From Escherichia phage vB_EcoM-pEK20: a DNA stretch of 64,000 nt. The position numbers were made by a program, and so were the translations under genes. This document shows positions 1 to 64,000 of this stretch, piece after piece. Every line of letters begins with the position of its first letter. Positions within the stretch are counted from its first letter, which is position 1. The stretch is from sequence record MZ868638.1. One strand, written 5' to 3'. A model generated the notes under the pieces. It was not told the DNA's origin and made no database searches. It worked only from the letters and a program-made list of their open reading frames with translations.

Positions 1-33
1 AACATTTAAAACAGGAACTTGGAAAGCGTATAT

Positions 34-315
34 ATGAAAACATATAGTGAATTTTTATCAGAATCTATTCTTAACGAAGCTACTGACACATTTGCAACTA
101 AGCTAGGTGCAGCTTTGGTTGAAGCTGAAAGTTTATTAGCACGTATTTCTGAACTTGCTAGTAAGATAGATACTCGCAAATTTGAGCGCACCAGTGATAT
201 CGTTAAGCTTGAAGCCTTGTTGCGTATGTGCGATAAACCGGAAGAAATCGCTAAGAACGGCTCGCTGATGAAACAACGTCTTGAAAAATATATTTCAGGC
301 GCTTCAGAAAAATAG
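34..315 (+). CDS. Internal-protein-like, capsid-targeted (N-terminal CTS MKTYSEFLSE)
   Basis: ORF 19-315, internal ATG at 34; N-terminus matches T4 internal protein capsid targeting sequence MKTYQEFIAE with LxE prohead protease site; sits upstream of denV like ipII/ipIII. Confidence 0.5.
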   Translation: MKTYSEFLSESILNEATDTFATKLGAALVEAESLLARISELASKIDTRKFERTSDIVKLEALLRMCDKPEEIAKNGSLMKQRLEKYISGASEK

Positions 316-316
316 T

Positions 317-346
317 GTTTACTTCCTCCAAGGGTTTTGATACTAT
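317..346 (+). promoter_or_regulatory. T4-type early promoter (GTTTAC -35, TACTAT -10); spacer TTCCTCCAAG is inverted repeat of RBS region CTTGGAGGAA at 361-370
   Basis: GTTTAC at 317-322, 18-nt spacer, TACTAT at 341-346, immediately upstream of denV. Confidence 0.45.
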
Positions 347-373
347 ACATTCATCAACTACTTGGAGGAAATT

Positions 374-787
374 ATGACTCGTATCAATTTAACACTTGTT
401 TCTGAACTGGCCGACCAACATCTTATGGCTGAGTATCGTGAATTACCACGCGTATTTGGTGCAGTCCGTAAACATGTTCAAAACGGTAAACGTGTAAAGG
501 ATTTTAAAATCTCTCCAACATTTATCTTAGGCACAGGTCACGTAACATTCTTTTACGACAAACTCGAATTTTTACGTTTACGCCAAATCGAGCTAATCGC
601 TGAATGCTTGAAACGTGGTTTCAAAATCAAGGACACGACTGTCCAGGATATTTCCGACATCCCTGCCGAATTTCGTAATAATTATGTCCCGTCCGAAGCG
701 TCCATTGCGATAAGTCAAGCACGCTTAGATGAAAAAATTGCTCAACGTCCGACTTGGTACAAATACTATGGTAAATCAATTTACTAA
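374..787 (+). CDS. denV: Endonuclease V, pyrimidine-dimer DNA glycosylase / AP lyase
   Basis: Protein [35 protein letters not shown]... is near-identical to T4 DenV as recalled; start at internal ATG 374 of ORF 362-787. Confidence 0.95.
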
Positions 788-793
788 GGAAAA

Positions 794-910
794 ATGAAAA
801 TGTATCAAGAATTTATCATTGAAGCAGAGGCCAAAGGTCCTAAAGTAGATGTTGACGATATTGGATATGATTTTAACAACTTCGGAATTATTTCTGGCGG
901 TAAAGCTTAA
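794..910 (+). CDS. Small CTS-tagged peptide (38 aa), internal-protein-like
   Basis: ATG 794, MKMYQEFIIEAEAKGPK...; same N-terminal motif as neighbouring ORFs; below the 60-aa cut-off of the ORF track. Confidence 0.35.
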   Translation: MKMYQEFIIEAEAKGPKVDVDDIGYDFNNFGIISGGKA

Positions 911-913
911 ACG

Positions 914-943
914 GTTTACGCTTAAGTATTAATATGGTATAAT
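914..943 (+). promoter_or_regulatory. T4-type early promoter
   Basis: GTTTAC 914-919, TATAAT 938-943, upstream of ORF 974. Confidence 0.4.
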
Positions 944-973
944 TGCTCTATCAAAACAAACAAGGAAACAAAA

Positions 974-1288
974 ATGAAAACCTATAAAGAATTTATTGCA
1001 GAATCCGCCAACCAACGCGTTGAAGGTGGTTATATTTGGATTGAACAAGTTGAGCCACCGAGCCGCACTTCTACAGGTAAATGGAAAATTACTGTTGATG
1101 GTCCTGGTGGTAAACGTAGGACTCTTAAAGAAATTAATGGGTACTATGAAGAAGCTCTTTCGGATGCAGGAACTTACATGATGCAAATCATGATTAAAAA
1201 CCCTGAAAACCGTTTTGCAGCTAAAGTCTTCCGCCGTATTGGTAATAAACTTTATGATGCATATTCTAAAAACTTCCCTAAAGAATAA
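974..1288 (+). CDS. Internal-protein-like, capsid-targeted (CTS MKTYKEFIAE), 104 aa
   Basis: N-terminal CTS motif; rest has no family I can name. Confidence 0.5.
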   Translation: MKTYKEFIAESANQRVEGGYIWIEQVEPPSRTSTGKWKITVDGPGGKRRTLKEINGYYEEALSDAGTYMMQIMIKNPENRFAAKVFRRIGNKLYDAYSKNFPKE

Positions 1289-1314
1289 CATAAATTAAAA
1301 CAATAGGAAAAAAA

Positions 1315-1617
1315 ATGAAAACATATCAAGAATTTATTACTGAAGCGCGAGTGAGTGCAGGTAAATTAGAAGCCGCTATAAATAAAAAGGCCCATTCATT
1401 TCATGATTTGTCCGATAAAGACCGTAAGAAACTTGTAAGCCTTTATATTGACAAAGAGCGTATTCTCGCTCTTCCTGGCGCTAATGAAGGTAAACAGGCC
1501 AAGCCTTTGAATGCCGTCGAAAAGAAAATTGATAACTTTGCTTCTAAATTCGGTATGTCTATGGATGACCTTCAGCAAGCGGCTATCGAAGCAGCTAAAG
1601 TAATTAAAGGTAAATAA
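1315..1617 (+). CDS. Internal protein (T4 IP family), CTS MKTYQEFITE
   Basis: 100 aa; N-terminus and body resemble T4 internal protein sequences as recalled. Confidence 0.55.
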   Translation: MKTYQEFITEARVSAGKLEAAINKKAHSFHDLSDKDRKKLVSLYIDKERILALPGANEGKQAKPLNAVEKKIDNFASKFGMSMDDLQQAAIEAAKVIKGK

Positions 1618-1619
1618 CA

Positions 1620-1649
1620 GTTTACTTTCTCCTAGAATTGTGATAGTAT
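1620..1649 (+). promoter_or_regulatory. T4-type early promoter
   Basis: GTTTAC 1620-1625, TAGTAT 1644-1649; precedes denV-like remnant. Confidence 0.4.
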
Positions 1650-1674
1650 ATTCATAATTACTTGGATGGGTAAA

Positions 1675-1804
1675 ATGACTTATATTAATTTGACTTTAGT
1701 ATCTAAATTTGCTGATCAACATTTAATCGCCGAATACTGTGAATTGCCACGTGTTTTTTGGTATAATTCGTAAACACGTGGCAAAAATATTTACATTCAA
1801 ATAA
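1675..1804 (+). pseudogene. denV-like 5' remnant (N-terminal ~43 codons, frameshifted)
   Basis: [28 protein letters not shown] matches DenV residues 1-28; a T7 run at 1754-1759 shifts frame, +1 frame continues FGIIRKHV (DenV FGAVRKHV) then stops at 1802-1804. Confidence 0.6.
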
Positions 1805-1946
1805 AATGGGAACAACCTGGACCTCATGATTCTATGAGGGATTCCCGCCAACCTGTAATAAGGTCGAGCCCAAGTGCGGTAATGGGTAAATACAGAAATG
1901 GACAATTCATGCGCCACGGAACGGCCCCAACCTTAAGAGAAACTAA

Positions 1947-2486
1947 ATGAGAACATTTTTAACCGGACCTTATCTATCCCTGATGAATGCTTTTACACAC
2001 CATTCTGATGCTAGAGTAGAAGAAATTTGTAAGAACGGTTATGCCCCACCATTTGAAGACGTACTCAAGCAGTACTGTACACTTCGTTTAGACGGTGGCA
2101 GACAATCCGGTAAATCAATTGCTGTGACTAATTTTGCTGCTAATTGGTTGTATGATGGCGGAACGGTTATTGTTCTTTCTAATACTTCAGCTTATGCTAA
2201 AATTTCTGCTGGCAACATTGAAAAAGAATTTTCTCGTTATTCTAGCGACGATATTCGATTCCGTTTATTTACTGATTCTGTTCGTAGTTTTATTGGTAAT
2301 GAAGGACATAAATTCCGTGGATTAACACTTTCTCGTATTCTGTACATAATTGACGAGCCTATTAAAGCTCCTGATATGGATAAGATTTACGACATCCATA
2401 TTAAAACAGTCCAACACTGTTGCAAAAGCAAATATTGCATCGGCGGTAATGCTCGTCCTCAATTTTTTGTGATTGGAATGCAATGA
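1947..2486 (+). CDS. Small P-loop NTPase (Walker A GGRQSGKS, Walker B ILYIIDEP)
   Basis: Motifs read from translation; family not assignable by eye. Confidence 0.4.
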   Translation: MRTFLTGPYLSLMNAFTHHSDARVEEICKNGYAPPFEDVLKQYCTLRLDGGRQSGKSIAVTNFAANWLYDGGTVIVLSNTSAYAKISAGNIEKEFSRYSSDDIRFRLFTDSVRSFIGNEGHKFRGLTLSRILYIIDEPIKAPDMDKIYDIHIKTVQHCCKSKYCIGGNARPQFFVIGMQ

Positions 2487-2791
2487 TGACCGCTATTGAA
2501 GTTTTTGAGTACTGTTATAACAGCCCAGTATGCAATAAAAGGGCCCTTGTAGAAAATTATGAGATTTACCATTTTAAACCTAAACGATACCGTTTGACTA
2601 AAGGTCCGTTCGCAGGGCAGCAGGTTCTTTGTACTGCTCCTAATGCACGGTTGATGACTAGTATTCCACATTTCAAAATGGAATTTATTGATGGGCCATT
2701 TAAAGGATTAATCACTCAAAGTTTAATGGCGTTTAATTCCGACCCATTTTTGATTAAAGAAAAAACTTGGATAAATTTATTTTCTAATTGA
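2483..2791 (+). CDS. Hypothetical protein, start overlaps stop of upstream NTPase (ATGA)
   Basis: ORF with overlapping start/stop suggesting translational coupling. Confidence 0.3.
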   Translation: MMTAIEVFEYCYNSPVCNKRALVENYEIYHFKPKRYRLTKGPFAGQQVLCTAPNARLMTSIPHFKMEFIDGPFKGLITQSLMAFNSDPFLIKEKTWINLFSN

Positions 2792-2797
2792 GGTTAT

Positions 2798-3160
2798 ATG
2801 AAAGCATATCAAATTCTTGAAGGTGAACATAAAGGCACTATTTATTTTGAAGACGGTACTCAAGCCCGGATTATTGTCTCTAAGACTTTTAAAGAAGACA
2901 CTATTGTAGACCCGGAAATTTTCTACGGTTTGAATGCTCGTGAAATTGAAATTGAACATCAACCTAAAGTTAAAATTGAAGGTGGTCAACACCTGAACGT
3001 TAACGTTCTGCGTCGCGAAACTCTGGAAGATGCAGTTAAGCATCCAGAAAAATATCCGCAGCTGACCATCCGTGTATCCGGTTATGCAGTTCGCTTTAAC
3101 TCTCTGACTCCGGAACAGCAGCGCGACGTTATCGCTCGTACCTTTACCGAGAGTCTATAA
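2798..3160 (+). CDS. Autonomous glycyl radical cofactor (GrcA/YfiD-like)
   Basis: C-terminal ~58 aa [59 protein letters not shown] matches E. coli GrcA as recalled, including the glycyl-radical motif RVSGY. Confidence 0.85.
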
Positions 3161-3384
3161 TGGCTAAATTGATTATAGAAGGGTCTGAAGATGTTTTAAA
3201 ATGTTTTGCCGCCTGGTTTAGTTGCCCAGGCGAGCAATCATTCATTGAAGCATTTAGAACGGGTGATATTACTGGAAACTATCCGACAACTGATATCACT
3301 GTACGTGGATATGGTATTAATGAGCCTATCCAATTGGTCGAATATGACCTTGCCACCGATGAGGAAATTCCTTATGTCGATTGA
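3160..3384 (+). CDS. Hypothetical protein
   Basis: ORF only. Confidence 0.3.
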   Translation: MAKLIIEGSEDVLKCFAAWFSCPGEQSFIEAFRTGDITGNYPTTDITVRGYGINEPIQLVEYDLATDEEIPYVD

Positions 3385-3619
3385 AGACATCAAAGGCTAC
3401 AAGCCGCATACCGATGATAAAATCGGTAAAGTGAACGCTATTAAAGATGCCGAAGTTCGTTTAGGACTTATTCTAGACGCCCTGGCAGAAGAAGCATTAT
3501 CAGCAAATACTCCTGAAGCTCTGACGGCTTTGTCCCAATTGAACTGTGCTAAAGAACGCCTAAAGGAAGCTAGTATGTGGGCTTGTCGTGCGGTATTTCA
3601 ACCAGAGGAAAAATACTAA
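3374..3619 (+). CDS. Hypothetical protein
   Basis: Internal ATG of ORF 3206-3619, overlaps upstream stop. Confidence 0.3.
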
Positions 3620-3918
3620 TGGCTCAAATCCTATCAGGCTTTGGAACTCATTATGAAGCATCTCGACGCATAACTGAAAGCAATCCTTTTGGCCTTGTTC
3701 CGAAGCACAAGAAAATTCAAAGCCTTGATGACTTTGAGAATCGCCTATGGGCCCTCTTTAATGAGTACAAGGCATATCTGAAAGAAGACGCTGACGATTG
3801 TCTTGAAGAAGATGAGATTGCGTATTACGAACAACGCCTTGAACAGCTCAAGAACTTCCACCAGGTTCGTGACGAAGTATCTAAAGCAGTTAAAAAGTTA
3901 ATTCCTTTCAAAGAGTAG
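3619..3918 (+). CDS. Hypothetical protein
   Basis: ATG 3619 overlapping upstream stop (TAATG). Confidence 0.3.
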
Positions 3919-3946
3919 TTTACTTCTCCTCTAGTTGTGTTACTAT
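3918..3946 (+). promoter_or_regulatory. T4-type early promoter with stem-loop (PeSL-like)
   Basis: GTTTAC 3918-3923, TACTAT 3941-3946; arm TTCTCCTCTAGTTG 3924-3937 pairs with CAACTAGAGGAGAA 3955-3968. Confidence 0.45.
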
Positions 3947-3974
3947 AGACCTGTCAACTAGAGGAGAAATCAAA

Positions 3975-4433
3975 ATGACTATCAATTCAGACGTTTTTAT
4001 CCGCCGCAATAAACTCCGTCGAATCTTTGAAACGGAGTTCCGCAAAATAAATGCCAGTATAAAAGATGCTGCAAAGTCTCTTGGACTACCGGGCTTTCAT
4101 ATCAAGTATTCTCAACATCTCTTAGATCGTGCCATCCAGAGAGAAATAGATGAGAATTACGTTTTTGAATTATTTCATAAAGTAAAAAATCATGTTAAAG
4201 AAGTTGCAGAATTTTTATCAATGCCGGCACGTCCAGATGTTGATGAAGATTTTGTCGAAGGTGTCGAATATCGCCCAGGCCGTTTAGAAATAACTGATGG
4301 AAATCTTTGGTTAGGACTTACAGTTTGTCGCGAAAATCCAGCATTCAAAATGAAGACTCTTCAATGCAGAATGGCTATTATTAACAATAAACGACTACCA
4401 GGAAAAGCTTCTAAAGCAGTGATTAAAATCTAG
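3975..4433 (+). CDS. regB: RegB-like sequence-specific endoribonuclease
   Basis: 152 aa; resembles T4 RegB as recalled and lies between denV and tk. Confidence 0.55.
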   Translation: MTINSDVFIRRNKLRRIFETEFRKINASIKDAAKSLGLPGFHIKYSQHLLDRAIQREIDENYVFELFHKVKNHVKEVAEFLSMPARPDVDEDFVEGVEYRPGRLEITDGNLWLGLTVCRENPAFKMKTLQCRMAIINNKRLPGKASKAVIKI

Positions 4434-4441
4434 AGGTAAAC

Positions 4442-4984
4442 ATGAGAAAAGCACTACTCGCTGGTCTATTTGCTCTTTCATTATCAGCACATAGCTCCGA
4501 GCATACTTTTAGTAATGTCCAACTCGATAACTTGAATTATGCTTATCAGTTTGGGGAACAGTTTTCTAAGGATGGAAAATTTAAAACGCATGAAAATATG
4601 CATAAGAAAGGACTTGGATACATAATGGCCGCAATACTATGGCAGGAATCATCTGCCGGTATTAATCTTAAAGATAAGAAAGGTCACCATGCGTATGGAA
4701 TGTTCCAAAATTATCTACCAACAATGAGGGCAAGAATTAACCAACTTGGTTATAATATGACTGATGCCCAAATTAAGAAAATGCTATCTAAGCGGTCTAA
4801 TTCAGCCAGATGGGCTTATATAGAATTTTCTTATTGGTTAAATATACATAACGGGGATATAAGGAAAGCCTTATCCTCATATAATGCGGGATGGAAGACA
4901 AGTGCTGGAAGTAAATATGCTTCTGAAGTCCTAGAAAAGGCTAATTACCTTAAATCAAATAAACTACTGGAAATAAAAGAATGA
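4442..4984 (+). CDS. Periplasmic lytic transglycosylase-like protein with signal peptide
   Basis: Signal peptide MRKALLAGLFALSLSA; Slt-type motifs E-S-S (WQESSAG), GMFQ and YNAGW. Confidence 0.5.
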   Translation: MRKALLAGLFALSLSAHSSEHTFSNVQLDNLNYAYQFGEQFSKDGKFKTHENMHKKGLGYIMAAILWQESSAGINLKDKKGHHAYGMFQNYLPTMRARINQLGYNMTDAQIKKMLSKRSNSARWAYIEFSYWLNIHNGDIRKALSSYNAGWKTSAGSKYASEVLEKANYLKSNKLLEIKE

Positions 4985-5328
4985 CCAAAATGTTGGCTTT
5001 AATAGTTGGCTTGGTTTCATTTAACGCTCTTGCTAATACTACATATACTGATGTAACGGAGTATACAAACAGAACGGCGTCTGATTATTGTGGTAAAAGT
5101 CAAGAGTGTAAAGTAGATTTTTCACAAAAATTGTTATATGCGTATAAAGACGGAGAAAAAGACGGGGCGTCTAGTAGGTTCAAGGCGTCTACTTTAATTA
5201 AAAGATACTATAAAAAATGGCAAATATTAGAATGCTCGGTGGCGGAACCTAAAGATAAGGCGGCATGCAATTCTATGGTGGACCGTCTAGTTGACTCTTA
5301 TACTAGAGGACTTGTAGCAAGTGATTAA
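4981..5328 (+). CDS. Secreted small protein (signal peptide, Cys-containing)
   Basis: N-terminal hydrophobic signal MTKMLALIVGLVSFNALA. Confidence 0.35.
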   Translation: MTKMLALIVGLVSFNALANTTYTDVTEYTNRTASDYCGKSQECKVDFSQKLLYAYKDGEKDGASSRFKASTLIKRYYKKWQILECSVAEPKDKAACNSMVDRLVDSYTRGLVASD

Positions 5329-5788
5329 AAACTATATCAAGGGCGATATTGTCGCCCTGTTTTCTAAAGGTAATAATATTGCTCATGGGTGCAATTGTTT
5401 TCATACAATGGGCGCCGGTGTAGCAGGTCAATTGGCAAAGGCTTATCCAAAAATTTTAGAAGCCGATAAACTTCAAACCGAATTCGGAGATGAGTCTAAA
5501 CTCGGGACTTATTCGGTTTATGAAAAATATTTTAAGACCCATAAAGCTTATTGCTTTAATCTTTATACACAGTTTGAGCCGGGACCTAATTTTGAGTACT
5601 ATGCTTTAATGAATTGTATAATAGAATTAAATGAATTCGGAAAAAATAAGATAACAAAGCCTGTAATTTATATGCCAAGAATTGGTGCAGGTATAGGTGG
5701 TGGAAACTGGGATATCATTGAAGAAATTCTTGATACATATTCCACTAAACTAGAAATTGTGATTGTTGATTGGGAACCATTATTATGA
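5321..5788 (+). CDS. Macro-domain protein (ADP-ribose binding / hydrolase family)
   Basis: GDIVALFSKGNNIAHGCNCFHTMGAGVAGQL and PRIGAGIGGGNW resemble macro-domain motifs; GTG start. Confidence 0.5.
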   Translation: MIKNYIKGDIVALFSKGNNIAHGCNCFHTMGAGVAGQLAKAYPKILEADKLQTEFGDESKLGTYSVYEKYFKTHKAYCFNLYTQFEPGPNFEYYALMNCIIELNEFGKNKITKPVIYMPRIGAGIGGGNWDIIEEILDTYSTKLEIVIVDWEPLL

Positions 5789-5997
5789 ATGTGCATTACC
5801 CACATCCGTTTGATCCTAAAAATAAAGCAGTAATTATTCGTCAATGGGAACGCATTTGTCGTACTAAATGTCCAATTAATAGTCCACATGATGTAGATAA
5901 AGACTACATCGGAACATTCGTTGAATATACCTTTATTGATAAGAAAGGTCGTAAACAACATGTAGAAGAATATTGCTTAAAGGTTACATGGTTATGA
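5785..5997 (+). CDS. Hypothetical protein
   Basis: ORF only. Confidence 0.3.
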   Translation: MNVHYPHPFDPKNKAVIIRQWERICRTKCPINSPHDVDKDYIGTFVEYTFIDKKGRKQHVEEYCLKVTWL

Positions 5998-6179
5998 GTT
6001 TAAGTAAAGAACAAAAAGACATACTATTTTCTCTTATTCACGAAGTTATGGATAAAAATAGTGAATTGGAAAAAGTTTGCGATGAATGCGGTCCTTTTAA
6101 TACCGACGAATACGAAGAACTGTGTAAAGATTTCGACGATAAAGAACAAGAACTTATTGATTATATAAATTCCTTATGA
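5994..6179 (+). CDS. Hypothetical acidic protein
   Basis: ORF only. Confidence 0.3.
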   Translation: MSLSKEQKDILFSLIHEVMDKNSELEKVCDECGPFNTDEYEELCKDFDDKEQELIDYINSL

Positions 6180-6373
6180 TTACTCGCGAACAAAAGAATG
6201 AAATACGATTTTTAATCAGCGAAATTATTAGTTTAGAACGAGATTTATCTTTTGAATTGGCTTCGGATTATGGAGATGCTGAAACATACTACGAATTAGT
6301 AAAATCTATCGATAAAGCTGAAAATGATTTAGAAACATATTTAGAAAATTTAACTAAGGACTCTTATGGCTAG
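6176..6373 (+). CDS. Hypothetical acidic protein
   Basis: ORF only. Confidence 0.3.
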   Translation: MITREQKNEIRFLISEIISLERDLSFELASDYGDAETYYELVKSIDKAENDLETYLENLTKDSYG

Positions 6374-6947
6374 TTTAATTTTTACATATGCCGCTATGAA
6401 CGCTGGTAAGTCTGCTTCATTACTTACTGCCGCTCATAACTATAAAGAACGTGGCATGGGTGTATTAGTTCTTAAACCGGCTATTGATACTCGCGATTCA
6501 AAAGGTGAAATAGTCTCTCGTATTGGTATTCGTCAGGACGCCAATATAATTACAAAAGACATGGATATCTTTGAATTCTATAAATGGGCTGCAGCACAAA
6601 AGGATATTCATTGTGTATTTGTTGACGAAGCTCAATTCTTAACTACTGAAAAGGTGTATCAACTTAGTCGTATTGTTGACGTATACAATGTGCCGGTAAT
6701 GGCATATGGACTACGAACAGATTTTAAAGGTAATCTATTTGAAGGTTCTCAAGCATTAATGGCTATTGCCGATAAGCTTGTTGAACTTAAAGGTGTCTGT
6801 CATTGTGGTAAAAAGACCACAATGGTAGCTAGAGTCACGGAAGACGGACTTCCAATTATAGATGGCAGTCAAATTGAAATTGGTGATACTGATAGATATG
6901 TGTCATTATGCCGGAAGCATTGGAATGATTTGACAGGGTTGTTATAA
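6366..6947 (+). CDS. tk: Thymidine kinase
   Basis: P-loop AAMNAGKS plus C-terminal Zn motif CHCGKK...CRKH; matches T4 Tk. Confidence 0.9.
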   Translation: MASLIFTYAAMNAGKSASLLTAAHNYKERGMGVLVLKPAIDTRDSKGEIVSRIGIRQDANIITKDMDIFEFYKWAAAQKDIHCVFVDEAQFLTTEKVYQLSRIVDVYNVPVMAYGLRTDFKGNLFEGSQALMAIADKLVELKGVCHCGKKTTMVARVTEDGLPIIDGSQIEIGDTDRYVSLCRKHWNDLTGLL

Positions 6948-6974
6948 ATACTAATATCTAACCAAGAGGTATAT

Positions 6975-7187
6975 ATGCAGCAATTAAACGAAAGACAACT
7001 TCGTAATCTTACTGTAACCCAATTGGATGAAATCCGAAGAGAATTAGGACATTCTATTTCTCATTTAAACGAGGATATCCGTCAAACTGGTTCTAAAGCT
7101 GATTATACACGCAAGCGCAAGCTGGAAAAATACCTCACAGATGTTAAGGCCGTCCAAAGGCGAAAAATAAATACTGGCCAAAATTAA
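6975..7187 (+). CDS. Hypothetical protein (rI.-1 position)
   Basis: ORF between tk and rI. Confidence 0.35.
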
Positions 7188-7199
7188 CAGGAGGCCTAT

Positions 7200-7502
7200 A
7201 TGGCCTTAAGAGCGATAGCTGTCATAGCGATGCTGGGGTTTTTTGCAGCAACAACTCCTATCGTTGGTACTGCACATATCGACCCATATTTTGATAACTT
7301 TATGGAATCAGGGATTAAAAACGTATATACTTTGTTTGAAATTCAAAATGTCGAGAATTCTGAAAAATTCTATAAGTATATGGCAAAGCATTACAAAAAT
7401 AGCCCCTGTGATGATGCATTTGAATGTCATGAACAAGGCATAAAAACCGCCAGACAATTTGCCGAGTTCATGAAAATAAAATTAGAGCCTACATCTATCT
7501 AA
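7200..7502 (+). CDS. rI: Lysis inhibition regulator RI (antiholin-binding)
   Basis: Signal-anchor plus NxDPxFDxFMESGIxxVYxLFE motif, matches T4 RI as recalled. Confidence 0.8.
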   Translation: MALRAIAVIAMLGFFAATTPIVGTAHIDPYFDNFMESGIKNVYTLFEIQNVENSEKFYKYMAKHYKNSPCDDAFECHEQGIKTARQFAEFMKIKLEPTSI

Positions 7503-7508
7503 TTTACT

Positions 7509-7537
7509 AGCCCCTTCCTTATGGTTGGGGCTTTTTG
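7509..7537 (+). terminator. Rho-independent terminator
   Basis: GCCCC 7510-7514 / GGGGC 7527-7531 hairpin followed by T5. Confidence 0.55.
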
Positions 7538-7547
7538 GCATTTAGCA

Positions 7548-7576
7548 GTTTACTTCTCCTCAGGTTGTGTTATAGT
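7548..7576 (+). promoter_or_regulatory. T4-type early promoter
   Basis: GTTTAC 7548-7553, TATAGT 7571-7576; spacer TTCTCCTC is inverted repeat of GAGGAGAA at RBS. Confidence 0.45.
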
Positions 7577-7603
7577 AGTCCTTACTTACTAGAGGAGAAC
7601 GTT

Positions 7604-7783
7604 ATGACACGTAAAGAAAAAATTTCTAAGTTAATGTTTTTGATTGAAGAGTACGCTAATGCGGTATCTGATTGGGAAAATGCTCATGGTTGCGAAGATG
7701 GAGACATCGACATTAACAGAGCTATGAAAAAGATGGCTGAAGCCCACACCGAATTGCAAATGTATGTTAACGAGATTATGTGA
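7604..7783 (+). CDS. Hypothetical protein
   Basis: Internal ATG with GAGGAGAA SD. Confidence 0.35.
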   Translation: MTRKEKISKLMFLIEEYANAVSDWENAHGCEDGDIDINRAMKKMAEAHTELQMYVNEIM

Positions 7784-7790
7784 GGATATT

Positions 7791-8000
7791 ATGCTTTACG
7801 ATTATACTGGAAAATCTGAAGACGGTGTACTTGAACTTTTACCTGAAAGCGCTGAAGATGACGATATGACGACGGTGATGTTTTGTAAAAATGGCCCTGG
7901 GGATAAGGGATGGATTTATCTTCGTCAAGAAAATGACTTAATTGTTTTGGACCCTAAACAAGTTGAAGAACTTTATCAACATTTAAAACACAATCGGTAG
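7791..8000 (+). CDS. Hypothetical protein
   Basis: ORF only. Confidence 0.3.
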   Translation: MLYDYTGKSEDGVLELLPESAEDDDMTTVMFCKNGPGDKGWIYLRQENDLIVLDPKQVEELYQHLKHNR

Positions 8001-8029
8001 TTTACGTCTTGGTAGGACTATGATATAGT
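8000..8029 (+). promoter_or_regulatory. T4-type early promoter with stem-loop
   Basis: GTTTAC 8000-8005, TATAGT 8024-8029; TTGGTAGGA 8009-8017 pairs with TCCTACCAA 8032-8040. Confidence 0.4.
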
Positions 8030-8345
8030 AATCCTACCAAAACAAATGGAGAACAAAATGAAACTTTTGCTTATCGCTTATGTTGTAGTACAATACAATT
8101 ATCCGATGTTTACTTATAACATGGTAAACGGCATAGTGAATCTTATTGAAACGAGTATGGTAAAATGACCCGTGAACAAGCTAATAAATTGATGGACCTT
8201 ATCCGTGACTTACGTGAAGCCGATTCAGATTTGAATGATGTAGCTTATCATGCGGTAAATGATAACGAAGACTTTTATGAAAATCAGGTTGATGCTTGCC
8301 AGAATGCTTTGGTGAATTTTGTTGAAACTTTAATTGGTGAATAAT

Positions 8346-8879
8346 ATGAAAACTGTAATTGAAACAACCGAGTTGTTTGGTGATTTATGTATCGAAAAAC
8401 GTGGTTATGTGTATGTTCTGACACAAGAAGATGATGCTGCTACTATTCTTCCTATGGAACTGGACAAGATTTTGAAACTCAATCCGTCTGGACGTCGTCG
8501 AGAGGTAATTAACATTGGTAAAGACCTCCAAGTTCGTTTTTATCCTGGTCTTTACAATGTGGCTAATATCGAAACTGAAGACGAATGTTTTTCTATTAAT
8601 AATTGGAAAACATTCGTCACTAAGGTGAAAGAATTAATGGAATCTGAAACAGCCAAAAAGGCCAAACTTCAATGGGCTAAATGCCGTAATGCTTTTATTA
8701 CAAATCAGGACCGCCCTGACTATACAACAGTCCTAGGCGTTAATCCTTCTTATGAAGATGGTGATGTCGTAGTTATTCGTCAAATTGATGACCTTCGTCA
8801 ACATATCGTTACATTAGACAAAGATGAAGCAGTTGCTCTTAAAGCTTATCTTGATTCTATTATCCCGACTTTGAAATAA
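8346..8879 (+). CDS. Hypothetical protein
   Basis: ORF only. Confidence 0.35.
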   Translation: MKTVIETTELFGDLCIEKRGYVYVLTQEDDAATILPMELDKILKLNPSGRRREVINIGKDLQVRFYPGLYNVANIETEDECFSINNWKTFVTKVKELMESETAKKAKLQWAKCRNAFITNQDRPDYTTVLGVNPSYEDGDVVVIRQIDDLRQHIVTLDKDEAVALKAYLDSIIPTLK

Positions 8880-8888
8880 GGAATTATT

Positions 8889-9362
8889 ATGATTATCAAT
8901 GAAAACTCTTGGCACTTTAAAATTTATGCCGCGTTCAATAGTACATGGAATCGCCCGAAAACGTTGTGTGCTTATTTTTGGAAAACGTTAATCCCGGTAT
9001 TGGCTGTTTCAATTATTGGATTTGCGATTTTAGCAGCAGTCGTAATCATTGGCCAGGAAATTTTAACTAAATTCTTTGTTTTTAGCAGTCTATGGACATT
9101 AGTTCCAGCCTCAATTGGCGTAGGCATTTTAATGGTAGCAGTCATGGCTTTTATTGCTACCGGGTTGGTAATTGGCCCGTCTTGGCTGTTAGACAAATAT
9201 AACGACAGAAAATATTATAAAGAAATTGAGCTCATTGCGCAAAACCAAGAACGAATTAAAAATGGACTAGAGCCTATTGAACGTAAGAAATCATTAATAG
9301 GTGAATACCTTAAAGCTCGTAAAGAAAAAATCTGTCCTACTCTTGAATATAAGGCTAAATGA
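8889..9362 (+). CDS. Integral membrane protein (about 3 TM segments)
   Basis: Long hydrophobic stretches in translation. Confidence 0.4.
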   Translation: MIINENSWHFKIYAAFNSTWNRPKTLCAYFWKTLIPVLAVSIIGFAILAAVVIIGQEILTKFFVFSSLWTLVPASIGVGILMVAVMAFIATGLVIGPSWLLDKYNDRKYYKEIELIAQNQERIKNGLEPIERKKSLIGEYLKARKEKICPTLEYKAK

Positions 9363-10348
9363 TGAAAACGATTGTTAAGGCTTACTTTGGTAGCCATCTT
9401 TATGGAACGTCTACTCCTGAATCTGACATCGATTTTAAAGAAATTTATGTCCCTCATGCTCGTGATATCTTGACCGGTAACGTTAAAGAACACATGAGCA
9501 AGAACACGAATAACACATCTTCTAAGAACACAAAAGACGACGTGGACCATGAGTTGTATAGTCTCAAATATTTCTTTAAACTAGCTGCAGATGGCGAAAC
9601 CGTCGCATTAGATATGCTTCACACTCCACCAAGTTTAGTAGTTAAATCTGATTTGCCTGATGTATGGAAGTATATTCAAGATAACAGGTCTCGTTTCTAT
9701 ACCACTAACATGAAATCTTATTTAGGGTATGTCCGTAAGCAAGCTTCTAAATACGGTGTCAAGGGTTCTCGACTGGCTGTTCTTCGTCAAGCCCTTAAAC
9801 GTTCTAATGAATGGGGACAATACTTTGATAATGGTGCAGTAATTCGTTTATCACATATGAAGAATGTTCTGCCTGTAGGTGAATTTGCTTCGTGGATTGA
9901 AACTGAAAACGAGAAAACAGGTAAGCAAACATTCTATAATCTGTTAGACCGTAAATTCCAAGACACGTTAACCAATAAAGAGTTCAATGCCATCCTGGTT
10001 AAACTGGAAGAGAACTATGGTGAACGTGCTCGTAAGGCAGAAGCTAACGAAGGTATTGATTGGAAAGCATTGAGTCATGCATGTCGTGGTGGACTTCAAC
10101 TATTAGAAATTTATAAAACCGGCGACCTGGTTTACCCACTTCAGGATGCTCCATTTATTCTCGATGTTAAGCTCGGTAAACATACGTTTAAAACTGTACA
10201 AGAATTCCTAGAAGATATCGTCGACCAAGTTGAACATGCGTCAGAACAAGCTGCCAAGAACGGTATGCAACAAAAAGTAGATATGAGTTTCTGGGATGAT
10301 TTCCTTGAACAAGTCTATCTCGAAAATCATAATTCTTACTATAAATAA
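9359..10348 (+). CDS. Pol-beta-superfamily nucleotidyltransferase-fold protein
   Basis: FGSHLYGTSTPESDIDF fits the GS-x(9-13)-DxD nucleotidyltransferase signature. Confidence 0.45.
   Translation: MMKTIVKAYFGSHLYGTSTPESDIDFKEIYVPHARDILTGNVKEHMSKNTNNTSSKNTKDDVDHELYSLKYFFKLAADGETVALDMLHTPPSLVVKSDLPDVWKYIQDNRSRFYTTNMKSYLGYVRKQASKYGVKGSRLAVLRQALKRSNEWGQYFDNGAVIRLSHMKNVLPVGEFASWIETENEKTGKQTFYNLLDRKFQDTLTNKEFNAILVKLEENYGERARKAEANEGIDWKALSHACRGGLQLLEIYKTGDLVYPLQDAPFILDVKLGKHTFKTVQEFLEDIVDQVEHASEQAAKNGMQQKVDMSFWDDFLEQVYLENHNSYYK
10340..10347 (+). promoter_or_regulatory. Candidate T4 late promoter TATAAATA
   Basis: Exact TATAAATA 33 nt upstream of ORF 10380. Confidence 0.35.
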
Positions 10349-10379
10349 GTAGATAAATAACCATTAACTTGAGGTAAAT

Positions 10380-10646
10380 ATGAAAAAATTAGTAATTGGT
10401 TTATTCGCAGTAATGATGGCATTCTCTGTTGGTGCTACCACGGGTGCAGGAGCTGGTGGTAACCAGTCTTCTGGGCCTTCTAATGGTTCGGTAAATGCAT
10501 CACATTCTCAGGGTATTGAGAACATTAGATCAAGCTATATTAATAGCACCGCCGGACAAGCAACTGAAGCATGGTCAAAGGGCCGAGTAGTTACTCGCTC
10601 CGTATTCTGTGATATGCCTAATTATGTTGCTAAGTGCGATAAGTAA
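10380..10646 (+). CDS. Small secreted protein (signal peptide, Gly/Ser-rich)
   Basis: MKKLVIGLFAVMMAFSVGA signal. Confidence 0.4.
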   Translation: MKKLVIGLFAVMMAFSVGATTGAGAGGNQSSGPSNGSVNASHSQGIENIRSSYINSTAGQATEAWSKGRVVTRSVFCDMPNYVAKCDK

Positions 10647-10742
10647 ATGTGGGGACCTTCGGGTCCCTTTAGGGGGTTAAAATATTTAAAAAAGTGGTGT
10701 ACATGCTTTTAGGATATGTTATTATAGACCTATCGAAACGAA

Positions 10743-11744
10743 ATGAGTAAATTGGAGAATAAAATGTTCAACGTTCAAATCAAAAAAGGTATCTATCGTA
10801 ATAACGAAATCTCTGGTTCTTATGTTGCCACAAAGACCTGGTTCCCGGCAAAGCTTAATCCTGAATGTTCCCACTTAGGTGATGGTAAAATTTTCGTTAT
10901 GATTGATGGTTCTGAACGTGGAGTATGGGTCTTCAAATCAGACATCGTAATGGAAGGAGTTGAGACGTCACCAGTTGCAGTTGTTGAAAGCACTGAAGAT
11001 ATGAAAACTCGTATCAACAAACGCTTTAAAGTAATGAACATGATGACGAATGGCATTATCGATGGCAAAATTCGTTCACTCATTATTTCAGGTGCAGCCG
11101 GTATTGGTAAGACGTATTCTCTGGATAAAGCACTTAATAATGCTAATGATAACGGTTTCATCAAATACAAAAGCATTAATGGTAAAATCTCCGGTATTGG
11201 CCTTTACGAACAACTTTGGCTCAACCGTGATGCGGACAGCGTTCTCTTAATCGACGACGTTGACGTATTCTCGGATATGGACATCTTGAACCTTCTTAAA
11301 GCAGCATTAGATACCGGAGATAAACGCAAAGTTTGCTGGAGCACTGCGTCATCTTATCTCGATGATAAGGGTATTGATAAAGAATTTGAGTTTGAAGGTA
11401 CTATCGTTTTCATTACAAACGTTGATATCGATAAAGAGTTAGAACGCGGTTCGAAACTTGCCCCACACCTTCAAGCTTTAGTATCTCGTTCAGTGTATCT
11501 CGACCTTGGAGTACACTCTAATGAAGAGATTATGGTTCGAGTTGAAGATGTAATATTATCTACTGACATGATGCAGAAACGTGGTCTGACAGATGCAGAA
11601 ACGTATAAAGCATTGTCCTGGATGAAGGCTAACGTATCTCGTCTTCGCAATGTATCATTACGTACGGCTCTTTACGTAGCAGATTTTATTTCAACTGATA
11701 AAGATGGTTGGGAGGAAATCTCTGAAGTAACTTTACTGAAATAA
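10743..11744 (+). CDS. P-loop ATPase (Walker A GAAGIGKT, Walker B LLIDDVD)
   Basis: Motifs read from translation. Confidence 0.5.
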   Translation: MSKLENKMFNVQIKKGIYRNNEISGSYVATKTWFPAKLNPECSHLGDGKIFVMIDGSERGVWVFKSDIVMEGVETSPVAVVESTEDMKTRINKRFKVMNMMTNGIIDGKIRSLIISGAAGIGKTYSLDKALNNANDNGFIKYKSINGKISGIGLYEQLWLNRDADSVLLIDDVDVFSDMDILNLLKAALDTGDKRKVCWSTASSYLDDKGIDKEFEFEGTIVFITNVDIDKELERGSKLAPHLQALVSRSVYLDLGVHSNEEIMVRVEDVILSTDMMQKRGLTDAETYKALSWMKANVSRLRNVSLRTALYVADFISTDKDGWEEISEVTLLK

Positions 11745-11882
11745 GCTTATAGGAAGTTCTGAGGTAACAAAAGCCATAAAGATGAATAATCATATGGCTT
11801 ACCTCAAAGAAGGACACCAGGAACCTACTGAGGGCATAGAAATATTTAAAAATAATGATGTACAAATCAAAGAGGATATGTT

Positions 11883-12170
11883 ATGGATTTTATGCAAAAA
11901 ATTAAAGCCGCAGTAGAACTCTATGCTCATCGTATGGTTAGTTCTACAATGCAATATAGCGAGGAGGTTCGCCAGGACTCTTCCTTGAAAGGAAAAACTA
12001 AAGCCTTAATTACCTTAGATCGTTTGCAAAAGAATGCCATAGAGATGCTCCAGTACGACAAGGCTGTATATAAGAAAGAACAGGAAGAGAAACTTAAATC
12101 TGAAAAATTACAGAAAATTCCGAAATCGGTTTGGTTCAGTGGAAAAAATACCGAAAAAAGTTTCTTTTAG
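11883..12170 (+). CDS. Hypothetical protein
   Basis: ORF only. Confidence 0.3.
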   Translation: MDFMQKIKAAVELYAHRMVSSTMQYSEEVRQDSSLKGKTKALITLDRLQKNAIEMLQYDKAVYKKEQEEKLKSEKLQKIPKSVWFSGKNTEKSFF

Positions 12171-12172
12171 TT

Positions 12173-12201
12173 GTTTACAAGGTCTATAGTTATGTTATTA
12201 T
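12173..12201 (+). promoter_or_regulatory. T4-type early promoter with stem-loop
   Basis: GTTTAC 12173-12178, TATTAT 12196-12201, GGTCTATA/TATAGACC inverted repeat. Confidence 0.4.
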
Positions 12202-12228
12202 AGACCTATCAACTACTGGAGGTAAAAC

Positions 12229-12756
12229 ATGAACGCTAAAGATATTTTCAACCTGGTAAATTATAACGACGGTAAATTTAAATCTGAAGCACAAAGCAAG
12301 TTCTTTAATGACGTTGCTTATGGTAACGAGATTACCGTGGACGGAGGTCAGATTTTCAAATCTCGCTGGAATTGGATTGCTATCATCGATTCAGTTGGAA
12401 TTGTGGAAGTCTACAAAAACACTAACAAAAAACGTACATTATTCTGGTCTCGTGAAACTAACGAGCAGTACAAAAAGGATAAAGCATCTCGTTTATCCAA
12501 AGTAACCCAGGAAGATATCGAGTTTATCAAGAAAGATATCGAGATGTACGAAAATTTAATCGCTGAAGACCAGGCAGTACTCGACAAGTTTGACGAAATT
12601 AAAGCTTCTCGTGAAATCCCTGACTTCATGAAAGAAACAGTAAATGAACGATACGCTCTCACTTCAGAACGTATTGCAAACTATACAAAACAGAAAGCAG
12701 AACGTATTAGTACTCTTCGGAAATTTGAAGAACGTTTAAAGACGGTTCACGCATAA
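12229..12756 (+). CDS. Hypothetical protein
   Basis: ORF only. Confidence 0.35.
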   Translation: MNAKDIFNLVNYNDGKFKSEAQSKFFNDVAYGNEITVDGGQIFKSRWNWIAIIDSVGIVEVYKNTNKKRTLFWSRETNEQYKKDKASRLSKVTQEDIEFIKKDIEMYENLIAEDQAVLDKFDEIKASREIPDFMKETVNERYALTSERIANYTKQKAERISTLRKFEERLKTVHA

Positions 12757-12818
12757 ACGCTTTACCCAAGGACGGGTTATAATGGTTTTGAGTTCCAATT
12801 CAATCTGAGGAAATAGTT

Positions 12819-13814
12819 ATGAGCATTACATCTGATGCGGTAAAACATGAAATTAACGGTTTATGTGCTTCACAGATTAAAGTGTGGTTTAAAGACCATA
12901 ATGATCGCAGAGCACTTAATTATGAGCAAATTGCTATCCAAGTTCATCAATTACTGACTAGTAAATTTGATTTTCATATGCCGTCTGAAATTTATACTAA
13001 TCTACCACGAGCGCTTATTAAAGCGTGTAAAGGTTACGGAAAATCAATGGCCGATGGAATCTTCAGCGCGCTGAATAAACTTAACGTTCTGTCGATGATT
13101 AACTCTAACAACATCCTGCGTAATCTAGGACGTACTGATTTGTTCGGCCGTGAACAGTGTAAAATGCCTTTGAAATGGATTGTTGCTCATCTTAACGAGA
13201 ACCAAACACGTTTTATGGCCGTATCAGCACGCTTACAAATGGGTCTAGATCGTCAGATGAACTTTAAAACTCATCCACGTTATTCAGGTTCAACAGACTT
13301 TTATAAATGTGAGCTTCAAAAGGTTGCAGGTAAAACTGTCTTAGTAGTTCGTGTAACGTTTGAAGGACGACGTCAAGGATATTTTGACCTAATCGGCTCT
13401 GGACTTAAACATTGTGGATTTATTGACGAAGTTGATATCAAGCGAGACAGCATTGGATACCGTATTGGATATGTTTGTACTCTTAAAGAAGAGATTTCAG
13501 GACCAGCACCAGGACTAAAAGACGTTAGATATAAAGACGAACTCGTTGAAGAAATAAAAGAAGTTGAATATGATATCAACCAAGAAGATGCTCTTAAAGA
13601 CCTTATTGATGAACTAAACCAAGACGTTATTCCGGTTCAGAAATTTGAATCAAAACATGCTGAGCAAATCAAATACTTTGAAGCTTTGATTAACGAACTT
13701 AATGTAACTATTCAACAGACTGATGATGAAATCTCACGATTAGCAGGCTTAAACGGTAAAAATAAAACAGAACGAGCTAATCTTATCCAGGTAGTAAAAC
13801 TTCTTAAGGAATGA
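12819..13814 (+). CDS. Hypothetical protein with C-terminal coiled coil
   Basis: Charged heptad-like C-terminal ~60 aa. Confidence 0.35.
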   Translation: MSITSDAVKHEINGLCASQIKVWFKDHNDRRALNYEQIAIQVHQLLTSKFDFHMPSEIYTNLPRALIKACKGYGKSMADGIFSALNKLNVLSMINSNNILRNLGRTDLFGREQCKMPLKWIVAHLNENQTRFMAVSARLQMGLDRQMNFKTHPRYSGSTDFYKCELQKVAGKTVLVVRVTFEGRRQGYFDLIGSGLKHCGFIDEVDIKRDSIGYRIGYVCTLKEEISGPAPGLKDVRYKDELVEEIKEVEYDINQEDALKDLIDELNQDVIPVQKFESKHAEQIKYFEALINELNVTIQQTDDEISRLAGLNGKNKTERANLIQVVKLLKE

Positions 13815-13869
13815 TGTACAACCAAGGATGGTTGGAGTATAATAAATTTTTCAACATGAGGAATATAAA

Positions 13870-14805
13870 ATGGCTTCTATTACACGTAGAGAACTTATCA
13901 AAGAATTTACCTCGAACGCATATACCCCAGGACCTAATCCTATCCGTATGCCTGTAAAGACTCCTGAAGAGATTGAGGAAATCTGTTCATATTATGGGAT
14001 TAATTCTCGTAAGTTTACTCAATTTGAATGCGTTACTAACACACCCGTTAAAGAGTTCATTAAAAATGGTGAGTTCAGCCGTTTATTAGCCAAACAGAAA
14101 CTTCGTAATTTTTGTATTGGCGGTGAAGGACAATATTTCGCTAAGCAGTTCAGGAATAACCTTAACAATCTGATGGCCATTGCTTCTCGTATTCGTCCTC
14201 AAGCAATTAACATGAAACATTTGAAATATACTTACGATAAGTTAGAAATCATGGTTATCAGTGAGAACGAGTTCACTCTTACGTATAAACCTAAGAATGA
14301 TAACGTTGCTCGTGTATTCCACCAAGCGTTGGAAGTTTTAGGTGATAATATCCACCAGATTAAAGCAATTTATTCTCGTGAGCTTAATATTATCAACCCT
14401 ATCAAGAATAAGGGCCATATCGCTATCCAGGCTCGTGTATCTGTTGGTAAAAAGGTTCCTGCGCCATGGTGGCACAAAGACTCTGAATACTATCAAAATC
14501 TTAAAAAGGAAAATGCAACGTTCGAAGCGTCAATTACTACAACCCCAATTGGCAATGCTGAAGTTCAAGGTGCATATTTTACTGCTCCATCTATATACAC
14601 TTCACCGTCGACTAAACTGGAAATCTCTAACGGTCTTCTTCCTGCCGAAGATTACTATTATAATCAAATCAAAGCCACTGTGGACCAACTGTCTGTTGAA
14701 CTTGACAAAGCACAAGCTAAGCTTCGTGATGCTCAACAAGTAGTTACCAAGCTCCAGTTGCAGTACTCTAAACTTTTTAACGCAATGAATGCATTAAAAT
14801 CATAA
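13870..14805 (+). CDS. Hypothetical protein with C-terminal coiled coil
   Basis: Same architecture as neighbours. Confidence 0.35.
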   Translation: MASITRRELIKEFTSNAYTPGPNPIRMPVKTPEEIEEICSYYGINSRKFTQFECVTNTPVKEFIKNGEFSRLLAKQKLRNFCIGGEGQYFAKQFRNNLNNLMAIASRIRPQAINMKHLKYTYDKLEIMVISENEFTLTYKPKNDNVARVFHQALEVLGDNIHQIKAIYSRELNIINPIKNKGHIAIQARVSVGKKVPAPWWHKDSEYYQNLKKENATFEASITTTPIGNAEVQGAYFTAPSIYTSPSTKLEISNGLLPAEDYYYNQIKATVDQLSVELDKAQAKLRDAQQVVTKLQLQYSKLFNAMNALKS

Positions 14806-14809
14806 ATCA

Positions 14810-14839
14810 GTTTACAACCAAGGATGGTTGGAGTATAAT
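14810..14839 (+). promoter_or_regulatory. T4-type early promoter cassette (repeated)
   Basis: GTTTAC 14810-14815, TATAAT 14834-14839; about 48 nt identical to 57277-57324. Confidence 0.45.
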
Positions 14840-14867
14840 CTTTCTATCTTAACGAGAGGAAAATATT

Positions 14868-15812
14868 ATGACACGTTCACATTACATTGATTATTTTGCA
14901 GGTCTTATCGCTAACGTTCATGCCCAACGTGCTTCTGGTTCATTAGGATTTGATGTTCCACACCGAGTTGTAGTAAGTGGTATTCTTCGCGATTTTGGTA
15001 CATACACAGGCCAAGAAAATCATATCTGTAAAGATACTCAGAATGCATATTCTCATTCATTAGGGACACTGCTTCAATGGTTCAAACGTTCTCGTTTATT
15101 ATCTTCTACTGTAGCTCGCGATAACATTAAAAACTTTATGAAGCCGAGCTTTATTAAATCTGTGACATCTAAAACCGATTTGGTTGAATTCACTATTGTT
15201 AATGATGTTAAAAAGACTCATTTGGCTGATTGGTTATCTACCATTCCTGAAACTAAATTTGCTGATAAATTTGCTTGTGAATTCAATAACCAAGTGAATA
15301 TGCTTTTTAAACATTCTCGTAAATTATTCACAGGCGGCGATGATCGTACAAATAAAGTTCATGTTAAAGATTGGGTTACTGCAGTATTCAAACCAACCGG
15401 TAATGGTAACGCATCATTATCAATTGATATCCAGGTTCCTTATTACTACTCACGTAATCTCGGTACCATGAAAGCCGAAGAAATTAATAAGCACAACAAA
15501 ACCATTCGTTCGCTGTCTTATAAACTTCGCATGATGTTAAGAATCATGGACGTGGTAGAAATGTATGATGAAACCGAAGATAATGGTTCAATGTTATACA
15601 GTTCTCGCATTCAAATTAAGTTGAAGAACCCTAACGAGTATAAGCCTATTAAAGAGCCTAAAGCAGAAAAAGTTGATAACTTAAGAGAAGAACGCGAATA
15701 TCTCAAATCTCGTCTGAAAGAAGTCGAAGCCCAGATTGCAGAACAAACTAAATCGTTAAAAGCTCTGAATGCGAAAGCGGATGGCTTACGAAATGCCATT
15801 GAGGTGTTATAA
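14868..15812 (+). CDS. Hypothetical protein with C-terminal coiled coil
   Basis: Same architecture as neighbours. Confidence 0.35.
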   Translation: MTRSHYIDYFAGLIANVHAQRASGSLGFDVPHRVVVSGILRDFGTYTGQENHICKDTQNAYSHSLGTLLQWFKRSRLLSSTVARDNIKNFMKPSFIKSVTSKTDLVEFTIVNDVKKTHLADWLSTIPETKFADKFACEFNNQVNMLFKHSRKLFTGGDDRTNKVHVKDWVTAVFKPTGNGNASLSIDIQVPYYYSRNLGTMKAEEINKHNKTIRSLSYKLRMMLRIMDVVEMYDETEDNGSMLYSSRIQIKLKNPNEYKPIKEPKAEKVDNLREEREYLKSRLKEVEAQIAEQTKSLKALNAKADGLRNAIEVL

Positions 15813-16117
15813 TGAAACTACGTCTTTTAGAGGATATTGATATGAGCACTAATCATGGCTTGGTTAAGTTTATTGACGATAGTTCAAAGATTGAATTTGT
15901 TCAGCGAGATAAAATCCACGGTGAAGAAGAGTTCGTTCCTCCGGCATGGAACGAAATCATGAAAATGGTTGAACGACGTGAAAATGCTGCCAAATCGGCA
16001 GCAAAACATCCATGTCCGGAATGTGGAACTATCCAAGTCCAACTGGTTAACTGGACCACTGATAACTTGAAATTGAAATGCCGTAAATGCTTCCACAAAT
16101 TTGAGAGAACATTATAA
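15812..16117 (+). CDS. Zinc-ribbon protein (CPECG...CRKC)
   Basis: Two CxxC pairs near C-terminus. Confidence 0.35.
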   Translation: MKLRLLEDIDMSTNHGLVKFIDDSSKIEFVQRDKIHGEEEFVPPAWNEIMKMVERRENAAKSAAKHPCPECGTIQVQLVNWTTDNLKLKCRKCFHKFERTL

Positions 16118-16530
16118 TGAGATATAGCTTTCGTTGTTTTATCGCAGCTTTAGTTTTTGCTATTATTCCATTCATTTGGAACAGCCAGAATACTTACATG
16201 GAAACTAAAGTAATTCCTGTGGAGGTAGTGGAATTAATCTCAGGCCAATCTACAGGAAAATATTCTAAATTAGAATTTATTGCAGTCTATAAAGATGAGC
16301 AAGGACGAGTTTTTGACAGGCGTGTATCGCCGTCGTTTTATACGCTTCTGAATAAAGGTGATACGATAGCTATAGAAATTCGTGAGATGGATATAAAACA
16401 AACTACTAAAGATAACTTGATTTGGTTCTTTGGTACAGTGTTGTTGGTTTCTATCTGTATCACAGGTTTTATTACATGTATTGTATTTGGCATTGCATAT
16501 TTAATCGATGAAAGGAAAAATAATGTTTAA
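16117..16530 (+). CDS. Membrane protein
   Basis: N- and C-terminal hydrophobic segments. Confidence 0.35.
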   Translation: MRYSFRCFIAALVFAIIPFIWNSQNTYMETKVIPVEVVELISGQSTGKYSKLEFIAVYKDEQGRVFDRRVSPSFYTLLNKGDTIAIEIREMDIKQTTKDNLIWFFGTVLLVSICITGFITCIVFGIAYLIDERKNNV

Positions 16531-16786
16531 AGTGTACGGGTATGACTCTACTATTCATAAATGCATTTATTGCGATAATGCGAAACGATTGCTGACTGTT
16601 AAGAAACAACCATTCGAATTCATTAATGTTATGCCAGAAAAAGGTGTGTTCGATGATGAGAAAATTGCTGAGCTTCTGGTTAAGCTTGGTCGTGAATCAC
16701 AAGTTGGATTGACTATGCCTCAAGTGTTTGCTCCTGATGGAACTTCGATCGGTGGCTTTGACCAACTACGAGAATATTTTAAATGA
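16523..16786 (+). CDS. nrdC: Thioredoxin/glutaredoxin for ribonucleotide reductase
   Basis: MFKVYGYDSTIHKCIYCDNAKRLL... matches T4 NrdC as recalled (CxxC motif). Confidence 0.85.
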   Translation: MFKVYGYDSTIHKCIYCDNAKRLLTVKKQPFEFINVMPEKGVFDDEKIAELLVKLGRESQVGLTMPQVFAPDGTSIGGFDQLREYFK

Positions 16787-17139
16787 CATATTCATTAAAT
16801 CTTAAAGATTTCCAAGATGTATACGAAGTTTGTGCCAATGAACTTGGTCCTGATGCTCCAACTATTATTGAAGTTTTAAATGTGCTCCCTTCATCATTAG
16901 CTTACGAAGCCAAATCATGGGGTTGGAACGACACTGTCGTTCGTGATGACCTTTACGTCCTGATGAACGATATGATGGTTAAAAAGGCAGAACCGGTTGC
17001 ACCAATGGTTACCATTACCGTTGAAGAATATAATCGCCTGCAAGCCATTGAAGAGCTTCTGTGGAACATTGAATGTGACCTGCCATCCGGACTAGAATCC
17101 TGGATTGATTATGAAGAGCTCAATAAACTCCGGGGTTAA
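16783..17139 (+). CDS. Hypothetical protein
   Basis: ORF only. Confidence 0.3.
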   Translation: MTYSLNLKDFQDVYEVCANELGPDAPTIIEVLNVLPSSLAYEAKSWGWNDTVVRDDLYVLMNDMMVKKAEPVAPMVTITVEEYNRLQAIEELLWNIECDLPSGLESWIDYEELNKLRG

Positions 17140-17267
17140 ACCGTGGTATTCGGCTCGATGGGAGACAGTCGAGCCAGACGTCGAAACAGTTTACAATGAC
17201 GAAGAAACGTGTTATGATGAACCTTCAATAAATGAATTAATTGATATGGAAATGGGAAGAGATTATT

Positions 17268-17438
17268 ATGCAAGTTAAATTATTGTACCGTTTATTAAAA
17301 AATGGCAAGCATGATTGGTATTTGCTTATTAAAACCGATCCGAATTTTTTCTCTGGACAACCATTTACAGTTCGTCCTACTAAACGTCAGCTTCGCAAAG
17401 CTAAACGTTCTCATCGTAACTTTTATAGAGAATATTGA
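17268..17438 (+). CDS. Small protein with basic C-terminal tail VRPTKRQLRKAKR
   Basis: Internal ATG of ORF 17241-17438; shares tail motif with 17863-18042 and 46456-46668. Confidence 0.35.
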   Translation: MQVKLLYRLLKNGKHDWYLLIKTDPNFFSGQPFTVRPTKRQLRKAKRSHRNFYREY

Positions 17439-17439
17439 T

Positions 17440-17853
17440 ATGAATATTTCTGAAACTCGCGGTAAATGGTTCAAGATTGTTAAAGAAGACGAAGAACTCC
17501 AAGATAAGTTTCCTGAATTAAAGAAAGATACGATCATCAAGGTAATTGGTACTACTACCGAAGATGGTTATGGCGACCATGGCATTATCGAAGTGATGTT
17601 GAACACAGGTGAGAAACTTTGCATCTATGACCGTGATACTTCTCTTTGGTGCTTCTGGGAATCCCATTCAATAGATGAACTCGAAGAAATTGACCAAGTA
17701 GTTTGTGATGGTGGACTTGGCGAATTCAAAGGTGAACGTATTTCTTATGCTTTAGCTAAATTAGCCGCCCAAGAAAATAATGACGGTTATGAAGGTAATC
17801 TGATGCAAGCCGCAGCGGAATACATTGAATATTTAGAAAGACGTTTAAGTTAA
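17440..17853 (+). CDS. Hypothetical protein
   Basis: Internal ATG 17440 of ORF 17302-17853. Confidence 0.35.
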   Translation: MNISETRGKWFKIVKEDEELQDKFPELKKDTIIKVIGTTTEDGYGDHGIIEVMLNTGEKLCIYDRDTSLWCFWESHSIDELEEIDQVVCDGGLGEFKGERISYALAKLAAQENNDGYEGNLMQAAAEYIEYLERRLS

Positions 17854-17862
17854 GGGCTTATT

Positions 17863-18042
17863 ATGAAAACTGCATTATTTTTTGGCGAAAGAACAAACGG
17901 TCAAAAATCTTGGAAATTTGTTATAATTGGTGCTCCAAACAATCCGAACATGAGGACTTCAATCATTTCGGTAACACGTCCTACTAAAAGAATGATTCGC
18001 CAATACAAACGTTTTCATCGAGACTTTTATAACGTTTACTAA
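17863..18042 (+). CDS. Small protein with basic C-terminal tail TRPTKRMIRQYKR (paralog)
   Basis: 59-aa ORF not in track; same tail motif. Confidence 0.35.
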   Translation: MKTALFFGERTNGQKSWKFVIIGAPNNPNMRTSIISVTRPTKRMIRQYKRFHRDFYNVY

Positions 18043-18044
18043 AT

Positions 18045-18052
18045 TATAAATA
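18045..18052 (+). promoter_or_regulatory. T4 late promoter TATAAATA followed by hairpin (CCCTTA / TAAGGG)
   Basis: Exact TATAAATA 30 nt upstream of gene 49; T4 gene 49 is known to have a late promoter. Confidence 0.45.
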
Positions 18053-18081
18053 CCCTTATCTATTTAAGGTAAGGGTTTATC

Positions 18082-18555
18082 ATGTTATTATCAGGCGCAA
18101 AATATAAAGAAGAAAAACAAAAATTTTATGATGCACAGAACGGTAAGTGTCCTATTTGCCACCGTGAATTAGACCCTGATGTTCAAGGTAACCATCTTGA
18201 CCACGACCACGAATTAAACGGGCCAAAAGCCGGTAGAGTTCGTGGATTACTCTGTAATCTGTGCAACGCAGCAGAAGGTCAAATGAAGCATAAGTTCAAC
18301 CGTTCCGGTCTTAAAGGACGTGATGTCGACTACCTCGAATGGCTTGAAGCTCTTCTTGCTTATTTGAAACAAGATTATTCTGATAATAATATCCATCCTA
18401 ATTTTGTTCCAGACAAAACTAAAGAGTTCTCAAGACTAGGTAAAGAGGAAATGATGGCTGAGATGCTTCAAAGAGGATTTGAATATAATGAATCTGATAC
18501 CAAAACACAATTAATAGCTTCATTCAAAAAGCAGCTTAGAAAGAGTTTAAAATGA
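18082..18555 (+). CDS. 49: Endonuclease VII (Holliday junction resolvase)
   Basis: HLDHDHELNGPKAGRVRGLLCNLCN motif and length 157 aa match T4 gp49. Confidence 0.9.
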   Translation: MLLSGAKYKEEKQKFYDAQNGKCPICHRELDPDVQGNHLDHDHELNGPKAGRVRGLLCNLCNAAEGQMKHKFNRSGLKGRDVDYLEWLEALLAYLKQDYSDNNIHPNFVPDKTKEFSRLGKEEMMAEMLQRGFEYNESDTKTQLIASFKKQLRKSLK

Positions 18556-20369
18556 AAATTGAAAAAGAAATTGAAGGATTAATTCATAAAACTAATAAAG
18601 ATCTTTTGAACGAGAATGCTAATAAAGATTCTCGTGTTTTTCCAACTCAACGGGACCTTATGGCTGGTATTGTGTCTAAGCACATTGCCAAAAATATGGT
18701 CCCGTCTTTTATTATGAAAGCACATGAAAGCGGAATTGTCCATTTCCATGATATTGATTATTCCCCTGCTCTTCCATTTACTAATTGCTGTTTAGTAGAT
18801 TTAAAAGGAATGCTTGAAAACGGGTTTAAGCTAGGTAATGCTCAAATTGAAACGCCTAAATCGATTGGTGTTGCTACTGCAATTATGGCACAAATTACCG
18901 CACAGGTTGCTTCACATCAGTACGGCGGAACGACTTTTGCTAATGTAGATAAAGTACTTTCTCCTTATGTTAAACGCACCTATGCAAAACATATTGAGGA
19001 TGCAGAAAAATGGCAAATCGCTGATGCGTTGAATTATGCCCAATCTAAAACAGAAAAAGACGTATACGATGCATTTCAAGCTTATGAGTATGAAGTAAAT
19101 ACTCTTTTTAGCTCAAACGGTCAAACGCCTTTTGTAACAATTACATTTGGTACTGGAACTGACTGGACTGAACGAATTATTCAGAAAGCAATTCTTAAAA
19201 ACCGCATTAAAGGCCTTGGTCGTGATGGAATAACTCCTATTTTCCCTAAACTTGTTATGTTCATTGAAGAGGGTGTCAATCTTTATAAAGACGACCCGAA
19301 CTATGATATTAAGCAGCTTGCTCTAGAGTGTGCAAGCAAAAGAATGTATCCTGATATTATTTCAGCTAAGAACAATAAAGCTATCACTGGTTCATCTATT
19401 CCTGTTTCTCCAATGGGTTGTCGTAGTTTCTTGAGTGTATGGAAAGATTCGACTGGAAATGAAATTCTTGATGGACGTAATAATCTTGGTGTTGTAACAC
19501 TGAATCTTCCTCGTATTGCGTTAGATTCTTATATTGGAACACAATTCAATGAACAGAAATTTGTTGAGCTATTTAATGAACGAATGGATCTGTGTTTTGA
19601 AGCCTTGATGTGTAGAATTAGTTCTTTAAAGGGTGTTAAAGCAACAGTTGCTCCTATTCTTTACCAAGAAGGTGCATTTGGGGTTCGTCTTAAACCTGAT
19701 GATGATATAATTGAGCTATTTAAAAACGGTAGAAGTTCAGTGTCTTTAGGATACATTGGTATTCACGAATTGAATATTCTTGTCGGTCGTGATATTGGAC
19801 AGGAAATTTTGACTAAAATGAATGCTCGTCTTAAGCAGTGGACTGAAAGAACCGGTTTTGCTTTTAGCTTGTATTCTACTCCTGCTGAAAACCTGTGCTA
19901 TCGCTTCTGTAAACTTGATACTGAAAAATATGGAAGTGTAAAAGATGTTACTGATAAAGGCTGGTACACTAATAGTTTCCATGTTTCAGTAGAAGAAAAT
20001 ATCACTCCGTTTGAAAAGATTTCTCGCGAAGCCCCATATCATTTCATTGCGACTGGCGGACACATTTCTTATGTTGAACTTCCTGATATGAAAAATAACC
20101 TAAAAGGTCTTGAGGCTGTCTGGGATTATGCTGCGCAACATTTAGATTATTTTGGTGTTAATATGCCAGTAGATAAATGTTTTACGTGTGGAAGTACCCA
20201 TGAAATGACTCCTACCGAAAACGGATTTGTTTGTTCTATTTGTGGAGAAACTGATCCTAAAAAGATGAACACAATAAGAAGAACTTGTGGTTATCTTGGA
20301 AATCCTAACGAACGTGGATTTAATCTCGGCAAAAATAAAGAAATCATGCATAGGGTTAAACACCAATGA
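18552..20369 (+). CDS. nrdD: Anaerobic ribonucleoside-triphosphate reductase (glycyl radical enzyme)
   Basis: 605 aa, continuous ORF, C-terminal Zn/Cys motif and glycyl-radical region RRTCGY. Confidence 0.95.
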   Translation: MKIEKEIEGLIHKTNKDLLNENANKDSRVFPTQRDLMAGIVSKHIAKNMVPSFIMKAHESGIVHFHDIDYSPALPFTNCCLVDLKGMLENGFKLGNAQIETPKSIGVATAIMAQITAQVASHQYGGTTFANVDKVLSPYVKRTYAKHIEDAEKWQIADALNYAQSKTEKDVYDAFQAYEYEVNTLFSSNGQTPFVTITFGTGTDWTERIIQKAILKNRIKGLGRDGITPIFPKLVMFIEEGVNLYKDDPNYDIKQLALECASKRMYPDIISAKNNKAITGSSIPVSPMGCRSFLSVWKDSTGNEILDGRNNLGVVTLNLPRIALDSYIGTQFNEQKFVELFNERMDLCFEALMCRISSLKGVKATVAPILYQEGAFGVRLKPDDDIIELFKNGRSSVSLGYIGIHELNILVGRDIGQEILTKMNARLKQWTERTGFAFSLYSTPAENLCYRFCKLDTEKYGSVKDVTDKGWYTNSFHVSVEENITPFEKISREAPYHFIATGGHISYVELPDMKNNLKGLEAVWDYAAQHLDYFGVNMPVDKCFTCGSTHEMTPTENGFVCSICGETDPKKMNTIRRTCGYLGNPNERGFNLGKNKEIMHRVKHQ

Positions 20370-20836
20370 ATTATGATAGATTTTATCCTTGCGATTTTGT
20401 GAATGGCCCTGGTTGCAGGGTCGTTCTTTTCGTTACAGGTTGTTTGCATAAATGCGAAGGGTGTTATAATAAATCAACATGGAATGCTAGAAATGGTATT
20501 CCATTCACAGGTGAAACACTAGAGCAATTAATTGAATGTTTGAATAATGATTATATAGAAGGATTAACTATAACTGGAGGAGACCCTCTCTATCCCGATA
20601 ACAGAGATGTTGTTCATTGCATTGCTCAAACAGTAAAAAATCTTTATCCCAATAAAAGCATTTGGTTGTGGACAGGATATAAGTTTGAAGATATTAAACA
20701 ACTAGAAATGCTTAAATATGTTGATGTTATTATTGATGGGAAGTATGAGAAAAATCTTCCGACCAAAAAACTGTGGCGAGGATCAGATAATCAGCGACTT
20801 TGGTCAAATACCGATGGGGTGTGGAAACATGATTAA
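20366..20836 (+). CDS. nrdG: Anaerobic RNR activating enzyme (radical SAM)
   Basis: Cys motif CLHKCEGC; position after nrdD. Confidence 0.9.
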   Translation: MNYDRFYPCDFVNGPGCRVVLFVTGCLHKCEGCYNKSTWNARNGIPFTGETLEQLIECLNNDYIEGLTITGGDPLYPDNRDVVHCIAQTVKNLYPNKSIWLWTGYKFEDIKQLEMLKYVDVIIDGKYEKNLPTKKLWRGSDNQRLWSNTDGVWKHD

Positions 20837-20946
20837 ATTGAATTACATTATGGATACTATAAATGATATGATTTTTCGTTTTGGTCCAGAATTTTATTCG
20901 CAGTATAGTTTGGTGTTTATCAATGCTTAGTTAATTAAGGGTAAAT

Positions 20947-21162
20947 ATGTATAAATTTCGTAAAGGTTTAGCTGATTTTCTTACAACTGTAACGTTCTTT
21001 TTGTTTATGGCAGTTGGAGCTATTTTTCTTATTCCTTTTACTGTTGTATTTTTCTTGATTAGTTTAATTTCTCCGGAAAAGGGTTTATCCTCCAGCGAAT
21101 TCAATGAACGTTTGGACAAAATTACTAATAAACTGAATTCTGTTCTTGATAAAAAGGCTTAA
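20947..21162 (+). CDS. Small membrane protein
   Basis: Hydrophobic core. Confidence 0.35.
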   Translation: MYKFRKGLADFLTTVTFFLFMAVGAIFLIPFTVVFFLISLISPEKGLSSSEFNERLDKITNKLNSVLDKKA

Positions 21163-21164
21163 TT

Positions 21165-21482
21165 ATGATTAGTTTTGAGCGGTATGTGGTAGAGAGTTGG
21201 AAAGGTTTTGATATGTTCGGTAATGACTATTATTTTTACGAATGTAATCTAAATCCTAGTTTTTGGGCTGGACGTGAACGAGATCTCGAAGAAATTAATG
21301 CTCGTGCCGAATTGTTAGGTGAACTGCCTACAGTTTATTTTACCTTTGATGAATCTGGATTTGTTATCCAGGTTTATTTTCCTGAAGAAAACTCTGGCGA
21401 GGATTCTGTTAATCCTCCTTATTGGGCTTACCAAGGAATTATTTCTCGTGGAACAAAACTCGAACTTAAAGAACAAGATTGA
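21165..21482 (+). CDS. Hypothetical protein
   Basis: ORF only. Confidence 0.4.
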   Translation: MISFERYVVESWKGFDMFGNDYYFYECNLNPSFWAGRERDLEEINARAELLGELPTVYFTFDESGFVIQVYFPEENSGEDSVNPPYWAYQGIISRGTKLELKEQD

Positions 21483-21771
21483 AATTTATGGCATCCCTGA
21501 AGAAGTAGGACGTTGTCCGGGATGTTATACTGTTACAAAACTTTTAAAGGAGCTCAATGCTCCTTATACGTTTTATAAAGTCCTCACTAATAATGGTAAG
21601 ATTGAATATGACCGTCCTTTAATCGTATCTCTTGCTAAACGTGCAGGATTCACTTCACTTAATATTCGTTATCCTGTCATATTTTTAAATGATAAGAAAC
21701 AAAAGAATATTGCAGAGTTTAAAAAGTCCTTGATTTCATTAGGATATGACTCCGATATCATAGAAGATTGA
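21478..21771 (+). CDS. nrdH: Glutaredoxin-like protein (CPGC motif), no canonical in-frame start
   Basis: IEIYGIPEEVGRCPGCYT... thioredoxin-fold; the only in-frame ATG (21319) lies in an L-rich overlap with the upstream gene; start given at ATT 21478 is a guess. Confidence 0.45.
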   Translation: MEIYGIPEEVGRCPGCYTVTKLLKELNAPYTFYKVLTNNGKIEYDRPLIVSLAKRAGFTSLNIRYPVIFLNDKKQKNIAEFKKSLISLGYDSDIIED

Positions 21772-21880
21772 CCAGGTGCCGCCTGGTCTTCTTTATCTCA
21801 TTTCTAATATAATCCATTGGAATCTTCACTTCACTATCTCCTTGTGCCCCTCTCAAATCAAAAAATATTTTCATAAAACA

Positions 21881-21909
21881 GTTTACATCCTCAATAGATG
21901 TGTTAAGAT
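21881..21909 (+). promoter_or_regulatory. T4-type early promoter
   Basis: GTTTAC 21881-21886, TAAGAT 21904-21909. Confidence 0.35.
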
Positions 21910-21937
21910 TAAACCATCTACTATAGAGGAAAATAAA

Positions 21938-22120
21938 ATGACAATTGAAGATAAAGAAATTAAGGTCGACCAGTACTATTCTGTCAACGGTAGTGCAGTA
22001 CAGATAACCAGAGTTTCAAGCCTGGATGTTTGGTACCGTTCGATCAAATATCCAGAAATTGGTGAAATGCTTTGTGACCGTGGTATCTTCTGTTCAATTG
22101 CGAAGGAAATTAAGCCATGA
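21938..22120 (+). CDS. Hypothetical protein
   Basis: Internal ATG with SD. Confidence 0.3.
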   Translation: MTIEDKEIKVDQYYSVNGSAVQITRVSSLDVWYRSIKYPEIGEMLCDRGIFCSIAKEIKP

Positions 22121-22365
22121 TTAGTTTAGATTCAAAGAAAGTTGTTCTAACCCTTAAAGTTAATGATGAGCGTCTAGTATTCGTTACCATTTCAGATTTG
22201 CATGTTGAAATTGCTAATGGCGTCCGTACTTATCAAACGTCTAAAACACAATGGGACTATATCCCAATGTTGACGCTTACTCAGCGTTTAGAATCAATCG
22301 GTCTTAAAGACCTTTCAGTAAGTGAAGTGAATTTTATCAAACGCGTTGTATCAATCAACCTCTGA
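22117..22365 (+). CDS. Hypothetical protein
   Basis: ORF only. Confidence 0.3.
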   Translation: MISLDSKKVVLTLKVNDERLVFVTISDLHVEIANGVRTYQTSKTQWDYIPMLTLTQRLESIGLKDLSVSEVNFIKRVVSINL

Positions 22366-22372
22366 GGTACTT

Positions 22373-22666
22373 ATGGGTAAAACGTATCGTCGTAAAGATT
22401 TGAAAGTTCGTGATTACGACTATTTTGGTAAACGTAAAGCTCCTGACGGTGTTAGCCACAAAGACATGGTTGAAAACATTTTCCGCTCAGATAAATGGAA
22501 ACGTATGAAAGGCGTTGATTCTGAAGTCAAGAACGAAATGAATCGACAACTCCGCAAAGAAGTTCGTAAGTTGAAAAAAGATGTTTACAGTAAAGAAGAT
22601 TATGATTATAATACTTCTCATACTGAAGCCAAACGTAAAGCTAATGAATGTTATCGTTACAGTTGA
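22373..22666 (+). CDS. Hypothetical basic protein
   Basis: Internal ATG of ORF 22346-22666. Confidence 0.3.
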   Translation: MGKTYRRKDLKVRDYDYFGKRKAPDGVSHKDMVENIFRSDKWKRMKGVDSEVKNEMNRQLRKEVRKLKKDVYSKEDYDYNTSHTEAKRKANECYRYS

Positions 22667-22673
22667 GGAAATT

Positions 22674-22808
22674 ATGAATATCAAACGAATGCTTTTTAAG
22701 CAGGGATTATATACTTTAAATGTTAATCCAAAGGGTGATACAACTAAATGGTCTGTAAATGACTGGATTAAGTTCATCGATGAAAATGGGGCGTGGAACA
22801 CAAAATGA
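22674..22808 (+). CDS. Hypothetical small protein
   Basis: ATG 22674 with GAGGAA SD. Confidence 0.3.
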   Translation: MNIKRMLFKQGLYTLNVNPKGDTTKWSVNDWIKFIDENGAWNTK

Positions 22809-23005
22809 ATCCTGAAAATATTGTGTCATGGCAACTTCGTGAAGAACGTGCCGAATTCTTTGCCAATATGAAACTCAACGGCGTTGAGGACGAAGACTTT
22901 TTACGTTGGTTCTGGATTTACAAATACAAAGAATGCCAGCACGCTGTACTACTGACTTGTGCAGCTATGTATGAAGGCTGGAAAGGCGCTAAAAAGTTCG
23001 GTTAA
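22805..23005 (+). CDS. Hypothetical protein
   Basis: ORF only. Confidence 0.3.
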   Translation: MNPENIVSWQLREERAEFFANMKLNGVEDEDFLRWFWIYKYKECQHAVLLTCAAMYEGWKGAKKFG

Positions 23006-23068
23006 TAATGTACAACGATAGGAAGACGTGTTATTATCTTCCTATCGTCTTAAAATGAGGAAAATATC

Positions 23069-23308
23069 ATGGAACAAGAATTAGACGTTATTACATCGAA
23101 AAAACGTCTTGAAGTCGTAGTGAATGGCTCAACTATTAAGTTTGTATATGACACTTTAACTGATGCTATTACCGTTAGTTGTGGTGGAAAGGCTTTTAGT
23201 CTAGATTCTACTGAAAACAAATACCCGTTCTATAAAGGTATCTTTGATATGGGTGTTGATATCAGTGTTCGTCAAGCAAACTATTTACATTATCTTATCA
23301 CGGAATAA
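23069..23308 (+). CDS. Hypothetical protein
   Basis: ORF only. Confidence 0.3.
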   Translation: MEQELDVITSKKRLEVVVNGSTIKFVYDTLTDAITVSCGGKAFSLDSTENKYPFYKGIFDMGVDISVRQANYLHYLITE

Positions 23309-23376
23309 TGCACAAACTCTTGAGAGCAGAGTATAATGCTCTCTCATTGGATAATAAAATAACCGAGGAAAATAAT

Positions 23377-23709
23377 ATGTCTACTAAAATCAAAAACGTA
23401 GTTAATTCTTTCGCTTTCGATAAAGTTGTTGCTCTTCTGGAATCCGGCAATATTGTTACTCCTCAAGTCCTTGACGCGTGGGAATTCCGTCTTTATGAAA
23501 TCATGCAAAAACACGACCAGAAAATTGGACGTAATTCTATTCGTGAAATTCTAGTACAATATATTCTTTCTGAATTTGACGTTGCTGCATTTGGTGTTGA
23601 ATCTAAAGCTTATCAGAAACATGAAATCTCTGAAAAGACTATCCGTCGTATGAAAAATCAACGTAAGAAAAAATTCGTTGACCTGAAAATTGTTAAGGCG
23701 GTAAAATGA
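23377..23709 (+). CDS. Hypothetical protein
   Basis: Internal ATG with SD; alternative start 23308. Confidence 0.3.
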   Translation: MSTKIKNVVNSFAFDKVVALLESGNIVTPQVLDAWEFRLYEIMQKHDQKIGRNSIREILVQYILSEFDVAAFGVESKAYQKHEISEKTIRRMKNQRKKKFVDLKIVKAVK

Positions 23710-23933
23710 GTGTATTAACAGAATCTTTGATTAATGACCTGCGTCTAGCTGGTTACGAAGTTGGTACAAATAGCCTAGGTCTTTCTCAGATTGAAGGGCT
23801 TGGATTTATCCTAGAATATGAATTCAAACAATGGTGGCTATATGCTACGGCTGACGATGCGTTGAATATCGATTTCGTTGACCAATTTGATTCGTTGGAT
23901 GATGCTCTTGAAGCAGCAAAGGAACTAGAATGA
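23706..23933 (+). CDS. Hypothetical acidic protein
   Basis: ORF only. Confidence 0.3.
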   Translation: MSVLTESLINDLRLAGYEVGTNSLGLSQIEGLGFILEYEFKQWWLYATADDALNIDFVDQFDSLDDALEAAKELE

Positions 23934-24199
23934 AATTAACTCGAATCAGTATAACTGAAGAAAAGCTGGGCGAATTTTATGTTGACGAATACATGAAAGT
24001 CACGTATTTTCCATTCGTTAAAGGTGTTGGTTTTTGGGAAACTCATGTATCTCAATTAAACGAAGGCGACTATAACGAAACACATGAGAACTTTTTAGAT
24101 TTTCTTTATAATGCCGGTCTTACTGAGCTTTATATCGATATCCATGAGTTCAAACGTTTAATGGAAAAAGTGTTTCAGGCTTATTGTTTGCTCCGATAG
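23930..24199 (+). CDS. Hypothetical protein
   Basis: ORF only. Confidence 0.3.
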   Translation: MKLTRISITEEKLGEFYVDEYMKVTYFPFVKGVGFWETHVSQLNEGDYNETHENFLDFLYNAGLTELYIDIHEFKRLMEKVFQAYCLLR

Positions 24200-24271
24200 T
24201 ATCTCGTGCTTTAAGATAGGTCTCTAAATATTATGATATAATAGACCTATGAATTGAGCTAAGAGGTACTT

Positions 24272-24829
24272 ATGACCGAACAAAAACCTAAAAATAACTA
24301 TGTGAATAATAAAGAGCTTCTCGCCGCTATAATCGAGTGGAAAAAGGAGCTCTTAAATAATAAAGACCCAAACAAAATTATTCGTCAGAATGATACCATC
24401 GGTTTAGCAATTATGCTTATCGCCGAAGGCCTGTCCAAACGTTTCAACTTTTCAGGATATACCCAGTCTTGGAAGCAGGAGATGATTGCAGATGGGATTG
24501 AAGCCTCTATTAAGGGACTTCATAATTTCGACGAAACTAAGTACAATAACCCACATGCATACATAACTCGAGCTTGTTTTAATGCTTTTGTCCAACGTAT
24601 CAAAAAAGAACGTAAGGAAGTTGCAAAGAAATATAGTTACTTCGTTCATAACGTCTACGACAGTCATGACGATGATATGGTAGCGTTGGTAGATGAAACG
24701 TTTATTCAAGACATCTACGATAAAATGACGCATTATGAAGAATCCGCTTATAAAGCTCCTGGGGCTGAAAAGAAGGAAGTTGTTAGCGATTCGCCTAGTT
24801 TGGATTTTTTATATGAGGATGACAATTGA
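24272..24829 (+). CDS. 55: Late transcription sigma factor gp55
   Basis: 185 aa, near-identical to T4 gp55 as recalled. Confidence 0.9.
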
Positions 24830-25028
24830 CATCTCTAACTACTTAGAAGAACCTTTTGACGAAGCAATCCCTTATTTGGTAAAACTGTTGGGTCGTGAAT
24901 TTAAAATTAATTTTGACATCGACCCTTTGAACCCACATGACGTGTCATTTTCGATAAATGGGACTCCGGTTGAGTATGAGTTCTGTATTGAAGAGGATGG
25001 ACGTTTTTATTTTAATTTAATGAGATAA
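24813..25028 (+). CDS. Hypothetical protein
   Basis: Internal ATG of ORF 24735-25028. Confidence 0.3.
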
Positions 25029-25029
25029 T

Positions 25030-25353
25030 ATGACTACCGAGATTATTGAAAATAAAGAAGCAGAAGATGCAGTAGCTAAAATGCTACAAGAAATCCAAAA
25101 GAAAAATGAAGCTGAAGCACGTAAAAAATCCGAAAAGATTCTTAAAAAGAATCGTTTTGAACTAAACCGTCTTTATGCTCATGCTCAAGAAGCAGCAATT
25201 CAAAACAACTTCGAAGCTTACGAATATGCTATTAAGAAATCTCGGGATATTCTACGACAACCATATAATGACAAGTTAATTAAAATCCAGTGGATTACTA
25301 CTCGTCAGGCTATTGAGGACATCATTAATGGCGCTAGTTCAAACAAAGTTTAA
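25030..25353 (+). CDS. Hypothetical protein
   Basis: ORF only. Confidence 0.3.
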   Translation: MTTEIIENKEAEDAVAKMLQEIQKKNEAEARKKSEKILKKNRFELNRLYAHAQEAAIQNNFEAYEYAIKKSRDILRQPYNDKLIKIQWITTRQAIEDIINGASSNKV

Positions 25354-25746
25354 ACGTCTGAAGCTGAACGCAGGGTTCACCCTTAAATTGGGAGGTCCTC
25401 TTTGTGTTAAAATTTCTGAAAAGGAATATCACGACGGTTCTATTACAGAAATTTGTCCGCCTATTGTAAAGGCAGACCCAAAACAACTCGTGTGGGTTGA
25501 TTCATTTCAAGTTAAGAAATGGTGGAAACGATGAGAGAAATCGATTTAGGCATTTTCTGAGAGGTGCTTATGCATGACGAACATCCCGACTTCTGAAAAT
25601 TTCGATAAAATCCGTAAAGGCAAAGCAGAAAGAATGAGACGTTTTAAAGAGTCTTATGATAAAGCTAAAGCCGAAGGAACTATTACATACAAGCCCATTC
25701 GATTTAAAAGTTCAAATGAGCCTCTGTACGGTGTACTATGTGGATA

Positions 25747-25771
25747 GGAACTCTTCGGAGTTCCTTTTTTG
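25747..25771 (+). terminator. Rho-independent terminator (UUCG loop)
   Basis: GGAACTC-TTCG-GAGTTCC then T6. Confidence 0.6.
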
Positions 25772-25793
25772 CTTTATAAACGGATGATAGAAT
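25770..25793 (+). promoter_or_regulatory. Candidate MotA-dependent middle promoter
   Basis: TGCTTTA 25770-25776, 11-nt gap, TAGAAT 25788-25793, upstream of gene 47. Confidence 0.4.
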
Positions 25794-25816
25794 GAATTAA
25801 CTAATGAGGAAATAAT

Positions 25817-26836
25817 ATGAAAATTTTAAATTTAGGTGATTGGCATTTAGGTGTTAAAGCCGATGATGAGTGGGTTCAATCCATTCAGTTGGATGGAATT
25901 AAGCAGGCGATAGAATATTCTAAGAAAAATGGAATTACTACATGGATTCAATACGGCGATATTTTTGATGTGCGAAAAGCAATCACGCATAAAACTATGG
26001 AGTTCGCACGTGAAATAGTTCAAATGCTTGATGATGCTGGTATTACCCTACATACTGTTGTAGGAAACCATGATATGCACTTTAAAAATACTTTAACTCC
26101 AAACGCTTCTACTGAGCTTTTAGCTAAATATCCTAATGTTAAAGTATATGATAAGCCTACTACAGTAGATTTTGACGGATGTTTGATTGATTTAATTCCT
26201 TGGATGTGCGAAGAAAATACTGGTGAAATTCTTGAACATATCAAAACTTCATCTGCTTCTTTTTGTGTTGGGCACTGGGAACTGAATGGTTTTTATTTCT
26301 ATAAAGGAATGAAGTCTCATGGGCTTGAACCTGATTTTTTAAAGACCTATAAACAAGTCTGGTCCGGCCACTTCCACACAATCTCTGAAGCTGCTAACGT
26401 CAAATATATTGGGACACCATGGACCCTTACTGCAGGTGATGAAAACGACCCTCGAGGATTCTGGGTATTTGACACCGATGTTGAACGTATGGAATTTATT
26501 CCTAATGAAACAACATGGCATCGACGAATCACTTATCCGTTTAAAGGCAAAATCAATTATTCTGATTATACTAATCTAGCCGTACGTGTTATAGTATCAG
26601 AAATTGATTCAGAGTTGACTAAGTTTGAATCTGAACTTGAAAAAGTAGTTCACTCTCTTCGTATGGTTTCTAAAGTTGATAACAGTGTTGAATCTGATGA
26701 CGACCAGGAAATCGAGATTAAATCACTTCAAGATATCATTAAAGAATATATTGACGCGATTCCAGATATCTCAGACGAAGACAGAGAAGCGCTGGTCAAA
26801 TATTCCAACGAACTTTATATTGAGGCAACACAATGA
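25817..26836 (+). CDS. 47: Recombination endonuclease subunit gp47 (Mre11-like)
   Basis: Phosphoesterase motifs GDWHLG, GNHD; matches T4 gp47. Confidence 0.9.
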   Translation: MKILNLGDWHLGVKADDEWVQSIQLDGIKQAIEYSKKNGITTWIQYGDIFDVRKAITHKTMEFAREIVQMLDDAGITLHTVVGNHDMHFKNTLTPNASTELLAKYPNVKVYDKPTTVDFDGCLIDLIPWMCEENTGEILEHIKTSSASFCVGHWELNGFYFYKGMKSHGLEPDFLKTYKQVWSGHFHTISEAANVKYIGTPWTLTAGDENDPRGFWVFDTDVERMEFIPNETTWHRRITYPFKGKINYSDYTNLAVRVIVSEIDSELTKFESELEKVVHSLRMVSKVDNSVESDDDQEIEIKSLQDIIKEYIDAIPDISDEDREALVKYSNELYIEATQ

Positions 26837-27090
26837 CTTTAGATGAATTTAACAATGCTGGACTCAGGCTTGAAGTTGAAATGGACGTTAAAGATGATGA
26901 TGGATTCGAGAACACTATCAAGTATTGGATTGAGCCATTACGTGTTGAAGGCAATGAAGTTAAAGCAGTTCATGTCTGCACCGACTGGGCTATTGAATTT
27001 AGCTTTAATATAATGGACAACGATACTCCTGGCTCTATTCTTAAAATGGCTGAAGCGTGTATTGAGGACGCGTATAATGACGAAGACTGA
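26833..27090 (+). CDS. Hypothetical acidic protein
   Basis: ORF only. Confidence 0.3.
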   Translation: MTLDEFNNAGLRLEVEMDVKDDDGFENTIKYWIEPLRVEGNEVKAVHVCTDWAIEFSFNIMDNDTPGSILKMAEACIEDAYNDED

Positions 27091-27937
27091 CTATGAAACT
27101 CAAATTTATAAAATTCTTAAAACCTCCTTCCCTTCGTGGGAAGGACTTGATGAGTATTTAAACTTTATAAAAACTAATTCCACTAATAAAGTAAAAGGAC
27201 TGACTCAGGTTCACCATATACTACCAAAATCTATTTTTCCAGATTTTAAAACATGTAAATGGAACTTGTGTCATTTAAGTCATTATAACCATTTTATTGC
27301 ACATAGCATTTTGGCAAAAACTGGCAACCACAAGATGATTAACGCGCTTCAAAGAATGTATACCGGGCGATTTAATTTAAATTGTACAACGCATGAACTA
27401 AATAATATAGCCGAGGCGTATTCTTTAGAATTCGAAAATGTTTGTAAAGTTAATTCTATAAAAATGACATTATACTATTCCAATCAGGATAATAGAATTA
27501 AGATTAGTCAAGCTTTAAAAGCATGGTTTAAAAATCCGGAAAATTTAAAGAAACATAGAATTATGACAAGTTCAAAGGAATTTAAAGAAACCGTCTCTAT
27601 TATGACCCAAAAGTGGTTTAGTGACCCTATTAATAAACAAAAACATTTGGATGCTTGTCGTAAAATATCTAAAACAACCGAATATAGAGAATCATTATCG
27701 GCTGGAGTTTCACGCAGTTGGAAAAATCCTAAAGTTAGAGACACTCATTTGAAATCTAGAAGAAAAGGATATCATTGGGAAAATTTTGATATGCTTTACG
27801 TTGAATGGGTTAAAATGAACAAACCTAAATATGTAACTTTTTCTAAAAATTTAGTCAATTTAGGATATCCTATACAAAGTTCTTTACAGGCTTTAGTTTC
27901 TGAATTCATGAGGAAAAATTTAAGTGAAAACATTTAA
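27077..27937 (+). mobile_element. Free-standing HNH homing endonuclease gene (mob-like) between genes 47 and 46
   Basis: HNH motif VHHILPKS...N...L...H...H; C-terminal repeated WxNP...KH modules; overlaps GTG start of gene 46. Confidence 0.55.
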
Positions 27938-29612
27938 ATTAAATCGTGTTCGTTATAAAAATATAATGTCTGTTGGGCAAAATTTTATCGATATCCAATT
28001 AGATAAAGTCCAAAAGACCTTAATCACAGGTAAAAATGGTGGTGGTAAATCTACGATGTTAGAAGCCATTACTTTCGGACTTTTCGGTAAACCATTTCGT
28101 GATGTTAAGAAAGGGCAAATCATTAATAGCACGAACAAGAAAGAGCTCTTAGTTGAGCTTTGGATGGAATTCGATGGTAAAAAATACTTCATTAAACGTG
28201 GCCAAAAACCCAATATTTTCGAAATCTCCGTTGACGGTGTTCGTCTTGATGAATCTGCCAGCAGTCGTGACTTCCAAGAAGAATTTGAACGCAGCATCGG
28301 AATGTCATACGCGTCTTTTAAACAAATCGTTGTGCTTGGGACGGCAGGGTATACCCCTTTCATGGCTCTTAGCACCCCTGCTCGCAGAAAACTTGTCGAA
28401 GACCTTTTAGAAGTCGGCACACTCGCTGAAATGGATAAAATCAATAAGTCTCAAGTTCGAGAACTTAATTCCCAGGGACAAGTTCTCGATGCCAAGAAAG
28501 ATGGTATTATCCAACAAATTAAGATTTATAACGAGAATATCGAACGTCAAAAGAAATTATCTGGTGATAATGTAGCGCGTCTACAGAATATGTATGACGA
28601 CCTAGCCAAAGAAGCTCGTTCATTAAAAGCAGAAATCGAAGAAGCTAATGAGCGACTACTTAATATCGTTCTTGATGAAGACCCTACTGAGGCATTCAAC
28701 AAGATAGGACAAGAAGCATTCTTGATTAAATCTAAAATCGACTCATATAACAAAGTTATTAAGATGTATCATGACGGTGGCACATGTCCTACTTGTGCAT
28801 CACAGTTGCACCAGGGTGATCCTATTGTCTCTAAGATTACCGATAAGCTTCACGAATGTAATCACTCATTCGAACAACTTACATGTCACAGAGATAATCT
28901 GAGTGTCTTAGTGGACGAATATAGAGCTAATGTTAAGACTAAACAGGACCTTGCATCTGATATTCGTACCAAGAAACAAGCAATGATTGCCACTATTGAT
29001 AAAGCTAAGAAAGTTAAAGCTGCAATAGAACAAGCCTCAGCGGAATTTATCGACCATGCCGATGAGATAGCTTTGCTTCAAAAAGAACTTGATAAAATCA
29101 TTAAAACAAAATCGGATATCGTTCTTGAAAAATACCATCGTGGTATTATCACAGATATGTTAAAAGATTCTGGTATTAAAGGTGCTATCATTAAAAAATA
29201 TGTGCCTCTGTTCAACAAACAGATTAACCATTATCTTAAAATCATGGAAGCTGATTACGTGTTTTCTATTGACGAAGAATTCAATGAATCTATAAAATCA
29301 CGTGGTCGTGAAGAGTTCAGTTATGCTTCATTTAGTCAAGGTGAAAAGGCACGTATCGATATCGCATTGTTGTTTACATGGCGAGATATTGCTGAAAAGG
29401 TCTCTGGTGTTAGAATCAATACATTAATTATGGACGAAGTCATGGATTCCGCGACTGATTCTGAAGGTATTAAAGCTATTTCAACAATTCTTAACTCTCT
29501 AACCGATGCAAACGTGTTTATAATTAGTCACAGAGACCATGACCCACAAGCTTATGGACAACATCTTCAAATGAGCAAAGTTGGACGATTTACTGTAATG
29601 ACTGTTTCATAA
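27924..29612 (+). CDS. 46: Recombination endonuclease subunit gp46 (Rad50-like)
   Basis: Walker A GKNGGGKST, zinc hook CPTC, near-identical to T4 gp46. Confidence 0.9.
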   Translation: MKTFKLNRVRYKNIMSVGQNFIDIQLDKVQKTLITGKNGGGKSTMLEAITFGLFGKPFRDVKKGQIINSTNKKELLVELWMEFDGKKYFIKRGQKPNIFEISVDGVRLDESASSRDFQEEFERSIGMSYASFKQIVVLGTAGYTPFMALSTPARRKLVEDLLEVGTLAEMDKINKSQVRELNSQGQVLDAKKDGIIQQIKIYNENIERQKKLSGDNVARLQNMYDDLAKEARSLKAEIEEANERLLNIVLDEDPTEAFNKIGQEAFLIKSKIDSYNKVIKMYHDGGTCPTCASQLHQGDPIVSKITDKLHECNHSFEQLTCHRDNLSVLVDEYRANVKTKQDLASDIRTKKQAMIATIDKAKKVKAAIEQASAEFIDHADEIALLQKELDKIIKTKSDIVLEKYHRGIITDMLKDSGIKGAIIKKYVPLFNKQINHYLKIMEADYVFSIDEEFNESIKSRGREEFSYASFSQGEKARIDIALLFTWRDIAEKVSGVRINTLIMDEVMDSATDSEGIKAISTILNSLTDANVFIISHRDHDPQAYGQHLQMSKVGRFTVMTVS

Positions 29613-29666
29613 ACGCTTTAACACGATGTGGTTATAATGACCACATCAAATTAAATGGAGAACAAC

Positions 29667-29855
29667 ATGGAGTATTCAACTGGCCAACATCTTCTCGTTG
29701 TCCCTGAAATTAAAAAATATGTTTTGACCAATACGTTTTCAGGTGAAGAACATATTGTTACTGAACAAATGCTCAAATCTGCTTTTAAAGATGAGTATAA
29801 TAAAATAATGTCTAATCGCAATTCCGCATGGACAGTTACCGACTTCTACGAATAA
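29667..29855 (+). CDS. Hypothetical protein
   Basis: Internal ATG of ORF 29655-29855. Confidence 0.3.
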   Translation: MEYSTGQHLLVVPEIKKYVLTNTFSGEEHIVTEQMLKSAFKDEYNKIMSNRNSAWTVTDFYE

Positions 29856-29867
29856 GAGAGAAATAAT

Positions 29868-30284
29868 ATGTTTACTACTGCTAAAGGTTTCACTGCTGCT
29901 GATCTGAAAGTTACTTCTATCCGTACTGACGCTAACCCACATAACCATAATCGTGTTCGTAAAGCATGGGTCCTGCATTGTGATGACGCAAGTGCTAAAA
30001 AGCTTCAATCTCTTCCACAAGAAACTCGTTTTATGATTTATGGTTTTATTGATAACGATGTATCTGATATGTGGATTCATCTGATGCGTAAGCACTATAA
30101 AGATTCTATTGAAGCCGGCGGAAAAATCGTTCTTGATAAAGATGGTTCTGAGCGTCTGGAAGATTTCTACTGTGTTGATGCCGACGAACAACTAATTGCA
30201 GCTGGCGAAATTGTTGCTTCTAAAATTCCAGAATATATTGAATCACTGCCTGAAGCTATTAAAAAGCAAATGGTTGCTGCATAA
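29868..30284 (+). CDS. rpbA: RNA polymerase binding protein RpbA-like
   Basis: Position between 46 and 45 and size; sequence not verified from memory. Confidence 0.4.
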   Translation: MFTTAKGFTAADLKVTSIRTDANPHNHNRVRKAWVLHCDDASAKKLQSLPQETRFMIYGFIDNDVSDMWIHLMRKHYKDSIEAGGKIVLDKDGSERLEDFYCVDADEQLIAAGEIVASKIPEYIESLPEAIKKQMVAA

Positions 30285-30324
30285 TAAATTTGTTAAACTT
30301 TGAATTGTCTTGAAAGGAAATAAA

Positions 30325-31011
30325 ATGAAACTGTCTAAAGATACTATCGCTATTCTGAAAAACTTTGCCTCTATTAACTCCGGCATTCTGCTGAGTCAAG
30401 GTAAATTTATTATGACTCGTGCAGTTAATGGCACAACTTATGCGGAAGCAAATATCTCTGATGAAATTGATTTTGACGTAGCACTTTATGATTTGAATAG
30501 CTTCTTAAGCATTTTGAGTCTAGTGTCTGATGATGCTGAAATTTCAATGCACACCGATGGCAATATTAAAATTGCAGATACACGTTCCACGGTTTATTGG
30601 CCTGCCGCTGACAAGAGCACCATTGTTTTTCCTAATAAGCCAATTCAATTTCCAGTGGCTTCTGTGATTACTGAAATTAAAGCTGAAGACCTTCAACAAT
30701 TGCTTCGAGTTTCACGTGGTCTTCAGATTGATACAATTGCTATTACAAATAAAGATGGTAAAATTGTTATCAATGGCTATAATAAAGTTGAAGATTCTGG
30801 ACTAACTCGTCCTAAGTATTCTTTGACTCTTACCGATTATGATGGTTCTAACAACTTTAACTTCGTAATCAATATGGCTAATATGAAAATCCAGCCAGGT
30901 AACTATAAAGTAATGTTGTGGGGAGCTGGTGATAAAGTTGCAGCCAAGTTTGAAAGCTCTCAAGTAAGTTATGTTATTGCGATGGAAGCCGATTCTACTC
31001 ACGACTTCTAA
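30325..31011 (+). CDS. 45: Sliding clamp gp45
   Basis: 228 aa from ATG 30325, near-identical to T4 gp45. Confidence 0.9.
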   Translation: MKLSKDTIAILKNFASINSGILLSQGKFIMTRAVNGTTYAEANISDEIDFDVALYDLNSFLSILSLVSDDAEISMHTDGNIKIADTRSTVYWPAADKSTIVFPNKPIQFPVASVITEIKAEDLQQLLRVSRGLQIDTIAITNKDGKIVINGYNKVEDSGLTRPKYSLTLTDYDGSNNFNFVINMANMKIQPGNYKVMLWGAGDKVAAKFESSQVSYVIAMEADSTHDF

Positions 31012-31086
31012 GTCAAAGCTTTACGTTTAATGTAGTACTATTATGGAGGAGAAATCCTCCAGTTTAATGATAATGAGGAAAATTAC

Positions 31087-32049
31087 ATGATTACTATCAA
31101 TTCCAAAGAACACATTCTAGAACAGAAATATCGTCCTTCTTCCATTGACGAATGTATTCTGCCTGCGTATGACCATGAAACATTCAAGTCTTTAGTATCT
31201 AAAGGAAAACTTCCTCATATTATTTTGCACTCTCCTTCTCCTGGTACAGGTAAAACAACCGTAGCAAAAGCATTATGTAATGATATCAATGCCGAAATGA
31301 TGTTCGTCAACGGTTCTGATTGTAAGATTGATTTTGTGCGTGGTCCGTTAACCGCATTCGCTCGTTCAGTCTCAATGGAAGGCAAGCCTAAAGTTATTGT
31401 TATTGATGAATTTGACCGTAGTGGCCTCGCCGAATCACAACGTCACCTTCGTACATTCATGGAAGAATTCTCTAGTAACTGCTCTATTATTATTACTGCT
31501 AACAACATCGATGGAATTATTGAACCATTACGTAGTCGTTGTCGAGTTATCGAATTCGGACGTCCAACCGAAGAAGATAAAATCTCGATGATGAAGAAAA
31601 TGATTCATCGTATGGTTGAAATCTGTAAGAACGAAAATATCGAAATCGCTGATATGAAAGTTGTTGCAGCTCTGGTTAAAAAGAACTTCCCGGACTTTCG
31701 TCGCACAATTGGACAATTAGACCAGTACTCGTCTAAAGGTGTTCTTGATGCGGGTATTTTGTCTATCGTAACTAATGACCGTGGCACGGTCTCTGATGTT
31801 ATCGAAGCAATGAAGAACAAAGATATCAAACAGCTTCGTGCATTAGCTCCAAAATATGCCGCAGATTATTCATGGTTCATCGATAAATTAGTTTCAGAAT
31901 GTTATGACCAAGTTGCACCTGGTAAAAGTATTATTTCGCTTTATGAAATTGCAGGCGAAAACAATAAGTTTCATGGATTAGCAAGTAATATTGAATTACA
32001 TGTTATGTATATGCTTCTTCAACTGACCTGCGAACTGACTTGGAAATAA
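31087..32049 (+). CDS. 44: Clamp loader large subunit gp44 (AAA+)
   Basis: Walker [11 protein letters not shown]; matches T4 gp44. Confidence 0.9.
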
Positions 32050-32050
32050 T

Positions 32051-32614
32051 ATGAACTTATTCGATGATGACGTCCAGCTTAACGAGCACCAAATTGCATG
32101 GAAGTCTAATGACGCTGATGCGATTCAAAAATGTGCTGATATGTTTAAAGAAAAACCTGAGAATGAATTCTTTAAAATCATTAATGCTATTAATGAAAAG
32201 AAATCTATGTCAATTGCTCAGGTCGACTACTCAAAATTTATGGTTGAGAACTCATTATCCCAGTTCCCAGAATGTATGCCAGCTGTTTACATGATGAACT
32301 TAGTCGGTTCTGAATTAAGTGATGAAGCGCACTTCAACTATATGATGGCGGCAATTCCGCGTGGTCGTCGATTCTCTAAATGGGCTAAACTAGTCGAAGA
32401 CACTTCAGAGTTACTAGTTATCAAACTGTTGATGAAACATTACACAATCAACATGAATGATGCTACTGAGTATAAGCGGCTCCTTGAAAAAAATAACAAG
32501 TTGCCAATAGTCCTTAAAGAACTGAAGGCCATGGTCACTGATGAGTTTCTCAAAGAAGTTACAAAAAATGTGAAAGAACAAAAACAATTTAAAAAATTAG
32601 CATTGGAATGGTAA
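32051..32614 (+). CDS. 62: Clamp loader small subunit gp62
   Basis: 187 aa, position and similarity to T4 gp62. Confidence 0.85.
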
Positions 32615-32616
32615 AA

Positions 32617-32985
32617 ATGATTGAAATTAAATTGAAGAACCCTGAAGATTTTCTGAAAGTCAAAGAGACTTTGACCCGTATGGGCATCGCTAATAACAAG
32701 GATAAAGTCCTTTACCAGTCTTGTCATATCCTCCAAAAGCAAGGTAAATACTATATCGTCCACTTTAAAGAAATGCTGCGTATGGACGGACGTCAGGTTG
32801 ATATTGATGGTGAAGACTATCAGCGACGTGATTCGATTGCTCAGTTGCTTGAAGACTGGGGATTGATTGTTATTGAAGACTCTGCTCGTGAAGATCTGTT
32901 TGGTCTGACTAATAACTTCCGCGTTATCTCTTTTAAACAGAAAGATGACTGGACTTTGAAAGCAAAATATACAATTGGTAATTAA
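32617..32985 (+). CDS. regA: Translational repressor RegA
   Basis: MIEIKLKNPEDFLKVKETLTRMGIANNKDKVLYQSCHILQK... matches T4 RegA. Confidence 0.9.
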   Translation: MIEIKLKNPEDFLKVKETLTRMGIANNKDKVLYQSCHILQKQGKYYIVHFKEMLRMDGRQVDIDGEDYQRRDSIAQLLEDWGLIVIEDSAREDLFGLTNNFRVISFKQKDDWTLKAKYTIGN

Positions 32986-32989
32986 AGCA

Positions 32990-33010
32990 ATGGGACTTCG
33001 GTCCCATTTG
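32990..33010 (+). terminator. Rho-independent terminator (UUCG loop)
   Basis: TGGGAC-TTCG-GTCCCA then TTT. Confidence 0.5.
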
Positions 33011-33066
33011 GAGTATAATAAGTTCATCAACAAACAAAAGACAATAACTCGTCTAAAGGAAATTAA

Positions 33067-35778
33067 ATGAAAGAATTTTACTTAACGGTTGAACAGATTG
33101 GTGATTCAATTTTTGAACGTTACATCGATTCTAACGGTCGTGAACGTACTCGTGAAGTAGAATATAAACCATCACTGTTTGCTCATTGTCCAGAAAGTCA
33201 GGCTACGAAATATTTCGATATCTACGGTAAGCCGTGTACTCGTAAGTTGTTCGCCAATATGCGTGATGCCTCCCAATGGATTAAACGCATGGAAGATATC
33301 GGACTTGAAGCACTTGGCATGGACGATTTCAAATTGGCGTATTTGTCCGACACTTATAACTATGAAATAAAATACGACCATACAAAAATTCGTGTGGCTA
33401 ACTTCGACATCGAAGTAACATCTCCAGATGGGTTCCCTGAGCCATCACAAGCAAAACATCCGATTGATGCTATCACTCATTATGACTCAATTGACGACAG
33501 GTTCTACGTATTTGACCTTTTGAATTCTCCATACGGTAATGTAGAAGAATGGTCTATCGAAATTGCGGCTAAGCTTCAAGAACAAGGTGGTGATGAAGTT
33601 CCATCCGAAATTATCGATAAAATCATTTATATGCCGTTTGATAACGAAAAAGAATTGTTGATGGAATATCTCAACTTCTGGCAACAGAAAACTCCTGTCA
33701 TTTTGACTGGATGGAACGTTGAGTCATTTGATATTCCATATGTGTATAACCGAATCAAGAATATTTTTGGCGAATCTACTGCGAAACGTTTATCACCACA
33801 TCGTAAAACTCGTGTTAAAGTTATCGAAAACATGTATGGTTCTCGTGAAATCATTACATTGTTCGGTATCTCTGTTCTTGATTACATTGACCTTTACAAA
33901 AAATTCTCTTTTACCAATCAACCATCATATTCTCTGGATTACATTTCAGAATTTGAATTGAACGTTGGTAAACTGAAATATGACGGCCCTATTTCTAAGC
34001 TTCGTGAAAGCAATCACCAACGATATATTTCTTATAACATTATCGACGTATATCGTGTATTGCAAATTGACGCTAAGCGTCAGTTCATCAACTTGAGTTT
34101 GGACATGGGTTATTATGCTAAGATACAGATTCAATCTGTGTTTAGCCCAATTAAAACATGGGATGCTATTATTTTTAATAGCCTTAAAGAGCAGAACAAG
34201 GTGATTCCACAAGGTCGTTCTCACCCGGTTCAACCTTATCCAGGCGCTTTTGTTAAGGAACCTATTCCAAATCGGTACAAATATGTAATGAGTTTCGACC
34301 TTACATCTCTGTATCCAAGTATTATTCGCCAAGTGAATATTAGCCCAGAAACAATAGCAGGAACGTTTAAAGTAGCTCCATTGCATGATTATATTAACGC
34401 TGTTGCTGAACGTCCTTCTGATGTGTACAGTTGTTCTCCTAACGGCATGATGTATTATAAAGACCGTGACGGTGTTGTTCCAACTGAAATCACTAAGGTC
34501 TTTAATCAACGTAAAGAACATAAAGGTTACATGCTTGCAGCTCAACGTAATGGTGAAATAATTAAAGAGGCATTGCATAATCCTAATCTTTCTGTTGACG
34601 AACCATTAGATGTTGATTATCGTTTCGACTTCAGTGATGAGATTAAAGAAAAGATTAAAAAGTTGTCTGCTAAATCTCTTAACGAAATGTTGTTTAGAGC
34701 TCAACGTACTGAAGTTGCAGGTATGACTGCCCAAATTAACCGTAAATTGCTTATCAACTCACTTTATGGTGCACTTGGCAACGTTTGGTTCCGTTATTAT
34801 GATTTGCGTAATGCTACTGCAATCACAACATTCGGGCAAATGGCTTTACAGTGGATTGAACGTAAAGTTAATGAATATTTGAATGAAGTTTGTGGCACAG
34901 AAGGTGAAGCTTTCGTTCTTTATGGTGATACAGACTCTATTTACGTATCTGCTGATAAAATTATCGATAAGGTTGGTGAATCTAAATTCCGTGATACCAA
35001 CCATTGGGTAGACTTCTTAGATAAGTTTGCACGTGAACGTATGGAACCAGCTATTGATAGAGGTTTCCGTGAAATGTGTGAATACATGAACAATAAACAA
35101 CACTTAATGTTCATGGACCGAGAAGCTATCGCTGGGCCTCCACTCGGTTCTAAAGGTATTGGTGGATTCTGGACTGGTAAGAAACGTTATGCATTAAACG
35201 TGTGGGATATGGAAGGTACTCGTTACGCTGAGCCTAAACTCAAAATCATGGGTCTAGAGACTCAGAAATCTTCGACTCCTAAAGCAGTACAGAAAGCTCT
35301 TAAAGAATGTATTCGTCGTATGCTTCAAGAAGGTGAAGAATCATTACAAGAATATTTTAAAGAGTTTGAAAAAGAATTCCGTCAATTGAATTATATTAGC
35401 ATCGCGTCGGTATCTTCTGCGAATAACATTGCTAAATATGATGTAGGTGGATTCCCTGGTCCCAAATGCCCGTTCCATATTCGTGGAATTCTGACGTATA
35501 ACCGGGCTATCAAAGGTAATATCGATGCACCACAAGTTGTAGAAGGTGAAAAAGTATATGTTCTGCCTTTACGTGAAGGAAACCCATTCGGTGATAAATG
35601 TATCGCATGGCCTTCTGGTACTGAAATCACAGATTTAATTAAAGACGATGTACTTCATTGGATGGACTACACTGTTCTCCTTGAGAAGACATTTATTAAA
35701 CCACTTGAAGGATTCACATCAGCAGCGAAACTCGATTACGAGAAGAAAGCATCTCTGTTCGATATGTTCGATTTTTGA
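33067..35778 (+). CDS. 43: DNA polymerase (family B)
   Basis: 903 aa; matches RB69 gp43 (MKEFYLTVEQIGDSIFERYIDSNGRERTREVEYKPSLFAHCPESQATKYFDIYGKPC...) as recalled; motifs DIE exonuclease, YGDTDS. Confidence 0.97.
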   Translation: MKEFYLTVEQIGDSIFERYIDSNGRERTREVEYKPSLFAHCPESQATKYFDIYGKPCTRKLFANMRDASQWIKRMEDIGLEALGMDDFKLAYLSDTYNYEIKYDHTKIRVANFDIEVTSPDGFPEPSQAKHPIDAITHYDSIDDRFYVFDLLNSPYGNVEEWSIEIAAKLQEQGGDEVPSEIIDKIIYMPFDNEKELLMEYLNFWQQKTPVILTGWNVESFDIPYVYNRIKNIFGESTAKRLSPHRKTRVKVIENMYGSREIITLFGISVLDYIDLYKKFSFTNQPSYSLDYISEFELNVGKLKYDGPISKLRESNHQRYISYNIIDVYRVLQIDAKRQFINLSLDMGYYAKIQIQSVFSPIKTWDAIIFNSLKEQNKVIPQGRSHPVQPYPGAFVKEPIPNRYKYVMSFDLTSLYPSIIRQVNISPETIAGTFKVAPLHDYINAVAERPSDVYSCSPNGMMYYKDRDGVVPTEITKVFNQRKEHKGYMLAAQRNGEIIKEALHNPNLSVDEPLDVDYRFDFSDEIKEKIKKLSAKSLNEMLFRAQRTEVAGMTAQINRKLLINSLYGALGNVWFRYYDLRNATAITTFGQMALQWIERKVNEYLNEVCGTEGEAFVLYGDTDSIYVSADKIIDKVGESKFRDTNHWVDFLDKFARERMEPAIDRGFREMCEYMNNKQHLMFMDREAIAGPPLGSKGIGGFWTGKKRYALNVWDMEGTRYAEPKLKIMGLETQKSSTPKAVQKALKECIRRMLQEGEESLQEYFKEFEKEFRQLNYISIASVSSANNIAKYDVGGFPGPKCPFHIRGILTYNRAIKGNIDAPQVVEGEKVYVLPLREGNPFGDKCIAWPSGTEITDLIKDDVLHWMDYTVLLEKTFIKPLEGFTSAAKLDYEKKASLFDMFDF

Positions 35779-35818
35779 TATAATGTCATGGACGGTAAAC
35801 TAATTAAATGAGAGAAAT

Positions 35819-36454
35819 ATGAAAACTACTCCTATTACTATCGCTATTGACGCAATCATAAAACAAGCTTCTTCTTTGGCCGCTATGGCCAAAGTAATTA
35901 GTCAAAACCCTGCTCGTTATAATGCTATTCTAGAAACTCTTCGACGCCCGGGACTTAGTAATTATGAAAGTCGTGTAATTATTACAGGTGTGGGTAAGAA
36001 TGCTAATATTGCAACTAAAGCTTCTGAGACATTTGCTTCACTTGGTATCCCGAGTATGTACTTGAACACCGGGCATTATTCTCACGGTGATGCAGGATTC
36101 ATTGCGCCTAATGATGTGTTGATTCATATTAGTCGTTCTGGTAAAACTGAAGAAATGATAGGCGTGGCTAAGCATCTTAAAATGATTCGTCCGAACGTCA
36201 AACAGATTCTGTTGCATTGTAACCCAGACATTCCACAAGAAAATGAAGCCCTTTTTGATTACTCTTTCTGTACAGGCATCGCAGTAGAGGTTGATGAGAA
36301 TTCTCTGGCTCCGACTATGTCCACTACATTGTTGTTAGCGCTTATCGATACGTTTGCTATCAACCTTTCGTCTGAACGTGGATTTACCTCTAATGACTTC
36401 CTTAAGTTCCACCCTGGCGGTGCACTAGGTGCCATGTTACGAGGCGAACAATGA
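35819..36454 (+). CDS. SIS-domain sugar-phosphate isomerase, KdsD/GutQ-like (D-arabinose-5-phosphate isomerase family)
   Basis: GVGKNANIATKASETFASLGIPS...HGDAGF...HISRSGKTEE...LAPTMSTT...RGFTSNDFLKFHPGGALG parallels the E. coli KdsD SIS domain motif for motif. Confidence 0.75.
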   Translation: MKTTPITIAIDAIIKQASSLAAMAKVISQNPARYNAILETLRRPGLSNYESRVIITGVGKNANIATKASETFASLGIPSMYLNTGHYSHGDAGFIAPNDVLIHISRSGKTEEMIGVAKHLKMIRPNVKQILLHCNPDIPQENEALFDYSFCTGIAVEVDENSLAPTMSTTLLLALIDTFAINLSSERGFTSNDFLKFHPGGALGAMLRGEQ

Positions 36455-36635
36455 AAGCAATAACAATAGGACTTTTACTATTGATGCTTGTCATGACTAT
36501 CTACTGGAGCTTAACGGCTCCAGTAATGATTCCGACTCTTATAATCGGATGGATTATGATTGGACTACAAGCAAAGTATGAATGCTTTAACTAGAATAGT
36601 GTACAATACTCCTACTTACCAATGAGGACCACAAC

Positions 36636-38324
36636 ATGAAAAAAGCTGTTATTCTTGGTGCTGGACTGGCAACTCGTTTGTATCCAATAACGCATCATAT
36701 TCCTAAGGTGCTTGTTAACTATAAACAAGACACTATTCTGAGCAATTTGTATACAATTTATTCTGACCTTGGCGCAGATGAAATTATTGTAGTAGTTCAT
36801 TCAAAATTTGCTGAAACTGTTCGAGCTTATTGTGAGCAAGAAGGGTTCAATGTGACTATTCGTACAGTTGATGAAGCGTATGGTTCCGCTTATGCTCTTG
36901 CTAAATTACACAAAGATTTAGACGGCCATAATGTAATTGTTAACTGGTGTGATATTATTCCCGATTTTGGTTCATGGTCTTGGAATGTTAACGCAATCTA
37001 TGTTAAGGGCGACGAATGTCGTTATAATTTCGACGGTGAAAATATCACTAACGTAGGTTCAACAGGTGGTAATGTTGTAGGAATTTATCAGTTCAAAGAC
37101 TGGGAATTCTATATGGGTTCTACTGATGAGGAAATTCATGAATACTGCAAAGGACGTGATTTCGTAGAATTCCTTTACGGCAGCGCATTCAATAAATCAG
37201 AGCTTATGAATATCATCGACCTTGGTGATATGCCTAAACTTGAAAAAGCTCATGAAGTTCGTGAACTTAATCGTAGTTTTAATGCAGTTGAAATTGGCGA
37301 AGAAACGGTAACAAAGATTGCTTTAACAGAACAGGGCGTTGCACTTCAAAAAGATGAAGTCAATTGGTATAAGAAAGTTAAATCAGATTCAGTTCCACGG
37401 ATTGTAAGTTATCATCCTGGCGGCCACTTTATTATGGAACGCATTAAAGGTAAGCCAGCATTTGAATATATTAAATCCAAATCGAGTCTTGCTCGTCCAC
37501 AAATTGTTGATGCAATTTTAGACGCACTGAAATTCAGCACAGACACTTATTTTGTAAGTCCTGAAACTGTTCGTCGTGATTTCACTAAAGAATTCTATAC
37601 GAAAGTTATTGATCGTTGTGAAAGTATTCAACCATTGATTGATTCATTTGGTAAAATCACACATGTGAACTACACTAAGATTGGGCGTCTGAAGCCAATG
37701 CTGAAACAAGCTTTAGAACACCTTATTCGTTATCATAACCGTTCTCAGGGACAGTACTCTGTTATTCATGGTGACCCGAACTTCAGTAATACTATGATTA
37801 CTGATAATGGTGAAGTCAAGTTTATCGACCCTCGTGGATATTTTGGTGAAACCAAGATTTATGGGCCAAAATTGTATGATGAAGCTAAAGTGCTTTATGC
37901 TGTTTCAGGTTATGATGAATTCAACGCTAATCCGACCTGGGGTCAGTTTACTATTGATGAAACAACTTGTAATGTGACTATTAACATCAATCCATTAGTT
38001 TACAAATATGGAAAGATGAGTTCGTTTAATGAGTATCATCATTTGGCTGTAGCAATTATCTGGATTGCATTAGGTGGTTATTTCAAGAATAATCCACTTA
38101 AAGCGGTAGCCGCATATTATAAAGGTATGGAACTTCTGACTAAGCAATTACGTAACATGGGCCGTGTACTTCAGGACGGCACTATTAGTTATGATGTAGC
38201 AGAACCTGTAACGGCTACTCTGATTACAAAAAATCCTGGTAAATGGGTACTAACTGATAAAGAAACTGGTGTTTCTTATCGTCCAATCGGTGGCGATATC
38301 ACTCATCAATGGGAACGAATCTAA
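36636..38324 (+). CDS. Bifunctional sugar-1-phosphate nucleotidyltransferase (N-term) / APH-like sugar kinase (C-term)
   Basis: N-term KAVILGAGLATRLYPIT...PKVL is the GxGTRLxPxT nucleotidyltransferase signature; C-term IHGDPNFSNTMI plus KFIDPRGYFG is the HGDxxxxN / D-x-G catalytic pair of APH/choline-kinase-fold kinases. Confidence 0.7.
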   Translation: MKKAVILGAGLATRLYPITHHIPKVLVNYKQDTILSNLYTIYSDLGADEIIVVVHSKFAETVRAYCEQEGFNVTIRTVDEAYGSAYALAKLHKDLDGHNVIVNWCDIIPDFGSWSWNVNAIYVKGDECRYNFDGENITNVGSTGGNVVGIYQFKDWEFYMGSTDEEIHEYCKGRDFVEFLYGSAFNKSELMNIIDLGDMPKLEKAHEVRELNRSFNAVEIGEETVTKIALTEQGVALQKDEVNWYKKVKSDSVPRIVSYHPGGHFIMERIKGKPAFEYIKSKSSLARPQIVDAILDALKFSTDTYFVSPETVRRDFTKEFYTKVIDRCESIQPLIDSFGKITHVNYTKIGRLKPMLKQALEHLIRYHNRSQGQYSVIHGDPNFSNTMITDNGEVKFIDPRGYFGETKIYGPKLYDEAKVLYAVSGYDEFNANPTWGQFTIDETTCNVTININPLVYKYGKMSSFNEYHHLAVAIIWIALGGYFKNNPLKAVAAYYKGMELLTKQLRNMGRVLQDGTISYDVAEPVTATLITKNPGKWVLTDKETGVSYRPIGGDITHQWERI

Positions 38325-38710
38325 TGCACCGTGTAGAAAACATGCTTAATCTTTGTTTTGATGTCGATGATTGTATAACAGAGTGGAATAACAACCGTGA
38401 TTACGTGAACTTCAAACCAGACGTCGAAATGGTGACTGCCATTAATGCCCTGTACGATGCAGGGCATACCATAACGCTTTACACTGCTCGCGGTATGAAG
38501 TCAGTCGGTCCTGGTCGTATAGCAATTGACATTCTCCCAAGTCTGATTCAGAACTTGGCAAACATTGGATTGAAGTACCATAATTTGCTAACACATAAAC
38601 CAGTATATGATTGGATTATCGACGACAAAGCTATGCGTCCTGACGAATTCAAAGCTCTTATGAATAAAGGCGAATTCGAAACATTTAAATCGTATAAACC
38701 GAATCTATAA
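38324..38710 (+). CDS. HAD-superfamily phosphatase, KdsC-like
   Basis: FDVDDCIT (KdsC FDVDGVLT), TLYTAR, IIDDKAM (motif IV DD); start 38324 overlaps upstream stop, alternative 38309. Confidence 0.6.
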   Translation: MHRVENMLNLCFDVDDCITEWNNNRDYVNFKPDVEMVTAINALYDAGHTITLYTARGMKSVGPGRIAIDILPSLIQNLANIGLKYHNLLTHKPVYDWIIDDKAMRPDEFKALMNKGEFETFKSYKPNL

Positions 38711-38766
38711 TAATTTAAGTAAGACCTGCAAAAACCATCGCGTCAATTAACGTGAGATGCAAAAAA

Positions 38767-39927
38767 ATGAATACTTTTAAAATCGGAACGAATTTTGATT
38801 TAGCTCTTCTTGATAAAATCGTAGAGCTCAATAAAACTTATCCTAATAGCTTGATAAACGAAGTATACGGCTCTACAAGAGAAATGGCTTTTGTAGCAGC
38901 CAGACCTGATTTTAGGCTTCCTGACGTTGACAAAAAGATGTTAGAAGATTACGTTAAACGTTGTAACGAATTAGGTATTTGCTTTAACTATACACTCAAC
39001 ACGATAAATCCTGGTTCAAAAAGAGAACTAGTTGAGTGGAAGAAGAAAGCTATTCAGGATTATGTTCAGTATCTTTGGTCAATAGGCGTATGGCGTATTA
39101 CTATCGCTAACCCTGTTGTTATGGAAATTGTTCGTGAAGTCAATAAAGACATTGAGATTGAAGTTTCAACAATTCTACATGTCGATGCTGTAACTCAAAT
39201 CAAATACTTGCATGACCAGTATAATATCAAAAAGGTCTGCTGTGGAATTCATAAGAACCGTTCGGTTTCTTTCCTGAAGCGTGCAGCAGAGTTTTGCAAT
39301 AAGAACAATATAATATTTGAAGTTCTTGTAAATGAGTTCTGTTCTAATGCTGGTAAAGGGTATACAACACATTGTAGCTATCGTGACTCTTGCTATATTT
39401 TCCATAGTACTGATGTTACCGCTGATGATGCTAAATCCTTAAATGGATATCCAATGCAACACTGCATTAAAGCTCGTGATACAGATCCATTTAACTGGTT
39501 GAGAACTCGTTTTGTTCGTCCTCAAGATTTGAAACTTTATAATGATATTGGTATCACTCAATTCAAAGTTTCAGGACGTACAGGTAGCACAGACTACATT
39601 TTGAAAGTTCTTGAAGCTTATGCTTCCGAAAAATTTGAAGGTAATTTGTTGGAATTGTGGAAGCCTTTAGAGACCATTTTCACTCTTGAAAATGAGACCG
39701 AGTTTTCACATACGGTAAATATTGAAACCTCTTTGTTAGATGGCTTTTTAGAAAAAAGGTGGTTCAGACATCCAGATTTCGATTGTGCTAATGAAATCTG
39801 TGGGACGACGTGTACATATTGTGAAAGATATTATAAACGTCAATTATCTAAAAATGGGTTATCAGAAAACTCTATATCTATTATTGATATAACTAACTCT
39901 GACGACGCTTTGAGGTACCCAGAATGA
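38767..39927 (+). CDS. Cys-rich enzyme of unknown family (possible Fe-S/metal-binding)
   Basis: Central Cys cluster KVCCGIH...EFCNKNN...EFCSNAGKGYTTHCSYRDSCY and C-terminal CANEICGTTCTYCERYY; fold not assignable by eye. Confidence 0.4.
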   Translation: MNTFKIGTNFDLALLDKIVELNKTYPNSLINEVYGSTREMAFVAARPDFRLPDVDKKMLEDYVKRCNELGICFNYTLNTINPGSKRELVEWKKKAIQDYVQYLWSIGVWRITIANPVVMEIVREVNKDIEIEVSTILHVDAVTQIKYLHDQYNIKKVCCGIHKNRSVSFLKRAAEFCNKNNIIFEVLVNEFCSNAGKGYTTHCSYRDSCYIFHSTDVTADDAKSLNGYPMQHCIKARDTDPFNWLRTRFVRPQDLKLYNDIGITQFKVSGRTGSTDYILKVLEAYASEKFEGNLLELWKPLETIFTLENETEFSHTVNIETSLLDGFLEKRWFRHPDFDCANEICGTTCTYCERYYKRQLSKNGLSENSISIIDITNSDDALRYPE

Positions 39928-40206
39928 TTTCTAGAAAAACTTTTAACCACCAACTTAATGAAGAGATTTTGACTATGAAAATTAACAGCAACGAACAAAT
40001 TCTTAAAAAGGCCCTTATGGGCCTGTTTGAAACCAAAGCGGCTTAAAGTGATTAAAGAACCTGTTCAATTGTAATACTACGCTGATGCATTTCTTCATAG
40101 TGTCCTTGGAAGTATCGATGCCGAAGCTCTACGTTATATCAACATCGCTAAGAAATTCAAATAAGCTTTATGAATTGAGTATATAATAAATTGTATTGAG
40201 GTAAAC

Positions 40207-40923
40207 ATGGGAAAACATAACACAATGAAATATATTAAAGCCGCAGATTTTCAATCCGCATTTAAAGCTGTCAATCGTGAAATTTTAGAAAACCCGGAAT
40301 TCGTAACTGATTCTCGTATTGGACGTTGTAATGAAATTGGGTCTATGACAGTAGTTGTTGACACTCCATCATCATTCAAAATGACCGACCCACGTATTAA
40401 CCGCATCTCTTATGAATATGCTGAAGACTTCTGGAAGTTTATGGTTTCTGGTGGTACTGATGCAGAAGAAGCATTTAAGGCATATCCTAACGTTGCTAAA
40501 TTTATTTCTAAACCTAAATCAGACGCTTTGCCTGCAAACTTCAACACTTTCTACGGTCCACGAATTGCGGCCCAATTACCAGCTCTTTTAAAAGAACTTA
40601 AAGAGAAGCCTAACTCTCGAAGAGTTGTGTTTCAAATTCTTGAAAGTTCTGATCAGGCTTTGCTTGATTCGGACGAAACGCTTGAATATCCATGTACTGA
40701 CTCAGTGACTTATTATATTCGTGATGGTAAGCTTTATACCCACTGCCATATGCGTTCTCAGAACTGTGCTGTTGTTATGCAGTTGGATTTTTATCTCCAA
40801 GGAAAATTACTTCATTATATCGCTAACGAATGTGGTGTAGAAGTTGGTGATTATACTCATACCATGGTAAGTGCCCATGTGTTTGAACGTGATTTTGATT
40901 ATGTTAAAGGATTCCTTGACTAA
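40207..40923 (+). CDS. 42: Thymidylate-synthase-fold pyrimidine hydroxymethylase (gp42-like, divergent)
   Basis: KPNSRRVVFQIL (TS NPxSRR), YPCTDSV (nucleophile PC), MRSQNCAVVMQLD (TS RSxD...N/D specificity position is Asp); position equals T4 gene 42. Confidence 0.65.
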   Translation: MGKHNTMKYIKAADFQSAFKAVNREILENPEFVTDSRIGRCNEIGSMTVVVDTPSSFKMTDPRINRISYEYAEDFWKFMVSGGTDAEEAFKAYPNVAKFISKPKSDALPANFNTFYGPRIAAQLPALLKELKEKPNSRRVVFQILESSDQALLDSDETLEYPCTDSVTYYIRDGKLYTHCHMRSQNCAVVMQLDFYLQGKLLHYIANECGVEVGDYTHTMVSAHVFERDFDYVKGFLD

Positions 40924-41822
40924 TGGCTATTTTCCGCGTACCTATCTTGAGTATGCGGTCTTATGAAACTGGACAGTATGCTATCCTTAAGGATGGCAAC
41001 TTCCAACTTCATTTGCACCGTGCTAATCCAGGTGATGTGATTACATATCCACGTAATGCATCTGATATTAAAGAATGTGAACGTCTTTTCCCAGAATTTA
41101 AGTTTGTTCCATTATGGTATAAAGATAACGCGTATAACACTCGTAAATATTTCTGGTCTGAAAATGAATTTGTGGTTGATTCATTAATTGCTTATTATGA
41201 TTGTGATTTTCTAATAACAGATATCACTGGATATGATGGTGCTTTTGATGTAGAATTCAATTTCAATATCACCGCAGACCCTAATAAACCGCGTTTTTAT
41301 ATTGACGAATTCTTAAAAACCGACATGTTGTCGGTTAATCGTTCACTTCAAACTACTGTGTTGAATGAACGTCAAAAGGAAGTGCTGGTTAACGCTGGTG
41401 CGGATGGTAATAAGATTATCGTAACGCAGAAAGTTATACGTCCTTCCATCATGCAGCGTCTTGTAGGTGATTTGGCTCCTATTCATCTAGATGGTATTTT
41501 TCATCCATTTCGAATTAGTGACCCGTGCTATCGTTTTGAACAAGTGGTTGAATGTGCAATTCAATTAGGCCAACCGCTTTATATAACCGATCCAAATAAT
41601 AGCTTCGACAGAAATAAGTATCCTGAAGAAGCGCTGATTCGAATTTTTAAACCAACTAAAACCGAGTACTATCAAATTCTTAAAGGACGTCCAAAGATTC
41701 AATATTTCGAAAATCCTGAAGAAGTATTCCATCCAGGTCTTGGTGAGTTCATCTACTTTAATGCTTTAATTTCTTCGCCGTATAATATACCTAAATACGA
41801 AGATGTCGTAATCGAGGAATAA
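40923..41822 (+). CDS. Hypothetical protein at the T4 beta-gt position
   Basis: 299 aa; no motif I can assign. Confidence 0.35.
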   Translation: MAIFRVPILSMRSYETGQYAILKDGNFQLHLHRANPGDVITYPRNASDIKECERLFPEFKFVPLWYKDNAYNTRKYFWSENEFVVDSLIAYYDCDFLITDITGYDGAFDVEFNFNITADPNKPRFYIDEFLKTDMLSVNRSLQTTVLNERQKEVLVNAGADGNKIIVTQKVIRPSIMQRLVGDLAPIHLDGIFHPFRISDPCYRFEQVVECAIQLGQPLYITDPNNSFDRNKYPEEALIRIFKPTKTEYYQILKGRPKIQYFENPEEVFHPGLGEFIYFNALISSPYNIPKYEDVVIEE

Positions 41823-41823
41823 A

Positions 41824-42372
41824 ATGGCTAAAATTATTTTAGTAGATGGCCCGGATAATGCTGGTAAAACAACTTTCATTAATGACATAATGGAAATTAG
41901 TGAAAGATATGTAAAGATTGATTTCCCTAAACGAACGGTTGATGGACGTTTCGATGTTAAGTCTCGAAATGAAGTTGGCTGTTTCGAAACGATGCTGAAT
42001 TATTTAGACCCTACTAAGATTTATCTGTTAGATCGTGGATATATTAGTAACTGGGTTTACGGACGTATTCGACAAGATGCGGACTCGGTTCTTGACGTTT
42101 ATGAACAGGATTATGTTCGTCTTTGCCAAAACCATGATGTGTTCACAATTATTTTAACACGTAACGAAATGACTGAAAGTTTTGAAGACGACCTTATTAC
42201 TTTGTCTTCATTCGGTTTTAATACAGTAATTTCATATTTTGAAGAGTTTGCAATCCATAACGAAATCCAAACGTATCAATTACTTAATCATGATGGTGCT
42301 AACAAAGTTATAGGATTTAATGCAAGCGAACGTAATAATTTGATTACAGAAATTATCAAATGGGCTCGTTAA
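41824..42372 (+). CDS. Tmk-like P-loop nucleoside monophosphate kinase
   Basis: IILVDGPDNAGKTT Walker A and LLDRGYISNWVYG resemble thymidylate kinase DRY motif region. Confidence 0.45.
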   Translation: MAKIILVDGPDNAGKTTFINDIMEISERYVKIDFPKRTVDGRFDVKSRNEVGCFETMLNYLDPTKIYLLDRGYISNWVYGRIRQDADSVLDVYEQDYVRLCQNHDVFTIILTRNEMTESFEDDLITLSSFGFNTVISYFEEFAIHNEIQTYQLLNHDGANKVIGFNASERNNLITEIIKWAR

Positions 42373-42471
42373 GAGCCTGTTTAAAGTTTTAAATGCTGTA
42401 TAACCCTTAGTATATAATCGTCTTATCTTTTAAACATGAGTAAAATATAATGATGCCTATGGAAAAATACA

Positions 42472-43644
42472 ATGTCTGATTTAAAATCTCGTCTGATTAA
42501 AGCTTCTACTTCTAAAATGACTGCAGACTTGACTAAGTCTAAGTTGTTTAATAATCGCGATGAAGTCCCTACTCGTATTCCGATGTTGAATATTGCATTA
42601 GGTGGTGCACTGAATGCTGGGTTGCAATCAGGCTTAACTATTTTTGCTGCTCCTTCTAAACACTTTAAAACGTTGTTTGGACTGACCATGGTTGCAGCAT
42701 ATATGAAGAAATATAAAGATGCAATTTGTTTGTTCTATGATTCAGAATTTGGTGCTTCAGAATCTTATTTTCGTTCGATGGGTGTTGATTTAGACCGTGT
42801 AGTTCATACTCCGATTCAATCTGTCGAACAACTTAAAGTTGATATGACTAATCAGCTTGACGCGATTGAACGCGGTGATAAAGTTATTATCTTTATCGAT
42901 TCAATTGGTAATACTGCATCTAAGAAAGAAACCGAAGATGCGTTGAACGAGAAAGTTGTAGGTGATATGTCTCGTGCTAAGGCACTTAAATCTCTGTTCC
43001 GCATTGTGACTCCTTATCTGACTATTAAAGATATTCCGTGTGTTGCAATCAACCATACAGCAATGGAAATTGGCGGACTATATCCTAAAGAGATTATGGG
43101 TGGTGGTACAGGTATTCTTTACTCTGCTAACACTGTATTCTTTATCTCTAAACGTCAGGTTAAAGAAGGTACAGAATTGACCGGTTATGACTTCACGTTG
43201 AAAGCAGAAAAATCTCGTACAGTTAAAGAGAAATCTACTTTCCCAATCACAGTCAATTTCGATGGCGGTATCGACCCATTCAGTGGCTTGTTAGAAATGG
43301 CAACTGAAATTGGTTTTGTAGTTAAGCCTAAAGCCGGGTGGTATGCTCGAGAATTCCTTGACGAAGAAACAGGCGAAATGATTCGTGAAGAGAAATCATG
43401 GCGTGCTAAAGCTACTGATTGTGTAGAATTCTGGGGACCGTTGTTTAAACACAAACCTTTCCGAGATGCAATTGAAACTAAATATAAACTAGGTGCTATC
43501 TCTTCTATTAAAGAAGTCGATGACGCTGTTAACGACCTTATTAATTGCAAAGCAACAACTAAAGTTCCGGTTAAAACTTCTGATGCTCCGTCTGCAGCAG
43601 ATATAGAAAACGACCTTGACGAAATGGAAGATTTCGATGAATAA
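42472..43644 (+). CDS. uvsX: RecA-like recombinase UvsX
   Basis: 390 aa; RecA core motifs, matches T4 UvsX. Confidence 0.9.
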   Translation: MSDLKSRLIKASTSKMTADLTKSKLFNNRDEVPTRIPMLNIALGGALNAGLQSGLTIFAAPSKHFKTLFGLTMVAAYMKKYKDAICLFYDSEFGASESYFRSMGVDLDRVVHTPIQSVEQLKVDMTNQLDAIERGDKVIIFIDSIGNTASKKETEDALNEKVVGDMSRAKALKSLFRIVTPYLTIKDIPCVAINHTAMEIGGLYPKEIMGGGTGILYSANTVFFISKRQVKEGTELTGYDFTLKAEKSRTVKEKSTFPITVNFDGGIDPFSGLLEMATEIGFVVKPKAGWYAREFLDEETGEMIREEKSWRAKATDCVEFWGPLFKHKPFRDAIETKYKLGAISSIKEVDDAVNDLINCKATTKVPVKTSDAPSAADIENDLDEMEDFDE

Positions 43645-43978
43645 TCTCGATGATTTAAATCTAGAAATCGTTGATGAATCCCCTTCTTCGGAAGGGGAAG
43701 ACATTCGCAAAGAACGAGTGTTTAATGAATCTCTTAAAATTGTCCGTTCAGCAATGGAAAATGTCATTCAAGAGATTCTGATTACGCTTGAAGATGGTTC
43801 TCATCATATAGTCTATATTACAAAACTAGACTGGGTTGATGGTAAAATCGTAATGGACTTTGCAGTTCTTGACCAGGACAGAAAAGCAGAACTTGCACCA
43901 CATGTTGAAAAATGTGTTACAATGCAAGTACAACAAGCTTTTAATGAACGGGCCAAGAAAAAATTTAGATTCTTTTAA
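43637..43978 (+). CDS. 40: Head vertex assembly chaperone gp40-like
   Basis: Position between uvsX and 41; start could be 43616 or 43637. Confidence 0.5.
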   Translation: MNNLDDLNLEIVDESPSSEGEDIRKERVFNESLKIVRSAMENVIQEILITLEDGSHHIVYITKLDWVDGKIVMDFAVLDQDRKAELAPHVEKCVTMQVQQAFNERAKKKFRFF

Positions 43979-43987
43979 GGAGTTATC

Positions 43988-45430
43988 GTGGTAGAAATTA
44001 TTTTGTCTCATCTAGTATACGACCAGGCTTATTTTTCTAAGGTCTGGCCTTATATGGATTCTGAGTATTTTGAGCGTGGACCGGCAAAAAATGTCTTTAA
44101 AATTATAAAGAGCCACGTTAACGAATATAATGCAATGCCGTCTATCAATGCATTAAAGGTGGCTTTAGATAACAGTTCTTTAACTGAAGCCGAATATAAA
44201 GGAACTTCAGACCTAATTGAAAAATTGGCTGATACTCCTGAAGACCACGAATGGTTGGTTAAAGAAACTGAGAAATATGTCCAGCAAAAAGCGATGTATA
44301 ATGCTACATCCAAAATCATTGAGATTCAGTCTAATGCTGAACTACCTCCAGAACAACGTAACAAGAAAATGCCTGACGTAGGAGCTATTCCTGATATTAT
44401 GCGTCAAGCACTTTCAATTTCGTTTGATAGTTATGTTGGACATGACTGGATGGAAGACTATGAAGCACGCTGGCTTTCTTATCTGAACAAAGCACGTAAG
44501 GTCCCGTTCAAATTAAACATTCTGAATAAAATCACTAAAGGTGGTGCTGAAACCGGTACACTGAATGTTTTAATGGCTGGTGTTAACGTTGGTAAATCTT
44601 TAGGCCTTTGTTCACTTGCTGCAGATTATCTTCAAACAGGTCATAATGTTCTTTATATTTCCATGGAAATGGCTGAAGAAGTTTGTGCTAAGCGTATAGA
44701 TGCAAACATGCTTGACGTATCACTCGATGATATCGATGATGGTAACGTATCTTATGCTGAATATAAAGCCAAGATGGAAAAATGGCGTTCAAAATCCACA
44801 TTAGGACGTTTAGTGGTTAAACAGTATCCTACTGGCGGAGCTAATGCTAATACATTCCGTGCATTGCTTAATGAATTGAAACTCAAGAAGAACTTTGTGC
44901 CATCTGTAATCATGGTTGATTACTTAGGTATTTGTGGGTCTTGTCGTATCAGAGTTTACACTGAAAATAGCTACACATTAGTTAAAGCTATCGCAGAAGA
45001 ACTTCGTGCATTAGCAGTAGAATCTGAAACAGTTCTATGGACTGCAGCTCAAGTAGGACGTGCAGCATGGGATGCTTCGGATATGAACATGAGCGATATT
45101 GCAGAATCAGCAGGTTTACCAGCAACGGCAGATTTCATGTTGGCCGTAATTGAAACCGAAGAACTTGCACAAGCTGAACAACAACTTATCAAACAAATCA
45201 AATCACGATATGGTGATAAGAATAAGTGGAATAAATTCCTGATGGGTGTACGTAAAGGCAACCAGAAATGGATTGAGATTGAGCAAGAAGGCATGAACAC
45301 ATCTAACACAGTAAATGAAAACGCAGGTGCTCAGATGCGTCAGGCAGAGGTGAATCGTACGGAACGCGTAGGTAAAGCCAAAGCAACACGTGCTGACCTA
45401 GATAGCTTAGCCAATGAGTTAAAATTTTAA
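43988..45430 (+). CDS. 41: Replicative DNA helicase gp41 (DnaB-like)
   Basis: GTG start MVEIILSHLVYDQAYFSKVWPYMDSEYF matches T4 gp41; Walker A GVNVGKS. Confidence 0.9.
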   Translation: MVEIILSHLVYDQAYFSKVWPYMDSEYFERGPAKNVFKIIKSHVNEYNAMPSINALKVALDNSSLTEAEYKGTSDLIEKLADTPEDHEWLVKETEKYVQQKAMYNATSKIIEIQSNAELPPEQRNKKMPDVGAIPDIMRQALSISFDSYVGHDWMEDYEARWLSYLNKARKVPFKLNILNKITKGGAETGTLNVLMAGVNVGKSLGLCSLAADYLQTGHNVLYISMEMAEEVCAKRIDANMLDVSLDDIDDGNVSYAEYKAKMEKWRSKSTLGRLVVKQYPTGGANANTFRALLNELKLKKNFVPSVIMVDYLGICGSCRIRVYTENSYTLVKAIAEELRALAVESETVLWTAAQVGRAAWDASDMNMSDIAESAGLPATADFMLAVIETEELAQAEQQLIKQIKSRYGDKNKWNKFLMGVRKGNQKWIEIEQEGMNTSNTVNENAGAQMRQAEVNRTERVGKAKATRADLDSLANELKF

Positions 45431-45435
45431 TAAAA

Positions 45436-45456
45436 AGGAGACTTCGGTCTCCTTTC
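45436..45456 (+). terminator. Rho-independent terminator (UUCG loop)
   Basis: GGAGAC-TTCG-GTCTCC then TTT. Confidence 0.5.
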
Positions 45457-45518
45457 GGGGTTTACATCTTCCTCTAGGCATGATATGATGTACTTACACA
45501 AACCAAGAGGAAAACATT

Positions 45519-45893
45519 ATGAATATGTCTCAAGCAATTTTTACTGCAATCACCGAAAACACAACTGTTGAAGTAGTTTCTCCGCTGGCAACCTACGTTA
45601 TTCTTGCTCCTAAAACTATTGTATCTCGTATGGAAAACATGGGCAAACGTATCGTACAAATTGTTGGAGCCGGAAATCAAAAACTTGATTATCTGCGAAC
45701 CATCAAAGCTTATGAACATTTCCAACTCGAAAAAGGTTCTCCTATCCAGGTAGAACTCGTAAATGGTGATATTGTTCGAGCAATGTTCCATCATTTCTAT
45801 GCATTGAATGACCCATCTAAAGCGGTTCGTTTAATTGCATACGACGCAAACCAAAACGAAATCAACGCAGATGTATCTAAATTACGTTTTTAA
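45519..45893 (+). CDS. Hypothetical protein
   Basis: ORF only. Confidence 0.35.
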   Translation: MNMSQAIFTAITENTTVEVVSPLATYVILAPKTIVSRMENMGKRIVQIVGAGNQKLDYLRTIKAYEHFQLEKGSPIQVELVNGDIVRAMFHHFYALNDPSKAVRLIAYDANQNEINADVSKLRF

Positions 45894-45922
45894 GTTTACT
45901 TCTCCAGTAGTTGTGTTATTAT
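45894..45922 (+). promoter_or_regulatory. T4-type early promoter with stem-loop (PeSL-like)
   Basis: GTTTAC 45894-45899, TATTAT 45917-45922; TTCTCCAGTAGTTG pairs with CAACTACTGGAGAA 45931-45944. Confidence 0.45.
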
Positions 45923-45948
45923 AGACCTATCAACTACTGGAGAACAAA

Positions 45949-46266
45949 ATGAAAACCATCGATTGTAAAGCAGAATTTAAGATTTTTTATCACGGTTCAA
46001 GTAGTTCAGCTAACATCGAAAACATGCTTTGTCCTCCTGAGGAAACAGGAGTTCTGTCTGAAACCGGACGTAAGAAAAACTTGGATCGTGTATTCTTTAC
46101 TGAAGATATCGGTTTAGCAAAGATTTATGCAGGACGAGCAGCACGCTCTTATGGAGGTGAACCACGTCTCTATCGAGTAATTTCTCCGGTAGACGTAGTT
46201 CAAATGAATAATACTAAAGGTGCTACAGTTTATCACGCTGAATGGGCATTTTGCGAGGAAATATGA
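45949..46266 (+). CDS. Small protein with PARP-like HGS motif
   Basis: FYHGSSSS...CPPEE...VFFTEDIGLAKIYA parallels the PARP NAD-site HGS...PPE...YFA pattern; only 105 aa. Confidence 0.3.
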   Translation: MKTIDCKAEFKIFYHGSSSSANIENMLCPPEETGVLSETGRKKNLDRVFFTEDIGLAKIYAGRAARSYGGEPRLYRVISPVDVVQMNNTKGATVYHAEWAFCEEI

Positions 46267-46454
46267 GCAAATTAACTAAAGTTACTTTTATTGGTTGGTT
46301 TAAAAGTGGTGAGATGTTCACTAAAGATATCATGTTATCAGGTGACCGTGAAGAAATCGAGTGGGTTGCTGTACAACTCGCTGAAGTGAACAGTGCACTT
46401 GTTAAAGCATTTGTTAATGACGAGAAAGTTTTTGAAGCTGATTTCAGAGGATAA
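46263..46454 (+). CDS. dmd: Dmd, antitoxin against host RnlA/LsoA RNases
   Basis: MSKLTKVTFIGWFKSGEMFTKDIM...VNSALVKAFVNDEKVFEADFRG matches T4 Dmd as recalled. Confidence 0.8.
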   Translation: MSKLTKVTFIGWFKSGEMFTKDIMLSGDREEIEWVAVQLAEVNSALVKAFVNDEKVFEADFRG

Positions 46455-46455
46455 T

Positions 46456-46668
46456 ATGTATTCAACTGTGTTTAAACCATCAACATACGAATTTGCATCA
46501 ACTACACAATGGAAAGCTCTTATTCTGGAAGGATGGGAACTAATGATGGACTGTGAAGCATCTGAAAAGTTTCCACACGGCAAAGTGGACTTCGTTAAAT
46601 TTGCTGTACGTCCGACTAAACGACAGATTCGTCAAGAAAAACGCAAATTTCGCAAAAGTTTAAAATAA
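46456..46668 (+). CDS. Small protein with basic C-terminal tail VRPTKRQIRQEKRK (paralog)
   Basis: Internal ATG of ORF 46393-46668; same tail motif as 17268 and 17863 ORFs. Confidence 0.35.
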   Translation: MYSTVFKPSTYEFASTTQWKALILEGWELMMDCEASEKFPHGKVDFVKFAVRPTKRQIRQEKRKFRKSLK

Positions 46669-46728
46669 CTGTTTACAAGCACCACATACTGTGTTACTAT
46701 CTTTTTATCAACTACAGAGGAAATTGAA

Positions 46729-47097
46729 ATGAAAAAATTAATCGCTTTAGCAATGGTATTTGGATTAACCGGATGTGGTGCCCATGGCTTTATCCCTAAT
46801 AACGTTGGCCAACTGATTTACAATCCGAATGTTAAACAGTATGACCAACCTAAAGTTGAAGTGGAAGACCCGGTTACTGTAGGTAATCGAATGATTCAAG
46901 CTGATGCCCATGCTCAACGTTATCGTGACTCTGATACTGTAGCATTGTCAAAAGAACAACGCGTTAAAGAACATTGTCTACAATCTACTGAAATCGCATT
47001 CATTCGCTATGTTGAAACAACTGGTAAAGAGCCTACCCAGAAACAAATCGCAAATAACTACGTCCAGTGTATTGAACGTTTAAACAAATTTAACTAA
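46729..47097 (+). CDS. Lipoprotein (lipobox LTGC)
   Basis: MKKLIALAMVFGLTGC signal/lipobox. Confidence 0.5.
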   Translation: MKKLIALAMVFGLTGCGAHGFIPNNVGQLIYNPNVKQYDQPKVEVEDPVTVGNRMIQADAHAQRYRDSDTVALSKEQRVKEHCLQSTEIAFIRYVETTGKEPTQKQIANNYVQCIERLNKFN

Positions 47098-47158
47098 TTG
47101 GTTTACACCAAAGTTAAAATAAGATACTATAAACATAACAAATCAAGAGGAAATTAAC

Positions 47159-47407
47159 ATGGAATTATTCGTAGCTAGTTCAGTAGCAGTTTTAATCGCA
47201 GGTATTGGTTCAATCATCATTTACATGTTGCCTTGGGTAATCGCACTTATTCGTGGCACAAAAAGCACAACAGCAATCTTCTTTGTATCTTTACTCTTTA
47301 ACTGGACGATGATTGGTTGGATTGGAACTTTAATTTGGTCTATCGTTGCCGAAAAGAAATCTGCTCAGCAGCCTCAACAAGTAATTATTATTCGCGAAAA
47401 AGAATAA
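47159..47407 (+). CDS. Small two-TM membrane protein, Imm-like (superinfection immunity candidate)
   Basis: Two hydrophobic helices, adjacent to sp. Confidence 0.35.
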   Translation: MELFVASSVAVLIAGIGSIIIYMLPWVIALIRGTKSTTAIFFVSLLFNWTMIGWIGTLIWSIVAEKKSAQQPQQVIIIREKE

Positions 47408-47470
47408 ACTTGTTTACATTATAGATGGACTATAGTATAGTAGTCCTATCAAATCAACTAAGGAGTTAAA

Positions 47471-47764
47471 ATGAAAAAGTTATCATTGGCAGCAATCTTA
47501 CTTGCAGTATCATGTGCACCAGCTCCAGTTACGGCAGGTTATGATAAAGACCTCTGTGAGTGGTCAATGACTGCAAATCAAGAAGATGTTGAACAACAAA
47601 TCTTCTCTGATATCATGAACATCACTAAACGAGACCGTCCTAATATGGTTAATAAAGTTGTTGAACAACTTAAGTCTGGCGGTATCATGCAGTACAACTA
47701 TGTTTTGTATTGTGACCCTAATTTCGATAACAAAGATATCGTAACCGAAATCACAGGTGAATAA
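47471..47764 (+). CDS. sp: Spackle periplasmic protein (superinfection exclusion, gp5 lysozyme inhibitor)
   Basis: AGYDKDLCEWSMTANQEDVEQQI...GGIMQYNYVLYCDPNF matches T4 Sp as recalled. Confidence 0.75.
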   Translation: MKKLSLAAILLAVSCAPAPVTAGYDKDLCEWSMTANQEDVEQQIFSDIMNITKRDRPNMVNKVVEQLKSGGIMQYNYVLYCDPNFDNKDIVTEITGE

Positions 47765-47765
47765 C

Positions 47766-48416
47766 ATGATTTATTACATGCACAAAAATGCGCCATTTAA
47801 ATATGGTAAATTTCCTAATGCGCAATGTTATAATATAACGCCGAATGAAAATAATAACGGATATCATATTGGTGTAATTTTTGTAATTGTTAAAGATAAC
47901 GAAATCGTTGCCTGGGCAGATTTTAAAGGTACAACATATGATGTTAATCCTGTGCCTTTCACATATTACAATATAATGGATTTGGCATATGATTATAATT
48001 GGTTTAATCACGACGCGTTGGCTCATATTGAAGGTGTAGGATTTGACATCTCTTATTCTAGCTATTCATTATGTCCTATGAGCCGAGCTCACGGTAAAGA
48101 TGCATCATATCTTTCATTTCGGAAACGTGTAAACTTCAAACGTAGTACAGAGTATGTCGGTGGACTCTTTGTTAAAGATAATAAAATAACCCGTATTAGT
48201 TATCCTCTAAGTGTAGGTCAAAAAGATGTTGATGTTGATTTAGACTTAACTGAAAATAACATTAATCATATTGCTTCTGTATATTTTGATATCGATGAAA
48301 AAATTGTAGTGTGTGGATACGAATTACCACCCGAAGAAAAGGCTGAAGCAATTGAAGTCGAATTAGAAATTTCTGTCGATGACCAAATATTTAATGCATT
48401 TATGAATCGAGGTTAA
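47766..48416 (+). CDS. Hypothetical protein
   Basis: ORF only. Confidence 0.3.
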   Translation: MIYYMHKNAPFKYGKFPNAQCYNITPNENNNGYHIGVIFVIVKDNEIVAWADFKGTTYDVNPVPFTYYNIMDLAYDYNWFNHDALAHIEGVGFDISYSSYSLCPMSRAHGKDASYLSFRKRVNFKRSTEYVGGLFVKDNKITRISYPLSVGQKDVDVDLDLTENNINHIASVYFDIDEKIVVCGYELPPEEKAEAIEVELEISVDDQIFNAFMNRG

Positions 48417-48417
48417 A

Positions 48418-48615
48418 ATGACTACTGCAATTTGCACTGGTTCTAAAATTAGTGTTTTTACAAGTTTTGAAGATTATGAAGTTATTTCAAAACACCAATG
48501 CCATATTAGCGTAAAAGCTAATGACGGTGTAATTTGGAATATTCCACAGTATGAAGGCACTACATATGAAGTCACAGATATAAATGGTGACAAAGCAATC
48601 TTTGTAATTGATTAA
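48418..48615 (+). CDS. Hypothetical protein
   Basis: ORF only. Confidence 0.3.
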   Translation: MTTAICTGSKISVFTSFEDYEVISKHQCHISVKANDGVIWNIPQYEGTTYEVTDINGDKAIFVID

Positions 48616-48634
48616 ATATACTCAGGAGGTACCT

Positions 48635-49102
48635 ATGGGTATTATTAACACTGCAATAGATTCTGTTTACGCATATAAGTTTATTCGACTAATGCAAAAA
48701 CCTTTTACTGAATGGAAAGCATACGAAGCCAAAATCATCGATGAACGTGGAAGTGTTCTTAAACGTCCTTCCACTCCTGAAGAGAAAGCGGCTTATACAC
48801 CTTTTCATGCTTCAGTTCGTTCAATGAAGCGAATGATGAGCACTGTTCCAGGTCTTAATGGAATGGCCTCAATGATGTCTGCCTGGAGTGCTGTAGCTTC
48901 ACGCTATAACATTACGGAAGAACAGCAGAAAGAAATATTTAAAGAACTCCCTTTATTTGAGGATATGGTTGCTGGTGATTCAGGTGGCAGCCCTCAAGCT
49001 ATTGCATCAGGAACAACTACAGGTGCAGTAGTAAATAAAGGTCCAGAACAAATTCCTTCCAAGAAAAGAAAGCGAATTAAAGTAAATATTAATAAGTTGT
49101 GA
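48635..49102 (+). CDS. Hypothetical protein
   Basis: Internal ATG with GGAGG SD. Confidence 0.35.
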   Translation: MGIINTAIDSVYAYKFIRLMQKPFTEWKAYEAKIIDERGSVLKRPSTPEEKAAYTPFHASVRSMKRMMSTVPGLNGMASMMSAWSAVASRYNITEEQQKEIFKELPLFEDMVAGDSGGSPQAIASGTTTGAVVNKGPEQIPSKKRKRIKVNINKL

Positions 49103-49141
49103 TAAGATGGCCTTATTAATTTAAGGCCTCTGGAGAATACT

Positions 49142-50164
49142 ATGGCTGAATGGATAGATAATGAATTTGCTTATCGCGCGTTTTCTCACCTACCTCGTTT
49201 TAGACAAATCAATAATTCAAGCACATTTAAATTAACATTTCGATGTCCAGTTTGTGGCGACTCCCAGACAGATGCAATGAAAGCTCGCGGATGGTATTAT
49301 GGCGGTACTCCTGGTAATGTACATTGTTATAATTGCCAATACCACAATACAATTTCCGGATACTTAAAAGAGTATGATGAAGAGCTTTATCGCGAATATC
49401 TAATGGAAGTTCGTAAAGAAAAAGCTAGAATGGAACCAAAGATTGAAAAGGTTCCTGAACATAAACCAGAACCGGAGAAAAAGACTATAAATTCTTTGCC
49501 GTCTTGTTCTCGTCTGGACAAGCTGCCCGAAGAGCATCCTATTGTGAAATATGTTAAGTCTCGGTGTATTCCTAAAGAATCGTGGAACAGATTATGGTTC
49601 ACATTAGAATGGCCTAAATTGGTCAACAAGATTCAACCTGGTACGTATAAGAAAGAGATTCCCGAACCACGTTTAGTGATTCCTATTTTTAATAAAGATG
49701 GGAAGGCCGAGTCATTCCAAGGACGTGCACTTCGTAAAGATGCTCCTCAGAAATATATCACTATTAAAGCGTTTGAGTCTGCAACAAAAATTTATGGTGT
49801 TGAACGTGTTAAGGAAGGGGACGTCTGGGTAATGGAAGGCCCTATTGATAGTTTATTCATACCCAATGCAATCGCTATTACAGGCGGCTCAATAGATTTA
49901 GATGTGGTACCATTTAAAGAACGTCGGGTATGGGTAATGGATAATGAACCTAGGCATCCGGATACTATAGCTCGCATGAAGCGATTAGTTGATGCAGGCG
50001 AACGTGTCATGTTCTGGGACCGAGCTCCGTGGAGATCAAAGGATGTGAATGATATGGTAATGAAAGAAAATGCAACACCACAAGAAATTTTAGAATATAT
50101 GAAACAGAATATTTCAAGTGGGTTGCATGCTAAAATGAGATTATCTCGTTATTCGAAGATTTAA
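49142..50164 (+). CDS. 61: DNA primase gp61
   Basis: Zinc ribbon CPVCGD...CYNC and TOPRIM region; matches T4 gp61. Confidence 0.9.
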   Translation: MAEWIDNEFAYRAFSHLPRFRQINNSSTFKLTFRCPVCGDSQTDAMKARGWYYGGTPGNVHCYNCQYHNTISGYLKEYDEELYREYLMEVRKEKARMEPKIEKVPEHKPEPEKKTINSLPSCSRLDKLPEEHPIVKYVKSRCIPKESWNRLWFTLEWPKLVNKIQPGTYKKEIPEPRLVIPIFNKDGKAESFQGRALRKDAPQKYITIKAFESATKIYGVERVKEGDVWVMEGPIDSLFIPNAIAITGGSIDLDVVPFKERRVWVMDNEPRHPDTIARMKRLVDAGERVMFWDRAPWRSKDVNDMVMKENATPQEILEYMKQNISSGLHAKMRLSRYSKI

Positions 50165-50358
50165 ACAAGCCCTATAATAGCAAAGGCCAAATCAACTACA
50201 GTATCCAATGGAACAGAAGGAACCATAACACCATGGGCAACTAACAATGGTGCAATCCCGAAGTTCCATGAAATAATGCCACCTACAACTATTGCAGCGA
50301 TAGCAGTTTTCTTTTTATTGCCTTTAATAGCGTTGATTAACGATGGAAGTTTAAACAT
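50161..50358 (-). CDS. Small two-TM membrane protein on the opposite strand
   Basis: Reverse-strand ORF with strong SD (TAAGGAGATATT-ATG) in an intergenic gap. Confidence 0.45.
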   Translation of the reverse strand: MFKLPSLINAIKGNKKKTAIAAIVVGGIISWNFGIAPLLVAHGVMVPSVPLDTVVDLAFAIIGLV

Positions 50359-50447
50359 AATATCTCCTTAGTTACCTATTATTTATTACGCTTTATAAAA
50401 TTAATGTTAGAATTAACTTCTCTTATACTGAATTGAAAGGAAAAATA

Positions 50448-50969
50448 ATGGCACACTTTAACGAATGTTCACAACTTATTTCTGGTGTTGATAAAGCAGA
50501 AGAAGCTTATTTTAATGCTCTGATTCACGAAGATAAAGACCCTCTGCAGGTAATGCTTGATATGCAGAAATCTTTACAGGTTCGTCTGGCAAATGACAAG
50601 CCTGAACATAACAAACATCCTGATGAATTGGCCACTGCTGGTGATGTTGTTGATTGGCTGCGTAATCAGAAAGATTATATTGATGATGAATTCCGTGAAC
50701 TGTTGACTTCACTTGGTGGTATGAGCAATGGTGAAAAAGCCGCTAGCTCTGTATGGAAGCCGTGGAAAGCACAACATGCTGAATATCGAAATCGTCGTAT
50801 CGATGAACTGTCTCCTGAAGACCAGCTTGAAATTAAATTTGAAATGATTGATATTCTGCATTTCGTTCTAAATATGTTCCAAGGTCTAGGACTTTCTGCT
50901 GAAGAAATCTTCAAACTGTATTACCTGAAAAACCAACACAACTTTGAACGCCAGGATAATGGTTACTAA
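50448..50969 (+). CDS. 56: dCTPase / dCTP pyrophosphatase gp56 (MazG-like)
   Basis: MAHFNECSQLISGVDK...DPLQVMLDMQ...SPEDQLEIKFEMID matches T4 gp56 as recalled. Confidence 0.85.
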   Translation: MAHFNECSQLISGVDKAEEAYFNALIHEDKDPLQVMLDMQKSLQVRLANDKPEHNKHPDELATAGDVVDWLRNQKDYIDDEFRELLTSLGGMSNGEKAASSVWKPWKAQHAEYRNRRIDELSPEDQLEIKFEMIDILHFVLNMFQGLGLSAEEIFKLYYLKNQHNFERQDNGY

Positions 50970-51014
50970 TTAAGTTATAAATACACCTGTAATTAAACAA
51001 CAAAGGAGTTAATT

Positions 51015-51251
51015 ATGGGTGGTTACGTTAATATCAAAACCTTTACGCATCCTGCAGGTGAAGGCAAAGAAGTTAAAGGTATGGAAGTTTCTGTACCGTT
51101 TGAGATTTATTCAAACGAACATCGGATTGCGGATTCTCATTACCAAATCTTTCCGTCAGAAAAGGCAGCTTATTCTGATGTCGTTTCTGATGCAGCAACT
51201 TGGAAAACTAAGAACGCTGCAATGTTTACCCCTACACCAGTAAGTGGTTAA
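51015..51251 (+). CDS. Hypothetical protein
   Basis: ORF only. Confidence 0.3.
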   Translation: MGGYVNIKTFTHPAGEGKEVKGMEVSVPFEIYSNEHRIADSHYQIFPSEKAAYSDVVSDAATWKTKNAAMFTPTPVSG

Positions 51252-51259
51252 ATAATTTA

Positions 51260-51286
51260 AGGAATCCTTCGGGATTCCTTTTTTTG
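51260..51286 (+). terminator. Rho-independent terminator (UUCG loop)
   Basis: GGAATCC-TTCG-GGATTCC then T7. Confidence 0.65.
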
Positions 51287-51352
51287 TTTCTACAGTTTAC
51301 AACCACTAAAAACTGTGTTAAGATATTATTACTTACTCAAGAGGAGAACAAT

Positions 51353-51580
51353 ATGTTAAATCGTTGGATTAAACCTAATAACACATTAGGTGCTTTGATT
51401 GCTCAAGAAGTTTCGTTGAAATATGGTCTTGGATATTATGACGACGTAGTCGTACACTCATTCATGATGGATGGTGAAGACGTCAAATTTAATGCCGAAA
51501 TCCGTTGGGATGATGGTGGTGTTCGTTTTGTTCGAGGAACAATTAATGCTTACGATGCTGAAGAAGTTGTTTGCTGTTAA
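51353..51580 (+). CDS. Hypothetical protein
   Basis: Internal ATG; promoter GTTTAC 51295-51300 upstream. Confidence 0.35.
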   Translation: MLNRWIKPNNTLGALIAQEVSLKYGLGYYDDVVVHSFMMDGEDVKFNAEIRWDDGGVRFVRGTINAYDAEEVVCC

Positions 51581-51593
51581 ACCAGGCGAAGGT

Positions 51594-51782
51594 ATGATGC
51601 CTATTCCTGATACACGTGAAAAGGCTTGGGAATACATTGGTGACGGCATGATGGAAGAAGTTATTCGTCCAAAGTCTGCTTCAAGCTCTTCAAGTTATAA
51701 TCATTCATACGTATCGTCTTGGTCTGGTGATTCTGGGTCAAGTTATTCTGATTGTGATTCAAGCTCAGGGAGCTGCGAATGA
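51594..51782 (+). CDS. Hypothetical protein with Ser-rich C-terminal tail
   Basis: SASSSSSYNHSYVSSWSGDSGSSYSDCDSSSGSCE tail; start uncertain. Confidence 0.25.
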   Translation: MMPIPDTREKAWEYIGDGMMEEVIRPKSASSSSSYNHSYVSSWSGDSGSSYSDCDSSSGSCE

Positions 51783-51957
51783 ACAAGATAGTTAAATGGT
51801 TTAAAAGCTGGGACGATGGTGTCGGTCCAGAAGATTGGCTGGATGTTCTTGAAGAGAATATGGCTAAAGAATTCCAGAAACATGAAGAAAAGCTCGTCGA
51901 AGATGAAGGCGAACGTATTGTAAAACTTTATATGGGTGAACCATCGAGGAAATTATA

Positions 51958-52317
51958 ATGGATGCTATGCTATTTAAAATGTATTTGCTTGAAGCCAAGT
52001 CATTTAAACATATACCAGTGGAAGATAAGACTCCACTAGAAATAGCTATTCTAATTAACAAAAGTCTAAATAATCCGCAATATATCGTAGAAGAATTCTG
52101 CAAATTGCAGATTCCTAAAGGTTACAAAATTCGTGTAGAGCGAGTTGGAGCTATTACTCGTTCTAAAAATTCTCCGTTTAGTCTTGAAGAAGGCATAAAG
52201 GACTTAGGTTATGAATCTACGGAAAATGCAGTTTATGTGAATCCTGAAAAGCGTTTAGACTTGTTTGAAAAGCGAGACCATAAGTATTTTGCCAAAAATA
52301 CTTTATTACATCATTAG
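51958..52317 (+). CDS. Hypothetical protein
   Basis: ORF only. Confidence 0.3.
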   Translation: MDAMLFKMYLLEAKSFKHIPVEDKTPLEIAILINKSLNNPQYIVEEFCKLQIPKGYKIRVERVGAITRSKNSPFSLEEGIKDLGYESTENAVYVNPEKRLDLFEKRDHKYFAKNTLLHH

Positions 52318-52413
52318 CAGATTTAGTCCATTTGCAACGAGCTATTTGGAAATTTTTTAAGACAAAAGGTGTAGCGCTAGAAACATTCTCTGAACCTGCT
52401 AGTTTTTATCTAG

Positions 52414-52602
52414 GTGAATAATATGGACCTTATGAGTATGTTTGACGAGCCTGAAGTTGAGGCTCCTAAAGTGCATCGTAGTGAACTTATTGATGAACTA
52501 GATAGTATTATACAACGACACGGCTTTAGTTTACCTGTTGAAGCCCTGAAAGACCTTGCATCTTATTATGACGACCCTCCACCATGGAGTCCTTGGAAAT
52601 GA
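52414..52602 (+). CDS. Hypothetical acidic protein
   Basis: ORF only. Confidence 0.3.
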   Translation: MNNMDLMSMFDEPEVEAPKVHRSELIDELDSIIQRHGFSLPVEALKDLASYYDDPPPWSPWK

Positions 52603-52818
52603 AAGAGAAATTGAAAGAGAAATTCTTACTAGAAATCAAGGAAAAAGACTTTGAGACATGGTATCGAATGGTGAAAGGGCTGACATTGCTTTTTAAAGCA
52701 TCGTTATTCATGTTAGAACAACCTGGTCCTGATGGGCCTTTAGTAGGAAAGCTTAAAAAGTAGTTTACATTCCCTCCTCTCGTGTTATGATAGGCTTATC
52801 TTTAAATGGAGGTCTATC

Positions 52819-53400
52819 ATGACATGTCAATCTGAACTTCAAGAACGCGAATACCTAACAAATCTGATTGATAGCAAATTCACCCGCCAAGAACAAAACA
52901 TTCTCTGGGCCTGCACCGATTCTAAGGAAGACCCGGATTTCCACTATGAATTAGACCATCTTGTTCGTAAGCATATGACTTCTACAGTGCCAGTAGAACT
53001 CTACCGTGGTGTAACTCCAGAAGAAGTAGAACGTCTTTCCCTTCTTTCTGTGGGATGCCATTGGTCTCCTGGACGAGTAACATCGTTCACAACTGATTTC
53101 AGTACAGCTCGTCAATTCTCCGGGAGATGGGAATATCAGACGTACACTATTCTTAGTCTCAGGAATGCTCCATTCATTTTTGATTACTACCAAAACATGG
53201 TTAACATTGTACTTGCCGGAAAGAACCCTAAGCATGTTATGGAAGAAACGCGTGTTGACGTCCTAGATATGATTGAATCTGAACAAGAATACATGGTCTC
53301 AGGTATCTCTAGATTTGAGATTGTGGAAATTGAAGAGTTAGAGTATGACCCTTTGTCTCGAGTATACAAAATCATTCACTTAAAGATGTTGAATTTTTAG
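52819..53400 (+). CDS. modB: ADP-ribosyltransferase, ModB-like (R-S-E class)
   Basis: LYRGV (Arg), FTTDFSTA (S-T-S region), EQEYMV (E-x-E); position after gene 56 like T4 modB. Confidence 0.5.
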   Translation: MTCQSELQEREYLTNLIDSKFTRQEQNILWACTDSKEDPDFHYELDHLVRKHMTSTVPVELYRGVTPEEVERLSLLSVGCHWSPGRVTSFTTDFSTARQFSGRWEYQTYTILSLRNAPFIFDYYQNMVNIVLAGKNPKHVMEETRVDVLDMIESEQEYMVSGISRFEIVEIEELEYDPLSRVYKIIHLKMLNF

Positions 53401-53457
53401 TGTACAAACTCTACCTACGATGATACTATACTTTTATCAACCACAGGAGAAACCTAA

Positions 53458-54066
53458 ATGTTTATGCCGTATAACGAGTGTGAAATTGAAGAAATGGTTC
53501 GTCGTGCTCAAAACCCCGAATATCAAGATGTATTGCAGTACGAAATTGATAGTCAATTCAGCGACATTGAACAAAGTGTACTGTGGCAGTGTATGGAAAA
53601 CAAGCCAGACTGTATTCAACAGGAGTTAAGTTCAATCGTTCGTAGAAATTGGACGTCTTCTGTTCCTGAGACAATGTATCGTGGAATCTCTAAGAAAACT
53701 ATAGCCACACTCGATGATAAAGGTATTGGTAGTATTATTAAATTTGACAGAGTAATGAGCTTCAGCCCAGTGTTCGGTGTAGCACGTAACTTTGCTTCGT
53801 ATAATTTTTACGGAACATTTAATATGTTCTGCATCAAAGATGCACCATTTGCTTTCAACTTCCGTGAACATATGCTTAATATGATTCTGGCTGCACCATC
53901 TTGTGAGTTCAATGGAGCTTTCCCTGAAGCGACAAGACGGTCTAATGCTAGACTTATATCTGACGAATGTGAATTTATGCTCCCTATAGGGACTACACTG
54001 CGTGTAGATTCTATTATTCAAGATGGACGTTATACAATCTGGAATCTGTCTATTGTCAGTTACTGA
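53458..54066 (+). CDS. modA: ADP-ribosyltransferase, ModA-like (R-S-E class)
   Basis: MYRGI, MSFSPVFGVA, ECEFML; paralog of the upstream gene. Confidence 0.5.
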   Translation: MFMPYNECEIEEMVRRAQNPEYQDVLQYEIDSQFSDIEQSVLWQCMENKPDCIQQELSSIVRRNWTSSVPETMYRGISKKTIATLDDKGIGSIIKFDRVMSFSPVFGVARNFASYNFYGTFNMFCIKDAPFAFNFREHMLNMILAAPSCEFNGAFPEATRRSNARLISDECEFMLPIGTTLRVDSIIQDGRYTIWNLSIVSY

Positions 54067-54218
54067 CTGAATTGGAATAACCGGATGGAACTCAGAACCA
54101 TTATAACACATAAAAAATTAAAGCATTTTATGAAAAAAGAGTGTACACTACCTGAGGGCATGATATTATAAGCTTATCAGCTAAATGACCTAACGTCCGT
54201 AAGACAGAGGAAAATATT

Positions 54219-54965
54219 ATGTTGTCAAATAATAAAATTAACAAAATCAATCGTCGTCTTGACCACACCAGAGCTTCTGCGAAGAGACGCTCTAAGGATT
54301 TTAACTTAGACTTTAATTACCTTAAAAACATTCTTGATCAAAAGGTCTGCGCTTACTCAGGTGAATCTTTTAATAACTCTGTTGAAGGTGAGAAATTATC
54401 CTTAGAACGTTTTAATAATGATATCGGCTACATTAAAGGTAATGTTATCCCAGTTAAGAAAAAATATAACACGGCTCGTTCTGATTTAACATTAGAAGAA
54501 CTTATTGAGAAACGTGATGCCATTGCAAGACGTATCGCTAATCCTTCTGCCCGTAAAGTAGAGAAACTTAATCTCGACGAGAAGAAATGGGCCCAAATTA
54601 AAAAGGTTTATGGTACTATTTTAAAAATCCGAGCAAAACGTGAAAATCGTGTTAAGCATATGGCGAACATGATGAAAAATCAACCTTTATCTAACGAATC
54701 TAAACTTAGAATTGTTGCTTTGAAAGCACGCATTAATGGCTCACATCAAGCAGAAGGCCATGAACTTACTAAACTCAACGTTCTTCTTAAAGGCTCTGAC
54801 TGGAAAACTAAAACTAAATTAACTGACGCTGAATCGCTTTTCGATACATATGATAAAGTTATCCAAGGTCTGCAACGTTTTGAAAAGATTGGTTTCATTG
54901 GTAAATTAAAATTGAAACGTGGCTTACCACTTAGCGCATCATTATTCCAACTGATTAAAGGTTAA
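54219..54965 (+). CDS. Srd-like protein (positional assignment)
   Basis: 248 aa between mod genes and dda; sequence not verified. Confidence 0.3.
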   Translation: MLSNNKINKINRRLDHTRASAKRRSKDFNLDFNYLKNILDQKVCAYSGESFNNSVEGEKLSLERFNNDIGYIKGNVIPVKKKYNTARSDLTLEELIEKRDAIARRIANPSARKVEKLNLDEKKWAQIKKVYGTILKIRAKRENRVKHMANMMKNQPLSNESKLRIVALKARINGSHQAEGHELTKLNVLLKGSDWKTKTKLTDAESLFDTYDKVIQGLQRFEKIGFIGKLKLKRGLPLSASLFQLIKG

Positions 54966-54967
54966 TT

Positions 54968-55279
54968 ATGGTTTATGTATATGCAATAGTTTATCGAGAT
55001 ATGGAAGGATTTACTGTCCCGGTTCCACTTGATGAGCATCGTCCTGCAGTATTTTTTAGAAAAGATATTGCAGATAAAGTTTTCGATACTTTGAAAACAC
55101 AGTATAAAACGGATTTAAAAATGGGAGTTCTAAGAATGGTCGAAACTCCGCGTAAGTTCTGGTTTAATAAGCTTGAAATGAAACACGTTAAACTAGATGC
55201 GGAGACGCAAAAATTGTATCAACGAATCCTGGACACAGGACGTATTGTTAGTATTCCAATTGCAGGGACTTTACGATGA
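54968..55279 (+). CDS. Hypothetical protein
   Basis: ORF only. Confidence 0.3.
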   Translation: MVYVYAIVYRDMEGFTVPVPLDEHRPAVFFRKDIADKVFDTLKTQYKTDLKMGVLRMVETPRKFWFNKLEMKHVKLDAETQKLYQRILDTGRIVSIPIAGTLR

Positions 55280-56589
55280 CATTTGATGATTTGACTGAAG
55301 GCCAGAAAAACGCCTTCAACGTTGTTATGAACGCTATTAAAGAAAAGAAACATCACGTAACTATTAATGGGCCTGCTGGTACAGGTAAAACAACCCTTAC
55401 TAGATTCATCGTTGAAGCCCTTATTTCTTCTGGAGAATCAGGTATTATTTTAGCAGCCCCTACACATGCTGCTAAAAAGGTTCTAAGCAAACTTGCGGGT
55501 CAAGAAGCATCGACTATTCATAGCATTCTTAAAATCAACCCAACTACATACGAAGAAAACGTATTATTTGAACAGAAAAAGGTTCCAGACTTAGCCTTGT
55601 GTCGTGTACTGTTATTTGATGAAGCGTCAATGTGCGACCGTTCTCTGTTTAAAATAATGTTAGCTAGTATCCCTAAATGGTGTACAGTAATTGGAATCGG
55701 CGACCGATGTCAGATTCGTCCGGTAGACCCAGGCGAATCAACTGCGTATCTAAGTCCTTTCTTCACTCACAAAGACTTCGTGCAATGCAACCTTACAGAA
55801 GTTAAACGTAGCAACGCACCAATTATTGATGTTGCGACTGATATTCGTAATGGCAAATGGATCTACGATAAAGTAGTTGATGGGCATGGTGTTCATGGAT
55901 ATACAGACCTTAAATCGTATATGATGAACTATTTTAACGTCGTTAAAACTCCTGAAGACCTTTTCGAAAATCGAATGATGGCATTCACAAATAAGTCGGT
56001 GGACAAGTTAAATTCAATTATTCGCCGAAAACTTCTTGAAACAGAAAAACCATTTATTAAAGACGAAGTCATTGTTCTACAAGAGCCGTTTACTAAGACA
56101 TATAAGCTAGATGGTAAAAATATGACCGAAATGCTTTTCAATAACGGTCAATTCGTTCGTATTCGAGATGCTGTAGAAACGTCTACATTCGTTAAAGCAC
56201 GTGGTGTTTCAGGCGAATATATGATACGATACTGGAATCTTACAGTAGAAACGTATGGGGATGATGAAGAATACATCCGCGAAGATATAAAGGTTATTTC
56301 TTCTGAAGAAGAGCTTTATAAATTCAATTTGTTTTTGGCTAAGACCGCAGAAACATACAAATTTTGGAATAAAGGTGGTAAAGCTCCATGGAGCGAATTC
56401 TGGGATGCTAAACGTATGTTCACTAAGGTGAAGGCACTACCAGTATCAACCTTCCATAAGGCCCAGGGTATGTCTGTTGACACGGCCTTTGTTTATACAC
56501 CGTGTATCCATTACGCCGATTCAGAATTAGCTAAACAGTTATTGTATGTCGGCACAACTCGTGGTCGGTTTGACGTCCATTTTATTTGA
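55276..56589 (+). CDS. dda: Dda DNA helicase (SF1B)
   Basis: Walker A GPAGTGKTT, motif LFDEASM; matches T4 Dda. Confidence 0.9.
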   Translation: MTFDDLTEGQKNAFNVVMNAIKEKKHHVTINGPAGTGKTTLTRFIVEALISSGESGIILAAPTHAAKKVLSKLAGQEASTIHSILKINPTTYEENVLFEQKKVPDLALCRVLLFDEASMCDRSLFKIMLASIPKWCTVIGIGDRCQIRPVDPGESTAYLSPFFTHKDFVQCNLTEVKRSNAPIIDVATDIRNGKWIYDKVVDGHGVHGYTDLKSYMMNYFNVVKTPEDLFENRMMAFTNKSVDKLNSIIRRKLLETEKPFIKDEVIVLQEPFTKTYKLDGKNMTEMLFNNGQFVRIRDAVETSTFVKARGVSGEYMIRYWNLTVETYGDDEEYIREDIKVISSEEELYKFNLFLAKTAETYKFWNKGGKAPWSEFWDAKRMFTKVKALPVSTFHKAQGMSVDTAFVYTPCIHYADSELAKQLLYVGTTRGRFDVHFI

Positions 56590-56598
56590 GAGAAAATT

Positions 56599-57276
56599 AT
56601 GAGCACTGATGTTATTATAGATTTTGAAACATTCGGCAATACATCAAAAGCGGCTGTTATTGACCTTGCGGTTATTGCATATAATTCCGACCCTGAAGTT
56701 GTTGAATCATTTGAAGAACTTGTTCAACGAGGTAAGCGAATTAAATTTAATTTAGCTTCTCAGAAAGGGAAGCGAGTTTTCGCTAAATCCACTATGAAAT
56801 GGTGGAAAGAACAATCGGCTGAAGCACGTAAAAACTTGGCTCCGTCTGAAGACGATGTCACTACGCTTGAAGGCATTAAAATCTTTTTAGACTATTGCCG
56901 AGCTAATAAAGTTGACCAATGGAAATCACAGATGTGGTGTCGTGGTATGAGCTTTGACTTCCCGATATTGGTCGATTTGATTCGTGACCTCTATCGTGAT
57001 GAAGGTGTTCCTGAACCAGAGATTGATACTGATAAATTAGAACCGGTTAAATTCTGGGCTCAACGTGATATTCGTACGGCAATCGAAGCTTACTCGTTGA
57101 CACGAGGATTAAGTATGTGTCCATTACCGATGGGTACGCTAAAAGGATTCGTTGCCCATGATAGTATTCATGATTGTGCTAAAGATATTTTGATGTTAAA
57201 ATATGCTCAGCGTTATGCGCTTGGTCTTGAAGATGTCCCTGAGAATCCTGACCCGTTAAGTGTAAAACAGCGATAA
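56599..57276 (+). CDS. dexA: Exonuclease A (DEDD 3'-5' exonuclease)
   Basis: IIDFETFG exo motif I and HDSIHDCAKD motif; position after dda. Confidence 0.8.
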   Translation: MSTDVIIDFETFGNTSKAAVIDLAVIAYNSDPEVVESFEELVQRGKRIKFNLASQKGKRVFAKSTMKWWKEQSAEARKNLAPSEDDVTTLEGIKIFLDYCRANKVDQWKSQMWCRGMSFDFPILVDLIRDLYRDEGVPEPEIDTDKLEPVKFWAQRDIRTAIEAYSLTRGLSMCPLPMGTLKGFVAHDSIHDCAKDILMLKYAQRYALGLEDVPENPDPLSVKQR

Positions 57277-57281
57277 AATCA

Positions 57282-57311
57282 GTTTACAACCAAGGATGGT
57301 TGGAGTATAAT
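57282..57311 (+). promoter_or_regulatory. T4-type early promoter cassette (repeated)
   Basis: GTTTAC 57282-57287, TATAAT 57306-57311; about 48 nt identical to 14805-14852. Confidence 0.45.
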
Positions 57312-57341
57312 CTTTCTATCTTAACCAAACGGGAAACAATT

Positions 57342-57836
57342 ATGAATATCAATACTACGTCTACTTACATCCTGAAAGACGAAAAACAAATCAACTGGTA
57401 CGGTGCTTCAGTGCGAGCTTATGAAAAGTTTTGTGAAATTTTAGGTGCCACTCAAGGTAATAGTTTCACTATTGTTAACTTCATTAAACAAGTTGAAGGC
57501 CCTTGGTTATTCTTAGAAATTAAAAATTCATACGGTACAATTTCTACTACTGCCATCCCAAGCACCGACTTTGAACTGTTGATTGAAGAAGCACCTGTTA
57601 AAGATGGTCTCCACTTTGATATGGATATCGTTTGTATGTACGGTACTCTGATTAAGCCTATTGAGCCTACTGATTTATTGTGTAAATATGTTTCAATTCG
57701 ACGCCCATTCGATGGTCCAGTAAATGGATGGGTAACTGACCAGTGGATTGAAGATGGGGTTGAACTTCTGAACGTTGTTCATGCCGGTGATTTTAGTGTG
57801 GTTCCACGTAGTGCAGTAGTTAATATTCTAAATTAA
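57342..57836 (+). CDS. Paralog family member A (C-terminal DQWIEDGVELLNVVHAGDFSVV motif)
   Basis: One of three tandem paralogs. Confidence 0.4.
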   Translation: MNINTTSTYILKDEKQINWYGASVRAYEKFCEILGATQGNSFTIVNFIKQVEGPWLFLEIKNSYGTISTTAIPSTDFELLIEEAPVKDGLHFDMDIVCMYGTLIKPIEPTDLLCKYVSIRRPFDGPVNGWVTDQWIEDGVELLNVVHAGDFSVVPRSAVVNILN

Positions 57837-57897
57837 TGTTGTACATCCAAGGATGGATGGAGTATAATGAATTCAATTTAACAAAGAGAGAAAAATT

Positions 57898-58353
57898 ATG
57901 ATTACTATTGGTGAAATTAAGCGTGTATCAACTGCATCCCGGTCTAAAGCCGCAGGTCGTCTGGTTGAAGTGGTAGGACTTCGCACAAATGGCATGGGAC
58001 GCATTAAAGAAGTTAAAGTTCGAATCATTCCTAGTTTTGGACGCCAGGATACTCAGCACGCTTACGTAAGTCCTAAATTCTTGGAAACTCCTGTGAGCGC
58101 TCATTTTGCTTCTACTGAACCTAATGCACAGTTCAAATGGGCCTTGTGTAAAGGTGTTGAATTCCAGACTGATAAAGAATTTGACTTCATCGATGAATAC
58201 GGTTATCCAAGCAAAACTGATACTATGTGTGGCTTCATTAGTGACCAATGGGTTGAAGATGGTGAAAAGTTATACAATATCGTATTCTTAGGTGACTTCC
58301 GAGTTGTTAAAGAATCTGAAATCACTCGTTATGTGTCTCCTCGTAAAGCTTAA
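57898..58353 (+). CDS. Paralog family member B (ISDQWVEDGEKLYNIVFLGDFRVV)
   Basis: Tandem paralog. Confidence 0.4.
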   Translation: MITIGEIKRVSTASRSKAAGRLVEVVGLRTNGMGRIKEVKVRIIPSFGRQDTQHAYVSPKFLETPVSAHFASTEPNAQFKWALCKGVEFQTDKEFDFIDEYGYPSKTDTMCGFISDQWVEDGEKLYNIVFLGDFRVVKESEITRYVSPRKA

Positions 58354-58362
58354 GGAATTATT

Positions 58363-58782
58363 ATGAATATTGTAAATCTCTCTACAGGTGATTACGTATA
58401 TGTATCTGTTGCTTCTCGCTCTAAAGTTGCCGGGAAGTTGGTTGAAGTTCTTTCTGTGAGTGATCCGGTTTTTGGTCGTAACCAAGTTAAAGTTCGTGAC
58501 GCCGATGGTAACATTGGTTACGTTAAAAGCCAATTTATTGAACCAGAAGAAAAAGCGTTCAAATGGAAACTGGGCAGATCAGTTTTAGTTGTAAAAGACT
58601 ACGAGTTCACCATTGCCGCTGCGACAGATGGAACACCGTGGACAACGAATCAAGTTGCTGGTTTTATTTCGGACCAATGGGTAGAAGATGGTGTTAAGCT
58701 TTATAACATTGTTTTCGCTGGGCAGTTCATGGTAGTTCCTGAGTTCCAAATCAAAAAATATTGTCCAGCATCTTTTGCATAA
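58363..58782 (+). CDS. Paralog family member C (ISDQWVEDGVKLYNIVFAGQFMVV)
   Basis: Tandem paralog. Confidence 0.4.
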   Translation: MNIVNLSTGDYVYVSVASRSKVAGKLVEVLSVSDPVFGRNQVKVRDADGNIGYVKSQFIEPEEKAFKWKLGRSVLVVKDYEFTIAAATDGTPWTTNQVAGFISDQWVEDGVKLYNIVFAGQFMVVPEFQIKKYCPASFA

Positions 58783-58841
58783 AGTTGTTTACTTCTCCTC
58801 CGGTTTTGATATTATAACCATATCAACCAGAGGAGAATAAT

Positions 58842-59366
58842 ATGTTAGTTTACCGCGTAGAACGTAGTTTTTGTACTCAACGTGAATCATTACCAGGAAT
58901 TGCTATCGAAGATGGTAAAGCCGTCAGAATTTGGGAAACCTCTTGGAATAAAGAACCTCGTTCGCCGTATGGTTGGTCGGGCACCGACAACTCTGAAGAA
59001 ACATGGGAGTTCCTTGATAAGCATGGAATACTCTCAGGTAACTTCTACCATCACGGCGACAACTATAATGTCCCTAATCGTCCTACAGTAAATGAAGACA
59101 AACTCCTTGAACAAAATATCTTAAGATACTATAGAATTGAGCACACATTTGAATTGAGTGAAGATTGGGCTCAAGGGTTCTATTTTGGATTTGAAAGTGT
59201 TGACGCGGTTTATGCATGGTTTGATGACCAGGTGGATGTTGAACTCTTGAAAGCTAAAGGATACTACATCGCGGTCTATGAAGCACCTGATTTCATCCTC
59301 GGAAGTTGTCAATTAATGTTTAGACGTTCATTGGCAGAACAAGTTGATTTTATTTTGCTAAAATGA
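58842..59366 (+). CDS. Hypothetical protein
   Basis: ORF; promoter GTTTAC 58787-58792 upstream. Confidence 0.35.
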   Translation: MLVYRVERSFCTQRESLPGIAIEDGKAVRIWETSWNKEPRSPYGWSGTDNSEETWEFLDKHGILSGNFYHHGDNYNVPNRPTVNEDKLLEQNILRYYRIEHTFELSEDWAQGFYFGFESVDAVYAWFDDQVDVELLKAKGYYIAVYEAPDFILGSCQLMFRRSLAEQVDFILLK

Positions 59367-59423
59367 TGTACAACAACTATGGTCTATGATACTATAGACC
59401 TATCAAAACAAGAGGAGAATATT

Positions 59424-59651
59424 ATGAAACGTCAAATCATTAAAAACGTAACTACTGATTCAAACATCGATGAGTTTGAAGATGTTCTGTTTAATCCTGA
59501 TTTAGTTGTTGTACAGAAAAACTGGACCGAATTTTTATGCTACACTGAAGTGGTTTACGTTTACGAAAAACTCGGCGATGAAATGCCTATCTATGGTATC
59601 TTCCGTGAAATCACTGAAAACGGTACAACTTATTGGAAGGAAACTTACTAA
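59424..59651 (+). CDS. Hypothetical protein
   Basis: Internal ATG; 5' part of ORF 59379-59651 is a promoter/stem-loop cassette. Confidence 0.35.
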
Positions 59652-60061
59652 TGGCTAATAAATTCCGCGTTAACTCATGGTACCAATTTATAGATAAACG
59701 TGCCCAAGAAGAGTTTATTAAAGACCACACTGATAATGGGATTTATGCACGACGTCTTGGCATGGAACCATTTAAAGTATTAGATGTTGACCATCTTGGT
59801 CGTCCTACTAAAATTGTGACATCTACTGGCACGGTTGGATACGCAACAGGCGGTGATATCCTTGATGAAAACTTTATCTGGCTCTCCACGAATGAAGCAG
59901 AGTTCTTTGACGAAGTTGAAAATCCATATCAAGCGTCCGAAGAGCAAGATTCTGGTGAACTTGAAGAATTGTCTGAATTTCCTGTGATGACGATTACTAT
60001 CGAAAATAATGACCAGGCATGGTCTTTGTATCAAATGTTGAAAGCACATTTTAAGGAATAA
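59651..60061 (+). CDS. Hypothetical acidic protein
   Basis: ATG overlapping upstream stop (TAATG). Confidence 0.35.
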
Positions 60062-60063
60062 TA

Positions 60064-60243
60064 ATGCCCTTATACGACTATAAATGCCAATCTGAAGATT
60101 GTGGTCATGAATATGAAAAAATTAAAAGGATTTCTGAACGAGAAAACGATGTTTGCCCTGAATGTCATCGTCTGTCTACTCGTCGGGTTTCTGCTCCTAA
60201 ACATGTGAACGGTGGTTTTTACGACTTACTTAAGAAGGGTTAA
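60064..60243 (+). CDS. Small zinc-ribbon protein (CxxC...CxxC)
   Basis: 59-aa ORF not in track: MPLYDYKCQSEDCGHEYEK...CPECHRL. Confidence 0.35.
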   Translation: MPLYDYKCQSEDCGHEYEKIKRISERENDVCPECHRLSTRRVSAPKHVNGGFYDLLKKG

Positions 60244-60245
60244 TT

Positions 60246-60671
60246 ATGGCTTTTAAAGGTTTTGAAGTTGGTAAGAAATATCGTATTATCAAAGGACAGG
60301 AAGATAATTTCTTGAGAATTCTTAATACGACTGGTAAACGTCTTAATACTAATCTGCATACTACTTTATTGTCCAAAGATTTTATTGTGGAAGAGATGAT
60401 TGGTTACGGCGTTTCTGTGATTGCTGTAGAAGCCGTAGGCGATTATGGCCGAACTATTCATAGTATGCAAGGTGATATTCTGCTTTATGGTGCAGAATTT
60501 AAATTCTTTGAAGAAGTTCCGGAACCAGATACAGCTGTCGATTTCAAAAAAGGCTCTATAGAATTTGTTGATGGTTCGGTGATCGTATCAGGCGATGTGG
60601 TCATTACAGTTAAAAGTGAACAAGGGCGTTTGGCTGCAATTGATGCACTTCAGAAAATTAAATTTAAATAA
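60246..60671 (+). CDS. Hypothetical protein
   Basis: ORF only. Confidence 0.35.
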   Translation: MAFKGFEVGKKYRIIKGQEDNFLRILNTTGKRLNTNLHTTLLSKDFIVEEMIGYGVSVIAVEAVGDYGRTIHSMQGDILLYGAEFKFFEEVPEPDTAVDFKKGSIEFVDGSVIVSGDVVITVKSEQGRLAAIDALQKIKFK

Positions 60672-60689
60672 GGGCTTCGGCCCTTTTTG
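60671..60689 (+). terminator. Rho-independent terminator (UUCG loop)
   Basis: GGGC-TTCG-GCCC then T5. Confidence 0.55.
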
Positions 60690-60734
60690 CTTTAGATTTC
60701 GGATGATAGAATACCTTCATAACGAGGAGACAAC

Positions 60735-62552
60735 ATGATTAAAAATGAAATTAAGGTATTGTCAGATGTAGAACATATTAAGAAACGCAGTGGCATGTAT
60801 ATTGGTTCTTCGGCTAAAGAAGCACATGAGCGTTTTTTGTTTGGTAAATATCAACAAGTTGAATATGTTCCTGGTCTGGTTAAATTAATCGATGAGATTA
60901 TTGACAACTCGGTTGATGAAGCTATTCGTACATCATTTAAGTTTGCAAATAAAATTGATGTGCAAATTAAAAATAATCAAGTTTCGGTGGAAGATAACGG
61001 ACGTGGTATTCCTCAAGGTTTAGTTACCGACCAAACAGGTGAACAAATTCCTGGGCCTGTAGCAGCCTGGACTATTCCAAAGGCCGGTGGTAACTTTGGT
61101 GATGACTCTGAACGCAAGACTGGTGGTATGAACGGCGTCGGGAGTAGTTTAACTAATATCTTCTCTACGTTGTTTACAGGCATCACGTCAGATGGCGAAA
61201 ATGAAATCACTGTTAACTGTTCAAACGGAATGGAAAACAAATCATGGTCTTCTAAGAAATCTAAAGGTAAAGGCACTAAAGTAATCTTCACTCCTGATTT
61301 CTCTTCATTTGAAGAGCATAATTTATCTCAAATTTATTTAGATATTACTTTAGACCGACTTCAAACATTGGCAGTCGTTTATCCTGATATCAAGTTCACA
61401 TTTAATGGTAAAAAGGTTGATGGTAATTTTAAACGATTTGCTAAACAATTTGGTGAAGATAACATCATTCAAGAAAATGATAAAGTCTCTATAGCATTCA
61501 CAACATCACCAGATGGCTTCCGTCATTTAACTTATGTGAATAACATCCATACTAAAAATGGTGGTCATCATGTTGAATGCGTAATGGATGATATCTGCGA
61601 ACATCTTTTGCCAGGTATTAAAAAGAAATATAAGGGTATTGAAGTCACTAAAGCTCGTGTTAAAGAATGTCTCACAATGTTGATGTTTATTAGAGACATG
61701 AGCAATATGCGTTTTGATTCTCAGACTAAAGAACGTTTAACGTCAACGTATGGTGATATTCGTAATCATATCCAATTAGATGCTAAGAAAATTGCTCAGG
61801 CACTTCTTAAAAACGAAGCCTTGATTATGCCTATTGTTGAAGCAGCATTAGCTCGTAAATTGGCGGCAGAAAAGGCTGCAGAAACTAAAGCAGCTAAAAA
61901 GGCAACTAAAGCTAAGGTTCATAAGCATATTAAAGCTAACCAATGTGGTAAAGATGCAGATACGACATTGTTCTTAACAGAAGGTGATTCGGCAATTGGT
62001 TATCTCATTGATGTTCGTGACCGTGAACTACATGGTGGATTCCCATTACGTGGTAAGGTGATGAATAGCTGGGGTATGTCATATGCTGATATGATGAAGA
62101 ACAAAGAGCTCTTTGATATCTGTGCTATCACAGGTCTTATTCTTGGTGAAAAGGCAGAGAATACGAACTATCGTAATATTGCAATTATGACTGATGCCGA
62201 TCATGACGGTCTTGGAAGCATTTATCCGGCTTTGCTTGCTTTCTTTAGTAATTGGCCTGAATTGTTTGAACAAGGACGTATTCGTTTTGTTAAAACGCCT
62301 GTAATTATTGCACAAATTGGCAAAACTCAAAAATGGTTTTATACTGCAGCTGAGTATGAAGAAGTTAAAGATACACTGCCTAAGCATAGTATTCGATACA
62401 TCAAGGGATTGGGCTCCCTTGAAAAGTCAGAATATCGTGAAATGATTCAGAACCCTGTGTACGACGTAGTTAAACTTCCTGAAAATTGGAAAGAACTATT
62501 TGAAATGTTGATGGGTGACGATTCAGAACTTCGTAAAGAATGGATGTCCTAA
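60735..62552 (+). CDS. 39: Topoisomerase II large (ATPase, GyrB-like) subunit, uninterrupted 39+60 equivalent
   Basis: 605 aa continuous ORF; N-terminal GHKL ATPase and C-terminal TOPRIM (FLTEGDSA, MTDADHDG). Confidence 0.9.
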   Translation: MIKNEIKVLSDVEHIKKRSGMYIGSSAKEAHERFLFGKYQQVEYVPGLVKLIDEIIDNSVDEAIRTSFKFANKIDVQIKNNQVSVEDNGRGIPQGLVTDQTGEQIPGPVAAWTIPKAGGNFGDDSERKTGGMNGVGSSLTNIFSTLFTGITSDGENEITVNCSNGMENKSWSSKKSKGKGTKVIFTPDFSSFEEHNLSQIYLDITLDRLQTLAVVYPDIKFTFNGKKVDGNFKRFAKQFGEDNIIQENDKVSIAFTTSPDGFRHLTYVNNIHTKNGGHHVECVMDDICEHLLPGIKKKYKGIEVTKARVKECLTMLMFIRDMSNMRFDSQTKERLTSTYGDIRNHIQLDAKKIAQALLKNEALIMPIVEAALARKLAAEKAAETKAAKKATKAKVHKHIKANQCGKDADTTLFLTEGDSAIGYLIDVRDRELHGGFPLRGKVMNSWGMSYADMMKNKELFDICAITGLILGEKAENTNYRNIAIMTDADHDGLGSIYPALLAFFSNWPELFEQGRIRFVKTPVIIAQIGKTQKWFYTAAEYEEVKDTLPKHSIRYIKGLGSLEKSEYREMIQNPVYDVVKLPENWKELFEMLMGDDSELRKEWMS

Positions 62553-62594
62553 GCTCCTTCTGGAGCTTCATTTTAATTTTAATAAGGCTTAATT

Positions 62595-63695
62595 ATGAAA
62601 GTTATGTTTATCCCATCTCGTGCAGTCCCATTTAATCCTGACCGTGTACAAGGTGGTCTTGAAGCAGTACATTTAAATGTGTTGAAATATCTTGTGTCCA
62701 TCGGTGCTGATATTGATTATATCGGCTTTGATAATGACACGTTTGGTGACTGGAAAGTTACACACCATCCTGTTGGTCATCTGACTAAATTTAGTCTAGG
62801 TATGAGTTATACTATGGCTCGTAAGATTGTTGAACTAGCCGGCATCCATGAATACGATTTTGTTGTTACTATGGAACCGACTAAACTAACCGTTCAGGCA
62901 ATTAAAGACGCAGGTCTCTCTAAAGTTCATAAGAATTTTATGGCAACACCATTTGAACCGGTATCTCGTGGCATTGTTCAAATTTGGGACCAGACTATTC
63001 AAATTCATAAGAATGGTGGTAAGAGTTATGCTCCTACTAAAGCCTTCCGTGAATTTGAACGCAAATATTGTTATATGACTTCAGGTCTGACTGACAAAAT
63101 TGATTATGATTATTGGCGAGCAAATCCGTTGTTTGAAGCCGAAGATTATCCGGTTATTTGTTTGAATGAGAAACCTGAAGTTCTTCCGGCGACTGATCTG
63201 ATTATTAGTGCACAACGTTATGACACTAAAATGCGTCGTACTGATGTTGCTCTTGAAGCGATTAAAGCACTAGGCGAAAATGGTGTAGGATACTGTCCAA
63301 GCAAATGGGCACCACCAGCTAAATATCCTGTTATTATTGATGCTCCACACAGTGAAATCATGGAACGTCTTAAAACAGCTAAAGCGCTTATTAATACGTG
63401 TCCTGACACAGGTACGGTAGAGAATAGTTCTATTGAAGCCATCTCTAAAGGTGTCCCTGTAATCCAGTTAGTTTTTAAGGATTATCCTCATGCGACATTC
63501 GAATACGACCCAGATACTGTGCGTGTAGAAATTGATTCCTCTACTCCTAAGAAAGAAGTAGTTGCGCTTTACACAAAAGCTGTATTAGAATTCACTGACA
63601 CATACGAAGCTCGAGTTAAACGTGCTGAAGCAGTATGGAAGAAGTATAACCGAGATGCAGTTGTTGCGATGTGGGATAAAATCTTCACAGCGTAA
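62595..63695 (+). CDS. GT-B fold glycosyltransferase (candidate hydroxymethyl-cytosine sugar transferase)
   Basis: N-terminal Rossmann-like beta-strand/Gly loop and E-x7-E-like region SIEAISKGVPVI; sits between gene 39 and rIIA.1. Confidence 0.55.
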   Translation: MKVMFIPSRAVPFNPDRVQGGLEAVHLNVLKYLVSIGADIDYIGFDNDTFGDWKVTHHPVGHLTKFSLGMSYTMARKIVELAGIHEYDFVVTMEPTKLTVQAIKDAGLSKVHKNFMATPFEPVSRGIVQIWDQTIQIHKNGGKSYAPTKAFREFERKYCYMTSGLTDKIDYDYWRANPLFEAEDYPVICLNEKPEVLPATDLIISAQRYDTKMRRTDVALEAIKALGENGVGYCPSKWAPPAKYPVIIDAPHSEIMERLKTAKALINTCPDTGTVENSSIEAISKGVPVIQLVFKDYPHATFEYDPDTVRVEIDSSTPKKEVVALYTKAVLEFTDTYEARVKRAEAVWKKYNRDAVVAMWDKIFTA

Positions 63696-63787
63696 ATCCT
63701 GAATCGCCTGAGGCACTATTACACATAAGATGATAAATTATATGGTCTTTAGTAATAGTGCCCTAGGAATCTACTGAAGAGAATATT

Positions 63788-63988
63788 ATGAGAACATATA
63801 ACGTGGACTTGGAACTTTTTGATAAAGCAGTGCTCCGGGAATTCCGGCTTATCCAAAGATTTTTTGATATCGAATCAGCTGAAGCCTTTAAAGAACGCTT
63901 TAAGGAAATTCGATATAAAATACAAACCGATACAGCTACTAAAGAAGAACTTCTTGAAGTAGCAGAAATTTTTAAACGTAACTTGTGA
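63788..63988 (+). CDS. rIIA.1-like small protein
   Basis: Position at end of the early region; sequence not verified. Confidence 0.3.
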   Translation: MRTYNVDLELFDKAVLREFRLIQRFFDIESAEAFKERFKEIRYKIQTDTATKEELLEVAEIFKRNL

Positions 63989-64000
63989 TGAGAGAAAAAT

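Follow-up and report, generated by a model that had tools for sequence, protein, structure and literature searches.

The U32-family protein of this phage, the orthologue of RB69 gp50 (ORF050c), is best read as a prephenate-dependent, O2-independent dCMP C5-hydroxylase, which would give the phage a second, anaerobic route to 5-hydroxy-dCMP. The probability of this reading is put at about 0.6. The evidence is inferential and comes from the family and fold of the protein, the conservation of its cysteines, the linkage of the gene and its phyletic pattern. The published label of gp50 is 'sugar or heterocycle reductase' (Lee et al. 2026). No paper was found that connects a phage U32 protein with chorismate mutase, prephenate or 5hoC. 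ORF050c is unmentioned in the 2018 RB69 paper, and the Thanatos paper and a phage Tn-seq preprint are silent on the U32 orthologue.

In the window, i.e., the whole stretch of 64,000 nucleotides that was analysed, the gene is surrounded by the following features:

35819-36454, + strand: D-arabinose-5-phosphate isomerase, KdsD/GutQ-like SIS protein, RB69 gp55 orthologue (NCBIfam KpsF/GutQ 112.9 bits, Pfam SIS, PHROG 5670)
36636-38324, + strand: bifunctional sugar kinase/nucleotidyltransferase of the AfhE type, RB69 gp52:53 orthologue, intact (Pfam NTP_transferase and APH-like kinase; HY126 AfhE, PMC13326640)
38309-38710, + strand: HAD-family sugar phosphatase of the AfhF type, RB69 gp51 orthologue (NCBIfam TIGR01689 capsule biosynthesis phosphatase, 49 bits; PMC13326640)
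38767-39927, + strand: U32-family Cys-rich enzyme, RB69 gp50/ORF050c orthologue (PF01136, PHROG 5757, AF2 model matching 5D88, 10 conserved Cys, hhalign to RlhA)
39924-40164 (end estimated), + strand: disrupted small ORF of the RB69 ORF049c family, 79 aa when intact (ORF list, phiE142 alignment)
40207-40923, + strand: thymidylate-synthase-fold 5-hydroxy-dCMP synthase, RB69 gp48 orthologue (Pfam Thymidylat_synt 56.9 bits; 99% identical to RB69 ORF048c)
40923-41822, + strand: DNA arabinosyltransferase 1, RB69 gp46:47 orthologue, intact (PHROG 3891; PMC13326640 Table 1)
41824-42372, + strand: thymidylate-kinase-like nucleotide kinase, RB69 gp45 orthologue (PHROG 761; Tmk HMM match in the window)

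The preliminary description had placed the U32 gene between the HAD phosphatase (38309-38710) and the TS-fold gene (40207-40923), and this position holds. It had also called the latter a hydroxymethylase within an hmC cluster, and both names have to be corrected. The RB69 and HY126 orthologues were shown to be flavin/O2-dependent 5-hydroxy-dCMP synthases, and the product of the cluster is arabinosyl-5-hydroxycytosine (PMC13326640). The O2 requirement of RB69 gp48 was shown by 18O2 labelling, and 5hodC forms in E. coli from gp48, with or without a kinase (PMC13326640). The synthesis of UDP-arabinose is accounted for by AfhE and AfhF (PMC13326640), and a dCTPase is encoded by arabinosyl-5hoC phages (PMC13326640 Table 1).

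The ORF at 38767-39927 (+ strand) encodes 386 amino acids followed by a stop. A GTG at 38752 would allow a longer ORF, but MNTFK opens every homologue, which makes the ATG at 38767 the likely start. A likeness to the peptidase-U32 family had been guessed from the letters alone. The guess is supported, as the protein matches PF01136 (Peptidase U32) with 42.2 bits against a gathering cut-off of 22.4 (residues 94-286 on profile positions 2-192 of 233) and aligns with RlhA in hhalign at a probability of 83%. The structure search agrees with it. The top fold match of the AF2 model (pLDDT 93.8) is Mk0906 (PDB 5D88), a U32 'peptidase' domain from Methanopyrus kandleri. PF01136 is the only Pfam domain found in the protein; neither DUF3656 nor Peptidase_U32_C, the accessory domain of TrhP, was detected. 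Searching the PDB by sequence, whether with the protein or with the profile of its family, returned nothing meaningful, and PADLOC gave no defence-system match to it. This family profile recovers only 1,719 of 1.84 billion representatives at E<=1e-3. As it belongs to a separate small clade and has no accessory domains, the phage protein is not an RlhA or TrhP orthologue.

Thirteen cysteines are present, at positions 66, 72, 158, 159, 177, 192, 203, 209, 233, 340, 345, 349 and 352. Nine of them (C158, C192, C203, C209, C233, C340, C345, C349 and C352) are invariant across 109 homologues with identities down to 46%, and C177 is conserved in at least 90%. Given this invariance at such low identity, the pattern is more than chance. 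The central Cys cluster and the C-terminal C-x4-C-x3-C-x2-C motif described earlier are real, the latter being C340-x4-C345-x3-C349-x2-C352. Purifying selection on the gene is strong, with a dN/dS of about 0.04-0.06 against T4-like orthologues; synonymous sites are saturated in the other comparisons. A radical SAM reading of C345-x3-C349-x2-C352, which has an aromatic residue at 351, was considered and rejected. The hallmark of that family is a CX3CX2C near the N-terminus of a partial TIM barrel, with a site-differentiated cluster and SAM-binding motifs. Here the motif is C-terminal, a fourth invariant cysteine (C340) accompanies it, and there is no Pfam Radical_SAM match.

Among characterised U32 proteins, the closest in profile comparisons is RlhA (YdcP), the E. 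coli 23S rRNA 5-hydroxycytidine-2501 synthase. The hhalign probabilities for TrhP (7%) and UbiU (4%) are weak, which leaves RlhA as the only one with a usable mapping of residues. RlhA shares the U32 TIM-barrel domain and acts on C5 of cytosine, as proposed for the phage enzyme. Its essential residues E161, C169 and C176 align with E190, C203 and C209, all three invariant in the 109 homologues. RlhA, too, has a further Cys cluster at its C-terminus, which is essential, and it depends on prephenate and Fe-S (PMC5727448). There are clear differences, too. The similarity is visible by profile methods only, and RlhA is a 653-aa binder of the pre-50S particle with a DUF3656 domain, whereas the phage protein has 386 aa and lacks that domain. 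The distal CX3C pair of RlhA (C192, C196) is represented by C233 only. Finally, the substrate of RlhA is RNA, in contrast to the free deoxynucleotide proposed here.

The canonical Fe-S motif of the U32 family, CX6CX15CX3/4C (CX6CX16CX38C in UbiU), binds a [4Fe-4S] cluster (PMC6747719). Its putative counterpart in the phage protein is the invariant C192-x10-C203-x5-C209-x23-C233. Because the canonical spacing is only partly kept, the Fe-S ligands are assigned by inference. A first Fe-S centre would occupy the canonical U32 site, with C203, C209 and C233 plus C192 or another cysteine as ligands, and a second would probably be held by C340/C345/C349/C352.

The anaerobic ubiquinone hydroxylases UbiU-UbiV are also U32 proteins with a [4Fe-4S] cluster bound by conserved cysteines, and they back up the flavin/O2-dependent UbiI/H/F. 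Prephenate was identified as their oxygen donor by 18O labelling (PMC10990095). UbiU-UbiV form a heterodimer of two U32 proteins that has a lipid-binding partner (the SCP2 protein UbiT) and a lipid substrate, whereas the phage system has a single U32 gene, and the second cluster may sit in cis in the C-terminal four cysteines. No second U32 match and no SCP2 match was found in the 64,000-nt window, and the NCBIfam UbiU score of the phage protein is 18.5 bits against a cut-off of 440. The tRNA ho5U34 modification likewise has two routes, namely the U32/prephenate-type, O2-independent TrhP and the unrelated, O2-dependent TrhO (PMC6599085). The gp50/gp48 pair would be the DNA-precursor analogue of TrhP/TrhO. 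The two systems differ in their substrates, tRNA uridine for TrhP and, as proposed, dCMP for the phage enzyme, and in the aerobic partner, which is a rhodanese (TrhO) in the tRNA system and a thymidylate-synthase-fold flavoenzyme in the phage. Prephenate is the oxygen donor or a required metabolite for UbiU/V, RlhA and TrhP alike (PMC10990095, PMC5727448, PMC6599085). Hydroxylation in vitro has yet to be shown for any U32 protein (PMC10990095, PMC11574389).

By comparison with these enzymes, the phage protein is predicted to be a soluble, single-subunit Fe-S hydroxylase working without O2. It would hydroxylate C5 of a cytosine deoxynucleotide, most likely dCMP, with oxygen taken from prephenate, and the Fe-S centre(s) would perform the two-electron oxidation. 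The linked Tmk-like kinase would then phosphorylate the resulting 5-hydroxy-dCMP, the phage polymerase would build it into DNA, and arabinosylation would follow on the DNA. The product would be the one formed by gp48, DLP3 gp80 and the HY126 synthase. The gene of the gp48-type synthase lies in the same cluster, about 280 nt downstream of the U32 gene, but this synthase requires O2 and is unrelated to the U32 enzyme in fold and cofactor. In RB69-type phages, the U32 protein would be the anaerobic counterpart of this adjacent flavin/O2-dependent enzyme. As these phages destroy dCTP, replication in the anoxic gut would be impossible without an anaerobic route.

The gene neighbourhoods of viral U32 genes bear on the substrate. 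A Tmk-like kinase is the most constant genomic partner, with Tmk HMM matches in 15/15 T4-like loci and 29/38 other viral U32 loci. In genomes of anaerobes, a Gmk-like NMP kinase::methyltransferase fusion is followed by the U32 gene. None of the 38 non-T4 loci has a TS-homologue hydroxylase within +/-10 kb of U32, against 15/15 T4-like loci, yet U32 keeps company there with a DNA glycosyltransferase and an NMP kinase; many of the loci are near-duplicates. Homologues of the 5hoC arabinosyltransferase (cluster 1) stand beside U32 in 25 non-T4 loci, and BLASTP of the arabinosyltransferase of the window against the U32 neighbours in two of the loci (L047 and L007) gave E values of 3e-14 and 2e-10. 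Further neighbours in non-T4 loci are genes for dCMP deaminase, dUTPase, UDG, dNK, NT5C and DNA polymerase.

The same chemistry might be applied to the polymer, i.e., to cytosine in DNA after replication instead of dCMP. The characterised nucleic-acid U32 enzymes do act on polynucleotides (PMC5727448, PMC6599085), and the nearest profile match is one of them, RlhA. We nevertheless consider it unlikely. The constant linkage with an NMP kinase, including the Gmk-like fusions, implies a mononucleotide product that needs phosphorylation. With a dCTPase encoded (PMC13326640 Table 1), little C should enter the DNA. The extra RNA-binding domains of RlhA and TrhP are missing from the phage protein as well.

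The second line of linkage concerns the oxygen donor and gives indirect though strong support for the use of prephenate. Chorismate mutase (CM) is the enzyme that forms prephenate. A CM gene lies beside the U32 or the TS-homologue gene in LC53, Entb_45 and 52 other phage records. In the two named phages, it directly adjoins the U32 gene or overlaps its end (Pfam CM_2 scores of 44.6 and 40.9 bits). A CM-only HMM matched in 13/15 T4-like loci and in 11/38 of the other viral loci, usually next to U32. Outside the T4-like group, the matches include DAHP-synthase::CM fusions (Pfam 88.7 and 71.8 bits) and stand-alone CMs immediately 3' of U32. At two other loci (L008 and L030), a DAHP synthase gene follows U32 immediately. 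No CM was found in this window or in any of the approximately 153 Mosigvirus records, so the link applies to this phage via orthology only.

The CM link fits a prephenate-dependent RNA enzyme equally well. Together with the U32 homology and the top match to RlhA, it could point to an RlhA/TrhP analogue that hydroxylates rRNA or tRNA of the host or phage and tunes translation, its location among DNA-modification genes being incidental. The probability of this is low. Four module types place U32 among genes for DNA glycosyltransferase, NMP kinase, dCMP deaminase, dUTPase and DNA polymerase, the 5hoC pathway always accompanies it in T4-like phages, and the protein carries neither Peptidase_U32_C nor DUF3656.

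Similarly slim are the chances that the protein assists the TS-like 5-hydroxy-dCMP synthase in a redox capacity, e.g., as a flavin reductase or an electron-transfer protein. Its cysteine richness, which makes Fe-S binding probable, would suit such a role, as would its location one gene away from gp48, an enzyme that needs reduced flavin. Yet gp48 with or without a kinase is enough for 5hodC formation in E. coli (PMC13326640), and the pathway operates in Acinetobacter phages and Dhakaviruses that have no U32. Conversely, in 38/38 non-T4 loci U32 has no TS homologue within +/-10 kb. The linkage to CM and DAHP synthase would also be left unexplained by such a role.

A role in modifying the sugar or sugar nucleotide, e.g., by oxidising, reducing or rearranging the arabinose precursor, is improbable in spite of the flanking sugar-pathway genes, the frequency of TIM-barrel folds among sugar-phosphate enzymes and the presence of SIS and AfhE genes in many non-T4 loci. 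The sugar pathway is independent of U32, as the same arabinosyl modification is made by DLP3 and Maestro, which lack the gene, and UDP-arabinose is accounted for by AfhE/AfhF. Module type A (Tmk-GT1-U32-PolIII alpha) and the dCMP deaminase/Tmk contexts contain zero sugar-activation genes, and no sugar-acting U32 protein is known. A genuine collagenase-type (PrtC-type) peptidase is hardly credible, being suggested by database names only ('peptidase', 'collagenase-like protease') against a gene context that is all nucleotide metabolism, invariant residues that are the cysteines typical of Fe-S U32 oxidases, and a historical annotation unsupported for characterised U32 members.

The distribution of the gene is consistent with an anaerobic dCMP hydroxylase. 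It was found in 221 phage records, whose hosts are all Enterobacterales or Shewanella. Among phage records with the TS-like synthase, none of the 57 from Acinetobacter and none of the about 20 from Rhizobium has it, and the TS-like synthase thus occurs without U32 in phages of strict aerobes. This phyletic contrast draws on few independent lineages. Among species-representative genomes, nearly all that carry U32 belong to obligate anaerobes. Dhakaviruses such as JS98 infect E. coli and have the same pathway but no U32, so the gene is not indispensable in facultative anaerobes.

More tentatively, at somewhat less than even odds, U32 together with an NMP kinase and a DNA glycosyltransferase, often with CM or DAHP-synthase::CM, may form a self-contained anaerobic pathway to glycosylated 5-hydroxypyrimidine DNA with a wide distribution among the uncultured phages of obligate anaerobes, jumbo phages among them, while RB69-type phages carry both routes. 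Many such phages would then be predicted to have glycosylated 5-hydroxypyrimidine DNA, which bears on restriction evasion, sequencing artefacts and phage therapy. The RB69-type O2-dependent route would be the later one. On this view, the phages would redirect the aromatic metabolism of the host so as to gain an oxygen atom, and no earlier U32 hydroxylase would have had a small soluble substrate such as dCMP, with which the prephenate-dependent chemistry could be assayed directly in vitro.

If the dCMP hydroxylase reading is correct, it would explain how phages that replace all their cytosine via an O2-requiring enzyme, and destroy dCTP, can multiply in an anoxic gut. Paired O2- and prephenate-dependent hydroxylation, as known for ubiquinone and tRNA ho5U, would gain a third example and its first in DNA. 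The phage CM and DAHP synthase would be auxiliary metabolic genes supplying the oxygen-atom donor. The U32 substrates known so far are a lipid, tRNA and a precursor of the ribosome; compared with these, a soluble enzyme of one subunit that works on dCMP would offer a practical system for mechanistic work.

A scan for promoters and terminators gave counts no higher than in shuffled sequence. Directly downstream of the U32 gene, in the slot that holds a chorismate mutase in other genera, only a 40-aa ORF (39924-40046) remains of the ORF049c-family gene. Alignment with phiE142 shows that the gene was disrupted by a 1-nt insertion and a G>T nonsense change. ORF049c is intact in RB69 (240 nt), and HY126 shares the truncated 123-nt ORF of the window. 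The 280-nt gap at 39924-40206 was also considered as a decayed chorismate mutase, which was rejected as the weak tblastn alignment runs across stop codons and Pfam/HMM searches gave nothing. The ORF049c-family gene is distinct from chorismate mutase, and both co-exist in other genera.

The U32 gene of the window phage is best read as encoding a prephenate-dependent, O2-independent 5-hydroxy-dCMP synthase, with a probability of roughly 0.6. In the literature surveyed, the gene is annotated as a family match but has no assigned function. New on this best-supported reading would be a U32 hydroxylase of a known kind acting on a DNA precursor, accompanied in many phages by its own prephenate-supplying enzyme. 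Nothing in that literature links a phage U32 protein to chorismate mutase (CM), prephenate or 5-hydroxycytosine.

The phage is T4-like and belongs to the RB69 group (Mosigvirus). Over the 6.6 kb surrounding the U32 gene, identity is 98.3% with Escherichia phage HY126 and 97% with RB69. The modification cluster forms an insertion between gp43 (DNA polymerase) and uvsX/gp41 (flanks at 30310-35778 and 42472-45430), in what is the gene 42 region of T4. The rest of the replication module is of the standard T4 type (sliding clamp, clamp loader, RegA). The cluster includes:

36636-38324, AfhE-type gene (sugar kinase/nucleotidyltransferase), 562 aa, a single intact ORF, split as ORF052c/053c in the RB69 GenBank record
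38767-39927, + strand, U32 ORF, 386 aa, orthologue of RB69 ORF050c/gp50
40207-40923, gp48 orthologue, thymidylate-synthase (TS) homologue
40923-41822, arabinosyltransferase gene, 299 aa, a single intact ORF, split as ORF046c/047c in the RB69 GenBank record

The preliminary description had taken the cluster for an hmC pathway and the TS-fold neighbour for a hydroxymethylase. Both assignments have to be replaced, as the base in RB69 DNA is arabinosylated 5-hydroxycytosine, not hmC, and gp48 produces 5-hydroxy-dCMP (Lee et al., NAR 2026, PMC13326640). The gp48 protein binds flavin, and 18O2 labelling identified O2 as the oxygen source of its product (PMC13326640). An isomerase, the bifunctional AfhE and the HAD phosphatase AfhF lead to UDP-arabinose, according to He et al. 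2026 as related in PMC13326640. The same paper lists gp50 in Table 1 only, as 'Sugar or heterocycle reductase' with structural match 5D88, and gives it neither text nor experiment. The intact AfhE and arabinosyltransferase ORFs of the window agree with Lee et al., who regard the RB69 splits as sequencing errors (PMC13326640). Right after the U32 ORF, an ORF049c-family gene (39924-40206; 79 aa when intact, as in RB69 and phiE142) is broken: a 1-nt insertion and a G>T nonsense change have reduced it to a 40-aa ORF. HY126 shares this truncated ORF, so the disruption is a variant of the lineage rather than a sequencing error in the window. This gene was also considered as a chorismate mutase remnant, and the idea was rejected.

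The Cys-rich character of the protein is confirmed, and its guessed U32-family membership is supported. Four of its 13 cysteines form the C-terminal string C340-x4-C345-x3-C349-x2-C352, and the U32 annotation of the gp50 gene is long-standing (PMC1524935). In an alignment of 109 homologues, down to 46% identity, C158, C192, C203, C209, C233 and all four motif cysteines are invariant, C177 is at least 90% conserved, and E190, R206, Y210 and H213 are likewise conserved. Against orthologues of other T4-like genera, dN/dS is about 0.04-0.06; in the remaining comparisons, synonymous sites are saturated. A sigma-70-like TTTAAA-16-TATAAT site lies at 38684-38711, in the gap of 56 nt that immediately precedes the U32 start. 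It may be of chance origin, as the regional count of such sites does not exceed the shuffled expectation.

The distribution of the gene differs from that of the TS-like synthase, in contrasts that rest on few independent lineages with many near-duplicate loci. U32 occurs in 221 phage records, with hosts all Enterobacterales or Shewanella, whereas the synthase occurs in 373, including 57 Acinetobacter phages, about 20 Rhizobium phages and Agrobacterium phages. In Acinetobacter phage Maestro, the genes for phosphatase and synthase abut, and both U32 and CM are missing. Acinetobacter phage DLP3 has the same kind of modification and a cluster without U32 (PMC13326640). A caveat to the oxygen-based reading is that Dhakaviruses (e.g., JS98) have E. 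coli hosts, yet lack U32. The dCTPase of RB69-type phages excludes C (PMC13326640), and the known hydroxylase is O2-dependent, so an O2-independent route would be needed in the gut. TrhO/TrhP and UbiIHF/UbiUV offer parallels for such paired O2-dependent and O2-independent routes, here proposed for gp48 and U32.

Outside T4-like phages, the gene neighbourhoods are informative. Among 53 viral or metagenomic U32 loci collected, neighbouring ORFs were clustered and cluster identities checked by Pfam. Three module types were seen:

type A, non-T4: primase-Tmk-GT1-U32-PolIII alpha
type B, non-T4: GT1-SIS-AfhE-(DAHPS::CM)-c9-U32
type C, jumbo phages: U32-(CM)-GT1-AfhE-c9-GT

GT1 shows direct homology over its full length to the window's arabinosyltransferase 1 (BLASTP E 3e-14 and 2e-10). 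An HMM of the TS-like synthase matched 15/15 T4-like loci and, in a six-frame search within +/-10 kb, 0/38 non-T4 loci. The thymidylate-kinase-like Tmk is present in 15/15 and 29/38, respectively. Further neighbours are dCMP deaminase, dUTPase, UDG, deoxynucleoside kinase, 5'-nucleotidase and nucleoside deoxyribosyltransferase. At loci with the acceptor-specific glycosyltransferase and a dedicated NMP kinase but, within +/-10 kb, not the known hydroxylase, U32 alone is left as a candidate source of the hydroxylated base. The neighbourhoods argue for a nucleotide, not a sugar, as its substrate.

The same chemistry could be performed on the DNA polymer, or U32 could be an RNA hydroxylase. The kinase linkage speaks against both, and an NMP kinase beside U32 argues for hydroxylation at the mononucleotide level. 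A role as redox helper of gp48 is countered by the loci without a TS homologue, and a sugar-modifying role by those without sugar genes. A true peptidase fits poorly with the chorismate mutase linkage.

Chorismate mutase forms prephenate, the oxygen donor that the proposed synthase would use. Serratia phage LC53 and Enterobacter phage Entb_45 each have a type II CM ORF (Pfam CM_2, 44.6 and 40.9 bits; cut-off 27) that overlaps the U32 stop codon and stands between the U32 and 5-hydroxy-dCMP synthase genes. The LC53 protein matched 54 of 50,697 phage records by tblastn, all T4-like, with Klebsiella, Serratia, Yersinia, Enterobacter, Proteus, Erwinia, Edwardsiella, Providencia, Pectobacterium, Morganella, Kosakonia, Shewanella and E. 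coli (EcS1) as hosts; among the matches listed, every one adjoins U32 or TS-homologue genes. The linkage is seen again in viral contigs of no relation to these: a CM-only HMM matched 13/15 T4-like and 11/38 other viral U32 loci. The non-T4 matches include DAHP synthase fusions (DAHPS::CM; 88.7 and 71.8 Pfam bits in locus L042), and in jumbo-phage contigs a stand-alone CM starts right at the U32 gene end. DAHP synthase lies directly 3' of U32 in loci L008 and L030. DAHPS::CM or DAHPS alone was thus seen near or next to U32 at L042 8411-9433, L044-L046, L056, L008 11145-11891 and L030; these are phage-borne shikimate-pathway genes for which the literature surveyed holds no explanation. No CM was found anywhere in the 64-kb window, and in Mosigviruses prephenate would come from host PheA and TyrA. 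Prephenate is the demonstrated oxygen donor of UbiU/V (PMC10990095), and genetic evidence shows that RlhA and TrhP require it (PMC5727448, PMC6599085).

In analogy to the proposed UbiU/V scheme (PMC10990095), the cytosine ring of dCMP would lose two electrons, relayed via putative Fe-S centre(s). Prephenate would then decarboxylate and aromatise, delivering hydroxide to C5 and yielding 5-hydroxy-dCMP and phenylpyruvate. A second cluster may be held by the C-terminal four-Cys motif of the phage protein, which would then achieve in cis what takes two subunits in the UbiU-UbiV heterodimer. The invariant C158, at a barrel-strand end, could be the C6 nucleophile; such a Cys is a feature of other pyrimidine-C5 enzymes. 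We infer this whole mechanism (electron relay, prephenate donor, second cluster, C158 role) by analogy.

Two further genes accompany U32 in some viruses. The c9 family (~200 aa) belongs to the type B and C modules and, in type B, immediately precedes U32. It occurs in 16 non-T4 viral loci (L039, L040, L042, L044-L046, L048, L049, L051, L053-L057, L059, L061; e.g., L057 16569-17171) but in no T4-like phage. The family had no Pfam or PADLOC match and may act as a partner protein or accept electrons. In phage LC53 (L012 4352-4990), a gene for a homing endonuclease of the NUMOD3 type (212 aa; 54.6 bits in Pfam) is inserted between the HAD phosphatase and U32. It is absent from the window, and the insertion recurs in several T4-like genera (cluster c27: L019, L024, L025, L027).

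The subfamily also occurs in cellular genomes. With one genome per species across GTDB, 23 carriers were found, almost all obligate anaerobes, including Oscillospiraceae, Lachnospiraceae, Romboutsia, Phocaeicola, Tannerella, Erysipelotrichales, Gastranaerophilaceae, Ruminiclostridium, Desulfobacteraceae and Woesearchaeota. The GT1/AfhE/SIS/CM/c9 module recurs in several of these loci. A fourth arrangement in obligate anaerobes, type D, is a conserved four-gene operon of a GP88 family member, a guanylate-kinase-like NMP kinase::SAM methyltransferase fusion, a ~267-aa protein and U32 (L075 3044-7137, Phocaeicola faecalis; also L002/L065, L071-L074, L076). The U32 enzyme is again paired with an NMP kinase, and the combination with a methyltransferase suggests synthesis of a 5-methoxy-pyrimidine nucleotide. 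PADLOC gave no defence match for this operon except a weak methyltransferase one. A second, remoter branch of the U32 clade (27-30% identity) is found in Clostridia and Desulfobacteraceae genomes (L002 13227-14360, L077-L086); in L002 it adjoins a radical SAM/SPASM protein, a deoxynucleoside kinase and a nucleoside deoxyribosyltransferase.

Follow-up and report, generated by a model that had tools for sequence, protein, structure and literature searches.

The window analysed here, 64,000 nucleotides of Escherichia phage vB_EcoM-pEK20 (MZ868638.1), carries a gene for a 299-residue protein which very probably acts as the primary transferase for 5-hydroxycytosine (5hoC), at one acceptor level or the other. 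That its substrate is 5hoC within DNA is the version we favour, with moderate confidence. The finding is already known as a published prediction and is largely explained: RB69 gp46:47 has been predicted, and only predicted, to be 'arabinosyltransferase 1' (Lee et al., NAR 2026, PMC13326640). What we add is comparative. New here are a trio of hydroxylase, glycosyltransferase (GT) and Tmk-like kinase genes conserved in four unrelated phage groups, fusions of the GT with a kinase or with a HAD-type domain, and loci with a U32-family gene in place of the ThyA homolog. Together with the indications that the protein is the universal, primary transferase of these phages, this evidence sharpens the question of a DNA or a nucleotide acceptor and makes it easier to test.

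Gene context and conservation

The reading frame runs on the forward strand from an ATG at 40923 to a TAA at 41820-41822. Its start codon overlaps the stop codon of the upstream thymidylate-synthase-family gene by 1 nt (gacTAATGgct), and the Tmk-like kinase gene begins at 41824, 1 base past its stop. As the T4 gene order is 43-imm.1-imm-42-b-gt-segA-uvsX-40-41, the frame takes the place of beta-gt, after the gene-42 homolog and before uvsX. The initial annotation had described the overlap, the kinase downstream and the beta-glucosyltransferase position in the same way, and all three are confirmed. A scan for promoters and terminators across 35000..43800 returned 26 and 5, respectively, where shuffled sequence gives 30 and 5.1; at the shuffled level, these counts are uninformative on the transcription unit.

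The frame is far beyond a chance ORF. At the DNA level it is 95-99% identical across 153 phage records, tblastn gives a match in 348, and the protein matches PHROG 3891 over residues 1-298 (E 3.4e-156), that is, over its full length. One record combines 97.9% DNA identity with 100% protein identity; all of its approximately 19 differences are synonymous, which indicates purifying selection. The family (PHROG 3891, RB69 gp46:47) has 230 representatives among 1.84 billion proteins. The window protein is 99% identical to RB69 ORF047c+046c (gp46:47), 46% identical to DLP3 gp79 and 47.5% identical to Thanatos TH1_063, a syntenic ortholog.

Table 1 Features of the window related to the proposed pathway
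Feature	Coordinates	Strand	Basis
SIS-domain arabinose-5-phosphate isomerase (RB69 gp55)	35819..36454	+	Pfam SIS; PHROG 5670 E 4e-116; PMC13326640
Sugar-1-phosphate nucleotidyltransferase (N-terminal) with APH-like kinase (C-terminal), RB69 gp52:53, AfhE type	36636..38324	+	Pfam NTP_transferase, APH
HAD-type phosphatase (RB69 gp51, AfhF type)	38309..38710	+	PHROG 1238; NCBIfam capsule biosynthesis phosphatase E 4.6e-13
U32-family protein (RB69 gp50)	38752..39927	+	Pfam Peptidase_U32 E 7.5e-11; weak NCBIfam UbiU match
5-hydroxy-dCMP synthase, thymidylate-synthase family, RB69 gp48 ortholog	40207..40923	+	Pfam Thymidylat_synt E 2.4e-15
Predicted primary arabinofuranosyltransferase, GT-B fold, PHROG 3891 (RB69 gp46:47)	40923..41822	+	Orthologs DLP3 gp79, TH1_063
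Tmk-like P-loop nucleotide kinase (RB69 gp45), nearly always inherited with the GT	41824..42372	+	PHROG 761 thymidylate kinase E 5e-45
gp3-type GT-B glycosyltransferase (RB69 ORF003c)	62595..63695	+	99% identical to PDB 9iqz/9ir0

Predicted fold and candidate active site

The AlphaFold2 model of the protein (pLDDT 95.1, pTM 0.89) shows a GT-B fold: two Rossmann-like beta/alpha/beta domains, a cleft between them and a C-terminal helix that returns to the N-terminal domain. Its best Foldseek match is the retaining GT4 enzyme MshA, which reproduces the match listed in Table 1 of PMC13326640. The structure prediction that the initial annotation had proposed as a check has thus been run and returns a glycosyltransferase fold.

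At the sequence level the protein has no motif to which a name can be given, as had been noted before. Neither it nor any of 60 aligned relatives matches a Pfam GT family at E <= 1, and Glycos_transf_1 and Glyco_transf_4 are unmatched by all 60; the NTP_transferase signature of Pfam is likewise absent from the protein and these relatives. No NCBIfam family matches the protein, searches of the PDB by sequence and by profile found no homolog (nothing below E 0.7 in the profile search), and hhalign comparisons of the family with the gp3-type GT family, T4 alpha-gt and T4 beta-gt give probabilities of 0.1-0.2%. Membership in a known GT sequence family is unsupported by these searches, and the active-site assignment is consequently based on fold and conservation.

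Approximately 30 polar residues are invariant in the family and cluster at typical GT-B donor and acceptor positions. Conservation and topology point to R197, K246, H270-P-G272 and E/D275 in the C-terminal domain as candidate ligands of UDP-arabinofuranose (UDP-Araf), and to R12, S13, K23, D24, N26, R33, R74, D128, N148 and Q151 in the strongly conserved N-terminal domain as candidates for the acceptor side. The protein contains E267-x7-E275; position 275 is E in 52 of the 60 sequences and D in the other 8, position 267 is mostly K or T, and the equivalence to the E-x7-E motif is judged from the order of secondary-structure elements only. Charge was dropped as a guide to a DNA or a small-molecule acceptor: with a median pI of 5.2 the family is acidic, and T4 beta-gt is basic (9.05), but T4 alpha-gt, which served as control and is proven to act on DNA, has a pI of 6.1.

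The modified base and the proposed pathway

Experiments have shown RB69 gp48, with which the upstream product shares 99% identity, to be a flavin/O2-dependent 5-hydroxy-dCMP synthase (PMC13326640). The upstream product carries the diagnostic MRSQN, with N at the position of E. coli D169, where T4 gp42 has MRSND. Because the enzyme is of the RB69 gp48 type, the modified base is expected to be O5-arabinosyl-5-hydroxycytosine and not glycosylated hmC; O5-glycosylated 5-hydroxycytosine is known from the literature in the virion DNA of RB69, Mosigvirus NP, DLP3, Thanatos and RL38J1. The initial annotation had read the upstream gene as a hydroxymethylase and the product as glycosylated hmC, and neither is borne out; the adjacent SIS, nucleotidyltransferase-kinase and HAD genes indicate that the sugar is D-arabinofuranose and not glucose.

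Based on these assignments we propose the following pathway. The gp48-type synthase would make the 5-OH acceptor, as shown for RB69 gp48, kinases would take 5-hydroxy-dCMP to the triphosphate, and the phage polymerase would insert 5hoC in place of C, a step shown in part with RB69 gp48 and gp159 (PMC13326640). In parallel, the SIS isomerase, the kinase/uridylyltransferase and the HAD phosphatase would convert ribulose-5-phosphate to UDP-D-arabinofuranose, a conversion that the same paper describes as shown with the HY126 homologs. The 299-residue protein, a compact GT-B enzyme of two Rossmann domains, would hold UDP-Araf in its C-terminal domain and 5-hydroxycytosine in its N-terminal domain, and would transfer the arabinofuranose to the 5-OH as the alpha-linked, base-proximal sugar. 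The gp3-type GT would then attach a second, beta-1,3-linked arabinose. Precedent suggests as acceptor a 5hoC that is part of the DNA and would be flipped out in the manner of the T4 glucosyltransferases; this acceptor level is the weakest step of the proposed pathway.

Within the donor branch, the SIS isomerase is the first step. The nucleotidyltransferase-kinase, which NCBIfam matches to sugar-1-phosphate nucleotidylyltransferases, would by analogy make UDP-arabinofuranose, since PMC13326640, summarising He et al., gives UDP-arabinose pyrophosphorylase activity for the HY126 homolog. The AfhF-type HAD phosphatase converts Araf-1,5-P2 to Araf-1-P (PMC13326640), and the true start of its gene may be the ATG at 38324. 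The U32-family protein has ten conserved Cys and may be an alternative hydroxylase, a U32-family gene standing in place of the ThyA homolog in some loci.

Phyletic range, conserved trio and fusions

The 348 records include phages of Klebsiella, Serratia, Yersinia, Proteus, Edwardsiella and Shewanella, and the family is present in every arabinosyl-5hoC phage type examined. LC53, 92A1 and Thanatos, whose DNA carries arabinosylated or pentosylated 5hoC (PMC13326640, PMC12838424), all have a member of the family and no match to the gp3-type GT. Thanatos DNA is mono-arabinosylated (PMC13326640), and the other large neighbour there, TH1_065, resembles U32 proteins rather than a GT. In RL38J1_215, which comes from a hexose-modified phage, the core invariant residues of the family are retained.

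Of 50 loci with sufficient flanking sequence, 42 have a ThyA homolog whose end is at most 20 nt upstream of the GT gene, with overlap or abutment in 32 of the 42. This adjacency is seen in Straboviridae, in Pootjesviridae (RL38J1_216/215/214), in a 355-kb jumbo contig and in a 122-kb contig. A Tmk-like kinase is encoded in 48 of the 50 loci, directly downstream of the GT in 34. Twelve loci contain the hydroxylase-GT-kinase trio only, with none of the sugar-activation genes, which ties the GT to the base rather than to arabinose synthesis.

GT-kinase fusions occur in both orders in approximately 20 protein clusters, one of which has 230 members, and their kinase domain belongs with the kinase family of the window (hhalign 97.4%, E 1.4e-11). 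HAD-GT fusions are also found. Their HAD call is based on a weak Pfam Hydrolase match and DxDG...GDD motifs, and since hhalign gives 0.5% against the HAD phosphatase of the window, membership in that subfamily is rejected and we speak only of a HAD-type domain. Both kinds of fusion place the GT where the sugar and nucleotide branches meet.

The second glycosyltransferase

The gp3-type GT corresponds to the PDB entry named 'phage HY126 glycosyltransferase (with UDP)' and is predicted to add the second, beta-1,3-linked arabinose (PMC13326640, PMC6024577). It has 366 residues, shares no sequence homology with the 299-residue protein that hhalign detects (0.1%), and its gene lies away from the hydroxylase gene, which the 299-residue frame adjoins. 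We find it in 211 records, restricted to Mosigvirus, Acinetobacter phages and one Tegunavirus; by the sugar numbers given in PMC13326640, these are phages with two or three sugars. In Bas46, deletion of Aat, a name that may denote either GT, is viable.

The initial annotation had suggested that the 299-residue protein is itself a second transferase, adding sugars to a base that is already glycosylated. RB69-type DNA does contain both mono- and di-arabinosyl 5hoC, which calls for two transfers, and the crystallised HY126 enzyme is the other GT, which could be the main one. However, the 299-residue family is the only one of the two GT types in Thanatos, LC53 and 92A1, it stays next to the hydroxylase gene also where the locus has no other GT in the vicinity, and it occurs in all arabinosyl-5hoC groups. 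Because the family is universal while the gp3-type GT is restricted, we read the 299-residue protein as the primary transferase and the gp3-type GT as the accessory one, and consider an extension role highly improbable. The role in DNA modification that had also been proposed stands, given the GT-B fold, the beta-gt slot and the pathway context.

Acceptor level and alternative functions

Glycosyl-transfer activity has been reported for no member of the family in the literature accessible for review. Purified DLP3 gp79, supplied with UDP-Araf or UDP-Arap, did not arabinosylate 5hoC-DNA ('data not shown', PMC13326640), and the authors cannot tell a mononucleotide from a DNA acceptor. This result is consistent with a different order of events, in which the GT arabinosylates free 5-hydroxy-dCMP, the Tmk-like kinase phosphorylates the product and the polymerase builds the glycosylated dCTP into DNA, to which just the second arabinose is then added. 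The near-constant presence of the kinase and its fusions with the GT would fit such an order, as a general dNMP kinase may refuse arabinosylated dCMP. Many of the close structural neighbours of the protein (SPS, MshA, TPS, GlgM) take small phosphorylated acceptors. 5-Hydroxycytosine in DNA is, moreover, a mutagenic lesion excised by Endo III/Nei, and avoiding naked 5hoC in DNA would therefore be advantageous. RB69 and RL38J1 also have a gp1-type dNMP kinase (gp159 and RL38J1_219, respectively), and as gp159 already phosphorylates 5hodCMP (PMC13326640), the Tmk-like kinase looks redundant unless its substrate differs.

Against transfer to the free nucleotide, expression of gp48 with gp159 puts 5hodC into DNA, and the DLP3 extension GTs work on DNA (PMC13326640). 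A fusion indicates a shared pathway but not consecutive steps, and a 5hodCMP kinase specific to the module would explain the linkage equally well. To our knowledge, every characterised phage DNA glycosylation is post-replicative, as with the T-even alpha- and beta-GT. The kinase is still fused to the GT where a U32-type protein replaces ThyA, which favours neither model; known relatives of the U32-type protein act on RNA polymers. We consider the free nucleotide an unlikely acceptor; if true, this would be the first case in nature of a sugar-bearing nucleotide assembled in the pool and incorporated directly, instead of sugars being added to finished DNA.

Returning to the protein as the primary transferase, two further functions have to be weighed against it. 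The Thanatos ortholog TH1_063 has been published as a UDP-xylose pyrophosphorylase, a UDP-pentose-forming enzyme: with UTP and xylose-1-phosphate it yielded UDP-xylose by LC-MS/MS, absent without enzyme, while with UDP-xylose it left DNA, dCMP, dCTP and cytosine unmodified (PMC12838424). For an arabinosyl-5hoC pathway, however, both donor and acceptors of that assay were the wrong ones, and because the control was a no-enzyme control only, a co-purified E. coli uridylyltransferase could explain the UDP-xylose, as could a reverse or phosphorylase-like side reaction of a GT-B enzyme that binds UDP-pentose. The fold is GT-B and not that of a nucleotidyltransferase (GT-A-like), the NTP_transferase signature is missing, the cluster has a dedicated nucleotidyltransferase domain, and the trio-only loci keep the GT where sugar activation is not encoded, so that we regard this function as extremely improbable. 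It has also been seen that the DLP3 GTs are each inactive alone, and that the third arabinose needs gp76 together with gp77 (PMC13326640), which would suit a GT-B-like subunit that is non-catalytic or works only with a partner, activating or targeting another transferase. Yet the invariant polar residues occupy GT-B sites, including R197, K246, HPG270-272 and E/D275, and in Thanatos and many trio-only loci a second GT is missing from the neighbourhood; we therefore give a partnered subunit very little weight.

Significance

Arabosyl-5-hydroxycytosine is a recently recognised, widespread hypermodification of phage DNA which the cited literature credits with blocking type II restriction, type I CRISPR-Cas and the Brig1 glycosylase. 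Transfer of the first sugar commits the pathway and is the sole core step still awaiting biochemical proof. Its assignment is relevant to the engineering of therapeutic Mosigvirus, Klebsiella and Acinetobacter phages, to the production of defined modified DNA in vitro and to reading the resistance of these phages to bacterial defence.

Comparison with known systems

The protein shares its genomic slot with T4 beta-glucosyltransferase (GT63) but neither sequence nor close structural homology, and it has no detectable sequence relationship to T4 alpha-glucosyltransferase (GT72). The synthase encoded upstream is homologous to the T4 dCMP hydroxymethylase gp42 and differs from it in the diagnostic motif. 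Compared with the retaining GT4 enzymes (MshA, sucrose-phosphate synthase, BshA and PimA), the protein is 40-100 residues shorter and lacks GRxxxxKG, and the first E of the E-x7-E motif is not conserved in its family. Its closest counterparts are RB69 gp46:47, DLP3 gp79 and Thanatos TH1_063, with which it shares gene position, predicted GT-B fold and top structural matches (3c4q, 6kih); the RB69 reference carries a 1-nt frameshift in this gene, whereas the frame in the pEK20 window is intact.

A gene in the beta-glucosyltransferase slot

Judged by sequence comparison, the 299-aa ORF is not a chance ORF. Its DNA is 95–99% identical in 153 phage genomes, its family is present in 348 phage records (tblastn), and it matches PHROG 3891, labelled 'unknown function', with an E-value of 3e-156. 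One record combines 97.9% DNA identity with 100% protein identity, so that every substitution there is synonymous. The coordinates in the initial annotation proved exact, as did the overlap with the upstream gene, whose stop shares 1 base with the ATG, and the kinase downstream (see table). The window is a genome of the Mosigvirus (RB69-like) type, and since the gene-42 homolog and uvsX flank the ORF as in T4 (43-imm.1-imm-42-b-gt-segA-uvsX-40-41), it does occupy the proposed beta-glucosyltransferase slot.

The RB69 counterpart consists of ORF047c and ORF046c, which tblastn matches in two pieces; the two ORFs of the reference result from a 1-nt difference (901 nt in RB69, 900 nt here). This split has been attributed to a sequencing error and the product is handled as a single protein, 'gp46:47' (Lee et al., NAR 2026, PMC13326640). 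Separately, the equivalent of RB69 ORF049c is apparently split in the window, whether by a genuine frameshift or by an error in the sequence. Several deposited genomes (e.g. MH051917, OP617331, NC_018855, MZ571829) label the ortholog of the 299-aa ORF 'RNA polymerase binding protein', which is without support in sequence or fold and looks like a propagated mis-annotation. In the T4-like Serratia phages Muldoon and PS2, the same region of the genome holds a very divergent relative (identity 18–24%; Foldseek TM 0.75 for the Muldoon protein), which may be a transferase of different specificity.

Features and loci discussed in the text
Feature	Location	Strand	Remarks
U32-family gene (RB69 gp50)	window 38752..39927	+	
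RB69 ORF049c (79 aa) counterpart	window 39924..40186	+	40-aa ORF 39924..40046; 33-aa ORF 40085..40186, in another frame
Thymidylate-synthase-family gene	window 40207..40923		upstream of 299-aa ORF; RB69 gp48 ortholog, 99% identity
299-aa ORF	window 40923..41822	+	ATG 40923, TAA end 41822; predicted GT-B-fold protein
Tmk-like P-loop kinase gene (RB69 gp45)	window 41824..42372	+	182 aa; begins 1 base past 299-aa ORF stop
gp3-type GT	window 62595..63695	+	99% identical to 'phage HY126 glycosyltransferase (with UDP)', PDB 9iqz/9ir0
HAD-GT fusions	L054 5452-7107		also proteins P0140, P0148, P0151, P0166, P0167, P0199, P0221
U32 homologs	L055 6954-8051; L056 5783-6865; L059 6885-7973; L063 6066-7157; L064 9179-10276; L065 10053-11153		
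Flavodoxin_2 gene, 122-kb contig	L005 6739-7293		directly upstream of ThyA homolog
Flavodoxin_2 gene, 355-kb jumbo-phage contig	L004 1-523		~5.8 kb upstream of ThyA homolog
Environmental phage clade L035-L048 (example)	L040 5303-7576		GT ~347 aa, 38% identical
Divergent relative, Muldoon	NC_049464 23173-24135		
Divergent relative, PS2	NC_024121 24150-24683		

Predicted fold

No motif had been nameable in the protein, and Pfam, NCBIfam and PDB sequence searches with the ORF and 60 aligned relatives likewise gave no match. We built an AlphaFold2 model from this 60-sequence alignment, with very high confidence (pLDDT 95.1, pTM 0.89), and both RB69 fragments in the viral structure library fit its respective halves with a TM of 0.98 each. 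Foldseek ranks MshA (3c4q), a retaining GT4 enzyme, first and UDP-GlcNAc 2-epimerases, at lower TM-scores, next, a result in independent agreement with the published table (PMC13326640). Further structural neighbors are sucrose-phosphate synthase 6kih (17.4), BshA (16.6), PimA (15.7), the phage HY126 glycosyltransferase 9iqz (14.3) and T4 alpha-glucosyltransferase 1y6f (13.1). The model is thus that of a compact GT-B protein with GT4 enzymes nearest. E267...E275 resembles an E-x7-E motif, of which the second acidic residue only is conserved in the family.

Base, sugar and order of transfer

The proposal of a glycosyltransferase in the DNA modification pathway stands as regards fold, slot and pathway, and had to be revised for the base (hydroxymethylcytosine), the sugar (glucose) and the order of transfer. 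RB69 DNA carries beta-D-Araf-(1->3)-alpha-D-Araf (Araf, arabinofuranose) ether-linked to 5-hydroxycytosine (5hoC), which supersedes the earlier view of arabinosyl-hydroxymethylcytosine, and the ThyA homolog RB69 gp48 makes 5-hydroxy-dCMP in a reaction dependent on flavin and O2, synthases of this kind being diagnosed by a D169N signature (PMC13326640). This signature is found, as the motif MRS(Q/E)N, in the gene upstream of the 299-aa ORF, DLP3 gp80, Thanatos TH1_062 and RL38J1_216. The near identity of the upstream gene to gp48, together with the D169N signature, indicates that the acceptor hydroxyl is the ring 5-OH and not a hydroxymethyl group.

We compared the 299-aa family with the gp3-type GT (RB69 ORF003c type), which has no Pfam or NCBIfam match and was the sole transferase proposed in the 2018 RB69 paper (PMC6024577). 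The crystallised HY126 enzyme corresponds to this other GT, and the 299-aa family has no member among solved structures. The gp3 type occurs in 211 phage records, all from Mosigvirus or Acinetobacter phages plus one Tegunavirus, whereas records of the 299-aa family include Klebsiella, Serratia, Enterobacter, Proteus, Yersinia, Edwardsiella, Pectobacterium and Shewanella phages, with Rhizobium phages added by a divergent query. Phages LC53, 92A1 and Thanatos arabinosylate or pentosylate 5hoC (PMC13326640; PMC12838424). All three carry the 299-aa family and gave no match in the gp3-type search; TH1_065, the larger neighbor in Thanatos, is U32-like and not a GT. This points to a universal role for the 299-aa GT, with the gp3 type as an add-on, in line with a primary transferase acting next to the base and not with the 'second transferase' initially suggested; we give the opposite assignment, the 299-aa protein as extension GT, a small probability.

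A conserved hydroxylase-GT-kinase trio

We collected 59 loci from annotated phages, IMG/VR and metagenomes and counted the 50 with adequate flanks, many of them closely related, so that the counts overstate independence. A ThyA homolog ends <=20 nt upstream of the GT in 42 of the 50 and overlaps or abuts it in 32 of those 42; a Tmk-like kinase gene is present in 48/50 loci, directly downstream of the GT in 34. In 12 loci the trio is bare: SIS, nucleotidyltransferase and HAD genes are all missing from the surrounding 6 kb. The environmental clade L035-L048 likewise has the trio and lacks sugar-activation genes over 6 kb, and these phages presumably draw on a host nucleotide sugar.

The trio, newly described here, turns up in four phage groups unrelated to one another: Straboviridae, the Pootjesviridae phage RL38J1 (genes 216/215/214, 4-nt overlap), a 355-kb jumbo-phage contig and a 122-kb contig. 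Upstream of the ThyA homolog, both contigs also have a gene of the Flavodoxin_2 type (NAD(P)H:flavin oxidoreductase-like), plausibly encoding a flavin-reducing partner of the flavin-dependent synthase. RL38J1 DNA carries hexosylated 5hoC, and RL38J1_215 scores 81 bits against the GT-family profile and retains R12, S13, D24, N26, R74, D128, N148, Q151, R197, D200, Y203, T222, N225, K246, H270, G272 and E275. The core is therefore conserved whichever sugar is transferred, which fits residues that would bind UDP and 5-hydroxycytosine.

Fusions and the U32-family gene

When 1.84 billion representatives were searched exhaustively with the GT-family profile, only 230 relatives were found, among them two fusion types that are new here. 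One joins the GT to a Tmk-like kinase domain, C-terminal or, in one case, N-terminal, which aligns with the window's kinase (hhalign 97.4%, E 1.4e-11, 169 columns) and weakly matches Pfam Thymidylate_kin. In a follow-up search, full-length GT-kinase fusions formed ~20 clusters, the membership of one being 230 sequences. The fusion genes are located on phage contigs of up to 93 kb and adjoin SIS, nucleotidyltransferase-kinase and U32 genes. The other type places a HAD-type domain (DxDG...GDD motifs, weak Pfam Hydrolase match) ahead of the GT; this domain has no detectable relationship to the window's own HAD phosphatase, and in L054 the fusion gene has the ThyA homolog on one side and SIS and nucleotidyltransferase genes on the other. 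The fusions physically tie the GT to both the nucleotide and the sugar branch of the pathway.

In six loci, spread over two or more unrelated phage lineages, the GT and kinase are accompanied by a strong homolog of the U32 gene (E 1e-141 to 1e-185). The 6–7 kb flanks of these loci contain no ThyA homolog, but one may be encoded farther away in the same genomes. Elsewhere ThyA is present and U32 absent, and in RB69 and Thanatos the two occur together. Ten Cys are conserved across the U32 family, some of them in a CX4CX3CX2C cluster at the C-terminus. The O2-independent hydroxylases RlhA (ho5C in 23S rRNA), TrhP (ho5U in tRNA) and UbiU/V belong to the U32 proteins. The ThyA-type synthase requires O2, and gp50 has been labelled merely a 'sugar or heterocycle reductase' (PMC13326640). 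The U32-family gene may encode an alternative cytosine-5 hydroxylase.

Proposed pathway and alternatives

We somewhat favor an account in which the ThyA homolog would produce 5-hydroxy-dCMP, which would be phosphorylated and incorporated into DNA; products of adjacent genes would supply UDP-D-arabinofuranose, and the 299-aa enzyme would transfer arabinofuranose onto the 5-OH of 5hoC in DNA as the alpha-linked first sugar, with the beta-1,3 arabinose added subsequently by the gp3-type enzyme. Conservation and secondary-structure order in the model suggest a UDP-sugar site at R197 (after the first C-domain strand), K246, H270-P-G272 and E/D275, and an acceptor site formed by the N-domain's numerous invariant polar residues. 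With UDP-alpha-D-Araf as donor, the alpha product would imply a retaining mechanism, by analogy with the GT4 neighbors.

Alternatively, the GT might act on the nucleotide before polymerisation, followed by a dedicated kinase; the NAR authors leave the first arabinosylation at either level (PMC13326640). The GT and the Tmk-like kinase are inherited together in nearly every case and are sometimes fused, and the kinase appears redundant in RB69 and RL38J1, which also encode a gp1-type dNMP kinase, that of RB69 phosphorylating 5hodCMP (PMC13326640); we found no discussion of the gp45 substrate in the literature consulted. Individual DLP3 GTs including gp79, the ortholog of the 299-aa protein, were inactive on 5hoC-DNA with UDP-Araf or UDP-Arap (PMC13326640), and small-phospho-acceptor enzymes predominate among the structural neighbors. 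However, T-even precedent is all at the DNA level. In addition, 5hodC does enter DNA and the extension GTs act on DNA (PMC13326640). A pathway-specific 5hodCMP kinase carried with the module would explain the GT-kinase linkage equally well. We regard nucleotide-level transfer as unlikely. Slighter still are the chances of a non-catalytic partner or of a UDP-pentose pyrophosphorylase, the latter suggested by Thanatos TH1_063, a syntenic ortholog (47.5% identical) reported to form UDP-xylose from UTP and xylose-1-P with a no-enzyme reaction as sole control (PMC12838424).

Relation to known systems

The 299-aa gene was already named as candidate first arabinosyltransferase in the 2025–2026 literature and is not novel in this respect; both Mosigvirus transferases were still termed 'putative' in June 2026 (PMC13390438). 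The trio and fusions make concrete the question of GT activity and acceptor. Compared with T4, the ThyA homolog of the window and its counterparts in DLP3, Thanatos and RL38J1 have MRS(Q/E)N in place of the MRSND of gp42. The 299-aa protein is like GT4 enzymes in fold, yet tests of sequence membership failed for GT4 as for GT63 (T4 beta-gt) and GT72 (T4 alpha-gt), with hhalign probabilities of 0.1–0.2%. Compared with the gp3-type GT, to which it has no profile-level similarity, the 299-aa family has the broader phage range.

Follow-up and report, generated by a model that had tools for sequence, protein, structure and literature searches.

The open reading frame at positions 40207-40923 of the window, by which we mean the whole 64,000-nucleotide stretch of Escherichia phage vB_EcoM-pEK20 DNA (MZ868638.1) that was analysed, very probably (at a probability of about 0.95) encodes a 5-hydroxy-dCMP synthase, an enzyme of the thymidylate synthase (TS) superfamily in which flavin- and O2-dependent monooxygenase chemistry replaces folate chemistry. 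The identity of this family as dCMP 5-hydroxylases has already been published (2025-2026), and the window adds one more near-identical member to it, without new biology. The window is colinear with approximately positions 2216-65236 of the RB69 genome at 94-98% identity, and is that of an RB69-like Mosigvirus. The DNA of the ORF is 98.2% identical to RB69 ORF048c, and a nucleotide search found the gene in 161 phage records. Its protein shares 236 of 238 residues with RB69 gp48 (the differences being S17T and V80I) and is 99% identical to AfhB of phage HY126. The start codon is preceded by GAGG seven bases 5', and residues 122-235 match the Pfam family Thymidylat_synt (PF00303) above the gathering score (E 2.4e-15). 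A sequence search of the PDB returned 9IQC, 9IR2 and 9IQU at E 1e-159 to 1e-162, with three differences from the full-length chain of 9IQC, and an AlphaFold model of the protein (40 homologues, pLDDT 89) was superposed by Foldseek on 9IQC with a TM score of 0.94 and 99% identity, as well as on 9IQU. Both of the latter entries were released on 2025-07-16, 9IQC under the title "Monooxygenase dependent on riboflavin with dCMP and FAD" and 9IQU as "phage HY126 dCMP hydroxylase-AfhB with substrate dCMP". Most entries in the databases still label the family "thymidylate synthase" or "dCMP hydroxymethylase".

Table 1. Features of the window and, in the last column, identity between T4 proteins and the window (tblastn); positions of gp43, UvsX, gp40 and gp41 are from tblastn of the T4 protein.
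Feature	Position	Strand	Remarks	T4 identity
gp43	33067-35769			62%
Arabinose-5-phosphate isomerase (RB69 gp55)	35819-36454	+	SIS domain; profile match; PMC13326640	
Bifunctional sugar kinase and nucleotidyltransferase (RB69 gp52:53, AfhE-like)	36636-38324	+	makes UDP-arabinofuranose; intact 562-aa ORF; PMC13326640	
HAD-type phosphatase (RB69 gp51, AfhF-like)	38309-38710	+	arabinose-1,5-bisphosphate to arabinose-1-phosphate; NCBIfam capsule biosynthesis phosphatase; PMC13326640	
Peptidase-U32-family protein (RB69 gp50)	38752-39927	+	candidate prephenate-dependent hydroxylase; PF01136; 10 invariant cysteines	
RB69 ORF049c orthologue, disrupted	39924-40165	+	RB69 ORF049c of 79 aa; phrog_8601, a PHROG of unknown function	
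Predicted dCMP 5-hydroxylase (5-hydroxy-dCMP synthase), orthologue of RB69 gp48 and HY126 AfhB	40207-40923	+	ATG start; 238 aa; TS fold; key residues C163, E160, N186, D194	
DNA arabinosyltransferase 1 (RB69 gp46:47), beta-gt position	40923-41822	+	single intact 299-aa ORF; phrog_3891; assignment from PMC13326640 Table 1	
Thymidylate-kinase-like (Tmk-like) nucleotide kinase (RB69 gp45)	41824-42372	+	phrog_761	
UvsX	42472-43641			68%
gp40	43637-43975			81%
gp41	43988-45427			85%
gp56 dCTPase orthologue	50433-50969	+	colinear with RB69p028; listed ORF begins at TTG, putative start	
RB69 gp3 orthologue, second predicted DNA arabinosyltransferase, near rIIA	62595-63695	+	colinear with RB69p003; PMC13326640 Table 1	
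gp46				83%
gp45				79%
RegA				79%
gp44				78%
gp62				74%
gp61				74%

The activity of the orthologues has been studied by experiment. According to Lee et al. (NAR 2026, PMC13326640), 5-hydroxycytosine bearing one or several arabinoses, joined to C5 through an ether bond, takes the place of all cytosine in RB69 and the Acinetobacter phage DLP3. When RB69 gp48 or DLP3 gp80 was expressed in E. coli together with a phage dNMP kinase, 5-hydroxy-dC appeared in the DNA; the gp48 product (5hodC) co-eluted with the authentic standard, T4 gp42 gave 5hmdC in the same assay, the hydroxyl oxygen came from 18O2, and the purified hydroxylase was yellow and released FMN (PMC13326640). A flavin-bound crystal structure and in vitro reconstitution are attributed to He et al. 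(Nat Chem Biol 2026) as cited in PMC13326640. The identity of the flavin differs by source, being FMN in PMC13326640 and FAD or riboflavin in the PDB titles. In Mosigvirus NP, 5-arabinosyl-dC was found and the earlier assignment of arabinosyl-hydroxymethyl-C to RB69 was called erroneous (PMC13390438), both studies placing the Mosigvirus arabinose in ether linkage straight on C5, without a methylene bridge (PMC13326640; PMC13390438). By analogy with RB69 gp48 and HY126 AfhB, from which it differs by two or three conservative substitutions away from catalytic positions, the window protein would likewise bind flavin and form 5-hydroxy-dCMP in an O2-dependent manner. As the orthologue uses flavin and O2, not methylene-tetrahydrofolate, the suggestion of altered cofactor handling made in the first-pass annotation was borne out; its naming of the enzyme as a hydroxymethylase has to be given up, since RB69 gp48, at two differing residues of 238, makes 5-hydroxy-dCMP with 18O from O2 (PMC13326640).

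The distance of this ORF from its T4 positional counterpart is considerable. With T4 gp42 as the tblastn query, it was the sole match in the window, at 24.3% identity over 218 aa (E 4e-10, 52 bits), as against 62-85% for the core proteins around it (Table 1). The first-pass annotation had rightly singled it out as a strong outlier among core genes; the flanks, which were described there as near-identical to their T-even counterparts, are conserved but fall short of near-identity. Pairwise alignments to T4 gp42 and ThyA agree with this, giving low identity to gp42 and no high-identity canonical gp42. The match to E. coli ThyA (30% over 115 aa, 57 bits) is no worse than that to gp42, which argues for a lineage distinct from gp42, as had been proposed. 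In position, the ORF does correspond to gene 42, another point on which the initial reading was sound: it lies between gene 43 and uvsX and directly 5' of the 299-codon glycosyltransferase ORF, as gene 42 and beta-gt do in T4, the order being 43-imm.1-imm-42-beta-gt-segA-uvsX-40-41 in T4 and 43-[sugar genes]-TS-like-glycosyltransferase-kinase-uvsX-40-41 in the window. No homologue of T4 beta-gt was found by tblastn in the 64-kb window, and the annotation of the RB69 genome lists neither a-gt nor b-gt. A canonical gp42 is absent from the window and from the complete RB69 genome, where tblastn with T4 gp42 matches only this ORF and ORF048c, respectively, and the only other TS-family gene of RB69 is the canonical td (143526-144386), which leaves the RB69-like lineage without an ordinary gene 42. 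Because the nearest solved structure outside the family is MilA, and no T4 dCMP hydroxymethylase entry is among the 50 best Foldseek matches of the model in the PDB, the comparison suggests that gene 42 was displaced by another branch of the TS superfamily rather than having diverged in place. MilA, the CMP 5-hydroxymethylase of mildiomycin (PDB 5JNH, 5B6D; TM 0.84, 23% identity), likewise acts on a cytosine nucleotide, but is a folate-dependent hydroxymethylase with a ribonucleotide substrate and is about 80 residues longer.

The diagnostic residues of the family are present as well. The ORF protein carries the motifs KPNSRR (R138, R139), YPC (C163), RSQN (R183, S184, N186) and QLD (D194), so that the motifs listed in the first-pass annotation (the PC nucleophile, RSxN/D and QLD) are present, with the exception that its "NPxSRR" slightly misquotes KPNSRR. 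In E. coli ThyA numbering, C163 corresponds to C146, E160 to L143E, N186 to D169N and D194 to N177D; D194 also aligns with D179 of T4 gp42. The observation that an Asp occupies the place of the base-specificity Asn of TS was therefore accurate, and this Asp supports the cytosine specificity that had been thought plausible. Together with N177D and L143E, D169N has been described as the hydroxylase signature, and it alone is fully consistent in the wider set (PMC13326640). The Asn in RSxN/D, previously passed over as a tolerated variant of a motif that is indeed there, is this published D169N diagnostic, by which the hydroxylases are told from hydroxymethylases and thymidylate synthases. Along with C163, E160, N186 and D194, the residues R138, R139, R183, S184 and H224 are the same in each of 40 homologues (53-87% identity) and in gp216 of Rhizobium phage RL38J1, which is 30% identical to the ORF protein and has been characterised experimentally as a 5hodCMP synthase. 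The Asp at D169 is kept in T4 gp42, E. coli ThyA and RB69 td. Throughout the hydroxylases compared, G173 is replaced by Val (V190) and W80 by Ala (A97), whereas the Gly and Trp are conserved in T4 gp42, ThyA and td; the W80 column lies toward the N-terminus, where the alignment is less dependable, and the assignment of A97 is less certain. Since we take W80, D169 and G173 of E. coli ThyA to be contacts of the folate cofactor, their replacement by A97, N186 and V190 would fit a loss of folate binding. The alignment further shows that the C-terminal approximately 45 residues of ThyA are missing from the ORF protein, and places either Trp or Phe, depending on the alignment, at the equivalent of ThyA E58.

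Two other identities have been given to this ORF or its relatives. According to the older view of RB69, it would be a highly diverged but functional dCMP hydroxymethylase, an analogue of gp42 that uses methylene-tetrahydrofolate. The likeness to T4 gp42 (PDB 1B5E family) is real: both belong to the TS superfamily and act on dCMP, with a Cys nucleophile, the Asp at N177 and an acidic L143 (as also in MilA), both adjoin a DNA glycosyltransferase gene at the gene 42 position, and both stand at the first committed step of cytosine hypermodification. A 2018 report (PMC6024577) describes arabinosyl-hmC in RB69, and several database annotations read "dCMP hydroxymethylase". Against this, RB69 gp48 and T4 gp42 gave different products side by side, that of gp48 with oxygen from 18O2 (PMC13326640); NMR and MS establish an ether linkage at C5, with the 2018 assignment now called erroneous (PMC13390438); and the D169, G173 and W80 shared by gp42, ThyA and td are replaced clade-wide, by Asn, Val and Ala in our alignments. 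Neither sequence orthology to gp42 (24% identity) nor the glucosyltransferase partners of T4-type gp42 were found, and where gp42 uses methylene-THF to form a 5-CH2OH group, the orthologue of the ORF uses flavin and O2 to form 5-OH. A folate-dependent hydroxymethylase is accordingly very improbable.

Following many GenBank labels, the ORF could also be taken for a second thymidylate synthase or a dCMP methyltransferase, and its matches in Pfam, NCBIfam and PHROG are all to families named "thymidylate synthase". Every one of the NCBIfam scores, however, lies far under the curated cutoff (e.g., 68 vs 175 bits). Of the marks of ThyA and Td, Asn177, Leu143, Asp169 and the C-terminal folate-closing segment are all lacking; the Asp at N177 disfavours dUMP, and L143 is a Glu. 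Moreover, phages of this family encode a canonical td in addition, as seen in RB69, and RB69 DNA contains no product of the 5-methylcytosine type (PMC13326640), leaving this identity hardly any credence. The 5-hydroxy-dCMP synthase, in comparison, agrees with the features of sequence, fold and context by which its family is recognised, namely the TS fold, D169N, C146 with N177D and an acidic L143, orthology to a characterised member, and the gene cluster.

This cluster, with a glycosyltransferase, the Tmk-like kinase and the NDP-sugar genes at its core, extends over positions 35819-42372 of the window, and is found also in RB69, Bas46, JS98, DLP3, RL38J1, LC53, Rgz1 and Thanatos-2. RB69 gp48 and HY126 AfhB (99% identity) as well as DLP3 gp80 (69%) have the same length as the ORF protein, the same C146, L143E, D169N and N177D, and matching neighbours, i.e., glycosyltransferase, Tmk-like kinase and UDP-arabinose genes; the Tmk-like kinase accompanies the TS-like gene in the RB69, JS98, DLP3 and RL38J1 clusters. 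The window has uninterrupted versions, of 562 and 299 codons, of two genes that appear split in the RB69 reference record, which agrees with the published view that the RB69 splits are sequencing errors (PMC13326640). A difference from RB69 is seen in the small upstream gene orthologous to ORF049c, whose reading frame is broken in this phage: one additional T near 40043-40044 leads to a stop at 40044-40046, and separately a G-to-T change at 40072 turns a codon of the original frame into TAA. When positions 35700-42500 were scanned for promoters and terminators, sites were no more numerous than in shuffled sequence, and the T4 late-promoter motif is not enriched.

From these genes a pathway can be proposed. 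The gp56 dCTPase would supply dCMP and keep dCTP out of the phage DNA, and the ORF enzyme would convert dCMP to 5-hydroxy-dCMP. A gp1-type dNMP kinase, encoded outside the window, would phosphorylate this product toward the triphosphate, a step shown for RB69 gp159 (PMC13326640), and the Tmk-like kinase may also phosphorylate it. The phage polymerase would then insert the 5-hydroxy-dC triphosphate in place of C, and the two predicted arabinosyltransferases would attach arabinofuranose to the 5-OH on the DNA, drawing on UDP-arabinofuranose made by the isomerase, the kinase/uridylyltransferase and the HAD phosphatase encoded upstream. Within the enzyme, C163 would add to C6 of dCMP, a covalent step modelled on thymidylate synthase chemistry, while D194 would read the N3/N4 face of the cytosine; the activated C5 could then attack a flavin-bound oxygen species derived from O2, as thymidylate synthase chemistry and the published 18O2 and flavin data suggest, and C163 would leave last.

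A more speculative scenario concerns the U32-family gene just upstream. We tentatively suggest, as a possibility that we consider rather doubtful at present, that its product, a protein of putative iron-sulfur type, is a prephenate-dependent, O2-independent pyrimidine C5 hydroxylase, which would provide a second, anoxic route to 5-hydroxycytosine with the TS-like enzyme as the aerobic half. Lee et al. list the RB69 protein gp50 only as "sugar or heterocycle reductase", without discussion (PMC13326640). Characterised U32 proteins are O2-independent hydroxylases with prephenate as oxygen donor: RlhA forms the 5-hydroxycytidine ho5C2501 of 23S rRNA, TrhP forms ho5U34 of tRNA, and UbiU/UbiV act in the synthesis of ubiquinone (PMC5727448, PMC6599085, PMC10990095). 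The phage protein resembles these enzymes in its Peptidase_U32 match (PF01136) above the gathering score (42.2 bits vs a cutoff of 22.4) and in the signature Cys region. Ten of its cysteines do not vary among 27 homologues; C208 and C214 line up with the signature Cys pair of U32 proteins and with C180 of UbiV, an Fe-S ligand, and a K-I-x-G-R motif is aligned as well. It differs from RlhA, TrhP and UbiU/UbiV in being very distant (E 1e-5 to 0.16 in profile comparisons with the four E. coli proteins) and in a CX4CX3CX2C motif added at its C-terminus. Searched by sequence, the PDB gave no match to the U32 protein, and in a fold search the top match was an uncharacterised U32 protein, 5D88, followed otherwise by generic TIM barrels.

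The distribution of the U32 gene is narrower than that of the TS-like gene. A total of 221 T4-like phage records contain it, with identities of at least 80% and with hosts exclusively among the Enterobacterales or Shewanella, whereas 342 records contain the TS-like hydroxylase, 57 of them from Acinetobacter phages, and none of these 57 carries U32. The Acinetobacter phages form one clade, so that the correlation between host and U32 is confounded by phylogeny. A simple rule by which phages of facultative anaerobes possess U32 was considered and discarded, as the JS98-type Dhakaviruses of E. coli have the TS-like gene without it. A chorismate mutase gene (Pfam CM_2, 44.6 bits vs a cutoff of 27) separates U32 from the TS-like gene in Serratia phage LC53, and homologues of this mutase gene are present in 54 T4-like records and stay beside U32 in the rearranged clusters of Shewanella phage Thanatos-2 and Morganella phage Rgz1. 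No chorismate mutase was found in the 64-kb window. The idea that RB69 ORF049c is a diverged chorismate mutase was not supported: it has neither a Pfam match nor BLAST similarity to the LC53 enzyme, and its PHROG is of unknown function.

U32 homologues of 37-58% identity are also encoded on unrelated large viral contigs. Across approximately 33 such metagenomic loci, with 20 kb of each contig covered, the genes within 10 kb of U32 included AfhE-like proteins (16 loci), the isomerase (9), a relative of the glycosyltransferase of the window (7), DAHP-synthase-family proteins (6), dCMP deaminase (5) and chorismate mutase (2). One locus (L052) has the order glycosyltransferase, isomerase, AfhE-like protein, Tmk-like kinase, DAHP synthase-chorismate mutase fusion, HAD phosphatase and U32; its glycosyltransferase belongs to the same PHROG as that of the window, and the fusion matches DAHP synthase at 163 bits vs 53 for KDO8P synthase. 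Judged by its gene content, this locus is the cluster of the window plus a predicted prephenate-supply module, without the TS-like hydroxylase. The linkage of the phage U32 gene to chorismate mutase or DAHP synthase, which would feed prephenate, points to the oxygen donor used by the RlhA/TrhP/UbiU/UbiV family. Within 10 kb of U32 in these viral loci no TS-family gene was found except one of the canonical ThyA type. A scan of the same collection with an AfhB profile recovered all 15 T4-like U32 contigs, JS98 and the Acinetobacter phages without U32, and none of the unrelated U32 contigs, indicating a phyletic pattern in which genomes would have AfhB only, U32 only or both.

RB69 retains the anaerobic ribonucleotide reductase genes nrdD and nrdG, and replication without oxygen is therefore expected. 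DLP3, which does not encode U32, makes the same arabinosyl-5-hydroxycytosine base as RB69 (PMC13326640), so U32 adds no new chemical group under aerobic growth. The two enzymes may parallel the dual hydroxylase systems TrhO/TrhP for ho5U in tRNA and UbiI,H,F/UbiU,V for ubiquinone. Counting against a U32 hydroxylase, the gene tracks sugar-activation genes at least as closely as nucleotide genes, the JS98-type E. coli phages lack it, and its product resembles the E. coli enzymes only very distantly. A link between the phage U32 gene and prephenate-dependent base hydroxylation was not found in the literature searched, a body of work that did not include He et al. (2026) and Mahler et al. (2025). 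Were the U32 protein an O2-independent hydroxylase of DNA precursors, it would account for the upkeep of DNA modification under anoxia in phages of gut bacteria, and would carry prephenate-dependent hydroxylation beyond RNA and quinones into DNA.

For the TS-like enzyme itself, the Asn at D169 provides a simple marker for correcting the "thymidylate synthase" and "dCMP hydroxymethylase" labels in the databases. The enzyme illustrates the conversion of a folate-dependent methyl-transfer scaffold into a flavin monooxygenase, and as a 5-hydroxy-dCMP synthase it founds a class of O-glycosylated cytosines that protect phage DNA from restriction enzymes and CRISPR.

The U32-family gene that adjoins the hydroxylase gene carries ten invariant cysteines, and we suggest its product as a candidate prephenate-dependent, O2-independent base hydroxylase, a role for which a search of limited reach found no discussion in the literature. 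A chorismate mutase gene adjoins U32 relatives in 54 T4-like phage records, and DAHP synthase/chorismate mutase does so in unrelated viral contigs; some glycosylation clusters contain a U32 relative while lacking the TS-like hydroxylase. The slot occupied in other genera by chorismate mutase holds here an orthologue of RB69 ORF049c, with no detectable chorismate mutase similarity. This ORF is undisrupted in RB69 and Bas46; in the window an extra T near 40043-40044 leads to a stop at 40044-40046, and a G-to-T change at 40072 creates TAA in the original frame. Upstream of the hydroxylase gene, on the + strand, GCTTTA (40165-40170) and TATAAT (40182-40187) are separated by 11 nt; the pair is kept in RB69 and nearly kept in Bas46, and its likeness to a MotA box and -10 element makes it a candidate T4 middle promoter.

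Features of the pEK20 window and of viral contigs carrying U32 relatives
Feature	Location	Strand	Remarks
Bifunctional kinase/nucleotidyltransferase	36636-38324	+	one intact ORF, 562 aa
Peptidase-U32-family gene	38752-39927	+	adjoins hydroxylase gene
ORF049c orthologue, disrupted	39924-40165	+	79 aa; phrog_8601 (PHROG of unknown function)
Glycosyltransferase	40923-41822	+	one intact ORF, 299 aa
Tmk-like kinase	41824-42372	+	clustered with hydroxylase and glycosyltransferase
imm and imm.1	46735-47404	+	downstream of gene 41 and dmd
DAHP synthase-chorismate mutase fusion	L052 7302-8357		IMG/VR contig 3300033463_004353
DAHP synthase	L016 9145-9891		uncultivated viral contig
dCMP-deaminase-family gene and U32 gene	L013 7447-9086		PolIII-alpha-encoding large viral contig
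dCMP-deaminase-family gene and U32 gene	L017 7504-9083		PolIII-alpha-encoding large viral contig

The surrounding arabinose cluster differs from the RB69 reference record, in which the kinase/nucleotidyltransferase is broken into ORF052c/053c and the glycosyltransferase into ORF046c/047c, whereas both are unbroken here, a difference that sequencing errors in the older entry could explain. Each of the clusters examined (RB69, JS98, DLP3, RL38J1, L052) has a Tmk-like kinase alongside the hydroxylase and glycosyltransferase; this kinase is separate from the gp1-type dNMP kinase used in published assays (PMC13326640). While T4 has imm and imm.1 between genes 43 and 42, both are displaced in the window, so acquisition of the arabinose cluster came with a remodelling of the interval between genes 43 and 42. 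The window's imm.1 shares only 32% identity with its T4 counterpart, and T4 segA has no counterpart in the window.

On the uncultivated contigs L052 and L016, the shikimate-pathway enzymes are encoded in the phage genomes themselves, directly adjoining the U32 gene and arabinose-type sugar-activation genes. In L013 and L017, one of them on a contig of 466 kb, the dCMP-deaminase-family gene lies immediately 5' of the U32 gene, and in L013 it extends across the U32 start; thymidylate kinase and UDG genes are close by. This neighbourhood hints that the U32 proteins of these large contigs act on pyrimidine nucleotides.
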